From positions 5,654,178 to 5,718,177 of the forward strand of contig OZ199838.1 of the NCBI GenBank assembly GCA_964304625.1: a stretch of 64,000 nt of DNA. The letters are read 5' to 3'. Shown here in pieces: positions 1-64,000 of the stretch. The translations under genes were made by a program, and so were the position numbers. The notes under the pieces are model-generated. The model did no database searches. It was not told the origin of the DNA and was given only the letters and a program-made list of their open reading frames with translations. The number at the start of each line of letters is the position of its first letter. Position 1 is the stretch's first letter. This DNA comes from Kudoa neothunni (taxonomy: Eukaryota > Animalia > Cnidaria).

Positions 1-1379
1 AAACCATTATCTTGTTATCAAGCGTTTTGTGAGTTAGTGTAGGTTTCGAATCATTCTCTAATGGATGCTAGGGAATATTTACTTTTGTGGAGCTCAGTCC
101 ATTATTCTGCCCGGAAAGATAAGATATTTCCGATGTCTATCTTCGGAAAGGAAACAAAATGTGTAATCATTACAAAACAATAAACCCATTCACAATTTGT
201 TTAATGATGATATAGTTTGATTTTATTTGAAAAAAATATAACCTAATGGGTTTTCATTTTTCTTTTTTATCAAGACTGGTTCGACTAAATGATTATTTTT
301 GTAACAATATGGGCACCACAACAACTCTTCGGCCCCAAAAAAAGGAGAAACGTTTATAGTTCATTACATAAATCCTGAATATAATGTGAGATACACTGAT
401 GCTCTTGTAATTGTGTTTTTGCAGGAGCAGTTGAACATAAATTTTGATTAAATTTTTTCTGGGATAAATCTGTTCCCTAATTTCTTCATGATCATCGAGA
501 TTTTATTAGCCGTTAGTAACTGGTTCATTTTTTGGTAAAAATGATCTTTATAATCTGAACTAAGGTTCTGATTCAAGGCGAAAACTTCCAAGCTATGCAT
601 AATTATTTGGTTTTATAGTCAGAAACATCGAATGACAATTAGAAAATATAGGCGGCTATTGCCGGCTTTGTAGACACATAAGGACATTCTTACAATTGTG
701 TCTGGATGCCTTTAACGTACATAAAGCTTTTTTAGTAAATTTTACGCATGATTAAATATAAAAGGTTTGATAAGTATGTATATTAAAAATATGTGCATCG
801 CCACAAGAAGAAATTAAAAAATAAAAATCAAACAATAATTCAATTGGACCAAAATAAATATGATTTTAATTACACCCAATACCTTGGTAAGTATGGCGCC
901 TTCTTAAGAATTTTTTGGCGTGTTGGAAATTGCTTTTTAGATTTTGTTGTGTAACCGAATGAGTTACATTTTTTATTCTTTATTGCAATTCGCTGGTTCT
1001 AGACTAGTGTCCAATTCCTCTCACATTATTTTTATTTGTGAAAATACCTCCTCTGAAATATTCTTGAGTTTACTCAAAAACTCTTGAAAAATTATGTGGT
1101 TGACATCACCAAATATTGCATCTTAACCTACCATCTTTAATTTGTTAACAGCGAGTATCGTGATGATGTTTCCCTCTGTTATTTTTCAACATTTGGCTAG
1201 GTGTTGTTTCGGCATGCGATCGTCCGTGGAGCTGTTCATAAAGAATTTAAAAACATTGTTGGCGAGAAACGAAACGTCGGAATCTAATTGTTGGAGGAAT
1301 TCCCCAATGGATAATAAGCAAAATTTACAAAGAAGTCAGCAGTTCTTACCACATACTGTGAGATCGGCTGTAACATAAC

Positions 1380-1910
1380 GCTGTTGTAAGCGAAATTTGG
1401 GAGAACTTTTAATGAGGGAGATTTTTTTAATAAATGCATTATTGATGGCTCTGAATCTTATGACGGTTCAGTGAAAAATTTTATTTCTTTCGTCTGATGT
1501 AAAAAGGTAACTTACAAAAAAGTAGAAAACTCTGCCTACTTCTCTTTGTTCTTGGATGAGTCAACTGATATTGGCTCAGCTACACAGTTATATGTTATTG
1601 CTCTTGATATTTCAGATTCGTTGAAGATTGCTGGGGAGCTAATTGGAATGGGTTCCATGAAATGTAAACCACTACAAACAGCGGTATTTTGGAAAGGATG
1701 TTCCAATTACGCAACGATGTTTCATTAAAATTTACACCATTTGTAAACGTAACAATAGATAATGCATCAGCCATGGTAGGTAAGACAAATGGACTTCTAG
1801 CTCTTTTATTGAAGCATCGAGGAAACCAACGGAAACAGTTTCTAAAGCTTCATTGTATTATTTATCCGTAATACTTTTGCAGTAAAGTGCTTGGGTTTCA
1901 GTCATTAATG
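1380..1910 (+). pseudogene. Degenerate hAT (Buster/GTF2IRD2-EPM2AIP1-like) transposase fragment
   Basis: Frameshifted pieces 'LFLDESTDIGSATQL', 'VTIDNASAMVGKTNGLLALL', 'LHCIIYP' match the hAT DESTD / DGAxAM / HCxxH motifs. The fragment is cut off by the next element at 1911. Confidence 0.8.
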
Positions 1911-2214
1911 CAATGTTTCCCAACCATTTTTTGCCTTGACCCCATATTTTTCCGAAAAAATATCTAGTGACTCACGTAAATATTGATAATTTTTAGTCGA
2001 ATTAAACGTTAGAAAATTTATTTTTTTAATAATGTTTATATTAAATATATATAAAAACCTTATAATCATTAAAATTACATACGTATTATACTAGTATTTT
2101 TACGCGAAAAACAATTCGGCTCTAATTTTGGGGGGAGTTTTTACATTTTAACGGCACCTTTTTAAATAATGCTATGAACCATCAAATTTTTCATGTTTAC
2201 TTTTTAATCATTAA

Positions 2215-3415
2215 CCTTCTAACGATATTGAGGTCGAATCGACCCTAAAATATAATTGAATAACGTATAACTTTTTTTCTCATAGTTCCTATTTTCTTGA
2301 ATTCAAGCTATTCCTTATAAATATATTCTTCTATGTAACTGGGGAAAATTGGATAATTTAGGTTTTTTTATGTTGTCAAAATTTGAAGGATACCCTCCAA
2401 CGATCATTTAGGTTAGATTCCATCCCAACTTTTTATTTCATCATTATGTACATAAATTTCATTAAATTTGTTACGCGAGATATTTAAAAAATCTACAGAC
2501 AGAATTCTAAGGAAAATCAAAATTAATCCTTGAACTAATCTTACGCAACCTAATCGAACATTGTTCGTGCACAATTTCGGCGATCGATTACATTAGATAA
2601 TATCAAATATTTTTTCCTTCAGTGTTAATTTAGTATCAGGATAACATCCATGAATTCTAAATTTAATTTTTTATTCCATTACGATTAGTCTTCTGGTAGT
2701 GAATATGAGGATGTTAAAACTGAGGATCTCTCAAGAAACTGATGACGACGATCTGGGTATATACGATAATTCATTTATTAGCACATATGAGTTAGTTTAG
2801 AATCTTACAAAAAGATCTACATCAATAATAAGTGCAGAAAATATTTTTTTGAATTCTCCGCCGCACTCAACAATCTATACGACGTTGAGAGTAGAATCAA
2901 TGCTTGATTGTTGTTATTTGTGGATTGTGCAATTGCCATTTTTTGCATCGATCAGTTAGTTAGACATTTCATTGAGTGTTTCAAAATTGAAAAAAATAAA
3001 CCACGAGAAATAATATATTACTTAGGAAGTCTTATGTTACGGATAAACACTGGAATGCGTTATTTTTTTACGTGCACAAAGTCATAAAGCTACCTTTGAT
3101 GTTTGTTTAAATTTCGGTAAAATTTCTCTAAAATTGTAATAACTAACACCATTAAATTAGTTTGTATAGATGAATCTCATTTCACAGTGTAGTCGCCGCT
3201 TCCGCAGTATGTAATACTAGCGATATGTAGCGAAGTTGTCTGAATCCGTACATTAACGGATTATCGAAGATTAATGGGTTAGTAAACTTTAATTTACTCA
3301 AAACTTCCTCGATAGATTTCTTACATACTTTATAAACCGAATTAAAATATTTTTTAGTAAAGTAAAATAAAATGAAAACGTGGGGTCGATTCGACCCCAA
3401 ATGATCGTTAGAGGA
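2215..3415. mobile_element. Non-autonomous piggyBac-type element (MITE), copy 1
   Basis: TTAA at 2211-2214 and 3416-3419. TIRs CCTTCTAACGAT / ATCGTTAGAGGA with GGTCGAATCGACCC hairpins. An inverted homologous copy lies at 30516-31876. Confidence 0.9.
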
Positions 3416-4719
3416 TTAACACTGGTTCCTCATATTTTAATTATTGGTTTTATGTTTCCAGTATTAATAATTTTTTCAGGAATCTAGCATTTTGTCCCCA
3501 AAGATGCAATAAATATAAACAAAGTTACAAGTTATTAGTATTTGTTAACTTTTTACCCCCACATTCAATTAAACAATCACGCAATATACTTTATTTATAC
3601 AAATTGGACAATTCCAAAAGTTCTATAAGAGATTAAACCCATTAATAATTCTATTTTGATTTATTATCAGCAAATTATGGGCGATTCGTCAATACGATCT
3701 TTCAACCTTTCGAATCGCCCAAAAAAATGAAAACTACATAAATTTTAATTTTGATTATAACTTGAAATAAATGCTAAGGGTGTCTTAACATCATTAAAGG
3801 AAAACCAAACAGCTATAAAATATCCTTATTGATAGTAACAAACAAATCAGTTATTGTTGTTGTAAGTATTAATGATAAATGAGCCTAAAAAATGTTTTTA
3901 TTACAATTTATAATATTTCTTGCGAAAACAAACAGCCAAAAGACAATAAAAAAATGTTCATTCTAATATTTTGACATATATAATAATCAAATGATGTTTT
4001 CACCTATCAAATTATCGGATATTTTATGAGTGGAAACTTTGGTTGATAAGATAGAATTAAAACTAACGAACTTCATATTTTGATAGATTTAAGTTGTCCA
4101 AAACCTAAATAATCATTAATTAATTTTTATTTTCATAAGGATTAACAATATAAACTTTTAGGTCTTACGGTACCAATCATGGTGATTTCAATAACTCAAT
4201 GGGAACCCTGGGGTTGATGATTTTGACCCAGGTTTTTAATTCATAGACTAAGTTTTGTTAAGGCCAACCGTAAATCGGAGCGCTTGGATATTTCCGGGCG
4301 GGTTCTTTTTGATTGTAATAATTCGCTTATTGCGCTAAAGCCGCATTCCATTAGATATGACGAGGGAAAGGGTAATAACAACTCTCTTGCCATTGATGAG
4401 AACTTTAGATAAGTTTTGTGCACTTCATCACTGAGCCATATATATTTTCCCTTAATTTGAATAGATTCTTTATCGAATCATCATTCTTCAAATACGAAGG
4501 CTCTTCTTAATATTGAATTTTGGCGTTAGATAGTTCAGCCATCGTAGATTAAGTTAACCGGGAAGGAAAAGAGATAGTTTGTAGATCTTTGAATCTTTCG
4601 TTAAACTCGTTTATTAATGAATTTAGGTGATCAATAATTATAATCAAAGACTGAGGGGTAACGTCACATTTAACCAGTAAAAATTACTGTAATTTAAATG
4701 AGATAAATTTTTTTGTACA

Positions 4720-6125
4720 AACTTCGCCAAACGTACCTTGTTGACTACGATGGTTTGGAATAACATAGAAAAAATAATTGTTTATGAAAAACTAGAATAA
4801 GTAAATGAAATAAATGATCTAATCTATACACTAATTATACAGTTTTGCCAAAGTTTTAACATAGAATAATCCATAATAGCGCGTATAATTTTCGCACGCC
4901 ACCTTTATTTGTTCCATTTTCTCATTTGTTTTATTCTTAGTAGAACTTTTTAATGGATTGACCATTAAAAATTCTATTTCTTGCTCGTTAACGCTTTGGC
5001 ATTCTTGCACCTTTTCTACAAAATTATTCAGTCCGAATGTGACTGCTCAAACAAGGCTTTAAAACGCTTATGGAAGTTTTCCGCATTGTTCGAGGTTAGT
5101 GGTAAATTTTCCATGATTCATTTGTAGGAGTTCTGAGCCGGTATAGGATACTTACCACCATATAGGAAATTTTTGTCGAAATAATATTGAAATGGCTCTA
5201 ATGATACATCAGTTATTTCCATAGATTCTATCTTCAATTTTTCATATTCTGCTAGAACATTTTCCTCAGGAACGAATGTCAACGAAGTAATGGATTTTAT
5301 TAAAATTCTAAATTCAACATTATGTCTGTAAATATATGCGATACCAAATTTTTGTAATTTCCTCCAAACGCACTGCCCTAAATGAAAAGTACAAAAATAG
5401 ATGCAATTTTTGATGTTTTTTTAAAGGCATGAAAAGAGGAATATTCAAAATCAATAATTATATTAGATGGAATTTTTATATTAATTTGGTTGAGTAATGT
5501 GCTCATTAATATATTATAAGATCATAAATTCTTGGTTGCCATTAAAACAAAAATCAGAGGAAAAAATTTATCGAAGATTCTTCCACTAGGGGTGTAGAAC
5601 TGTAAAAAATCTCTCGGGGAGACATCAATAGTTCCATCTGCTATCATTATAGCGGAATTATTTAAATGCTCAATGTTCTCCTTGGTTATAAAAATTACAT
5701 TTCGCCGAGAATCATTCGAGACAGAGTTATAAAAGCAGAATTTTCCACCTCACAATGTATTTATCTGATTTTCACAAAAATTTAAAATATTGGATATTGT
5801 AACATTCCCCCTTTTTCTTCCGTTTTGTATATTTTTATAAATATTTCTTTTGTTAATTATTGACAAATTATTTATAATCTAACTTACTGTAGCCAAGATA
5901 AAAACTTTACGAGTAGAATATTGTGTTGATTACGCAATTTCCTTAATTTTAAAATTTGGTTGAACATTATCAATATCCGTTTCTGACATAACGTGATTAT
6001 GTAATATTGATTCTTGAACAAACGTTATATCATCTGAATTATTAGTTTTTGCTCGCCCTTTACAGCTTCTAAATGCACATCTCCAGGGTTGTTTCTTAGA
6101 TGTTTATTTATCTTTTACATATACA
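4720..6125 (-). pseudogene. Mutator-like (MULE, FLYWCH-type) transposase relic inserted in the hAT element
   Basis: Minus-strand fragments WRCAFRSCKGRAKT (FLYWCH), DGTIDVSPRDFLQFYT..FPLIFVLM, FHLGQCVWRKLQKFG, LPLTSNNAENFH, with many stops and frameshifts. hAT-like coding sequence resumes on both sides. Confidence 0.8.
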
Positions 6126-7734
6126 AAATTTCGTCATGCCAAATTAAACGTTGTAACGAATCAAAAAATCATCGTTTTAGTTTCAATGAGAGTAATTTTT
6201 AGACTCTAAAGTTGCATATTCAGACATCGAAGCATATAAAATATATCCGCTAAATAGCTCACAAGTGCCTTACCTTCCGTTGTTGATAGCGGCTTCATCT
6301 CACTTTTATCAGCGAAGAATCAACTGAGACCATCAAATAACTCCATAAATCTTTTGAGGCAGCTCCCGCTAGATGACCACCTCACTTCTGTACGTAGAAA
6401 TAGCCTTACATACTCGGCATTTTATTCCAAACAAAATTGCTTAAATAAGCGTTCAGCCTTTGGATTTTCCTGGGTCGTATTAACACACAATTACAACTCT
6501 CAAAATTTGATTTAGTTTAATCGAGAATTTCTTCCCCACTAAATTTTCCCTGTGCATCACATAATGAATATTTAAAATATTTGGATTTTCATCTTTAACC
6601 ATTTTAAACATCCATTATTCTTACCCATCATGGCAGGTGCCCCGTCTGCTGCAACGGATACAATATTTTCAATTGGAATTTTATTTACATCCAAATAATT
6701 TTTGAGTTTGTTAAATATATCTTTCGAAGTTGTGGTTATTTCTAACAACTCACAAAACAGCATTTCTTCTTGGAAATCCTCATTATCAATGTATCTTACA
6801 TACGTCAGCAATAAAGTTTCACTACTGCGAACTGTAGATTCGTCTAACTGCTGTGAAAGTTTTTGCACTCTCAACTTATCTATTAATTGAAGTTCCACAT
6901 CTATTCCCATTTCGTCAATTCGTTTTGATACGGTATTATTGCTAAGAAGCATCAAATCAATATTACCACTGTCTTTTCCCAGCACAGTTTTTACGAGAAT
7001 CGAAATTGCTGGCTTAATCAATTTTTCGCCAATAGGATGATTTTTCCTGTTTTTGGAAATAAGAAACGATATTTCGTAGCTAGCTTGTAGTATACGAACA
7101 TGTAGAAGTTGTTTAGAAGTAAAGAATGATGAAAGTTTGTTTCGACCTTGAGATTTGTCGGCTAATGATTTAATCGATAGTGACAAATGCCTACCCTAGT
7201 ATCGATTCTAAAAATATTCTACAAGATTTTATAAAATCTTTTAATTCAATAAATAACAATAAAATTGGAATAATTAGAGTTTATAAATGCGTGAAAATTT
7301 TTTTTTACAAAGTAAAAAATTTGTCACGAAAGGGTTAAATAATGATCACATTTATCTAAATAGTTACTCGTATGTGGCGCATTACGGACGAAGAATTTTC
7401 GCGTTACGTCACATACATAGTTGAGTTTTTAAAGTGCCAAAAAATTTAAAGGAAAACTAATTATGTAAAATTTGTTGGCAGGTTAAGAATAATAATATTA
7501 AAAATTTACCGTATATCTTTATTATCTGATATATTCCTTTTCTTATTGGGAAAACTATTTACGAATAATAACGCAGAACCTGCCCTAAAACTAATCCAGA
7601 GCCCTCACTATACCATCAACCCATAAATATTTTGAAATATAAAAATAATGAAACAACATATTTAATGAATAAAAAGTGAAACCTTTAGAAAGAACACTGT
7701 AAAGATATGTTGATTATATACCGCTAAAAGTTTG

Positions 7735-10037
7735 TTACTCAATTCCACTCTTTTTAAATGAGTTAAGCTCTTTGAAACTATTCTTCTGTATGCTTGTTAC
7801 ATTTTTTATCATAGATAGCAATGTTTTCTTAGAGGCCAAAACGTTGAGACTTGATCCGATACATGCAGCATAATTTCCCATAGTGATAGTACAATTAGAC
7901 GGGTGATAAAGATGAATGATGTGGGGGTCAGGAGCCCTAAACACTTCAAATGATGGAAGTAACACAAGTTTTTTGTAAAAATCTAAATCTTCATTGCCCC
8001 ATTGAAACCAATTTTGAACACCTCCTGCCCTAATATAATCAGTTCTGAAAATTGAGACAATTCCATAACCATAGGTTCTCCATATGCCGTTATTATAGTG
8101 TACGTATTTGGAAAAATCACTTTGAGAAATGTTGAGGAGTTTCCTATGATATCGAAACTGACTAAAAACTATAGGGAAGTATGCACGTTGACTTTCCAAG
8201 GTGTTCAAAATACAATTTCTAATGAAAAATCGATCGAAGCACATATCAACATCACATAAAATAAGATGAGAGGTTTGGGGCAGTTGTGAAATAGCCAAAT
8301 TGAATGCAAAACCCCTCGAAAAATGCACTCCTGCATATAGAAATCTGACTTTAACCAATGGATTTGCTACAAAATTCATGGACGCATAAACGTCAACACT
8401 TTTCTGATGGTCTCCAAAAATAACAAATATCAGGTTTATTGTGGCGATAGAATTTTTAATTGAGTTGACACATTTTAAAAACTGTTGAAATTCTTTCTTT
8501 CTTCCCTACAAAATTTAATTTATTAACTCAGAGACCAGAGATAAATACTTTTAGTGGAATTAGTATCGCGATATTATTTGGAATAGAAATAAGTTTCTGG
8601 CTCGATTGGACAAGATTCATCTTTTGAACGATTCCCAACCGAAAAGTAGGAGGCAAAGTAACATCACTCATATTCCAAGCATCGGTGAAATAATCAAACA
8701 AAATTATAAATCTTGAATTTAATTTCGTATTACACCTATTAACTTGAATTAATTCTCTAAATCTTATATTTTCTACCTTGTATGAGGTATTAAGGGTGAA
8801 GTTACCACAAGATAATTTTTATTAGAAAGTATTGAATTGGTTGTTTTGTAAAACAACCTTAAATGTTTATTTTTTTCAATTAATTTGTATATGAGAGAGC
8901 TTTTGGGGCGCTTTTGTTTGAGATTATTATTTATTTCATTAACTAAAAAATAGCTAAGGAAGAAATCCCGTGTTAACCAAATACTTTTTCCGACCAAAAA
9001 GTTAAAATCCTCTTTCAAGAGTGTATCCATTTCAAACTTGGCCATGAATAAATCCACAAGGTACATCTCGTCGTAATTTTTCAAGGGATGAATAGTGATA
9101 GCTTTTGCAAGAAGATGACGATACCCCCAGCTCATTTCCATCATGTTTTTGACTCCCAGTGATCTTAGATCAACAAATATATTTTTAAGCTATATTGAAA
9201 ATAAGCATTCATTTACAATTAAAAACCTACATCGTAAGAGTGAGTGCAACCAATTTTAGCATGTTTGAAGACACAACGTCCAATTTCGGTGTCTTCATGA
9301 TTAGACACCACGGTATTTAGGCAATCTTCAATGTGTGGCGCAATCAATGCCAATAATGATTTGCTGAAAAGTACTCCTGGACCTCCCATACAATAAGCTA
9401 AATTTGGCTTTAAACCAAGTTGATTTATTTCGGACATTCTTCCATAACCAGGTGATCCTAATAATCAAGCACAATTAAACTTGCGTTGATGTGACAAGTT
9501 TCTTGTCAGGTTCTCAAATCAATAGTTACCAAGATAGATTGGCTTTGAAGAGTCGATAAGTTCTACCAACAGTTGTAATCTTTTAGGGTTGACGTAGACG
9601 TCATCATCACAGCGAAAAACCCATTCGTAATTTCTCATTAAATTATCGTAGAAAAACTTAAGGATATGGAAACTCTTTCTTTGAGGGGGGTATTTTAGGT
9701 CGTCAACATCATTCAAAGTGACAAGATGATAGCGATCGGTGACGTTTGAATTATTTCCAACAAAATACCAAACATGCGATTTAATATCCTTGGCCCATGT
9801 TTGATTGATGATATGGTTTGAATTCGAAAATTTATGACCGTTGGTAATAATGGCGTAAAAAATCGAAGAACCCATTCCAGTTGGTTCTTTTGGCCGATAA
9901 ACCTTCTTCAACGTAGGCCAATGTAACTTCGATAGCAACCCATCAAAGATTCGAATCACAGTCAGTGACAAAACTAGGCCACAGAAAATACTGGTTAGCA
10001 GTTTTAAATAATGCCGAACGCACCTAATAAAAATCAT
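7735..10037 (-). CDS. CHSY1: Chondroitin sulfate synthase 1-like glycosyltransferase (5 exons, ~680 aa)
   Basis: N-terminal signal anchor; YPPQRKSF, FRCDDDVYV, YCMGGPGV, HEDTEIGRCV (beta3-GT domain); FSRG, CDVDM, YFPIVFSQF, GIWRTYGYG, WGNEDLD, IHLYH (GalNAc-T domain). GT-AG introns 9529-9458 and 9230-9190, plus two between ~8775 and ~8505, give a continuous frame. Confidence 0.9.
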
Positions 10038-10289
10038 AATTAAGGGGATTGGTATCTTAGTAGAGCAATTTATTTACACACATCGCAAATCCTGGAAAAC
10101 AAGTCGACGCTTAGATACGAACGTAGCCTATAAATACCAACTATCTTTGTTACAAGTATGGTTTAATTTCATTATTATGTGCCGAACGTTGCCATATAGC
10201 AGCGTCAGATTTTTAAGATAATTTCTCAATCAGTTTTATATGTACTACCTTTCAATGTATTGTGAAAGATTGAATAAATCATTTTTTTA

Positions 10290-13210
10290 TTAGCGTGTTT
10301 GCCTAATTTAAAGATGTATTCCAAACATAGAAAACTAACGAAATATGAAGAATCGAATTATTTTGGAGAGGATGTAAGGATAACTTGTATTTGACGATTC
10401 ATATCGATTAAACTAAATTTTTTCTTTTATCAATTCCGAAGTCAATATTAAAAACAATTAGTTTCTGGAGTTTATCTTTTTTTTCACCTAAAAAGGCCAT
10501 TCTACATGATCTGTCATAAGGAAATGTACAGACCTATAAATGATAACTGTTTCAAGGTTCTAAAAGTAGCCCTATAATGAACATATTGTTAGTGCTCATT
10601 GTGCTACAGATATCAAACCTTCGCTAAGTAATAATAGATTTGATTTAGTAATAATTCTTGATAAAATTTAATATAAATCAAAATTATTAGAATTTAAAAA
10701 AATCTATTCATTACTAACTTTACGAAACGTAACGTTAATAATTAAATAGAAAATACAATAAAGAAAAGCTTAAAGGAAAATATTGTCACCCTAATATTCA
10801 TGAAAGCACAAAACAAGGATAAATATTCGCGATAAAATTGGAAATTTTTTCCATAAGCACTATGAGCTGGATATTTGAAGGTAAATTGCCACTTTCTAAG
10901 TATTTCTGATATTTCTATTACCAGAGATAAAAAATTACATCTTGAGACAATGAGGAGCATTTCACCCAATGTAATTACTCCCTTTCCAAAAAATATTATA
11001 ATCCATAATGGCATGCTAGAATAGGGGTCACCAACGTTTTTAACTGGCCAACCAAATCTCTGATTTTCATAAGCTTCGACGATCGGATTGAAAGTAATCA
11101 CCATAATACATTAAAATGTTCTTTACTTTTCAAAACACACACAAACAAAAGTTATACGTAAATTAATTTTAATTCATTATAATAATACATGCATTAAATA
11201 TAAGATTTATCTGTGCATAAAAATAGAGAGCAATCTATCTGAAACCCATCTTAAAAAATTATCAATTCTCATTAGTTGTTAAAAATGACATATATGCATT
11301 TTTGGAGTAGAAAGCTAAATTCTTTCTTTACCAATCACGCGTATTAGGGCTCTTGATGAAGATGTCACCGAATGATTCATATGACAACTCCCAACTAAAG
11401 AGACTTCTGATTAAATATTTCTAAAACTTTTCAGTAAAACACCATATGTTTTTAAGCAATAAGAATTTAATACATTATTCTAGGAATGAAGGGATTAAAT
11501 TGTACTTTCAAAAAATCTTCTTTTAATAGTAAACCTATGTTCTTACGAGAAGAAAAATTAATTTTTATAGATTCTAATTCAAATATATTTGTTACAAATA
11601 GGGAATATGCATTTACGTGAAAAAGGTCATTCGGAAAACAGTGAACAACTACGATTAAGACCGACATTGTCGAAAACCCTTATTTGGTCAAACATTGATC
11701 CGGCTATTCCGTTTTCACAATACCGAAATCATTTATATTTATATTATAATATTTTTTTGAGGTTTATTTTATAGTTGTAAAGTCCTAGTAATGCTCACAT
11801 AAGATATTTCGACATTAGAATACGTATGCGGAAGATCTGCCAACAGACTTGCTCACTAAGTTAATTTCTGATGTTGTAGATAAAAATAAACTTTCACAAG
11901 ATGACATTATTTAAATTTTCCTTAGAAAGGTTGATTGAAAACTTCAGCAGAATATCGTTCATGACTCTAAGATGAATATTCCAAAATTCAGTTAGATATT
12001 TGGTTCCTTCTAGGTAGATCTTTCAAAATGTTAAAAAAATGAAGACAAATTATCATCTTTGAACTCGTTTCCTTCTTTAAATCTTTTTTGTACTCGTCTT
12101 CAACGAAGTTTGTTGATACAGAAGCAAATGAGTTTACAGACAAATATAAAAATTCAGTACTACTTTTATATTGACTACATAATCCAAGTTTTTGAAGTTT
12201 TCTGAAGAATATTTGGCCAGAATATAAGATGTAAAAATAAATGGTTAATTTTTCCGATTTTTGTTCAAAGCAGAATAAGCTGTCGTTTAAAATTGATGAA
12301 ATATATTTTGGACAAGATTATCACATTTTCCAAAACTATATTTGTGTCTTCGAGTAATCTCAAACGTTAGAAATTCTTTACACTATGATAATTTTTGTAA
12401 ATGTAATCTTTATAAAAAAACTATGTCATTACTTCTTGAGGTTTTCAAACGTTTATGTAAGAAGTATTTACAATAGCGCAGCGTTATTACATAGCGTGGT
12501 TATTGTATCCTTTAAGAAATAATGTCAAAAATTCAAAATATAAAAATTAACCATAGATATAAATCGTGAGATAAGAATAAAATATATCGATGAATATAAT
12601 TATAAAATTTAGAAATAATTTGTTTGTCGGGAAAAATAGGAGTGCATGCTTATTACGCACCTGAAATCTGTTGTTTGATTGCATTGGCATGGTCAATACG
12701 CAGTAAGAAGGTGGAAAAAATTATCGCTTATTTGAAGAAAACGTGTAGATTACTAAATAATTGGAAAAATTATGAACTAAGAGTGGTTCTAAAGTGAACA
12801 TCTTTAAGCGCTCCGGCCTTAAATCAGTCACCACATTGAAAACAATTGTGTCAACAGAGTCAAAAATATTTGCAGACTTTGTTTTAGGTGATTTGAGATT
12901 TTATCGCAAAACTCTTAAAAAATTAAAACTACTCGATATAAGAATGAAAGAATGGATCGAACTTTAAAGAACCAGAAATACAAAGCTGCCCAGAGAGTAC
13001 AATAAAATAGGAGAATAAATTAGCTAATGACACGAAGGACAACGCACCTATAACTGTCTGTCGCGGACAGTTCCAAGAGTTTGCTTCGAGAGTTGGCCTA
13101 CAAATGAACAAATTAAATAGAAAATCTAAAAGAAATAAAGATATTATTCAAGGCCCACGACGTCGAAATTCTGAATCACATTACAAAGTTAAATTTTTCC
13201 TTTTGTAAAA
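10290..13210 (+). CDS. Probable multi-exon gene of unknown function, head-to-head with CHSY1
   Basis: Several AG...GT-bounded open segments on + (CLPNLKMYSKHRKLTKYEESNYFGED at ~10295; VHAYYAPEICCLIALAWSIRSKK at ~12640; ENKLANDTKDNAPITVCRGQFQEF at ~13010) and no TE motifs. Full exon chain not resolved. Confidence 0.35.
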
Positions 13211-13426
13211 TAAAATAAGCTTCGTTTAAAACAATAGAAATGACAAATTTCTTGTTGAAAAAATAATTCTGTCTTAAGCTACCTTATTTATTTTCAAAAT
13301 ACTCTGTGAACAACACAACAATTTTTCCGAAAATTTTTCACATCTCTCTATTAAAGCTATTATTAGTGCAACAAGAGAATAAATAAAAAAAGTAGAAAAA
13401 GAGGTCGCGCAAAGCATGGATATTAA

Positions 13427-13674
13427 CCCTTAAAGGATAACCTTCAGTTCCATGCGCCCATCTTTATATTATTTTGTTTATAAATTTTGTTGTTATGCAT
13501 GTTATATTTTGTGTATATTCGTCAGAATTTCATCTACATTTTTAAAAAAGCATTATCTACCGACCGACATAATAAAATAAGTTAATGGTTTGGTGAAATT
13601 ACACAAATTATAACAGGTTTTACAAAAAATAATAGGGAGGTGGACGCGCGAATCCAATGGTTAGCCGTTAAGGG
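13427..13674. mobile_element. 248-bp TTAA-flanked piggyBac-type MITE
   Basis: TTAA-CCCTTAAAGGATAACC ... GGTTAGCCGTTAAGGG-TTAA (imperfect 16-bp TIR). Confidence 0.8.
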
Positions 13675-14006
13675 TTAAGTGGTGTAGGGCTATTACGCAC
13701 TCGAACTTTGGTCCTAAAAAGGTACGTAATATCCCTTCACAGATGTAGTCGAGCAATTTTCATTGTAATACGTGTGCATATTCTGGCGAAAATTTGCCAT
13801 GCCGTTAGAATATCCATATCCCGATAGTTATAGGAATAAGTGCGATGTGTTATCTGACTTTGGTCAACGTATAATTAATTAATTTATCAGAATACTTCAA
13901 ACCGATAATTTCCGATAATACTTAATTTAGATTCGACGTAACAACCCGTTTATGATACAATTAAGATATTTTTATTTCTGTATAAACAAGAGATCGCAAT
14001 ACACAA

Positions 14007-14123
14007 TGTAACGGTGGAGTTAGTTGCGCTGTCGATAGGAGAAGCCATGATAAAATATACTCGAAAAGTAATCTACCTAGATATCACTAATCTAAATCCG
14101 GTTGACGCGTGTCATACGTTACA
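14007..14123 (-). repeat. 3' LTR (117 bp)
   Basis: Direct repeat identical to 17801-17917, with TG...CA termini and a 7-bp terminal inverted repeat. Preceded on the minus strand by the PPT. Confidence 0.97.
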
Positions 14124-17100
14124 TTCCCCCCTTGGGAAGATCGGGACATATATGATTTGATGTTGTTTCTGTGGACAGTAGTTGGGAGATTGTCAATACT
14201 AATTGTATAAGTGGAGGGTCCATGTCTTTTAAGGACTACGTAAGGTCCTGACCACTTATTGGTAGCTGGGTTTTTGTAAACAACACTAGATTGGACTTGG
14301 ATGGGTTTAGGAGGACTTGCATTGTTGTAGTTTCTTGAGTTTTTGGATGATGAATTGGTTAGGCTTTTGAGTGCAATTGCATGTGTGCGTGAAAGTTCAC
14401 GTTTGAGATTTTTTAGGTATGACAGAGTGGTAGGAGAATTGTTCATGTTATCATTGGGCAGAATGGGTGTGAGAACAAAGTTGGGTTTTTTACCGTAGAT
14501 AAGTTGAAAGGGAGAAAAACCAGTTGATTCATTGGTATGATTATTATAATGGTTCACTAACATTTGGAGATGGATGTCCCATAAATTGGGTTCGTCGAGC
14601 TTCAGTAGCATATGCTTAAGAGTTCGGTTGAAACGCTCCACGGCGCCATTGCCCTGAGGATGGTATGGTGTAGTATGGGATAGCTCGATGTTGAGATCAC
14701 GGCAGATTTGTACGATAATATTTGAAACGAAGTTCCTACCATTGTCGCTGTGTATACGTCTAGGCTTACCGAATTTGCATAATATTTCCTGGATGAGTTT
14801 GTCACAAATTGTCTCTGCTCTTAAATCAGCTAGTGGAATGGCTATGGCGAATTTGGTGAAAAGATCCACACAGCAGAGTATATATCTATTAAGATTATCG
14901 GTGCGATTGAAAGGTCCAATGATATCCCATTCCATTAATTGAAAAGGGAAGGTAGCTTTTAGTGGGATTAAGTTGGATTTTTCGGAAGACCATGGATTCA
15001 ATTGGCAAGTTTTACAAGAACGCACATAATTTCGGGTTTCGATTTCGTAGCCGGGCCAAAATGCGTTGTCTCGTAGCATCGAAAATGTTTTGAAGAACCC
15101 GGGATGGCCAGATTGATCATGAAATCTGTCCAAGATTTTAGCGCGCATTTGAAGTGGGATGAAAAGTTGATTGATTTCTCTATTTTCGGCTTTCAGAGTC
15201 CTCACCAAGAGGCCATCTTTGAATCGGTAAACTCTCTTACCTTTGTATTTATTTTGTTCAATGGATTTTGCGATGCTCGATATAGTTATGTCCTCTTTTT
15301 GGGCCGATATCCACTTGTCTACTGGTAGGGATAGGAAATGGACTGATATAGCATTTGATTCGCACGGTGTTCTCGATAAAAAGTCGGCGTCTACATTATC
15401 AGGGCCACGTTTGTAGACTATTTCTAGGTCGTAGTTCTGGAGAAATAGCAGCCAACGGGATATTCTACCGTGAGAGTCTTTGATGGTTTTCAGGTGAGTT
15501 AGGGGGTTGTGATCCGTCCATACTTTGGTTCTTTTGCCGTAGACATATTGGTGAAATGTTTTGAGTGCATGTACTAGCGCTAGTGCTTCTTTTTCGAAGG
15601 TGGAATAATTAATTTCGGATTTATTGAGGATACGGCTGGCATAACGTATGACATGTTTCTTGCCATTCACTTCCTGATAGAGTACTGATGCGATGGCTGT
15701 GTCTGAAGCGTCGGTGGAAATTGTGAAATTTTTATTCAGGTTAGGAAGACTGAGTAGTGGCGAGGATGTTAACAAATGTTTGATGTTACTTATTCGATTA
15801 ATAGCTTCGGTGGATAATTCAAAGGGTTTTGTAGAAATGGCATTGTAGAGGGGCTGTGCTATGCTAGCAAAGTTTGGAATTAGGTCGCGGTAATAGTTTG
15901 CGAAGCCAATGAATGATTGGAGGCGTTTGGGTGTATTGGGAATGGGTATGTCAGCTACTGATTTGATTCTATCAGGATCAGGTGTGATTCCATCTTTTGA
16001 GATTACGAAGCCGAGATATTTGATTGACGTTACCTTATAAATGCATTTTTTTGTGTTGGGTTTCCAGTTGAATTCTGTGAGACGCTTCATGATTAATTTG
16101 AGATGTTCATCGTGCTCGTTAGAAGAGGAGGAATAGATTAGGATATCGTCAAGGTAAACGTGACAGAATTTCCCAATGTAGTCATTCAAAGTTTCGGTCA
16201 TGGCTCTTTGGAATGCAGATGGGGCTGTTACCAAACCAAATGGCAACACATTAAATTCGTAGTGGCCAAAGGGAGTGGAGAAAGCGGTCGCATATTTACA
16301 ATTCTCGTGGAGTGGTATCTGCCAGAATCCGGATTTGAGGTCGATTTTTGAAAAGTAGGTGGCAGAAGAGAGGGTGGAGATAATGTCATGGAGTAATGGT
16401 ATGGGGAATTGTTCCGAAACTATCTGAGAGTTGAGTTTCCGATAGTCTACACAGAATCTATATTCATTGTTGCGCTTCTTGACGAGGAGCACTGGGGATG
16501 AATACGGACTGTTACTTTTACGTATTACACCATCGTTGAGCATATTATCTATCTGCTCCTTAAAAATTGGGGAGAGGGCGAAAGGGATTTTCCTGGTGGA
16601 GATGTGAAAGGGGTTATCGGCGAATTTGAAACAGTATGGAGGAACTTTTGCGTGATCCTGTTTCGGGGCGATTGAACATGTATTCCCACGTACTGCAGGG
16701 AGTGTTATGGAACCATTCTGGCAGGTGATGAGGGCAGCATGTGCAGACAAAAAATCGCGACCAAGGATGCAATCTGTTACCAGATTATGACATACAACCA
16801 TTCTCCATTTGAAGACCTTTCCATTTAGAGAGAATTCGACGATGCTAGTACCAATGGTTTCCATTTGCTTCCCGCCTGCGGATGTAAGACTAATTTTGTC
16901 AGGGTGCATTTCCACATCGAAGCCGTGTCTTATAATTGATATGGAAGATCCAGTGTCAATCAGAGCAGTTGCAACTCTAGTTCCGATTTCAATTGGTATT
17001 GTAAAATTTTTAGACAAGTCAAACTGCGCTGAAGAAACAAAACACGAATAATTGGCCTCATCCGAAACAGATTCATTAAAATTGATACAGTTAATGTTAT

Positions 17101-17842
17101 TTGTATGTTTGCTATTGCATATATATGAGAGGTGTCCCCTCTTGTGGCAGGTTTTACATATTGCAAAACCTTTGCACTCTTTGGTTGAGTGATTATTTGA
17201 GCCACATTTTTTGCAAGATCGTTTCTTGTATTTGGATTTCCTCTCGCCGTACGAGGCTGCTGCAGTGTGATTTGGAATATTTAGCTGTTCCTCAACCGAT
17301 TGGATCAGCTCAGGAAGTGCTTGGGGTTTCGAAGCAACGATAATACGTTTGATGTACTCAGGCAACGACTTCGTGCATTGGTCCATAACTAGAGTTCTAG
17401 CGGTGTCTTCGTCGATAGAGGGTAGGGCCTTGCGAAGCAAATTGTTCACTCCGAAGCAGAATTCAGCAAAGGGGGTGACATTGTCCCACGTCGAACTGTA
17501 GAACGATTGAAGGGACAATGCGGAAGAAGTGATAGGGCGATATGTATTATTTAACAGCTCCACCATAAGGTTGAATGTATCCCTCGTTGGTCGGTACATA
17601 TTTATACCGTTGGTCTCGATCAAATCGAGGATGGTATCTCCGAGGTACAAGGGAAAATTCCTAGCTTTGTCCAGGTCATTCCAGTTGCTAGCTAGTGCAA
17701 GGAGCATAAAAGAGCGGTGGAACTTGGCGAAGTTATCGGCGGCGCCGGTAAATTTCTTGAGTGGCGGTGGCTTAACAGAGTCAACACCCCTGTCACCAGA
17801 TGTAACGGTGGAGTTAGTTGCGCTGTCGATAGGAGAAGCCAT
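14087..17842 (-). CDS. Gag-Pol polyprotein, 1251 aa (Gag with two CCHC knuckles, aspartic protease, RT, RNase H, integrase)
   Basis: CKKCGSNNHSTKEC and CKTCHKRGHLSYIC; LIDTGS; RFCVDYRKLN, LPFGL, YLDDILI; TDASD, EKEALA, WTDHNPL; HDQSGH..CKTC, DIIGP, SDNG, GAVERFN, WSGPY. PR-RT-RH-IN order is Gypsy. Confidence 0.98.
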   Translation of the reverse strand: MASPIDSATNSTVTSGDRGVDSVKPPPLKKFTGAADNFAKFHRSFMLLALASNWNDLDKARNFPLYLGDTILDLIETNGINMYRPTRDTFNLMVELLNNTYRPITSSALSLQSFYSSTWDNVTPFAEFCFGVNNLLRKALPSIDEDTARTLVMDQCTKSLPEYIKRIIVASKPQALPELIQSVEEQLNIPNHTAAASYGERKSKYKKRSCKKCGSNNHSTKECKGFAICKTCHKRGHLSYICNSKHTNNINCINFNESVSDEANYSCFVSSAQFDLSKNFTIPIEIGTRVATALIDTGSSISIIRHGFDVEMHPDKISLTSAGGKQMETIGTSIVEFSLNGKVFKWRMVVCHNLVTDCILGRDFLSAHAALITCQNGSITLPAVRGNTCSIAPKQDHAKVPPYCFKFADNPFHISTRKIPFALSPIFKEQIDNMLNDGVIRKSNSPYSSPVLLVKKRNNEYRFCVDYRKLNSQIVSEQFPIPLLHDIISTLSSATYFSKIDLKSGFWQIPLHENCKYATAFSTPFGHYEFNVLPFGLVTAPSAFQRAMTETLNDYIGKFCHVYLDDILIYSSSSNEHDEHLKLIMKRLTEFNWKPNTKKCIYKVTSIKYLGFVISKDGITPDPDRIKSVADIPIPNTPKRLQSFIGFANYYRDLIPNFASIAQPLYNAISTKPFELSTEAINRISNIKHLLTSSPLLSLPNLNKNFTISTDASDTAIASVLYQEVNGKKHVIRYASRILNKSEINYSTFEKEALALVHALKTFHQYVYGKRTKVWTDHNPLTHLKTIKDSHGRISRWLLFLQNYDLEIVYKRGPDNVDADFLSRTPCESNAISVHFLSLPVDKWISAQKEDITISSIAKSIEQNKYKGKRVYRFKDGLLVRTLKAENREINQLFIPLQMRAKILDRFHDQSGHPGFFKTFSMLRDNAFWPGYEIETRNYVRSCKTCQLNPWSSEKSNLIPLKATFPFQLMEWDIIGPFNRTDNLNRYILCCVDLFTKFAIAIPLADLRAETICDKLIQEILCKFGKPRRIHSDNGRNFVSNIIVQICRDLNIELSHTTPYHPQGNGAVERFNRTLKHMLLKLDEPNLWDIHLQMLVNHYNNHTNESTGFSPFQLIYGKKPNFVLTPILPNDNMNNSPTTLSYLKNLKRELSRTHAIALKSLTNSSSKNSRNYNNASPPKPIQVQSSVVYKNPATNKWSGPYVVLKRHGPSTYTISIDNLPTTVHRNNIKSYMSRSSQGGNVTYDTRQPDLD
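14124..14133 (-). promoter_or_regulatory. Polypurine tract
   Basis: AAGGGGGGAA immediately 5' of the 3' LTR on the minus strand. Confidence 0.9.
17785..17798 (-). promoter_or_regulatory. Primer-binding site (TGGTGACAGGGGTG), possibly tRNA-Leu
   Basis: TGG (complement of tRNA CCA) starts 2 nt after the 5' LTR. The implied tRNA end CAC-CCCUGUC-A-CCA resembles Leu tRNAs (inference). Confidence 0.75.
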
Positions 17843-17917
17843 GATAAAATATACTCGAAAAGTAATCTACCTAGATATCACTAATCTAAATCCGGTTGAC
17901 GCGTGTCATACGTTACA
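17801..17917 (-). repeat. 5' LTR (117 bp), contains the gag start codon
   Basis: Identical to 14007-14123 and followed by the PBS. ATG at 17842. Confidence 0.97.
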
Positions 17918-20300
17918 CACAATTATTAGAAATTATTTTTAATATAGTTTTGTAAATATATCAAAAAAATGTGAATTTTTCCTTGTTTGTTATGCTGCTA
18001 CACAAATGTGAACTTATTCGAAAAATCCCACCGATACAATTGGTGTGGGATCCAATGGATGAGTTCAAACTCTCGCTTATAATTCACAATTGTATGCAAA
18101 CCTCTATATTGTCTGAAGTAGCTCTGGATTTTGTAAGAAGATAAAAAATTCAATTTATTGATTTATTTTCAAAATAAAAAATATCATTATAAAAGAATTT
18201 GAACATATTTTGTAGAGAATAAACACAGAATCTTAACACGAAAGTTGCCGAGGATGAAACTGAATTTTCACGGAAAATGTAGGGACAATCTCCAAATTAT
18301 ATTTTTTAACGAATGACTGCGATGAATTTAAGAAAACTTTATAATAATTTCAATTGGATAATGTTCATAATTCAACCAGTCACAACACGAAATAAAGTAG
18401 TTATCGTGATTCAGTCGTGCAATTGATGTCACGGATGTGTCGTTAATTCTGGTTAAGGAGTGTCAATGCTAATTAGCTTTTGACTAAAGAGGATAGCAAT
18501 AACGGCACCTTTAGGAGTGGCAAGAAAATCGCCCGAAATCGTTTAAAATTAAATGGGATCGGCTTTCGTAGAAATTTTGTTTTACACTAGTTTGGCTGCT
18601 CCTACATTCACGTTCTAAATTGGAGAGATGTAGCAGCATTATAGAAATATGGGTTAACTGCTGCACTTTCTCTGCGTTCGTTGCGATAGATATCCATAGC
18701 ATCACAATAGGGAGATAGCAAACAAAGAGGCCGAAGGGAATTGTCTCCGAAACATAATGACACCGCGTTGGTTACGAATAGTATTTTACCTGTGCGGTAC
18801 CGTATTTGAAATGTTCATACAAAGAAGACGTTGCTGATATTTTATAATACGGTCGTTATAATCCTAGTATTAATTAAGTAAAGTTGAGACGAATGGGTGC
18901 GGAACTAGTTAAGTAAACATGCGTGGAGGTTAAACCCACGAACATGTTATGATAAGTTAATATTCTCAGCTTACATAGGGCTAGGTCCATGGAGTAATTC
19001 CATCGTGGAAAGTAAACACACCCGCCGATCGTTAATAGGTTTGTTTCAGTGAGATCACTACGTACATCATCACCAGTGTCAGAAATAAAATTCAAAGTAT
19101 ATAGTAGAGATAGTAGATACACTTTGAATATCAGGAGGTGATAGAAAACAGTATGTTATAGTATTTTTTCGAACCACAAATTATTAATCATATACAGGAT
19201 TAGAATTTGGTTGGATATTCACATAATTGGTTTAAAAATTTAAATTTCGCGGAATAAGCTACAAACAACGCTCTATTTGGTGCTCAAGTAATCACAAATA
19301 CTCTCTCATAGACAACATTACCAAAATTGTTTGCTACCTCATATTAATTGACATTCATAGAAAATCAAGCGGTGCAGTCTCTTTTGTCCATACCCAAAAG
19401 AGTCAATAGTCAAATAGTTCTCGCTTACTTGTTCTATCAATAGAAAAAAGTAAGATAATAATCTGACTATTAAAGATTGGTCAGCGTTATTGTTATTGAA
19501 ACAATTACTGTTGAATACATTCAGAGATAAATAACTATTGAAGATATCGTTGTATTCATTCCTACTCAAGCAACAAAGGGCGAACAGATATATATTCATT
19601 GGGTGAATTGATTGACTTATTGAATAGAGATAACAATAGTCGTTATCGAGTTATTTTAATCTTGGATTACATTCAGCTATCGTAAATAGTGATTAGTTGG
19701 ACTAAGTGGTTTTATAGTTTTATAGGATCAAACGACTAAATCTTCAGGATAAATGAGTGACATAAGCCAAAGATCTCAAGTAAATTTATTAGTGCGCTTC
19801 TATTTAAAATATAAATCGGGTGTACTTTCACATTCCAACACATACACACAATTTTCGATAAAATGTAGTTGTGAAAAATTAATAAAAATCTCAATAATAT
19901 GATTACTATTGTTAATATCAATAAATATTTAATGATAGCAGTAATTATGATTAGAAATAATAAGATGCAATGCAGCTAAATCTAAAATATGATTAGAATA
20001 AAGCTGTTTAATAGTTGTTGCTGGCATTTTGTTATTAATGAACACATTACCGTTAGTGAAACCAACGAGTAATCAATGGATAGGTTTCAATAGAATGCAG
20101 CGTAATGTGTGGATAACCCTCTGTTGCCCCTGCTTATCTTGATTCCAACGCACATTTCTATAAAATCCAACACATACACACTTAACTATTGGAGATGTGG
20201 ATGGAGAGTTGAGATAATAAGGAGGTGATCGTGGAATTCTCATTATCTACCGCTCACTCGTTATCATCATATAATATCATCTATTATTGTTCGTATTATA

Positions 20301-22246
20301 ATGGATGAGAACGAGAGTGGTGAGAGTTCTAAAGTATTTTAAAGTTGATACTATTTGATTTAATACACTTAATTTCTAATCTAAAATAATACTATAATAA
20401 TGTGTTATTAATGTTGACCAACTGTTAATAACCTGTGACGGGTGGGATGTGTGACGCCTACAAAAGAATGATTTTTAACTGTAATTTCTAGCCGAAATCG
20501 GACGTTGGGAGAGACGTAAACAACGGCAATCAGAATCAGTCAACAAATTCAAACAGCTGTATGATCTGCCGAGCAATGTTTAAGCGTTAATTTGCTGATA
20601 ATCTATCTATTCTAGCTTCTAACGCTGTGAACAATCCTAATAATAATGGTAACTCTGGGAAATTTCCGGTGATTATGCCTAACAACAATGGCGCAACCAA
20701 TAACAATTCAGTCGTCTCAAATAACACCAGAAATATGCCTCCCTCATCAGCCATTATACCGAGTATGTCGATAGATCCAAACTCACTGGCTGTTGCTGCA
20801 GGAAACGGAAACAATATGATGAGAATGAATCCGGTTGGTGGCCACCATTATCACAATGGAAGCAATGCTGGTACTGGTGGTGTGATTAGAAATCAACACC
20901 CGACAAATTATATGATGAATCAACCACAAACTCATGCAGTCGGCTACAATAACAGAAGCGATAATCGTTATCCAGCTGATCCTCAAACCAAAAATAACAG
21001 CATGAATAGACAGCAATATTTTCGGCCTAATCTTATGCACAATATACCCTCACATCAAGGATTCAATAGCTATGGATTTTATAGTAAATCTTTCATTATT
21101 TTATTGATTGAGGATATATTATTAATCGCGGATGTGTGCCCCTGTAGATAACAAGAGAAAACGTCGTGAGAGAACCTCATTCACCAAAACCCAACTCAGT
21201 GTTCTACTAGAAACCTACGCTGTGCAACCGTACCCCGATGTGCAACAGAGACTAGATATCGCCGCAAGAATTGGATTGGATGAAAGTAGAGTCCAGGTGT
21301 GTGAGCTGTTTACATTTAACCTATTTGCGACAACCCACCTAATCCGTTATTGATTTTTTGCTTTAAAGGTTTGGTTCAAAAACAGAAGAGCTAAGGAGCG
21401 AAAAGACGAACTTGTGGCTAATTCCATTCGTGCTAATACTTCTTCCGCCAACGGTGGTTCCAACACAAACGCATCATCCAACCCAAATGGCAACTCTTCC
21501 AATTCAAATAACAACATTCCCAACAATGGAAACAACAATAACTCTATGGGTCAACATCACTCGGGGCTCCCCTCCTCACAACAACACCCACAAGGAGGAC
21601 AATCTAACCGAGCTCAACAATCTCAACCTTCCACCTCTCAAGGTTGTTACTAATATTAGCTAGGGGAATGTTTCTGTGTGTGATGTTTAATTTTGGCTGG
21701 AATTGTTTTTTTGGAATAATTTTCGCACGCTAAGACATACAATTTTTTATAAACATATCTTTGATTGTTGGTTCCTATTAGCTAATCTAATATTGAAGTA
21801 GGTATGGACCATAACAGTGTTATTCATCAGTATAATAACCATCAACAACAAACTCACCACATGCATCATAGCTTAAATCCTCATGACCAATTCCTTCAAC
21901 AGAACACACAGGGTAATCGATATCCAACCAACATGCATCTTCCCAATCCTACCCCTTTCGTGGAGTTGTTTGGAGTGTCTGCGTTCGCCGATGAAAGTAG
22001 TACTTTCACTGGTTGTGATGTTAAATCGATTCATCGTTCCACCATATAGATGATGTCATGAATCAATATGCCGATTTGATGCCCACCAACCAACCAGATA
22101 ATAATGTAAACGCTTTCACCATGAATCCTTCGGCTATTGGTATCACCAAAGAGGAAGCTGAAATGCTTATATCGCCGTCACCAAATTTGCCCAAGCTTCA
22201 ACCTCTAAAACAAAATTTTAATGACACCCCATCGAAACAAAATTGA
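20301..22246 (+). CDS. otx: Otx/orthodenticle-like K50 paired-class homeobox protein (about 7 exons)
   Basis: Homeodomain KRKRRERTSFTKTQLSVLLETYAVQPYPDVQQRLDIAARIGLDESRVQ|VWFKNRRAKERK, with the canonical PRD-class intron between residues 46/47 (21297-21368). In-frame exons 20301-20333, 20492-20558, 20615-21083, 21148-21296, 21369-21642, 21802-~21997, 22050-22246. Confidence 0.88.
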
Positions 22247-24437
22247 TGGCTAATATGTAACGTTCTTATCGAAAACGAATATCTATGGATAATCGAATAA
22301 AACCGTATCTATTCCAACGATTGATGATTCTAAGTTTTAATCACTTACTTTTAACATTATTTTATTTGTATGAAATCTATTGGATATTCATATTTGCTTG
22401 TTTCTTTCTGGGGAAACGTAGTGATGTAGAATATAACATATGCGAGCGCGTGATTTAACAAATTCTATTGATTTTATTGGTATATCATTTGAGATTGCTT
22501 TCCATTGAAGCGTAGGTAGTAATTACTGGGTGTTGACTGGAAACAACTATTGCAACTGCTAATAGCATTTGCTGATTTTAAGTCATCTTATAATCATGAT
22601 AAGGCATTAAGTATCGTTGACAGTAATAAAAAATACACCCAAATACTCTAGCCTATTAAATATAATATGCCGTCATTTTACGAATGTGCAGAAATTATCA
22701 ACAATTTGTTTGATACTGGCAAATTTGTATCGACAAGAGATTCTTAATTGTATCCTAAATGGTGTTATTTCTTCAAAAACTTTATATTGAGAAAAACCAA
22801 ATCAAAATGAGCCGAAAATGCTTGATTTCACTGAGGCGACTCTTTTTGGGAGCATACCAAGAGTTATTACCGATAGGTGTGGTTTCGACTCTCCAATCAC
22901 TTATAAGGATATCAATATTTAATCTGTTTTTTAATAAAATGATAGGATTTTTACAGATAATCATGTTGCCGTTTATGAAAGCATTTATATCTACATACAA
23001 CTAACTATTTTGTCTGCTTCACGCACATTCTAGTTATTAATGCTGCTCTCATCGCTCCGTAACAAATTAACTAACGAGTAAACTGTTAATCACAAATAGT
23101 CAACCTATGATATCATTCGTTCCTTCCTAATCGTATTTGGTATTTCTGCTTCTTGATATTATATGGGGTGGTTTCCTCTAAGTTGATTATGTTCGATTTA
23201 ATACCACGATTATTTTCTGACAAAATACCCATCAAGTTTACGTTGGTTTTAATCTTTGATTGAGATGAAAATTTTGAATGTTATGTTCCCTATATCCAAT
23301 TTAAATAATTTATAATGCACAAAAAGGAATATTCAATAATTATAAATCAATTTTCAATGTAAATATTAAAGTAATAGCCTAACCAGAAATCGACTAAAAT
23401 TGTTATATTTCTCTCGTTAGATCGAGATAGATTATCCAATGGTACACATCCTAATAATTATGGTGTGTATATAGTTCAGATACCACATCATTGATTCATG
23501 CTAACTACAATCAACAAAGCCTATTACACGCGTCTGCGCGGTTTGGAAGATGGGAAGCAGGAGTGACTTATCAAACTAACGTATTTCACATAAGCATCTG
23601 CATAAGAACTTAGATAATTGAAATATTATTACATTTATTGTAATTCACAATAATCAACCATTCAAAAATTTTCTGCAGACTTCATTTTTATATTTCTCTA
23701 TATATTGATGTAATGTAATGCATGATGAATATTCATGTTAGGTAGGTCGGTGAATGTACGATAAACCAATTATTGATTTTTCTGTCTTAACATAATGAAT
23801 CTCATTAGAATTATCAAAAATAGGCGACTTAGATTTAATTGGATAAGTTACGAATTTTCGAACGTCTTAATCGAAAACAATTGATTAATGTATTTGTTGC
23901 TTAAATTGTTAGTTGAAATATCTTAGAGTCATATGAAATAAATAATTCATTTACTTTTCTAAAAACGAAAATCAAACAGTTTCAATCTTTAATAGAGCTA
24001 TTCGAGATGCATTTTAGTTTCTGCACCCCTAACACTTACGAGGACAATGCCGCATCCCTTCCCAAAAAACAAATTAAAAAAAGATTTATTTTTGGTAGGA
24101 AAAATCTCTTTACTACAATTACAATAAAAAAAGTTTACCTTAATGAGAAAATGAATGTAAACGGAATAAATATAAATGAGAATAAATTAACTTAAATACT
24201 TACTTTTGTATGCAATGGCGCAAGCGACATACGTTATTTTTATTTCGCGTATCCTCCCAACCTCCATAAATGCGTGATAAATGATGTTAACTCTATTTCT
24301 GTTTTCAAATAGGAATCACCCAAAATATTTCACTAGCATGTAACAGTTTATAAATTCTGAATCGCGGTATCAATAATAAGACGAGTTTTATATAATTCAA
24401 TTTTGATCATAGATATATTTTATGTGCGAAAAACATA

Positions 24438-25603
24438 CAGTCGTGCCTCGAAATCGCGTTACTCGATATTGCGTAGTAGCCCAATATCTCGTTAATTTTT
24501 TAAATGATTATAAATTTGGATACTGCTAAGTAATAATTAGATTATTATCTCGTAAAATATGTGTACAAATATTTATGGATAAAAAAATTAATATGAAATT
24601 GCTCGGTATTGCGATGTAATTATGTATTGCGTAGCAATTCTAGGGTCCGGAAACCCCGTTCTGATTCGACATTGCGTAGTAAATTTGACCATGCCAGATG
24701 CCAGGGATACGGAGGAATTTTGATGAGAAATTTAAAATTATCAGTTGTAATAATTCAATTAAATCAGTAAACTGTTCAAAAATGAACAGTTTAGAAATTT
24801 GATCTTGGTAATAGAATAATTGTCTTGGTAAAAATACATTTTAATTACAAAGTGTTGTAGATTGCGATTGTAATATAAAGATTAATAAACCTTTTAATAT
24901 TATTCAGTGTATTTGGGGAACGACGCCCAACGATTACATATTGTCAAAGGTGTTTCTTTATGCGTGGCGAAGAACATTCAAACCTCCGTAGAATCTTTTA
25001 GATAGAACAAAAACTTTCCAGCTGCGACATTTCTAACAAACGAAAACGTGAATGAAGGAGAGACTTTATTGGTGGTCTAATTTAATAGTGGACCATGCGC
25101 CAGTATCTCTGATAAGTGTCAATAGGAACAATTAATCGCCAAACTGTCAACATCTAGAATTAAGGATGCTTTAAGAACTCTTGGACAAACCTTTGCGAGC
25201 CAAGATCTAGAAGGTTTATGTGATTTACATCCTATTATGGATCGAAAAACAGCTATTTTAAAGAAAGAGAACCAAGGATTAAAATGATGGGAATCTTCTC
25301 TAAAGATAAAATGAAAAATGGAAAAACCTTTTGTAGTAATGGGCGCTGAGAAACATTATTCACAATAAAAACACGAGGCGTATATGCGCACCGTACCCTG
25401 GATATAATTAATCTTTATTATATACTACACCTTTGTTTCATTATTTAAATGAATTTATGTTTAAAAAGGAGCCAATAAATGGTTTAATCGATTTTCTGCA
25501 TAACACGTTTGCGCGAAACTTGATATTGCGTATTACTTTTGTATTTTGTATTTCATAGTAAGTTGGCGGTCCCACTTTACTACATAATACCGAGCCACGA
25601 CTG
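24438..25603. mobile_element. pogo/Tigger-type non-autonomous element
   Basis: TA-CAGTCGTGCCTCG ... CGAGCCACGACTG-TA, with repeated subterminal TATTGCGTA motifs. Confidence 0.85.
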
Positions 25604-26641
25604 TAATGAGCTAACAAAAAATGAGTAATTAAAGAAATACATTAACACGCACACGTATATATCACTCATACGTAGCATAAATTCCTCCCTAGCCGCATTA
25701 CGTACGAACTCTGCTGTATTTTATATTGAAAATAATTTATATACAACACAATTTAAAAAATAATACTTAATAAGTAAAATACAATCTCTGAAACAAATAA
25801 ACTTTTCATAAGTGTTAAGTCCTCGACAACAGCTTATGTTGGTACATAAGCACAAGGTAGTCGCCGGAACAAATAAATAATTTAATTATTTAAAATAACT
25901 ACCAAAGAATTGATTGTAATAATATAAAAAATGGTTAGTAGAAATATTAGTGAAAAAAATGTTAAATTTTTTTCGTCCTCATACATAAATGATACATACA
26001 AACATTGATTATGATTGAAATGGAGCCAGTTGGTTAATTGTCTCTAATATCAACAACCACTTTTTTTAAGAAACACCAAGTATTCGTATTGAAGAATGTG
26101 TTAATATCATTAAATCATTTTATTTATGATTTCTTTCTTTCTTTCACAAATAATTAGCAATTAGACATAAAATGTTATTCACGGTAAATGTTACAAATAT
26201 AAATATTAGTTATCATTTTAACATTAATATAGAATAGTGATATTTTTGATATTATCTCAATTTAAAAAAAATGCAACTCATGATACACTTTTTGGTGTTA
26301 TGATATTAACGATCATCATTAACATCTATAATCAGTCAATTGAAATTTTGTTTGGATTATCACAAAAAATATTATTTTCGTTTTCAAGTTCTAGAAATGT
26401 TATTTCATCAATTGATTATCCTTAGTTTATTTGGCAACACATCGATTAGAATCATTTTTACCAGCGATACCGAAATCAAAATAATTTGACAAAAAGTAGG
26501 TTTCTTTTTAAAATCTTTTAAACATGTTTATTCATAATTTTTTATTTTAATCCAAAACATAATTATAGCTAGTGTGTGGGAAGAGAATTTAATAATAATC
26601 CAGGTTTATTGATATGGTTGAGGATTATCTTGCATATATAT

Positions 26642-27781
26642 CAGTAGCGGTTCGTAGTTTAAATAAGTGGAGGTGCTGCAATGTATTAGAAAATGTTTAT
26701 AACTGTTGTTCAAAATTGAATAAATTTCTGGTGAATAAACAATCATTTACTTTAAACCAATTAGAATTTTAAGAATAGTACTAAAACGGGGATATATACC
26801 TACGAGCTATCGATTAAAACACAACCTAAGTCAGTCGGCACTGTGAATCGCACAGTGCCTCCATCCCGCAGATCGTACATAAGTGGCTCTATGATTTACA
26901 CATGAGCATATCGATAAATGCCCTTTCGGCGGAACTGTGCAGCGCAACAGTTACGTCCAAGTATTTTTGTGTTTTTTCAAGAAGGAGGGAATGTTTATTA
27001 ACATTAAACGTGATAATCATGAAATTTAAATGTTTACAAAAATAATTAAATAGAAAGAACTCGTTATTTTTAATTATATCAATACAGTAGCAATAATGAT
27101 CTAGCTTTGCGCATCGATATTTTGTGAATTATTAGCACACTTTAAATGTGGAATATACTCGAAATGAGTAAAATGAGTATAGAATTCTCAAATCCAGGGT
27201 ATAAATGTATTTACCTAGTAAAGAAATCATAATCATCTTTTTCTGTTCTAAAAAGGAGTATACACTAATTAAACTGAAGTATATACGGTTTATTTTTATA
27301 AGTTTACAGGTTTTCGTAAAATAATTATTCATAATCCGTCCTCGAGCATAAAGAAAATATCGTACAATATTTTTAAAAAGTATAGCAATTATGAAGGGTA
27401 ATATTTAAAAATATAAAGGCTTTTCTCTCGTTAGAGCGTAGGAAAATTTCAATACTTTTATGAATCATAAAAGTTAAAATTCCTAATGATTCAAAGATTT
27501 ATGATGAGAAACATTTATTGTCTATTTTTTTAAGAATCAATTACTGTAATCCTATAAGACTTATTATAATAGATGAAAATCGATTTTTACAATTCGAATG
27601 ATAAAAAATAATTTTACATTGACGAATATTGCAAAGTTATTTTAAAAACTTCAATCTATAAAGGAAAAATTATTTAGCCTTATGTGCTAGCGGATGCACA
27701 TGTAGGGGAAAAGGATTATATAGACACCGAGATGGCCATGGGATGTTGTAGTTCCACAGTTCCATACACAAGCCGCCACTG
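26642..27781. mobile_element. hAT-type non-autonomous element
   Basis: TIR CAGTAGCGGTTCGT / ACAAGCCGCCACTG; 8-bp TSD ATATATAT on both sides. Confidence 0.85.
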
Positions 27782-28236
27782 ATATATATTCAACAGTTGG
27801 TGAACATCAAACATTTAAAAATAAAATATTCAAATATCCATACAATATTAGGAAAATTAGGTTCAGGAGTCATTTCATCAATTATTTACTCCGAATTTTG
27901 ACAATCTCTGGCATGGAAACTTCGGGTCAGTACGAAATTCTGATAACCATCAAAAAAATTTATTACCTATTTTATAAATTTAATATGGAATAATCATAAA
28001 AAGAATTGATAATAATCGCAAAGAGCTCAGATTTTCGTTAAAAACCACCAGTCCATAAACATCGAGACGGCCAGCCGAATTAGTTTACGTTGAGGATTTA
28101 TGCTTAGGTAACTGTTAAAATTGTTAATACTGCAGTTAAAAATTTATTTTGTTGGAATATATATATATTAATAGACGCTTCATTTTAAACACACTTTTAA
28201 ATATACAAAAAAATTTTTGAAATTTTATTATAAATT

Positions 28237-28373
28237 TATAAAAATCTTACTGTGTTCGTTTTGATAATTTGCAATTTTTATAAAAATCTTACTGTGTTCG
28301 TTTTGATAATTTGCAATTTTTATAAAAATCTTACTGTGTTCGTTTTGATAATTTGCAATTTTTATAAAAATCT
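28237..28373. repeat. Perfect 42-bp tandem repeat, ~3.3 copies
   Basis: TATAAAAATCTTACTGTGTTCGTTTTGATAATTTGCAATTTT at 28237, 28279, 28321 and partial at 28363. Confidence 0.95.
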
Positions 28374-29378
28374 AGCTTAGGACCTTGAAAAGTGCCTAGA
28401 TGGACTGTGTAAATTACCAATATTTTCCGATGTTCCTATCGAGAAAATATTCCTTAAAGTTTTTTACATAAAGGAATTATACGAAAAGTAATTTGGTAGA
28501 ATAATGGAAGAGTATGAAAGTATAGCTGGAAGATATCTGAATTTGGAAGATGTAGATCCAGGTGAGTTTATAGTTCAAAGACAAACAATAAATAACTTTT
28601 TGCCTCATTAACATTAATATTCAGAGAAGACTTTTTACTTTTTGGATTTGATACGGCAACCCTCGAAAAATTTCCAGAGATACCCATGGACAGTGTTAAA
28701 TAAAGACTAATAAGCTTTCCGTCCTGGCCAACAGATTTATATGTGTATATCCTCAAGAAATCAATTTTTTGATTTTTAGTCATCTTATTCATGTATGTGT
28801 CATTTGATTATTTTTATGGGAATTCATTAACAATCCAATTAAAACAAAGGATTCAGTAACTAAGAGAAATATCCAAAATCCTTGTATTCAAACGTCAGCA
28901 TAGAGTTGTTTACCCCAAGCAACGCTACCAACAACTGTGTCAACGATTTTTGTGTCTCTTTTAGGGTCACATTTAGTGGCTAGTTTAATGAAGAGAGGTG
29001 TGTACAGTTAATCAAACAAGTGATGATTAAACCAAAGCTCGATTTTGATCCATATGAAAAAGGAAATTTTGCGAATTTGGATCTTCCGATGCCAATAGAC
29101 TCTACTAAAGTTTTAGCGGTAACTTTTATGTAAAGTTCGACATTTAAACACAATGTTAACTTTATGACTAAATTGATACATTATTGGTTGAGCAAAATGA
29201 TCTAAAAGGAAATATGCAACTAAACTTGAAAGATATTCAAACAAAATTATGCAATACATGACAACCAGTTTTAGTATTATTAATAAAACTTATAATTAGA
29301 GGCGGTAATTTTCTATTAAAATTGATAGACGTCGAGATTTTAAAAATATTTCTACATTTTCCTGTTAACCTTCGTTAA

Positions 29379-29410
29379 TCTTCCAAGCATGTCAAAAACT
29401 GCTTGGAGGG
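29379..29410. mobile_element. 32-bp TTAA-flanked inverted repeat (minimal piggyBac-like derivative)
   Basis: TTAA-TCTTCCAAGCA-tgtcaaaaac-TGCTTGGAGGG-TTAA. Confidence 0.5.
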
Positions 29411-30225
29411 TTAAAATCGAAATAATTCGTCGACTATTTTTCATTTTATTATGGCGGAATGAAGCCAAATTGACAATTATATAACCGAATAAACATATTT
29501 AAATGAGGAAATTGACCCCCAAAATATACCAAAATTGGTTAACGTCCGTCCATCAACGAGAAATTCCACAGCAGGAGTTGTTGAAATTTCCACTCAATAA
29601 AAATGTTACAATGATAGGTCCTGTATTTTAGAGAATAAAAAAATCAAAGTATTCTATATTATCTAGGGTATACAAAGATTTGGTGCATATACCGCTATCA
29701 CTTACAGCCGCGGAAAGATGTTTCTCAAAATTATAGCATTTTCTCAAAAGTTATAAAGTGAATCTGTCATTCGAACTAATGAGGGTACTTTAAATATTAT
29801 ATTCTAAAAGAAAATTTTACAAAAAATAAATATTTATTTTAGTTCATCGGCCTTGAGCTTGGTAATAAAGGGTTACGTTGCGCGTGCGCTAGTTTGAAAA
29901 TAGACATTGAAAATTCCCGCTACTACTTATAACACTGGTTATTTCATTTTTGTAGGATAGAGGTGGATAAATTTTATTATCTTCAAATAATATATTTGAG
30001 ACATATTCTGAAACATGTATTGGGATTCCCTGATTAAGGAAAGATTTCTGAATACGAGTGCAATGATTATTACTTAGAATTAGTTCAAATTATTTCATGG
30101 TTCTCATCCCGACCTAAGAGTAGGTTTTTATGTGGAAAAAAGTTTTTACTGCCCGCAATATCGCGACACATTCTGTTTTGTAATAATTTCAAATTAACTA
30201 ACAATTTTCTATATTTTAATATCAG

Positions 30226-30515
30226 AAGAAACCACTTTAATTGAGGTAACATGTCCAACCGAAAAAACAGCTATTATTGAGGAAACAACCATAACTGAGA
30301 AGACAACTACGATTGCAGAAACAACTATTACTGTGGAGACAACTACTATCGATGAAACTACAACTGAAGGAATAACTACTCCGAAAATAATAGGCTCGTC
30401 CGCTATTGAGAACGCAGGGATTGGAATAGGCATGATGATCGTAGTTATTACATTAATATGCGTTATTATTCGGAATTGCTTCAAGACTAAAAAATACCTC
30501 CTAAAAGATTTTTAA
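30226..30515 (+). CDS. Terminal exon of a mucin-like single-pass membrane protein (upstream exons ~28.4-30.1 kb look degenerate)
   Basis: Acceptor ..aatatcAG, then EETTLIEVTCPTEKTAIIEETTITEKTTTIAETTITVETTTIDETTTEGITT (Thr/Glu repeats), hydrophobic AGIGIGMMIVVITLICVII and a basic tail RNCFKTKK..F*. Confidence 0.6.
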
Positions 30516-31876
30516 CCCTCTAACGATCATAAAAACGACTTATCTCCAACGATCATTTGGGGTCGAATCGACCCCACATTTTTATTTTTCTTGATCAAAA
30601 AATATTTTGTTACTCTTTATAAAGTATATATGATATTTATCGATAGAGTTTCGAGTAAATTAAAGTTTATTAACCCATTAATCTTCGGTAATCCCTTAAT
30701 ATATGGATTCCGATAACTTCGCTAAATATCGTTAATTATATACCGAGGTAATGGCGATTACGTCGTGAAATGAGATTCATCTATATAAACTAATTTAATG
30801 ATGCTAGTTATTACAATTTAACGAAATTTTACTGAAATTAAAACAAGCATAAAAGGTAGCTTTGTGACTTTGTGCACTTAAAAAGATAACGCATTCCAAC
30901 GTTCATCCACAATATAAGACTACCTACGGAATATATTATTGCTCTTGGTTTAATTTTCTTCAATTTTAAAACACTTAATGCAACATCTAGCTAAGGGGTT
31001 CCCAACTTTGATCTAAAGTGGTGCGAGATTCGATCAAAATTGAAAATAATTTTTGATAACTTTTGAGTCAGTTACACCTTATCGTATGCAAAAAGGGTGT
31101 GAGTCCAGTTTTAGTTGAGAAGCGCTGGTCTAGCTTAATGGTCATTGCAAAATTGGCAATTGCACAATCCACAAATAACGACAATCAAGCATTGATTTTA
31201 CTCTCAACGTCGTATAAATTGTTGAGCGCGGCGGAGAGTTCAAAAAAATATTTTCTGCGCTTTTTGTTGATGTAGATCTTTTTGTAAGATTCTAAACTAA
31301 CTCATATTTGCTAATAAATGAATTATCGTATATACCCAGATCGTCGTCATCAGTTTCTTGAGAGATCCTCAGTCATAACATCCTCATATTCACTACCAGA
31401 AGACTCATCGTTATGGAATAAAAAATTAAATTTAGAGTCTATAGATATTCTCCTGATACCAAATTACTATTAAAGAAAAAAATATTTTATATTACCTAGA
31501 GTGATCGATCGCCGAAATTGTGCACAAGCAATGTTCGATTAGGTTGCGTAAGATTAGTTTCAGGATTAATTTTGATTTTCCTCAGAATTCTGTCGGTAAA
31601 TTTTTTTAATATTTCGCGTAACAAATTTAATTAAATTTATGTACAAAATGATGAAATAAAAAGATGGGGTCGAATCGACCCCAAATGATCGTTGGAGGAT
31701 ATCCTTCAAATTTTGGCTGCATACAAAATCTAAATTATCCAATCTTCCTCAGTTACATAGAAGAATATATTTATAAGGAATAACTTGAATTCAAGAACAT
31801 TGGAACTATGGGCGGAAAATTTATACGTTATTCAACTTTATTTTGAGGTCGATTGGACCCCAGTATTGTTAGAGGG
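30516..31876. mobile_element. Non-autonomous piggyBac-type element (MITE), copy 2, inverted relative to 2215-3415
   Basis: TTAA-CCCTCTAACGAT ... TTGTTAGAGGG-TTGA. Colinear reverse-complement homology to 2215-3415 along its length. Confidence 0.92.
30993..31127. mobile_element. 135-bp hAT-Charlie-type MITE nested in the piggyBac MITE
   Basis: TIRs AAGGGGTTCCCAAC / GTTGAGAAGCGCTG; 8-bp TSD ATCTAGCT / GTCTAGCT; absent from copy 1. Confidence 0.85.
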
Positions 31877-34144
31877 TTGATAAATTCTTTTATCTGATAC
31901 TATACTTTACCTAACATAAATTGTCCGAAAACAATCTTATAAAACTTCCAACTACGCTACAAAAAATTTTGTATCAACAAATATCAAAGAAAACGTTGAA
32001 TTTCATTAAATATGGTTGGTTCATGTATAACTTTTCTTTTTTCGTCGGTATTTTAGAAAAATTGGTATATTATGAACATTATTGCTGGCATAATCAGAGA
32101 ATTAATGATTAATTATTGTGAGATATATAGGTGGGAGTAAGGAATAATAGTTCAGTATTTCACGATTAATTTTGCAAATTAGACTGAGGGCGGATTCGAG
32201 AATGTTGAAAACCAAGGATAATAAATTAAAGTAAGACATCGATATGATGTAGCTCTATATTGTGAAATTTGATGATTTCCGTATTTATTCGAGTACAACG
32301 CACAAAAGTTTCCAACCAAAACTGTCAAAATTTGGGTGCGCGTTATAAAATGAGGTTTGCGGTGACACTCTTAGAAGCATCAGTTTATTATATATATGAC
32401 TTCTTAGTCAAATATATAGCTGATAACGATTGAAAAACATTGACTGCAGCTATGTCTCCAGATACTCTAAACGTTAGTGGTCTATTTTTGATGACAGTGG
32501 TAAAATTCACATATATTGGCGTGGACTGATTGAGATAAATGATTAGAAATGACGATACCTCGGAAAATGAATTCCCAAAACCTATATTTTATTTATTATG
32601 AAATTTTACGTTTCAGTTCATCTTTAACAAATCCAGATTTTTATAATTTTTTAGAAATTTTGAAAACTTTATATTGTTGATATACTCGATCACTTTGATA
32701 TCAACAACAGATACGTATCTCCCATTGGAATCTAACACATAAATTGTTCATTTGTTAATAAATAAAATAGTTTTACCAATTATGTATTTTTTATCATTAA
32801 ATATTTTGTTTTTAGAAAATTTAATGTCCAGCAGTTTAAATAAATAAGCCTTGGATTAATCAAATAACAACGGTTACCTTCAAGGGAAGAAAACAAATCT
32901 ACAAGTAATTTGTAATATTTATATATGGCCGAATGTTACTTTTTTCATTATAACACCAATCGTCGTTCAAGATCTATTTCACGTTCACCTAATCGATTTC
33001 ATGGTCAGCAGAATTTAATTGAACTCCAATCTAAAACATCTTGAATCAGAAACTAGATTGTCGTATCTCTGGATGTGCAGTTCGAATCATTATTTTTATT
33101 AAATGGAAATCTGTATGTTTCTTCTTCATGGCTGCAATTTCTATTTTCTTAATAGCTTAAAATACAACAAAACGATTTTATAGCTCCGAAAAAGATCATT
33201 TTTGATACCATAGGGTCAATATGTTCATCAGAATTTTAACATTTAAAAATTGTAAGAGAACTAAATTGATTAAATGTAAGCTGGATCATAAAACTTTATA
33301 ACAAAATATAATATAGTTTTCGATAAATGCATTGACTGAGATATAGCCACTGTCGTGAGGGGAATAATAGTTACCCGAAATATGGTCACTTCCTCAATAT
33401 TTTTCATTATCTCATGCGTAACAGACATAATTCGTTTAAACACCATATACACAATAAGATGAACTGAGCATTGTACTTTTTAAACAATCACCAACATGTA
33501 GAATTATAAAGATTCAACTCAGTGTTCCTTACATTTTTAATTTTTTATCAGATAGATGACATTTAGGGATTTAAAAATTAGAGTATGGAAATCAATTTTT
33601 ACTGGAAAATTTCCCAAATTACTTAAATTTTTGAGTTTGAAGCGATCATATGAAATTTGTAGAGGGTGAATTAAAACGCTGTACATTTACATCCATTATA
33701 TACAAATTAGGGTGAATTTCTTAGCTTTACTAAATATCGATAATATTCAGCATTAAAAAATCACCTAAAACCATTAAAAAACAAACTAATTATTTAAATT
33801 AACCCATTGAAATAATACGATAATTTTTGGGTCGTACGTGACGATTTTGATTATGCACGGCTCTTAAGTCACTGTATTGAGTAATATTGTTAGGTTCTTG
33901 CGAGAAAGAATCAATAGATGATATTTTTGGTTTATAGTTATGCAATTTTTAATTTCACTTATTGAAATAAATGATAAAACTCAAAGATTACTCGGTATTA
34001 AACCAGCTTGATGTGCAGGCGTATTTGTCCTTTTTGGAAGGTTGAGAGTGACTAAATAAACAATAATGTAACAAAAAAATACATTGAAAAAATCTAAATC
34101 TTTTTTTTTGTTATTGATACGTTAACGGAGCAGAAAAAGAGTCA

Positions 34145-35577
34145 TTAATTAGAACTTCCTCCTCCAAAAAGTGCAAGAATGTAAAGGAAGAGTGTGAGCA
34201 AATCGGTGTATATGTTGATAGCAGCCATGACGTAAGCATCAATCGGATATTCGTATTTTTTTCCTCCCACCATCAGTTGAACATCATAAACGATATACTA
34301 GTAATAAATTAATAAAAACGAAAATTATGCGGGTAATAATTTTAATTATTTAATATGAAATATAGTAAACTTAAGTTTTGTACAGACGCAACGCAGAAGA
34401 TAATTGGTAAATACCACGGAACAAACTAAGGCACCAATTGCGGAATATAACACTTTGAGAGCTCGACTTCGTAAGAATATAGCCATAATACCAAAAATAA
34501 TTAATCCCAGAGTAATAACTGTAATATATGGACCCCATCCTGTAAAATCATACTAGATTTCTGTTGAAATGAGCAAAACAATCAAATAATGTCACTTTGA
34601 CTTGAGTTGCGAATATTATTAGGATAATAAAAATTCCCTTAAAACAAGTAAGAATGGATAGAAAAATAAATATTGTAACAAATAAGTACAAATGTGGCAA
34701 AAAATGCGTAGAGTACGATATCAGAGCGAAAGAAACTAACATTCACATTTAAAAATAGCGGGAATATAATAACATACCCTGTAACAAACCCAACCATTCC
34801 AGAAAATATTAACGTCTTAAAAAAATCAATTAAAATATTGACAAAAATATTGTTGTTACATATATAATTAACATGAATATATTTATAGGATAACTCATGC
34901 TTGTGAATATTATTAAGACAATCAATATGATATAAATCTACCTTAAAGATGGAATACAAGCCAATAAGAATGTAAAAAATAAATAAAGCCCTCTATCATC
35001 ACTATTTTATTTAAAATTAAACAAAAAGTATTCTTACAGGAAGGTGTAGAGAACCCAAGTATTGTTTATCACAAATTCTGATATGGGGTCGCTAAATGCG
35101 TTAATAGTTAGCCGAGAAGAATTCAATTCAATCTACTATAAAACAAACAAGCAAATAACACCACCAGTGACTAAAACTTGCATTGATATGATGCCCAAAA
35201 CCTACAAAAATCAATTAACTTTCACTACACAAATGGTTATATGTTTGAGATTGATCTTCGAAATAGAATGTAAAAAATTATTTGAAACCAAATATTTAAA
35301 CAGTCGGGAGTTTACCTTTCTAATAAACCCTATAAATTTGAATAAGTAATTAATGAATAAAAATCATTTATTGACCATGACGTATCCTTCTGTCACAATC
35401 TTTGTTTATTAAATTTTCGGTTCTATCTTCTGCAGAATTGTTATTAGGATAACAAGGAGGTTCAGGTGGTGAAATGTCTCCAGGATGCACCTCATATTTA
35501 GGGTTATTTTCTTCAGGGGGGAAGTTCAAAACACTCGGGGGTTCTACTTCTCTAGGGTATTCCTCAGGTGACTCCAT
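34145..35577 (-). CDS. Lifeguard/TMBIM-family membrane protein, paralog 1 (11 exons, intact)
   Basis: Pro/Glu-rich N-terminus, IRH|GFIRK|VLGIISMQ, YPINIFML, YDFTGWGPY, YIVYDVQLMVGGKKYEYPIDAYVMAAINIYTDLLTLFLYIL. All 10 introns are GT-AG and phase-compatible. Confidence 0.92.
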
Positions 35578-37129
35578 TTTAAACAACTCACCCAACAATA
35601 TACGATTATACTGCAATCAGGCAGCGGATAAGAGTAATATTATAATAATAAAGATAATATGATAAACCTTGATAAGATTAATTTATAAAGTAGTGACAAT
35701 GCTATTATACATAACTCGTTTACATTTTTCTTGGGGTTAATAAGGTTTAAAATCAACATTAAATCGTAGATAATATTTTTACTTTCAACGACATTGATTG
35801 AAACTTTCTTAATCGAAAGCACAACTTATTTTTTCCTATTACTATCCCCTACCACAACAGTCGTTCACTGGATAACAAACATGGGTTCAAAAAGTCATTT
35901 ATTAGTAAAATATTTATTTTTTCAAAATTTAAGTTAAGTACTTCAAAAAATCGATAAAAATTTAAATGGAAGATAATTTATATAATATAAACTATAAATA
36001 AATAGATTATCGGTGTTTCATATCTGATTGGAGATCGTATCAATTTTAACATAATCTTATACACTAAGAATTATTCATCATTGTTTGGTAAGAATACAAA
36101 TTTTTTTGAATAGATTCTTATTCTCTGGGATAAATCTGTAGAAGGTCATACATTTTGATCCATTTATCACTAAAATCTATAAATTTTGTAATTGTTAGAG
36201 TTGCTCCATCCCGTCCTAATTTTTTTGCAAATTTAGTCGGAGTGATATGATAAAAAGGTCAATGATCCATTTGTAATATTTATATCTACGGAAACAGTAT
36301 TGTCCCAATTTTTTTTTATACGTAAAAATATTAAGAAAGATTTATGTTATTTTATATTTAGTGTTAGATATAATTAAAAAATATTCTAAGACAACAAATA
36401 TTTTTCCATATTTAATAATTATTAAATAATTCAATTGAACTAAAATTTATAGTGTATATAATTTATTATTCGCTTTATCCTTATTTTTGCCTGAATAATT
36501 AAGACCGAAACAATTTTTTTACGAAAAACTATTAAAGTTTCACGTTTGGTTTGAACTTTTAATTTTTGCAAGAATCTACACCAATTTTAGAACAAATGTA
36601 GATAAAACAATACCAAATGCCTCAATGAATTTATGGATGAATTATTTGATTTGGAACGGTTTTTGTTTTCGGTATAAACTCATTTATAATTGATTGAGTA
36701 TCGAATTCCTTATCATTCAACGTTAAAAGTTAACCTTCGAAGGACGGTACTTTCAAGACTTACGTCGGGGCAGACGGGAGTCTAACTTAATTCTGGATAT
36801 TTTAGATTATTTTTTTAGAAATTCTTAATTAAAATTTTCCCATGTAATTTAGAAGTAGCGAAAAATTACAGAAAACATTTAAATAATAATAATGAAATAT
36901 AACTCAGTCAATGATATGGGATAAATTAGTTGAATTAATACAACATATACGATAGATAAATAAAATGGCCAATTCATCAATATCAAGTTTTTGCAATATT
37001 CTAATGCACCCATTCTCTATACGCAGATTCTACAATGTTTGAAAGAGTTTAAGAGATGAAAATAAAAACAATAAATCAGTAATCATTGGAAGATGCTATC
37101 TGAAACAGCTCATTAATCTTATTCTAATT

Positions 37130-38328
37130 CAAGGGTCGGCATTCGATATGACCGGAAGAGCCGGTTATTGATGGTGGGCAAAAATTTTTCTACTTCGGGA
37201 GCCGCACATTAAAATAGACTCCAAAATCAAAATATTTAACTTTGAAACCATGAATACATACATTTCAGAAAAATCAGAAGAAAATTATCCAATTAGTCTA
37301 TCTGCGCGTTTTTCTATAACTAATTAACCTATTATTTTTCTTGTTAGTATTTAATGTAGAGAGAAATAATAATAAAAAATTATGCACCTAAATTTGTCTG
37401 CTTACTTCAAATAATATAGTAATTTCCTTTTCAAAAATTTCCATTATGAAGAATTAGAAATTTTACCATTGTCCACTATATAACATATATCTACTATGTA
37501 AAACTCACTTTCATGAGCATTATTGTAAACAAAAAGAACATTTCAACCATATAAATTAATGTTTTAAAATTGAAAGGTTTACCTACTTTCTAGTGTACTT
37601 TCTCGAATTTAATTATTTCAACGACATTTTATGGGGGTTTCTTTGTATTAAAACGAAAGAACGTTTAATATTACAAGATAATTCTTTATAATGGATAAAA
37701 TTTAATGAAAATGTATGTATAACTACTTTTTTACGTAAAAAATTTGATTCGACAAAATTTTTAAACTGGGAGAACTATCAACACTTTCATAAGTCTAATT
37801 TAAAGGTTCCAAAAGAGTTGTGCATATAAACAAATAAGATGTGTTTTGAAAAATACCCAAAAAATTTATTTTTAAGTAGTTTCGGTTTAATAATAACCTT
37901 TTTATTAAGGAGAAATTTTTTAATGATAAAAAATAATTTTTGATTTAAAACCATAGATAAAATTGAGAACATTTAGAGTTATTTTGCCCCGTTAATTATT
38001 GCATAAGAATAGGACAATGTTCTATAAGGAATTCTTAATATTTAATTTATAAGTTATTTGTTTTTGCTGAATTTCTCCTTTCTATATTTAAATTTTAAAT
38101 TTCAAATTAAGAAAATTAGTTCAAGTTGGTAAAATTGGAGTATCATACATTCATTTCAATACCCATATATTTCCGTGAAAAAATGATTTATGTGTGATAA
38201 AAATTCAAAATTTGAACGTAATAATGAGTTCAGCGACTAGGAATTATATAATTTCTTAGCGTTTTAACCTTAGATATTGGAGTTTATATTATGCATGTAG
38301 GGTGGGAGCCACAGGTTGCCGACCCCCG
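37130..38328. mobile_element. Decayed hAT-Charlie-like non-autonomous element
   Basis: Termini CAAGGGTCGGCA / GGTTGCCGACCCCCG with GAGCC(G/A)C subterminal motifs. TSD not preserved. Confidence 0.6.
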
Positions 38329-38464
38329 ACCTATCGGATTAACGATATTAGTGTTATTTCATTATTCTGTAATCTAAAAGTCTAAAAAGCCCACCGATAA
38401 ATAGGTAAATAGATAAAAAGTTGAGAAATATTATTTGTTATTCATGCAATCATGTTTAAAATTA

Positions 38465-38860
38465 ATTTTTTCGTTTACAAGTTAAAAACCGGCGCAACTT
38501 ATTAGGTCGTGGAGTTAAGGCTGGTTGGATCACCCCCACATTAACGCTGGAGGCACAGCAGGACGAGTAACATCCATCCTCTCGCCCTAATCTTTCTGTG
38601 GTAACGTGGAAGTTTAACCCATTAAACACCCTCGTCTGTGGGACAATTGCCACCCCAAACCCTATCCACAGGGACTTTGGCTTTACGGAGATTTCAAATC
38701 GGTTAATGCATGTGAAATTACACTCTTACAACAGCTCCCATTATGGGATAGAGACACACCCGTACAAAAACAATCGACCGATCGGTGGCGGGAATCGAAC
38801 CTAATATCTACGGGTAATGAGTCCAGTCATCACACCATTGGACTAGCTGTTCTCGGCTAA
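38465..38860 (-). mobile_element. tRNA-derived SINE
   Basis: Minus-strand Pol III A box TAGTCCAATGG and B box GGTTCGATTCCC around a Met-like GACTCATTACCC loop; GC-richer body; A-rich tail; 10-bp TSD TTTAAAATTA (38455-38464 / 38861-38870). Confidence 0.75.
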
Positions 38861-39021
38861 TTTAAAATTATGAGAATCGACGACCACGCCACTCATTGAC
38901 TTTTTGATGAAATAATCTAATAAATCCTATATTTGACTTATAAAAAAGGAATGTTAGGAAGATCTCAGAGAAGCATTATAGAAAAAAATGTCTAAACAAT
39001 TCACTATTGTGGCTCGATTAA

Positions 39022-40363
39022 CCTCCCGAGCGTCTTTGGGGTTCATTTGACCCAAGGGATGTTTGAATCAATTTTAAAGAACTTTATTTTACATCAGTGA
39101 ATTAAATATCATACCTATTCTCCTATAAATATGAGTTCTATTAAAATATTCCAGAAAATTTAAATTTGTACAGTAAGATCGCGAAATAATCAAAATACAT
39201 ATTCTTTCTTTGGGGTTCAATGGACTCCACGTTTTTTTTCTATCAAACAACAAAAAAAATAAATTAAAACAATTTTGAGGATTCAATAAAATTCTATCGA
39301 GCGGAAACAGAGTTAATTTGAAAAAACTATGTGTACGTCAAATGCCGATCATTCGCCGAGGAGTGAAATGCTGCCAGAAATGGTTTTTAGTGTAATATTT
39401 TGAATGAAATTGAATCCGATATCAATGGATTTTAAGATAACTTTTGATAATTTCGTTGTTAACGTCATTACAAAACTTCTGGAGATAATAAATGCTATCG
39501 AAATATATACGAAGATAAGGATGGTATTAATTGGTTTTCTGAGAAATTTCAAATAACCCAAAGCTCTAAACGAAATATTTTTCCAAATCTAAACTTTAAC
39601 CTCACATTTCTATTATTCAAAAAGAATAAACTCCTTAGCTAATACATTCCTCATATTTTATGGCAAGTCTTTTTCTTAACTGATATTTCAAATATTAACA
39701 AGTTGGACAACTATAATTATCAGCATTATTTGAAGATTCGGCAAACCAACAGTCGTTGGCATATATTGGAATCCTTGTCAATATGTTAATTTTTAGATCT
39801 AAATTATAATCAGTCAAATTCGTTTGTCGCGAGTGATGCTGTTATTATTCATGATCTCGACTGAGACAGGAAAGCGAGGAATGTTTTTTGTGTTTGTAGA
39901 ACCAACTCTAATAAACGTAATTCAAAAGTTGTTTTCGTGATATTTCGTAACATTAAAAACTAAAATAATATAAATATCTCGCATTTTATCTATTTTGAAA
40001 CAATATGTATTGCGGGTTTTATTTGGCGTGATTATTAAGAAATTAATTATAAAGGAAACAATTTTTAAGACTTCGTTAATATGAAATGATATATATTTTA
40101 ATTAAAATCCATTAAATTAAATAGTCAAGTTAAACTTGTTAAATCAGATGCCCAATTGAACTTTTTTAATGTTTGGGTAATGATCTTTTACAACCGGCTG
40201 ATGTTATAATTGTGACATTTTTCAATATTTTATCGATACTTTTCTCTCCTACTTTAGTAAATTACTTGTTACATTTTTATCCATAATTCAAGTTAAAAAA
40301 ATTTTGGGTTATTGGACCCCAAAGGAAGGAATGTGTAAAGTCGGTTTTCAGGCGCATATAAGG
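39022..40363. mobile_element. Old TTAA-flanked piggyBac-like non-autonomous element
   Basis: TTAA-CCTCCCGAGCG ... GGCGCATATAAGG-TTAA, with GGGGTTCA..GACCC hairpin motifs near both ends and again ~170 bp inside the left end. Confidence 0.55.
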
Positions 40364-40499
40364 TTAAAGCGTTATCGGGAGCCAAAATGATGGCAATTAA
40401 GCATTTTAATCTACCCAGTAATAATTATATTGTAGTTTTCAATTAATGAGAATAGTTCTTCCCTCTCTCGGTAGAACATTATCAAAAAATAAGGTATTA

Positions 40500-41400
40500 T
40501 TTGTTCAAACGTTTTAATTGACCGAATACGAGTTTTTATGGAAAATACACCAGATTGAAATTGAGTTGTATAGTTGAATTATTAGCTTGTGAGAAAAAAA
40601 TATCTCAAATTTTTTTAAGTAAAGAAAAAGTGATTCTTCAAAGAAATAAGCTATAAATAAAAGAATTTCATTTTAGTAATAGGCTGTTTTGTAAATTCAA
40701 AAAACCGCAAGTTCCTGAGAGAGGCAGGTAATGTGGCGGATATGGTGACAGATAATGAATGGACTGAAAATGTGTTTGACATAATAAATAATTCCAATTA
40801 TTAACTTATTTTTATTCTTGACAAATATGCTCTTTTTTATGGGGAATTTTTTTCAGCGTACATATATTATAGAAACCGAAATCGAAATGAGGGGATGTAA
40901 ACAATCAAAAATGAGTCAACGTGTTGGTACCTGCCTCATTGTTTGGAGAAAAGATACCACATCAAATTTTTATTACGTTGTTGATAAGTTCCCAAAGACA
41001 CATTGTTTAAAGGAATGAATGATAACCCTTCAAATATTTCTCACAAAATTAGTTGGGTGTTTGCAGCCAGTTTTATTTTATAAGATACTAAAATACTCGA
41101 AGAAGAAATTTATTCGGAAAACAGAAACATTCGTATTCTACTAGATCAATGTCCCCTTTATCCTTAATCCATAAATATATTAAAAAGTATCCAATTGAAT
41201 TTTCTTCCGATAAATACCGCTAACATCATGTAGCCAATTTATCTCGGTGTAATTCATAGTCTTAAAACGAATTACAGAAATATATATTCTCCAAAAATCT
41301 TTTATTTAACGATGACGCAATAAATACTCCAAAATACATCATGTTAGATTGCCTAAATACCCCAAGAAATGTTTGGAAAACAGTCAGTAGGTTTGTTATC
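40500..41400 (+). pseudogene. Tigger/pogo (TIGD, DDE_1) transposase relic
   Basis: GCKQSK..., ILLDQCPLYP and FLPINTANIM*PIYLGVIHSLKTNYRK resemble the Tigger LLDNCPAHP / FLPPNTTS.LQP.DQGVI..LK..YRK motifs. Confidence 0.75.
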
Positions 41401-43432
41401 GTCAATAATTTCAATAAATTCTCGATTTCCTGTAATGGTATTCTGTTAACTTCAAACTTTTTAGTATACATAAAAAGAAATCATTCATTTGTTCTAATTG
41501 TGAAAAACATTTAATTATTGACGGCATAAGTTGTTGCTTATTCGTTTTAATTATTATAGATCAGAGTTTTCCTATTGGGGTTCGAGTCTCACACCTTGAA
41601 TCAATGGAAAAGTTTTACGTCCGAGCATGCTTCGGACATAATGTACCAATTATAATTTATAAATAATCGGAATCTCTCTCGAAAATATATGTGTGATTCG
41701 TGCGCAATCGAAGCTGAATTAAGACTATTAAACAAATAGTCATTTGATGAATTTTATTGGAAATTAATTTGTTTTACATCTACTTTTTGCTATTTAATAA
41801 TATATGAAATAAAAATGGTAATTTATTTCTTATTAATTCATAAATAAAATATTTAGTAAGAATCTTGTATGTATACCTTGACAAAAAAATCGTAAAATAT
41901 TTCCTTTGGAATGGAAAGTACAAACAAATTATAAAATGTTTCAAAATAGGTTGAATTATTAAAAATTTCATTATGTATTTTCTTAAATTAAACTTTAATT
42001 AGCGCTCATATATTCTATAGACCCGAACTTTACTCTTGAGGTTGGGTCATGTGTCTATTTTCTTAAATTAACTTTTAGTTTTATGATTAAAACAAAAAAC
42101 TACAATATCTCCAATTTCGCGCAAGCGCCACTGTTCACATCTGATATTTTGCACTAAAATATTAAAATATCTAGTTTACCCACTGATAAAGAGATCTGGT
42201 TTAGCCTGTTTAAAACCCAAATATGACATGAAAAGTCCAAACATTAAATTTATTATCAGTTATATATATTTAATTTCCATTTTTTTAAGTCGGCGGCTTT
42301 TTCATTTTTAAAGTAATTTTAGTTAAATTATTTTTTCCGCCAAAAAATACATCTATTCTTAAATATCTTTTTTAGGAATGGGTGCTGAAACTAAGATGAA
42401 TGGGGAAGCGCTGTTATGGATGAACTCGATGATGCTGATCATTTGGAAGAGGAAGAATCTATTCATGACAACAAACTTGACAAGCATGACTTAAGTACAG
42501 TAGTTAACCAATTTTTCGCACATTTTTCAGCCTTCAAGCCTATTGTTGCTCTGATGAACATGCGATAAAAATAATTGTCCTTTAATTGGGTAGCAAATTT
42601 GTATAATGTATGTGTATTTTCCGTCTTATTCTCCATAAAACTGTTTTTTAATAATCTAATTTTGTTATCTTTGATAAACGTACATATTGCTTTGCGATAA
42701 CTCGAACCTCCGCATGGATACAAATCCCATTTACTGGCTATTTCATCGTGTTATTTCCTGTATTTACCAAATGTGTTATACGTCAAGAGAAATACGAGAA
42801 TTATAATAATTTTAATATATATAGTCATATTATTAATAATTAATGTAAACGTATTGATGAGAATTCTTTTTTTTCTTAAAGTACATGCCGCACATCCTAT
42901 AATTAAAATATAACGATGTTATAATAATATTGTTGTATAAATTTGTGTGGCCAAATTAAATTTCCCTGCTGCGCGGGCATTATCCGCGCAAAATCGGTTA
43001 CCTGATGTAACTTGAACATTTCTATTCACACGGTAGACCTCTACTAATATTTTGAAAAATAAACAATTTTTACATAGCAACCTAAAGTCTCGGCTAACAC
43101 AATCGGAAGGCCTTTACAGCCGAAGAGATTACATGCTTGCTCTTTCTACATCCAGTCATGGATCTTTTAAGCGAAGTATGTAAAAATCAAGGGATAAAAA
43201 CGAAACAGATAACTTTCCAAAAAAATAGAAATATTTGATGTATACACGCATTAGAAAGACCTCGATATTGCAATGCTTCTTACTATTGTGTGATAAATTA
43301 TATTCCTCAAAACATAATTTACGTTAAAAATTATCGCACAATTTATATTGCATCGTAAACACCGCGACAACCCCGAATGGATCAATTAGCTTACATACAA
43401 ATGAAATAATAATAGAAACAATAAAAAAGTTG

Positions 43433-44712
43433 TTATATAATTATTATCTGAAAACAAATAAGAGATAGAATACAAAGGAAGAGGTTGATCAAATCTGCAT
43501 ACAAGTTGAGAGCAGCCACAACGTAAGCATCAATAGGATATTCATACTTTCTTCCCCCCACAATGAGTTGCGTATCATAAACAATGTACTAAAAATAAAT
43601 TATAAAGCCGCAAAAATTAATGTTATAGAGTTTTTAATATGGTATTTTTAACAATTCAAATGTGATGTGCCAATATAACGAAAAACACAGAAAAATACAA
43701 CTGAGGATACAAGAACACCGAAAATAATCAATCCCATCGTAATAGTCAAGATATAAGGACCACATCCAGTGAAATCATACTAATCTATCATTATAATAGT
43801 TTCGAATAATTAGCAAAAATACTTGTGTTTGTATGGCAAATATTACAAGCAAAACGAATATAACCTAAATTTGAAATTACAATTATTGCCTATAAGTGAA
43901 TGTAAGAAAACTAAAGTACGAATGCGGCTGTTATAGCGTATAGAACTATTTCCGAGTTGTAGTTGCTAATTACTTAAATTATTATCAATACGAAAACTGA
44001 CATTGTACCATGAAGTAAAACCTATTAATGTTGACAATATCAGAGTCTATAAAAGAAATTGCCTTCAAATTGACATATAACGGGAGGGTTATGTAAAGGG
44101 ATAACATAATAATATTAACCGGATGTTTTTGACTGAAGTAAACATTAAATTTAATTACCAACTTCTTAGCTACCTTAAATAAGGCACAAATACCAACAAC
44201 AGTGATATGGACAATAGCGATGCCCTAAAATAGTACAGGGTAGAAATTTCGTTGAAATTCATACAATGATGTGTAAAGAATCCATGAGTGTTGGGCAAAG
44301 TATTCTGCAATTGGTTTGCTTAATTTGAAAATTAAGTTTCATGTGGGTGTTGCATACACATACTAGTAGAAAAAAAGAGCGATAAACCCACATGTAACAA
44401 GAAGTTGTGCAGACACAATAGCCAACACCTAAAAAGAGATGATTTCCTTGTGCCAGAAAAACTGTGGTATGGTTTCTGCTTTGGTTTCATAGAGTCAAAA
44501 CGTAGTCGACATACTATATATTATTTTATTCTTACCTTCCTAATAAAGCCTAAATATTTATTATAAAACTTTAAAAATCAAATTAAACCGTGTCGAATCC
44601 TGATATCACAATCTTTTATTAACGGATAATCCCGTTCTTCCTGCGTTAGGATCTCAGCGATATAACATTGTGGCAGTTCCACCATTTCATTTATTTTTTT
44701 CTCTGAATTCAT
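43433..44712 (-). CDS. Lifeguard/TMBIM paralog 2 (damaged; possible pseudogene)
   Basis: Same 11-exon layout (IRH|GFIRK|VLAIVSAQ ... YDFTGCGPY ... YIVYDTQLIVGGRKYEYPIDAYVVAALNLYADL). The intron 6 donor reads AT instead of GT and exon 10 is 19 codons shorter. Confidence 0.85.
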
Positions 44713-47139
44713 TTTTAACAAAAATGTACCAACCTACCGGCAATGTTATGATTAACTATTGGATTAGGAAAAGATAATCAGTATACAAACGCGATGAAAT
44801 CTGATTAAATTTGTCTCTATTATTTATAATTATTAAAATGTTTAGTTACTTATTTTGTTAATATAAATTAAATAATAAATATTTCATTTTTCTTGTAAAC
44901 TCAAATACGAAGGGAACGCCATATTAACGGTGTTTTAGGTCCCTTTGACTATTTTAATATTTGGAATGATGATTTCATATAAAATTTAGTTACGATGGAT
45001 TAAATAAATTATAATAATCCTTTTTATGAGATTCATAAGTTAAACTCTTTTGCTATTAATGAAACCCTCCATAATGAAGTTTTTTTTAAAAGAAGTCGTT
45101 TGAGATAAATTTTCTAATGAAGTTCACACCGTAATTTATACTTGTTTATCTAAATCCATAAATATCCGATAATGATATATTGTACGACACCTAAAATTCA
45201 CCATCTCGCGCTCACATTTTTCGCTTTCTTCCTTGATTATATTTTTATCACAAAAAGTTATCAAATTATCATAATACACTGCAAAAATGTGTTTAAAAAC
45301 CATATTTGTTTACACTAACCTTCATAATAACATGGCGATCCTCATTGGGCAATGTATTAATTTTCAAACTTTAATTAAGTTATGAATTTTAGATTAATAA
45401 TTGAAATTTTTACAAAATTTTGTTTCAGGTTTGTCCAAGGTATTTAATGTTTTTGGGGAGAGTTTTCATCGTCGTTGAAGTTCCAGCAATGTGATCTAAT
45501 TCCATGAAATAGGCGAAAGTAAGCAAAATAACAATGCAAGTGTAAAATCTTCTTTACAAGAGAATTTTTTGTTTACGTTAATTTTATATTGAAACTTTCT
45601 GTATATTTAAAGATATGTGCGCCACTTTTTATTTTTACTTTAACATTATAATTTGTTACAATAAAGAGATCTAAAAATATTTATTCATTCTTAACTCCTG
45701 CATGCCTAAATTTTTGGTTTGCAGTCTGAAATATAATATATTACATAAAAATGGTTAGTTATAACGATTTAAAAAGTTAAAATGCTCATAAATTTTGTTA
45801 TCAGCCATTATAAACAAATTGAAGGAAACGTGAAAATTAATTCTTAAACTTTAAGGCCTAAAGTATGACTTTCTAACTGTCACGTAAAGTATAATATTCA
45901 AACTTAATGTGGATATTAAGTTAATTCGACTTATTTGGTTGTGGTGCTGAAAGACCAAAAAAGGCACTGGCTTACTGACACTGAAATTTTTCATCCAAAA
46001 TAGCATTAACGTTTGCGCGGTGTCTATTTTTAATCCTCGTGACTCCTATTTATAGTTTCCTTGTAAGTTTATTTTTTTAAATCTGCTGTATCTAATTGTT
46101 TTTGAACCAGGGAACGGTAATAATGGACCAAAAATAATTAAATACAGTCAAAACTATTGCTACCAGAATATTATTTACCATGCCAATAGCCATTTCTAAA
46201 AAGAAAAATGAAGAGAAAGAGGTTTCAAAATAATTTAAGATTCTAATTCACAATCTAAGAATGTAATATTTTGTTTAAAGTGGTCGCTGCGGGCATATCG
46301 ATCACATATTTTACAATATTAGCGGCTTCTGCATACATTAGGGGACGGCTCGTGCCATGATTTAATGACTTAAACAATATTCTTACTAATTAAAATGAAT
46401 CGAATAAAAGCATAACAATTGTAATAAAGCATTAAAACCTTATTTTTTTGTTTTAATACGCTGTAAATAAGAATTAGCTCAAATTTACGACTCGTGGGTG
46501 CTAAGCTTAAGAAAAAAGTTGCCCAAACGATGGGTCGTGAGCACTTGAAGAGAACTAAGAATTTTCGTTCTTGAAGGATAAAGTGGATATAATGACGTAT
46601 TATGAAAGAATATCGAATAGGTAAAACAGAAAAACGAAAATTCTCGATTATTTTAACGGGTTTTTCATCCAAATCCGGATTTGATTTGTTTACTTCACGA
46701 ATTTATAGTTGAAAATGGTTTTATTTCTCGCTATTAGTCTGAGATGATATGAGAATTGTATTTTCAGTGTTATGCACGCTTATAATTGTTTTTAATATTT
46801 TGGCACATTTAAAATTTCCATGCCAGCGTTATGCTAATATTTTGACTTTTAAGTATCCATATTCAATGCTGTCTTCAACTTTATCTTGGTGATAATTTAA
46901 CTGTTATGCCTTTTAGAAGCGCAGAGAAACTCTGAGTCAAAAATAGAACGAGAACGTTCGATGTTTACTCACGATAAATAATTATTTTAATATGTGGTTT
47001 ACGTGACATAAGGTATAGGTTGCGTGACACTAATATGTCTAGATTATCGTAGCCGCCCCATAAATCGGTTTAGATGGTGGGTCCCAATAGGGCACAATGA
47101 GGTATAATCGATTCTATAATTATCGACACATTTTGATTT

Positions 47140-47480
47140 AAAAAGCACTCTGTTGTGACGATACCTGCGCTTGCATATTGCGACTCATCAATTTGCAACA
47201 TGAAACCCCAACCACCAATTGAAGGATTCTCGATATTAAGATATATCATTTAAATTTCGTGAACATAATTTTTCCAGTTTCCAACCATTCCTTTTGAGCT
47301 CATCTTGAATTGTCTCATAATTGTGTAATAGTTCATGTATGTACCATTAACGTCTACAAAAGTCAGATAAAAAATCTGTCATGACGTAGGCTTTACCCCT
47401 TCAAAGAAGTCCCTTTTCCGAACGATATCTTTTTATTATATGCATAACAACCGAATATAAATTTATCAATATTGTTTTCT
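47140..47480 (-). pseudogene. Merlin/IS1016-like (ISXO2) transposase relic
   Basis: Minus-strand GGWGFMLQIDESQ..YRHNR resembles the Merlin GG.G.IVQIDES...KRKYNRG motif; upstream RKRDFFEG-like segment. Confidence 0.6.
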
Positions 47481-47554
47481 GTTTTTTGTAACATATCTGA
47501 CTTACGAGTTTCATATTTGCGATATTTCGTCAATAAAACAAATATTTGTAATAT

Positions 47555-48469
47555 TGTGACGGCTGCAGCTTAGGCGCTATGAGAAGCATCCGCCATTTAT
47601 ATACATGCCCCCTGACAATACCCTAGATAGTATGGTTTGATGTTATTTCCATGTGTGGTTATAATGCTATCATTGATGATTATTGAGTTAGTTAATGGAT
47701 CAAGTTGAACTGTAACGATAAATGGGCAAGACCAAGAGCCGGATTTTTTTAAGTATTTATGAATTTTGAAGAATGTGCTCAATCAGTTTATCGCGTAAAG
47801 TTTCTTCCTTTTTATGCCTAGTAATGGAATAGCGATGGCATACTTGGTAAAAAGGTCAACGCAACATAGAACATAACGGTTTTGGTTAGGTGTAATGCAC
47901 AATGGGCTAATGATATCCCATTCCATAGTTTCGGAAGGATAGGTGGATCTAACTGTAACCAAGTCAGGTTTGCTGGTAGACCAAGGATTTAGTTGACATG
48001 TTGGGAAACTACGTACATAGTTTCGAGTTTCAAGTTAATAATCGGGCCAAAATGCGTTATCGCGTAATTTGGAGAACGTTTTAAAGAAACCTTGATGGCC
48101 ACAATGATCATGGTATTCCATTAGTAACATCGAGCGTAACGTCTGTGGTATGAACAATTGACGAACTTCTCGGTCTTTTAATTTAAGGATTATAACCAAT
48201 AAACCTTCTAGAAGGCAGTAGTTACGTTTTCCTGTATAGTTACCAGATTTAAGATTTGCTGTAATATGAGATGTATGGGGATCATTTGATTGGCAGTGAT
48301 CCAAATGTCGATTGGTAATGATAGGAAATGGATATTGATAGCGTTGGCATGTTTCTCGACTCTTGAGAAAAAATCAACGTCGATATTCTCAGAAGCAGGG
48401 TTATGAAGGATTTCCAAGTCGTAATTTTGAAGGAATAGCAACTAATGGGATATTCGGCCATGGGTATCT
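47555..48469 (-). pseudogene. Truncated, decayed Gypsy element related to 14007-17917, including a 51-bp 3' LTR remnant (47555-47605)
   Basis: IKDTHGRISH*LLFLQNYDLEI, INIHFLSLPIDIWI, HDHCGHQGFFKTFSKLRDNAFWPDY and THGNNIKPY align with the intact polyprotein. PPT-like AGGGGG is followed by TGTA...TCACA. Confidence 0.9.
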
Positions 48470-48473
48470 TTAA

Positions 48474-51025
48474 CCCTCTAACGACATTGGGGTGTTCTAC
48501 ACCCCAAATCGACTTTACTCTGCCCATAGCTTCTTACATTTAGCATCAAATAATTTGAATTTCTAGCTATTCTCATAATTTTATAAGTTACATAGGTTGG
48601 GGGAAGCTCAGAAAAAAAATGTGAAACTAAGCTTAAAAGAAAAAACTTACCTCTAACGACATTGGGGTGTATTTCACCCCAGATTTTTGTTGGATAAATT
48701 TAGTTGAAATATTATTATAAAACGTTTGACGAAATCTTAGTATATTCTAATGAGAGATTTTGGAAGAAAATCTCAACAATATCATAGATTAATCCTAATA
48801 ATCTTATTCGAACGCCATTATCATTGCATCGGATATTTTCGTTATTTACATGGTGTGTGATTTCTCTTGTTCTCACATAAATTGATACATGTTTAATAAA
48901 TGTTATTTGATTTATTGATATATTTTAAATACTAAATCTTTTATAAAATTTTACGAAATTATCTAAAACATGGGGACGATGTATTCTCACAGGTTATAGG
49001 GCGAACATTTAACTCTTAGAATATCATATTTTATTAGATTTGAACAATAGTCGTTAAAATTCTTAAGTATTTTAATTAGTAAATAAAAAGGCGACAGATA
49101 ACCTAACAAATAGCATCATTAAACACACGTGGTTGGCTTGTTTTAAAACGTAAATATGAGCAGTGATTTGTCCGAATTTATTGAGGAGCTCGAATCATAT
49201 GGTAGTAAAGTCAAAGACTGATTATCTGAGTTTTTAGAATCATCCGACGAATGCTATGAAATCGAATGTAACCAAGACTCCGCTGAGGGAAAAAGTGGGA
49301 TTGTTTGGAGCCTGATTAAGCCATCTGTTTCAAAAACATCAATTGAAAACATAATGAATTGTAATCCAGGACCAACAATTTACTGTATTCAACGCATAAA
49401 AGAAGTTTTGGATTGTTTTTTGATATTCTTTAATGAAGATATTTGTGGAGAAATTATTAAAAACACCAATATGTTTGGACGTGATTATTTCCACAATTCC
49501 TGGAAAGAAATTGATGATGTTGAATTTAAAGGGTTCCTGGGAATCCTTATCTTAATGGGAATTCATCAAGAGAGAGCGGAACCTTTGCATGAACTTTTTA
49601 GTTTATCTGAAGGGAAGCCAATTTATCGTCAGCTTTTTTCTCGAACTCGCTTTTTACAAATATCGCGAGCACTACACTTTGGCAATAAAGGCACAAGAAT
49701 GCAAAGAAGTGTTGATAAATTTGCTGCAATTCGTGATGTTTGGAACATGTGGGTGAACGAATTACCCAAGTACTTTGCACCTCATGAAGACGTCACAATT
49801 GACGAACAACTTTTCCCTTTTAAAGGAAGATGCCCCTTTAGGCAATATATGCCTAAAAACCGGCGAAATATGGTATTAAATTTTTTCTCATGGCTGATCC
49901 CGTTGAAAAATATGTCCTCAATATTCCTCCTTATCTCGGGAAAATGGCGAAAACGCTACTAGAAGTGTTGGAGTTGGCGAAAGCGTTGTTCTTTCACTTG
50001 CATCTCCATTGTACAATTCTGGGAGGAACATTGTTGCGGATAATTTTTTTTCGTCGCTATCACTGGCATCAAAGTTGCTGCAAAAACGCCTTACTTATCT
50101 TGGAACTATAAGGAATAATAAGAGGGATTTGCATCCATGTGTGCTTCCATCAAGGAACAGGGCGTTGCATAGTACCTTATTTCTCTTCCATGAGAAAAAC
50201 ATGATAACGTCATATGTTCCCAAGAAAGGAAAGGCCGTTAATTTTCTATCGACAGGAACAAATAACACCAACGTAGGAAATCTACAAAATGACAGAAAAC
50301 CACACGTTATAGAGCACTACAATAGCACTAAAGGTGGGGTCGATACTGTCGACAGGATGATATCTTCAGTATCCGTTCGTAGGTTCTGCAGAAGATGGCC
50401 AGTCGTCGTATTTTATATGATTGACATATCATTAATCAACGCCTTCTGCATCTATAAAAACATTTTTAAGGAAAATCCCCCAAAAAGAAGAGTTTTTTTA
50501 AAAGAAATGGCAGAATTATTGTACAGGCCACTTCTTAGTAGAAGTACTAAAATTGAAAAAGTAGTCAAAAGGACTCTTACATCCAATAAAAATAAACATA
50601 ATGTTCCTTCAAATTCGAAATCGCAATCTAGATGCCAATTATGTCCCCGAAAAAACGATAAAAAACGACCTTATGCTGCGAAATCTGTCAACGATATTAT
50701 TGCAAAGATCACTCATCAAAAATCTGTTCTGATTGCTCAAAATAAACAATTAATTTGATTATATATTATTTTTTATTTATTCGTCTACTTATGCTTACAA
50801 AAAATACGTATTTCATTCGCAGGACGCATTTATACAAGTTTTTGAACAATGCGCGAAATCTTCCGATAGGATTAAAATGGGCTTAATGATGTCAATATTC
50901 TGTATTTTCCTTGAAATCTGTTCGTATGAATTTTTTATAACTTTGCGTATTACTTTATATTAATTTTACAAATAAAGTAATCAAAAAAAATCTGGGGTTA
51001 AATCTACCCCAATGTCATTAGAGGG
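48474..51025 (+). mobile_element. Full-length piggyBac transposon (2,552 bp)
   Basis: TTAA at both ends; 20-bp TIR CCCTCTAACGACATTGGGGT / ACCCCAATGTCATTAGAGGG (1 mismatch); internal TIR repeat at ~48650. Confidence 0.95.
49156..50758 (+). pseudogene. piggyBac transposase (PGBD4-like), disrupted
   Basis: Acidic N-terminus from ATG 49156 with an in-frame TGA at codon 22; VTIDEQLFPFKGRCPFRQYMP, KPAKYGIKF, ADNFFSS, YNSTKGGVDTVD and a C-terminal Cys-rich domain. Frameshifts near 49860, 49960 and 50670. Confidence 0.92.
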
Positions 51026-51429
51026 TTAATAATCATTCAAAATTTGTGCTCACTTCGACATGATGAGCAATTTTAGCCCTATCTTTGGCATTAACAATCT
51101 CGTATTTTCTCTTATTAGAATTATTATTTTCAATTTGATCACGCATGCTTTTATGGTCATAACTGGAGAAAACGTGAAAATGTGTGTGCAATTTGCATCT
51201 TGATCGTGAAATACTGTAATAAGCGTTCATTGGTCACCTCCAGGTATTCGAGGGTTAATCGTAAACTAGAGAATATTTTTGATTAGACAACATAATTACA
51301 AACTACTATATAGTTTTAATATTTGATGCAAACTAGAATTATTACTGGTTTCATTAGGAAATACAATTAGAACTAGTGTTTATTCATTATCAAAGTGATA
51401 GATATCGAAAGAATAAAACACGTATTAAA

Positions 51430-52159
51430 GCTTTAAAGGTGATCATAATTCCAGCTCACCAAGCGAATTTCGGAAATACGTTCCGGAAACTAAACATTCA
51501 AAATTAAAAGAAATTTGCCTCAAGCTTGTTTCTATGTTTGGAACAGCTTATTGTTGTGAGTTTGTTTACTTAACGATGACGTTTGTAAAATCGAAGCATC
51601 GCAAATCCTTCACAAACAAACACACCTGACGGAACCAATTCGTTCATCGATAACAATATACGAACCAGATTACAGTCAGCTCACTTATATGGAAACATAA
51701 AAAATATGTAACATTAGAAAACAATTTCTAAACAATATTTTTCCAAATAATTCAATTCTTGTGTTATTACTTCATTTGTAAATATTTAATTTTATATTTT
51801 GGCACATCACCATACATGATTAAATATGAAAAATATTTTACTATTTTTGCGACCCTTTCCATAGAGAAAAAGTTTCCTGGATCATTACCTACTTATTTTC
51901 TTTTTCGGGAAAACCATCATAAATTTTATCTGTAAAAATTTTATGTAAGTTTTTGGGAGAATAACTGAATAAGAAAAAAATTAAAAAACGTTTATTTATA
52001 ATTCTACATCATTTTTTCTTAATATTTTCTAAAAAATTTTCAATGGTGTTAATTTTAAATAAGGAAGTGGTACATAAATGATTTTAATGTCTTGTGGCTC
52101 TTGAAGATTTGGTCAACCTTAAAGTTAGCTTCCGATCTTCGAAAGTCTGGCCACCCCTG
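51430..52159 (+). mobile_element. 3' remnant of a hAT (GTF2IRD2-like) transposon
   Basis: KLVSMFGTAYCCEFVYLTMTFVKSKHRKSFTN matches the hAT dimerisation motif; terminal TGGCCACCCCTG at 52148-52159. Confidence 0.75.
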
Positions 52160-52474
52160 TTGTATAGAGACCTAACTGTATCACTTTCACATAAAAAACC
52201 TCCACCACATTTCCAGGATTAAAAACGATATTTTATGAGTTTCGTACACTGAAAAATTTGAACAAATTTTTATTATAAGAAAAAATTCTGCACAGGCACG
52301 TTTCCCACGCTCACATATTCTGACATTACAATTTGGACGCATATCACACTTTACAATAAATACAACATGCCCAGGTCAACAGAAACAGCTTTTCTACGAA
52401 ACAGATGTTAAAATAAATAATGATCTTGTTTTTGCCAGTACATCTTGTGATAAGAATAGAGAAGCATGAGTAAT

Positions 52475-53811
52475 TTAAGTTTCTCCGGTCAACCCGAAAA
52501 GCATCAAAATGTAAGTATAAAGCGTGATCAGATCAATGTATAGTGTTATAGCTCCAAGCACATAACAGTCAACGGGTAATTCATGACGTTTGCCGCCAAC
52601 GATCATTTGTGTATCGAAAACAATGTACTAGATTGGAGCAACCAGTTTATTAAGGATGATCAATAAAAATTCAATTACCAGGCAGCATACTAAGGATCCA
52701 ATTGCCGCATAGATAATAAAGACAACTCTGTCCCTGAAAAAGATTGCTAGTATACCGAAAAAAAGTAGACACAACGAGACAACCATCAAATACGGTGCCC
52801 AACCGGTGAAATCATACTAAATCAAATTAATTCATTTGGTAGTTGAAATAAAACGATACTTTGGTTTGAGATGCAAACGCTATCAAAGCTACTACAATAA
52901 TCTAAAACGTTGTGTCATTTCACCTAATGACTCTTTCAAACAAATATAAACTCACAAATGTAACAGCGACAGCATATATCACGTATTTAGCATCATACAA
53001 CCTAAAATATAATCATCGATACTGAAAATAATACAGAAATGATATACGATGAGACATAGGCAACTAATATTGAATAACCCAAAGTCTATAGTTAAAAAAT
53101 CACAAAGTTAGTTGTGGGTTTTAAGGTTTGAATTATAAATAATAATATAATCATACAAATATGAATAATAGTATCATGTTGGTGGGGAATTTTTTACTAA
53201 ACCAATATAACAACCTAATAGATAGCCAAATAAACTGATATGTTACGTGACTTGTGGGAAACATGTAAAGACTAGTAGAATTGGAAATGTGACAATTCTA
53301 AATAAAAAATTTATTACGATTTATGAACAAATATATAAAGAATATTCTAGTGATCAATTATGAACCGGATTGAATCGTGAAAAATTAAATGTTGTAATAT
53401 TATTCGATTCTACGTACAGAGACACGTAAAGCAACCATGGGTTGGAACGGGCGTAAGTCTTTACACTCTCACTATCGAGGATATAAATGTGACGACTATT
53501 TTACAAAATACCATAACACAAACAGACACACAAATCCAGCTGTGATAGCAAGTTGAATGGCAACCAACCCAAAAACCTAATATCATAATCGTATTTAAAC
53601 AATATAGTTCTCTGATAACAGAGATCGTTTTAGTCCACATAATTGAGAAAATATATACCTTCCTTACAAATCCTATCAAAACATTTATTTTTATTACAAT
53701 CTATTAATACGACCAAATACTGTGTCGTATTTTGATATCGGTATCTTTTGTTAAAATATCTGTTCCATCAACATCAACGTAAGAGTTGAAATTTTGAAAA
53801 TTATCATCCAT
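52475..53811 (-). CDS. Lifeguard/TMBIM paralog 3 (appears intact; start may be a spliced ATG at 53863)
   Basis: DTDIKIRH|RFVRK|VFGLVAIQL, YDFTGWAPY...FFRDRVVFIIYAAIGSLV, YIVFDTQMIVGGKRHELPVDCYVLGAITLYIDLITL. The introns I traced are GT-AG and at the same positions as in paralog 1. Confidence 0.9.
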
Positions 53812-54740
53812 AACGCTGCAAGAATTTACCTATAATGTGTAATCCGTAAATTTAATCGACCATATCCGACTAATGATATCGGATAGTGGTGGTTTCCCGT
53901 GGTGATTTTTGTTATCTCAACGAATTAAATTATTAAAAATATAAATGTATTCCATTTATAACTGTTGCAATCATTTAAAGCTAAAAATATTGGCCTTATG
54001 AGTTTAAGATGATTACACAATTTTGATCGTATCGACAATGGATTATAGGGAGTGTTATTCACAGAGATGCGTCTTTTTGATTGATACAATAACATTAGGA
54101 TACGTTTTAAATCAATTTGGAAATTTGTTTACGTTATCGCTGCATTTGTATTCAATCTAAAACGCTACGTGTAGCCAAACCTGAACCCTTGCATATGATT
54201 TTCGAAAATTAATGCGATAATTTTTTTTGTGCTATTATAAAGCTCATTCCAAATAGACATTGTTTTTAGAGGTACATAATATTTGTGTCAGTGATTCCAC
54301 AAATTTTTAATCAAACGACCCATTTTTGACCTTTGTAAGTCACCAGGAAACAGAAAATGTAAAAAATAGTTATAGAGCATATTATTAAAGAAATTTTTCA
54401 ATTATGATATGTAAACAAGTATAAGACTAATTTTAAATAGTTTGGTGTTCATCCCTGGCCACAAAATAGCTAATCGACGACTGAATGATATCATGATCAA
54501 ACATATAGTTAGGTAGGAAGCTTCATAAACCTACAATCGATCTGTTATTGTTAGTGATACAGATTGTCTAAATTGTATCGAATTGAAACTCCACCAGAAG
54601 GTTGCACTATAATTATTTCATAGTTATAGTATACAGATAACACCCATCGAATGAAATAGCCATAGAAACTTTGGTCTTGTTTCTAAGAATCCACTTCAAT
54701 TAATCCTCAACCCTCCAAACAAGACAAAGTTGCTTATAAA

Positions 54741-55081
54741 TAGGGATCGTAATTTCCGATTAAAATCGATGTTATTTGTCGAATTTTAAAAAAAAATTGG
54801 ACGTTTATTTTCCAGGAGAATGCGAAATCTCCCGAATAACCTAAAAGAAGTAGTAATTGGAGAGAAATTGATATTTTTTGTTGAATGGATCTATATAGGG
54901 ATAGCAAAAATGGCAAAATTGTGAAATGATAGTTTCTGTTATTGTTCTCAACGTTCTTCTACTATCGTTATTTTATAACAAACTTTTCTGCGAAAAACTT
55001 GCCCCAACTCGTTTCAATGTTCCGGTCGCGCGCATGCGCGCGACCGGTCAACAAAAATAAACTAGGAAACTACCATCCCTA
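54741..55081. mobile_element. 341-bp hAT-type MITE with TAGGG termini
   Basis: TIR TAGGGATCGTAATTTCC / GGAAACTACCATCCCTA. The left end resembles the terminus of the 55888-57746 element (..CGATTAAAATC..GTCGA..). TSD poorly conserved. Confidence 0.7.
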
Positions 55082-55887
55082 CTATACACCGCGTTGTTTT
55101 TATGGCCCAATAAAGTCTATTTTTTTATTTAAATCATATTTTTCAAAAATTGTACATTAAAAAATTCTATCGAGTAAATATGGAAAAAATCTAAAGGTAT
55201 TGCGTCAGATATGTCTGTTAATTGCGTACGATTCGCCGAATTGTGTTTTTCCGAGCATAAGCTGAGATTAAGTTAGTTTAAGTACTCTTAATAATAAAAT
55301 AAAATATTCTATATATCGTTTTGATATATTTTATTCTCAATGTTCAAGTAAAATTTTAATGAACGAAAGAAAAAATTCTGTTTCCATGGAGCTCTATTTG
55401 AATATTCTTTCAAAAATATTTTCAACTTGTTTTAAGGATTTTAATCTAGTTAAAATCAAATTTAAAGTAATTCTAGCGAATTATAACTAAGGTTGATAAT
55501 TTTTGACGTTTGTTTTTTCCAAATCGACAGTTTTTATCGACTGAAATAACAAAAATTCATAATTTACAAAAAACTAGACTGTAGAACTTTAATTTTAGTT
55601 TTAACTGACCATTAAATCATGCATTTAGAACATTGTTAGGCGCCCATCACAAAGATTGATCCTTTCTTTTCCAAACATATCTCGCAATCTTGAGAAACTC
55701 CTTTCAGCATCAATGGAGGAAGCTTGTAACATCGATGTCAATATATCTTGACAAAGTCTCGAAAGGGTGGGACGAGCTTTCCGTACTTTACTTCAGGAAT
55801 CAATATTTGAGGGTCGAGTTGAATATTTTATCATTTTTCATAAATCTGCGTTTTTACCTATCAAAGCTCTAAATTCTAGATTATAAG

Positions 55888-57746
55888 TAGGGTTTGCAAT
55901 TTTCGACGTTTATTTTAAGAATAAAAAAGACAATTTTTATCGGAGACTAAAAAACAAAGTTTTATAGAATACAAATAATTATTTTGAGTAACTACTAGTT
56001 AAAATAGAGATGGACCGTTAAAATGAAGCATCGAAACCATTGAAGCGCGTTTATTTGAGAGTTTCATTCGTTTTTTTCGAATTATATAATTTAATTTCGA
56101 AAAGCTTCGTTCTACAGCGATAGATGAAATGGGTAATGCCAACAAATTCAACGTAAGTTCTGACAGCAATGGGCAAATATTGGATCTTTCCTTCCAAAAG
56201 TCTGTAGTGATAGAAGGATGATTTGGATCCATAATTGCCTTATAAAGGAAATTATATTCATCTTTAAGGATAACTTTGTCTTTAGCACCTATTGAATAAC
56301 AAAGATCATCAATATGTATATTTTCAATCGATAATGGCGTTGCTGGATCAATGCTTTTGATTGTTTTAAAGAAAGTGGCTGATGGAAAACAATCATTAAT
56401 ACTATTTGATATAAAATCATGGATTTTCTCGATGATGCTCCCGCGAAAAGATTCAATTTTATTGATAAGATTTGTTCTAATTTCAAATGGAAGAAGTCCA
56501 AGATTATCTTTGTGATCATTCAGAAAATTTTTCTTCATTTCAAAATCATTAAATCCAGTCGAACATATTTGAAAAACAAAAATTATCGTTAGTTTCAATA
56601 CGTTTCGAAATTTCAACCAACGGCGTAAGTTCATCAATTAACATAGTGACAGAGTGAAATAAGACATTGATATTCTCAGAATTAATTAGTAGAATTTCAT
56701 TTAGAAAATCGACAACAGCTAGATAATATTCTTTTATTTGCTTTAAGCAATTGTAAAAACTATACCAACGGACATCCATGACACGAGGAATTTCTTTGAC
56801 GTTTTCCAAATCGTTGTTCTTGAGATGAACCAGAAATGTTCTCTTTGCATTTCTATTCTTGGGCAGAATAGTTGAAAACTTCAGGCAGAATTTTTTAATA
56901 TCTAAGAAAAATTCGTCAGTAGCTTTTCGGACAGCAAGGTGGATAATATGAGAAAAGCATGGAATTCGAATAATATGTGGATACATTGCTTTCAAATCAT
57001 TGATGAATTTTTTCATGTATGACGCTGAATCCGAAATAATAGCGCAACAGTTATCCCATACCAAGTCGTGACGTTTCAGCACGTTTGATAATTGATTAGC
57101 AACAATAACAGAATTGCAACTTAAAATTCTGGATGAATCTAACATAAATATCATTCTTTTATTTGAATGGTGATCGTAATAACAAGCCAACGTGTTGAAA
57201 ACAGATCTATCATCAAAGTCAGGCGATTCGTCAATTATCAAACGGAAGCGAACATCTACCATTGCTAGTTTAATTGCGTCTATACTCCTCAAAAATCTCG
57301 GGGAAATATGTTTATCGATAAGAACTCTTCCATCGGGCAATGATTGTGAATCTGGACAATAATTAAAAAGAAAATTCCTCAATGAACTATCTTTATTGAT
57401 AGCTTGGAATGAAAGACCATCAAATAATACAATCTTTACTAGGTCCATTTCAATTTCGCTTGTGTTGGATCTATCACGATGCAAAATATCTTTGATGGGG
57501 ATAGCGTTTTTCACATTAGTCTTCATAGTTGCGTGTTTTTGAGATCCAACATGTTCTTGATTTCTGTTTTGTTTAAGGGGTATAATTAGCCTGCAATATT
57601 TGCATGACAACGAGTCTCCCGCAACTTCCAAGTCGCTCTATTCAATTAAACAAAATCGGCTTTTTTCGATCGAAAAAAAAAATAAAAACTAGCACGTTTT
57701 TTCAAAATCGACGGAAATTGATTTTAATCGAAACTTACAAACCCTA
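55888..57746 (-). mobile_element. hAT transposon with a CGGBP1-like transposase (one frameshift)
   Basis: TIR TAGGGTTTGCAATTTTCGA / TCGAAACTTACAAACCCTA; 8-bp TSD ATTATAAG / ATTATAAT. ORFs 56549-57631 (CKYC..H..KH zinc finger, IIDESPD, ISDSASYM, CFSHIIH, VRWYS) and 55999-56637 (LPISSIAVERSFS). Confidence 0.92.
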
Positions 57747-60391
57747 ATTATAATGTCAATTTACCCATTAATATATTTGATATGGCGCCATTTTAACAAT
57801 GTAATTTATTTTTACACGTAATCACAACACATTACATTTAGATTTTTGTCAAAATATAATTTGTCATAGTTTTAAAATATTTATATATACAATTGAAAAG
57901 CAAAGTTTATTTTAATATAATTATACATTGATTAATGTTGTGTATTATCTAATAAAATTATTGTTGTCATTATTTATAATTATATAATACATCTACTTAA
58001 AGTGAAAAAAATGTATACACTAAAACATCATTTGTTGTATCTCTTTTTAAAAGATCCAGCTTTAAATATATGAAGATATGGAATAGAATTGAAATTGTAA
58101 AGTTGGCATCAACTTGGTGCGCATGCACGAAAAAATTGATCGATGTAAGCGTATTGATTATATTAAATCGTCGTTTATAAATTCGATACAAAATAAATTT
58201 CCAATGAATTTTAAAGATAGAATGAAATTGAACATGTTTATATACTGACGAATGGGATTTTTGTTTAATTCTCATTATTTCCTGTCATTTGATGATATTA
58301 GTTGATAAAAAAATTTCTCGACCATTTATAATTTTAAATAATTATAATTAGGCATTTATATACGTATATTATCTTAAGACCGTAAAAAAATGACTTGAAA
58401 GGTTAACATAATTGCAAAGAATCGTAATGTATTCTAGCACCCCTTACTTCAAATCGGAAGTGGTCTCATAAATTTGTTACTCTACTCACGCTAAGTAGGT
58501 TATATTTTCAAGTGAAATCTTTTATCCCAAAATTAAGCAAGTTTTGGTTTCACTAATAAAAAATCCACTTTGATTTATTCAATATTTTTAGAGAATTGAT
58601 TACTATTAAAGAACTGAGAGTACTATTGTTTTATTTCTTATGAATCATACATAACAGTCATTGTTTTGCAACGAATAATTTATTAGAATACCTGAGGGAT
58701 TATAATAAGTGGTAATTAAATTCCATTAATTTATCTTATTAGAATCTCCAAGATGGTAATAAATAAAATCTTTATATATTATAAATTACATTTATCTCTA
58801 AATAGATTTCTTGTTGAGTTTTACTCATAATATTATAGAATTGGCTGAAACAATCTTAACAATATTAAAACTTCAAAGTGTTATTTAATATAACAAATAC
58901 ATTTTCCGTTTTTCAAATAACTAGTTAAAAATTATCTGTTTGTGTTTAAAATTCGTAATGTGACCAAATAGTTCCGACAAAGAAACACTGAAAGTCTCTA
59001 GAGAAAAAATTTAAGGGATTTTTTTAATCAGAAATAACAATATCACCACAACCTATATTGAAAATACGTATTATTTATCAACTTATTTAAACATGTATCA
59101 TTTTTAACATAAATTGTATCGTAAAATTGATTGAATCGCACTTCGTTTAATAGTGGGCGTGCGACTTGATAGTTGGATAAAAATAAGGGCGAGCTACCAA
59201 CATGTCGTTATCCTTCTACAGTTAAAGTCGTGACTATTTGTCATCCCCAATTATCCCGTTTACGCAGGCGTAATCCCATATTAACATTCCCGCAACAACA
59301 CTTATTTTCGTATGCCGAAGCTAATTAGTTGTATAGGATATGTGTGTGTTTAACTTTTTACATAAAAGTTTTTCGAATTGACAGGAATAATTATTTGTAG
59401 TCACAACGTGCGCTTTTCGGATTTGAATTGCACTAGGTGATAGACTATTCTTTTTGGATTTTTCTAACATTTCACACACGAGTTAGATTGAGAATGACAA
59501 AACATTTTGACAGTAACATAATTAACATTTAAGGCTATAATGAGGTTTAGCGTGTATTGAGTATATATCTGTTGATTCAAACATATTAAGCTGCGAAAGT
59601 TGTTATGATTGATCAAATACCACCACGACAGATGTGTAAAACTAGTAATTTAGTTCATTAAAAATTATTGAAGTTTACACGTTAAATCAAATCATAAAAA
59701 AAATTGGGATTTCTTATCTATAGCCAGAAAAGATGTAAACAAATTGGACTAATAAAAACAAGTTTAACTAATAATATTTATTAAGAATGAAATTGTTTCC
59801 AATATATCTTAATAATATTAGCTTGAATCGAAGATTTATGAAATCTAGAATGTTGCTCTCTTAAATAATCATCTAAAACAGGTTAAAAATACTACAAAAA
59901 ATGAGTAGAATTTGGTGGTAAATTCAGCATGTATAAAACGATAATATTTTTAAACGATTGAAATAATTTACTGCGTATTTGGTCCAACCTTTAATATTTA
60001 ATGTATTTGCTTATTTATTTATGTTATCGATTGCGGATCACGTGAACAAATAAGTAGCAAATTGTTGAAAGTTAAGCCGCAAACGACTGCTAGTTTTTGG
60101 TATGGTGGTTGGCCGAAGTAAACTGTTCATATTAATAGTTGGAATAGCCTAGCAACAGTAAACCAAAGTTGAAACACTACAAATATCGATTGTATGAGTT
60201 CCACTGCCGAGGATTTGGGAAGGGGGGCAACATTAACCTCTAACCAAGTATCAAATTTTTTGATTATTTCAACCTAATTCGGTTTGATCCGCCTACGATT
60301 CACCGGCTTTTGTTATTTATATTATATATGTTACATTTCTAAAAATAATTTGCCGAGATAATTAACTATTATCATCTTGTGATAGACTAAA

Positions 60392-61590
60392 ATGAGTAGC
60401 ATTTGTAATTTAAAGAGGTTGACGAATGATAATCGAGAAAAACCAACGAAAAATCCGCCTGAAAATCAGATACTCGCTCCCAACAGATTTTTCTTCACCG
60501 ATGTGCATTGCTGGCTGAATTATGATAAAAACGTTATATTTTCAGAGCATGAAACCAGCCCCATCTCTAAATATAATTCGTAATTTTTAACAGCTGATAG
60601 GTTGATTGTTGATTTTTTCGCTCGTAAGAAAATGTTCTTCGGAAACTTGTTTGTACACTCCAAAATATCACCATAAAGGTATGTACATATGTTGAAGTTA
60701 TTAGTGAATATTATTTTAAAATACGAAAACCTTCATCTTGAAATTATTTTGTTGACAATTGTTCTTATGTAGACAGGAAACGGTTTGATAAGACCGTCGA
60801 AGCGGTTGAACGCAAGATAAGGTTGATCAACTACGTCAGTTTATGTACAGCTAACGTAGACAATTCTCCTTTGTAGAATGTATTTGAACCGTGGAACTGT
60901 AAAGAGATCGTCTAATAAAACAGTCGCAACCGATCACTCAACCATTCAGTCCAATGTGGGAAATAAGGTAAAATTTCTAATCGTTGTGATTATTATTTGG
61001 TTGATTGTGTTTGTGCACGACAATAGGCATATAGAAAAAAATCCAAAGTTCACTTTTCCACAAAGTACATATGTGTTGGTTGGTAGGCGTGAAAAAATGT
61101 AATGGTCTTTTTAAGATTTACCACTATGGATGCCAATGAAAAAAATAACCTTTGCTATACTGATGACTGTCGTTCAATTGCAAACCTTGCTTTTAAGTCT
61201 AATATATTCTCTATTCCGACCCATTCTTCCCCTTGGTCTTTTCTGTGCAAAAAGTATCCGATATGTTCGGCCCGTTTTATAAAATCCCTTAAAAAATTCA
61301 CATTTCTGGCCGACCAATGTTACAATCACACCACAACTGATCCTACCGAAAGATTTTTTATTCAACAAGTATCCATTTATGATCGGATTGTGTTGCATAT
61401 ATTTGACGCGATGTTTTATTGATAGCTTAATTTGGTAGCTGTCAATGCGTTACGTCTGACAACAAGTAATAGTGGTGACAACTTGGAGGCGAGGCCTACC
61501 ATCTGCATGGACACACTTGACAATTTTGTGAATGATATCCGTCAAATCTACTTGGTATGTGATTCCTATTGTTAGGTTGTTGGAGGGTGA
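60392..61590 (+). CDS. Multi-exon gene of unknown function (about 8 exons)
   Basis: Phase-consistent GT-AG chain: MSSICNLK..KYNS|KCSSETCLYTPKYHHK|DRKRFDKTVEAVERKIR|MYLNRG..VGNK|AYRKKSKVHFSTK|FTTMDANE..FIQQ|LNLVAVNALR..QIYL|VVGG*. Last exon uncertain. Confidence 0.6.
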
Positions 61591-61695
61591 CTACCGATTC
61601 GTAATCCGGCTAGGCTTTGATGGATTAACAGTTTAACACAGCTTTCCCGCTGTTTCGTCGCTGCGTACGCATTCACAGGATCTTTTAAATTTTAA

Positions 61696-63144
61696 GATGG
61701 TCACTATTTGCACTCCCTCGGTGGATACGCGGAGAATTAAAGCATTATGTCCATACGTGCTTTTTCTTGTATATTAGTTGTTTCAGAAAAACACTAATAG
61801 CTAAAAACGATAAATAATATTGTTTCTACCTTTTAATAACCAACACGATTTTTAATTGTTTTAGTCTTCCTTTTACTTTAATCTTTAATGGAACGAAAAT
61901 TGACATTATACAAGTTGGATTTTTTTATTTGGTTGATTGATGGAAAATGTGGTTTTATTTTCGTATTGATCTTTTAAGTTTGTTAGACTCTTGTAAAATT
62001 TGTTGTATTGACTACCGCCAAGTGTATTTAATTGATCCAATATTTCAGAACATAATTGTTTTTTGTTTTTAAACGTTGATTTTAATGTATATTTGTTGTT
62101 GAAATATCGTCCTCTGTTATATTGCACACATCATTATTGCCGAGAAATACATCATTGTTTTTATAAAACTACCTTCCAATGTGTATAGAATCAAAAGCCG
62201 AGAATGAAGATTTTATCGTTGCGATTAAATGTTTGAATGGGAGGGAGTATTGTTGGAAAAATGTACAATCAAACTTTTATATATTATCTTAAAACGTAAC
62301 CATTGCTGAACAAGATATAATGTGAAAAAAGAACATGTTCTTTAAATTCCAAATTGATAATAATTTCAGATTTTAAGTATCTAATTTGATTTTATCAGCG
62401 GAAAAACTGGACAAACGATTTATTATTGCCAAAATATCATCAACATCATCGATTTTGTTCTTTATAAGAATTAGATCATTTTTTTATAAATCATCACCAT
62501 GGATAGTCTTACAGTAATTGAATATTGAGTTGACTTAATGAATTAACGATGATTTTGATATAAATTTTTTACCCTGTCATGCTCTTGTTCTATCCTGTTA
62601 TTTTTATTTGAACTCAATGTCAGAGCATCGAGACGATGAAAATGAGCCCAAATATTTTGAATATTGATACAGTTTTTTTCCAAATATTAAAAATACATTG
62701 GATTGGTTGAATATATTTCATTCGAAATGAAGTAAAATGATTCGCACTTTTAGAATATATTTAAATTTTCGATAGTTTTTTATTAGATTTTTTAAACTAT
62801 CAGATGAACAGAATCGTTTGTTGAATAAATCGTGGACTTCTGAATTAATAAACCGCATAAATATATATTCACATAAGTTTTTCGTGCAATTAATATTTAA
62901 CTATTTTTTTATTTTTAATACATGAAAGTTGACATAAAATTGTTTTATGGAGTAAATGCGAGTGTAATTTTTACGACAGGTAATAATTGACGTACGGTTT
63001 TAAAGGTCAACGTAAAAAATATTATTTGGCGTTTGCAGCTATTATTATTAATTTGAAATGACCAGCATAAGAGTAAAAGCATATATGGACGTAATGCTTT
63101 AATCCTCCGTGCATGCACCGATGGAATGCAAATAGACAATATCC
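61696..63144 (-). mobile_element. Decayed MULE with ~75-bp TIRs and a SWIM zinc-finger relic
   Basis: 61696-61770 (CTATTTGCACTCCCTCGGTGGATACGCGGAGAATTAAAGCATTATGTCCATAC) is an inverted copy of 63070-63144. Internal minus-strand DCTFFQQYSLPFKHLIA is a degenerate SWIM motif. Confidence 0.75.
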
Positions 63145-63152
63145 TTTTAAAA

Positions 63153-63406
63153 TGGTGTTTCTTAAGCTGGGCTCGTTGGTCCCCAAGGGTCCACGCGCTA
63201 ATTTTAGGGGATCCGTAAGAACTTTTTTAATCTATAAAATTAGTCTTTCGTAAATTCCTAAATATAATAAAAGCCGACTTTAAAAACATAATTCTGGAAT
63301 AATAATATCAGACATATAAATGTGCATGGTTAATAAAATTATAAGTGCGTGTTCATTTAGCATAATTAGTCGAGGATCCGTGAACCAAAAAGGTTGAGAA
63401 ACAATG
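63153..63406. mobile_element. hAT-Charlie (MER5A-like) MITE
   Basis: TGGTGTTTCTTAAGC ... GGTTGAGAAACAATG termini with internal GGATCCGT motifs. Confidence 0.65.
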
Positions 63407-64000
63407 GTTTAATGTTGTACTTCTGTTTCAATACACATGCACAAATGGTACATCGTTATTATAATTATTATAGTTATTGGGCGGGTTTAAAACAGGGATG
63501 CACAAACTCTGGCCATCAATGAGCATTTTTGTGGTCCGCGATGAAGCCTAATTAAGTTCATATTAATGGTATACATTTAAATGAAATTAAGAAAGCATTC
63601 CATTATTTAATTTCAATTGGTTTATCTAGTTATTGAATGTATCGAGAACACCTAATGAAGCTACTAATAAAATTTATTTGGATTTTTTATTATATGAGAA
63701 CTATTAAGAATAAACCATCAAAAAAAGTCTCCAAATAGGAAAATAGATTTATTACTATTAGCCACTTCACCATGTGATATGGTAAAAACGTTTTTTAAAC
63801 CAAGCTCATGTATCAATTTTAATTAATTCTTCTTGAATGTGTATGGAGGAGAAGACAATCATACAGGCACTGGGCGGATTTATGGTTTAAAAATTCGCTT
63901 GACAATGCTGACCCGGAGTTTAAATTCAGTTAAAATAAGGTTAATAATTAAAGCACGTTTTATCAACGACGCAAAATAATAAGATATTATATTGTGCTTG

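Follow-up and report, generated by a model that had tools for sequence, protein, structure and literature searches.

A single open reading frame (ORF) in a Ty3/gypsy element of Kudoa neothunni begins inside one LTR and ends inside the other. The element occupies positions 14007-17917, on the minus strand, of a 64,000-nucleotide stretch of contig OZ199838.1 (assembly GCA_964304625.1), hereafter the window, and the evidence supports an intact, autonomous-looking Ty3/gypsy element without non-coding leader or trailer. We consider it probable that this is a non-chromoviral member of the Metaviridae that lacks env and stands near the coding minimum, in an explanation that also comprises mobility of the family, an AUG within the LTR and compaction linked to the host.

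An earlier, sequence-only reading had described 3,911 bp with 117-bp LTRs and one 3,756-nt ORF over 96% of the length, and a base-level check of the window confirmed this description to the base. The LTRs are 100% identical direct repeats (14007-14123 and 17801-17917) with TG..CA termini and 7-bp inverted ends; a repeat finder gives their length as 118 nt instead of 117 bp because one flanking base matches too. The ORF, which makes up 96.0% of the element, starts at an ATG at 17842-17840 (LTR position 76-78, 42 nt before the LTR end) and stops at a TAG at 14089-14087 (LTR position 35-37). The features of the nucleic acid are as follows:

14002..14006, no strand: target-site duplication at the 3' side of the element, CACAA on the plus strand, with the same 5 bases at 17918-17922
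14007..14123, minus strand: 3' LTR, 117 bp, of which the first 37 sense nt (14123-14087) code the integrase C-terminal tail and stop
14124..14133, minus strand: polypurine tract (PPT), adjoining the 3' LTR and within the ORF
14087..17842, minus strand: single Gag-PR-RT-RH-IN ORF, 1251 aa, 3,756 nt including the stop
17785..17798, minus strand: primer-binding site (PBS), 14 nt, 2 nt past the LTR, within ORF codons 15-19
17801..17917, minus strand: 5' LTR, 117 bp, of which the last 42 nt code Gag residues 1-14
17843..17880, minus strand: non-coding LTR remnant, 38 nt (LTR positions 38-75), the sole part of the LTR untranslated in both copies
17918..17922, no strand: target-site duplication at the 5' side of the element, 5 bp, CACAA

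These coordinates also bear out the finer claims of that reading, namely that the PBS (17798-17785) is translated together with the end of the 5' LTR, that the PPT (14133-14124) is read through into the 3' LTR, and that only the 38-nt remnant is never coding, with no leader or trailer. The PBS is complementary over its 14 nt to the 3' end plus CCA of tRNA-Leu(AAG), the sole tRNA-Leu(AAG) 3' end found; this tRNA was located with a tRNA-shaped pattern, a 12-nt PBS pattern having returned element copies only. A G-rich tract like the PPT also precedes the 3' LTR in related families.

The protein encoded by this ORF carries the following domains and motifs:

17117..17215, minus strand: two CCHC zinc knuckles at the end of Gag, residues 210-242, upstream of PR
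16733..16999, minus strand: aspartic protease, residues 282-370, DTG at 16946-16957; Pfam matches fall under the curated cut-off, and the motif is present
16001..16483, minus strand: reverse transcriptase, residues 454-614, YLDD at 16145-16156
15431..15808, minus strand: RNase H, residues 679-804, PF17917 and PF17919
14540..15160, minus strand: integrase, HHCC zinc domain and DDE core, residues 895-1101
14240-14248, minus strand: integrase GPY motif, downstream of the DDE core

Paired TG..CA LTRs, a target duplication, a tRNA-complementary PBS and a PPT identify an LTR retrotransposon, and the order PR-RT-RNase H-IN with its catalytic motifs, established by Pfam and a motif check, identifies Ty3/gypsy (Metaviridae). 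A Ty1/copia (Pseudoviridae) identity, which calls for IN upstream of RT, was rejected, IN being C-terminal. Pfam detects no chromodomain or CR motif of the chromovirus/CRM type at the integrase C-terminus, which extends only about 20 residues beyond the GPY/F region, and no capsid domain in Gag. Between pol and the 3' LTR there is no third ORF (env) of the Errantivirus kind; since pol terminates within the 3' LTR, there is no space for one. The arrangement is more than chance, because the full ordered PR-RT-RH-IN series is recognized by Pfam and nine further insertions carry perfect 5-bp duplications.

The genome contains about seven near-identical copies of this family and three solo LTRs, and the 5-bp duplications are perfect and mutually different across these ten insertions. 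Two copies at different loci are 100% identical over 3,911 bp, the other copies differ by 4-7 changes, and the frame is uninterrupted in three copies. Near-identical copies with perfect duplications, two of them fully identical, thus indicate recent movement of the family; segmental duplication as the source of the copies is contradicted by the differing 5-bp duplications. Sequencing depth in the DNA run is about 39 over the internal part and about 100 over the LTR, as compared to about 8.5 in the flanks. That the element might be an assembly artefact or a dead relic is hardly credible: we found no point in its favor, and against it stand the independent DNA-run contigs that cover the element and its junctions, the several loci with distinct duplications, and the intact ORF with every catalytic motif. 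An 83% identical relative (L007) is decayed and has lost its 5' LTR, so that only its 3' LTR is usable. On 13700-18200, three RNA runs with the species label gave 0 reads, and the element is absent from every indexed RNA run; this is not evidence of silence.

The LTR ATG is, from comparisons among related sequences, the best-supported start codon of the Gag-Pol ORF. Five families have an in-frame ATG within the 5' LTR: that of the window, L011, L068, L070 and L071. The distance from the ATG to the LTR end is 42 nt in the window element, 36 nt in L011 and 27 nt in L068, each a multiple of three; L070 and L071 have an LTR ATG too, with a PBS that differs from that of the other three. An internal Met had been named earlier as the start that would overturn this assignment. 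The next Met of the ORF is M45, with no ATG between M1 and M45, and M45 is replaced by Q, K or E in relatives, none of which has Met there; in addition, M45 is preceded by a conserved Gag motif. When the 14 LTR-encoded codons are compared with two diverged LTRs, differences by codon position are 2/2/7 and 3/0/6 and the ratio of synonymous to non-synonymous codon changes is 6:3 and 5:3, in tests that are small (P about 0.04 each) and share ancestry. Indels in these codons among families are multiples of three. Taken together, the N-terminal overlap appears to be genuine coding sequence.

An A/T-rich block sits immediately 5' of the ATG, within 17843..17880 (LTR positions about 64-73). The block may act as poly(A) signal and as translation context; the canonical AATAAA is absent from the LTR of the element. 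It also looks TATA-like, in this element and in other families, and for some LTRs a motif that serves as both TATA box and poly(A) signal has been proposed (PMC3601003). Were the block a TATA box, perhaps doubling as poly(A) signal, the transcript would begin only past the ATG, near LTR position 95, so that the LTR ATG would be missing from the genomic RNA and Gag would begin at the first downstream AUG, M45. We regard this as improbable: a start at M45 would remove the conserved Gag motif and would use a residue that is not Met in any relative, and neither the synonymous bias nor the multiple-of-three indels of the LTR codons agree with it. Furthermore, in L070 and L071 the block lies ~35 nt from the LTR end, and a start 25-30 nt downstream would leave an R of 5 nt or fewer.

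The C-terminal overlap has a different character. The 11 residues encoded by the 3' LTR show no codon-position bias and no coding constraint, and the position of the stop varies among families, the extremes being 26 nt short of the LTR and 42 nt into it; the tail therefore seems to be neutral run-on and not a functional peptide. In the N-terminal LTR codons, change is mostly synonymous. Both overlaps may also be passive, the LTR AUG being simply the first AUG of a very short leader and the tail running on for want of an earlier stop, with functionless LTR-encoded peptides and an arrangement not selected as such. This reading, which we judge rather unlikely for the two overlaps together, draws on the same absence of bias and variable stop placement, on N-terminal peptides that vary between families in length and sequence, and on relatives such as L072, L073 and L075, which start directly past the PBS. 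It is opposed by the synonymous bias across the N-terminal 14 codons, by the independent origin of the LTR start codon in two lineages, and by the stop at position 35-37, which is retained in three subfamilies. At the 3' end, it is compatible with our main reading of a coding N-terminal overlap in a compact, mobile element.

Under this main reading, transcription would start upstream of LTR position 76, and one fused gag-pol ORF would be read from an AUG located in R-U5 of the 5' LTR, through the last 42 LTR nt and then the tRNA-Leu(AAG) PBS. At the far end, reading would cross the PPT and enter U3 of the 3' LTR, ending there at the first stop in frame, and the A/T-rich block before the AUG would serve in that LTR as poly(A) signal, with cleavage in the last 20-30 nt. 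With the transcription start and the poly(A) and cleavage sites so placed, U5, the att ends, the PBS and the PPT would be overprinted on codons, and much promoter or packaging information would have to fit into the 117-bp LTR or sit inside gag. This U3/R/U5 layout, with its signals either squeezed into 38 nt or overprinted, is inferred. An initiator-like motif (TTAGT/TAGTT) occurs in 6/9 LTRs, which is not significant as 26% of shuffles match for some 5-mer. RNA folding of the 5' region gave no signal (z-score -0.92), and an Rfam search of the whole window returned no match. The window also contains a CHGN-type chondroitin synthase gene, which supports a metazoan host. The HSC70 of this genome reaches no more than 78% identity to any named protein, its hits being a mixture of arthropods, rotifers and flatworms, and the fourth contig, of 18 kb, has a mitochondrial look and is very divergent; the host is thus a fast-evolving metazoan.

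The GAG AUG of Ty1 is located in the U5 part of its LTR. Transcription of Ty1 in Saccharomyces cerevisiae begins within the 5' LTR, as we propose here, with regulatory sites located within GAG, past that start (10.1101/176248). Unlike our element, Ty1 is copia-type (Pseudoviridae), measures 5.9 kb with 334-bp LTRs, uses gag/pol frameshifting and has an ORF that stops short of the 3' LTR. Gypsy elements were assumed in the sequence-only reading to have typically longer LTRs, a background that proved incomplete: close relatives have LTRs below 200 bp, and an ORF overlap with the 3' LTR is known from CRM-clade chromoviruses (e.g. Beetle, group A CRM), whose gag-pol ORF crosses the PPT and ends inside the 3' LTR (PMC3059260, PMC3605345). 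In CRM elements, which are large and have long LTRs, the portion encoded by the LTR functions as a targeting (CR) motif, whereas our element has a tail of 11 unconstrained residues, no chromodomain, and a 5' overlap as well. Tf1 of fission yeast is a small (4.9 kb) Gypsy element with a single fused gag-pol ORF, and Mag of Bombyx is a Gypsy element whose LTRs are very short (about 77 bp); each is at least 1 kb longer than our element, and we know of no double ORF-LTR overlap in either.

Compactness extends beyond this family. Eight Gypsy families examined in the genome measure 3.85-4.35 kb with LTRs of 86-135 bp, and both ORF-LTR overlaps are also present in a second family, L071. In a pol tree whose rows are unnamed or loosely named hits rather than named-clade references (GyDB, Repbase), the compact families of this genome take at least three separate, well-supported places. 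Forcing them into a single clade costs 202 log-likelihood units and is rejected (p-AU 7e-71) by an AU test on 36 of 111 rows, with the group named after the tree was seen and several rows compositionally biased. As to the earlier suggestion of streamlining alongside a reduced host genome, compactness is found across many families, and their placement in separate Gypsy lineages fits a streamlining linked to the host.

The closest outside relative, the P0002 element (L074 and L075, in two metagenome assemblies), is 39% identical over 88% of the protein. It resembles the window element in its size of about 4.02 kb, its tRNA-Leu PBS, its single ORF and the place of its stop, 40-42 nt into the 3' LTR, and it differs in its 158-bp LTR and in its ATG, which lies 20 nt past the 5' LTR, just beyond the PBS. 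The sister elements of P0049 (L081) and P0010 (L082) share the pol clade region and short LTRs (174-198 bp), but are about 5.2 kb long and encode about 1,500 aa in separate gag and pol ORFs; they have a non-coding 68-200-nt leader and a 36-40-nt trailer, and no ORF overlaps an LTR. Two further contigs, of P0064 and P0107, proved incomplete and gave no information. That the nearest relative is itself compact, and that even the ordinary sisters reach only 5.2 kb, would suit a compactness inherited from one old Gypsy clade that is small everywhere and not driven by host genome reduction. We find this unlikely, given the cost of joining the families and the sister of L070 and L071, in which gag is separate and leader and trailer measure 200 nt and 40 nt. 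Recurrence of the double-overlap design in separate Gypsy lineages of one 40-Mb genome instead fits a compaction that is linked to the host. Tentatively, and at somewhat less than even chances, we hypothesize that these lineages converged independently on near-minimal autonomous elements of 3.85-3.92 kb with LTRs of 86-117 bp and 96% coding content, in which R, the poly(A) signal, U5, both att ends, the PBS and the PPT would lie over gag-pol codons.

Because each overlap is known singly, in Ty1 and in CRM chromoviruses, and several unrelated Gypsy lineages of the genome are built alike, the element is an extreme variant that marks how far Gypsy elements shrink rather than a new kind. A literature search of partial coverage, Repbase not included, returned no 'smallest autonomous' element and no double overlap, which is weak evidence of novelty. 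If a transcript map confirms the layout, the element would rank with the smallest autonomous LTR retrotransposons that we know of. It would then offer a natural minimal system for the required cis signals (promoter, R, poly(A) signal, packaging signal, att sites) and show how such cis-acting signals can share sequence with codons. If the lineages did converge, they would define how small an LTR retroelement can become in practice, with promoter and packaging functions that fit about 100 nt or lie inside gag. Their recurrence in separate lineages of a 40-Mb genome would tie mobile-element size to host genome-size pressure, a link often proposed and rarely documented element by element.

The element is bounded by two identical LTRs and a target duplication, with a single ORF that runs from inside one LTR to inside the other. 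Its features are as follows.

14007-14123 and 17801-17917, minus strand: LTRs, direct repeats of 117 bp each, 100% identical
14002-14006 and 17918-17922: target duplication CACAA (plus strand), flanking the element on both sides
14087-17842, minus strand: single ORF of 1251 aa, covering 96% of 3,911 bp
17798-17785, minus strand: primer-binding site (PBS) of 14 nt, two bases past the 5' LTR, inside the ORF
14133-14124, minus strand: purine tract (PPT), adjoining the 3' LTR, inside the ORF

Read on the minus strand, the LTR begins with TG, ends with CA and carries 7-bp inverted ends. The ATG lies at LTR position 76, that is 42 nt ahead of the 5' LTR end, and the TAG stop occupies positions 35-37 of the opposite LTR. 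Rechecking the repeat and ORF coordinates confirmed all of the numbers given by the sequence-only reading for the element, LTRs, ORF, ATG and stop. Within the ORF, Pfam domains follow the order protease, RT, RNase H, integrase zinc domain and integrase core, an arrangement that assigns the predicted protein to Ty3/gypsy; DTG, YLDD, DAS, HHCC, D-D-E and GPY motifs and two CCHC knuckles were also found. The ORF contains no chromodomain and leaves no room for env. The PBS can base-pair with the 3' terminus, CCA included, of a tRNA-Leu(AAG) whose gene is the sole genome match to a tRNA-shaped search pattern. The tRNA genes scored in this genome number only 38, with a single copy for most anticodons, and the primer tRNA-Leu(AAG) was found once.

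The genome searched for copies comprises 40.26 Mb in three large contigs and one of 18 kb. A second copy is 100% identical across all 3,911 bp, one copy differs by 4 substitutions, two have frame-breaking indels (each 6 substitutions and one indel), one is interrupted by a nested 4.2-kb Gypsy element and one has an internal deletion; three solo LTRs were also found. Frames are uninterrupted in three copies, and every insertion is flanked by its own perfect 5-bp duplication. Independent DNA-run contigs show a depth of ~8.5 in the flanks, ~39 in the internal part and ~100 in the LTR. The window family is low-copy and has transposed very recently. At window position 14475 (element position 3443) the window has A and a DNA-run contig has G, the variant of copies L003-L005; the window copy and the copy identical to it are therefore the youngest subgroup. 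These two copies also have in common a T at position 8 of each LTR. The nested element, a different compact Gypsy of ~4.2 kb at G000:C2:2175099-2179290 (between loci L006 and L012), is inserted at element position 3704 with a short duplication of its own. On the same contig, decayed related compact Gypsy elements are clustered, adjoining or nested, at G000:C2:5538000-5560000 (L010, L011, L019), which may represent a retrotransposon graveyard or a favoured region for insertion.

RNA runs yielded no element reads, so the start codon was addressed by comparison with other families cut out of the same genome. L011 and L068, compact families with the same PBS and 61% and 53% amino acid identity to the window element respectively, also have an ATG within the 5' LTR whose reading frame continues across the PBS. 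The distance from ATG to LTR end is 36 nt in L011, 27 nt in L068 and 42 nt in the window element, all multiples of three. L070 and L071, which belong to another lineage and use another PBS, have the ATG 25 nt inside the LTR. In the window itself, a decayed Gypsy relic (47400-48500, matches at ~47822-48471; RT/RH ~70% identical to the window family) has an LTR end at 47555-47615 in which an ATG survives 42 nt ahead of the terminus, with a TATA-like block before it, the frame now containing a stop. There is no further ATG between the LTR-encoded methionine and M45, the next in-frame Met. M45 is an unlikely Gag start, since its position is Q, K or E in relatives and a Gag motif conserved across all compared families lies upstream of it. 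The 14 N-terminal LTR codons show a third-position excess of differences: those at positions 1/2/3 number 2/2/7 (synonymous to non-synonymous codon changes 6:3) against the diverged solo LTR L021 and 3/0/6 (5:3) against the LTR of the 83% relative L007, with P ~0.04 for each of these two non-independent comparisons. Taken together, recurrence, non-conservation of M45 and codon bias make the LTR ATG the best reading of the initiation site, which would require transcription to start upstream of LTR position 76.

In each of the five families whose ORF starts in the LTR, an A/T-rich block lies directly upstream of the ATG. If this block served as a TATA box, transcription in L070 and L071 would begin no earlier than the LTR end, and R would be lost; read as a poly(A) signal, it lies at a workable 25-50 nt from the LTR end, and this is probably its role. 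In animal Metaviridae LTRs the poly(A) signal is reported to be better conserved than the TATA box, and their SIR consensus resembles the LTR ends seen here (PMC3601003). The likely layout would thus comprise a short U3, an R holding the 5' UTR, poly(A) signal and first codons, and a U5 of ~10-25 nt composed of gag codons. Promoter elements may sit downstream of the transcription start, as in Ty1, which has factor sites inside GAG (10.1101/176248). Neither an initiator-like motif across the LTRs nor RNA structure of the element 5' region was significant.

At the opposite end, the LTR encodes a C-terminal tail of 11 residues beyond the PPT codons, which follows the last conserved integrase motif by only ~20 residues. 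Substitutions in this tail show no bias by codon position. The stop ranges among families from 26 nt before the 3' LTR to 42 nt inside it, and is constant at LTR position 35-37 in the window family group. We read the tail as a run-on without function of its own: the integrase-PPT spacer would have been deleted, and translation would stop at the first stop codon in U3.

The host is a fast-evolving metazoan, and no named protein exceeds 78% identity to its HSC70. A metazoan-type host gene lies 4 kb from the element: exons at 7735-10037 (minus strand) encode a CHGN-type chondroitin N-acetylgalactosaminyltransferase/Fringe-like glycosyltransferase (PF05679, PF02434). Two adjacent ORFs at 49354-50758 (plus strand) each match one half of the piggyBac-type transposase domain PF13843 and represent a split or intron-bearing piggyBac-like transposase, and overlapping ORFs at 55999-57631 (minus strand), with a hAT dimerisation domain and a weak DUF659 match, are a hAT-type transposase remnant or gene. 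The fourth contig, G000:C4 (18,219 bp; first 10 kb in L079), with 43% G+C versus ~30% in the nuclear window, looks like a mitochondrial genome, with very divergent proteins.

Short LTRs and fused gag-pol are each known singly, and Ty1 starts Gag in its 5' LTR. ORFs ending in the 3' LTR have been described in CRM chromoviruses (PMC3059260, PMC3605345). A search of the literature, though not of Repbase, Dfam or GyDB, turned up no element described as combining the two overlaps and no autonomous element below 4 kb. The element is real and well documented, an extreme form of a known LTR retrotransposon type.

Eight families cut out of the same genome measure 3,854-4,343 bp with LTRs of 86-135 bp, and L071 (3,919 bp, 98-bp LTR) also has both ORF-LTR overlaps. 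Sister elements in other organisms (P0049, P0010) are 5.2 kb long, with LTRs of 174-198 bp, a separate gag and leaders of 68-200 nt. The nearest outside relative of the window family, P0002 from metagenomes (4.02 kb, 158-bp LTR), ends inside its 3' LTR like the window element but, unlike it, starts after the PBS. In a pol tree, the compact families are scattered among other animals' elements at three or more distinct and well-supported positions, and a tree test rejected one forced clade of compact families, a group named after the tree was seen and with some rows compositionally biased. Compaction is thus a recurrent feature of separate lineages in this host, and the start codon has shifted into the LTR on two or more occasions. 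The compactness characterises the genome rather than a single family.
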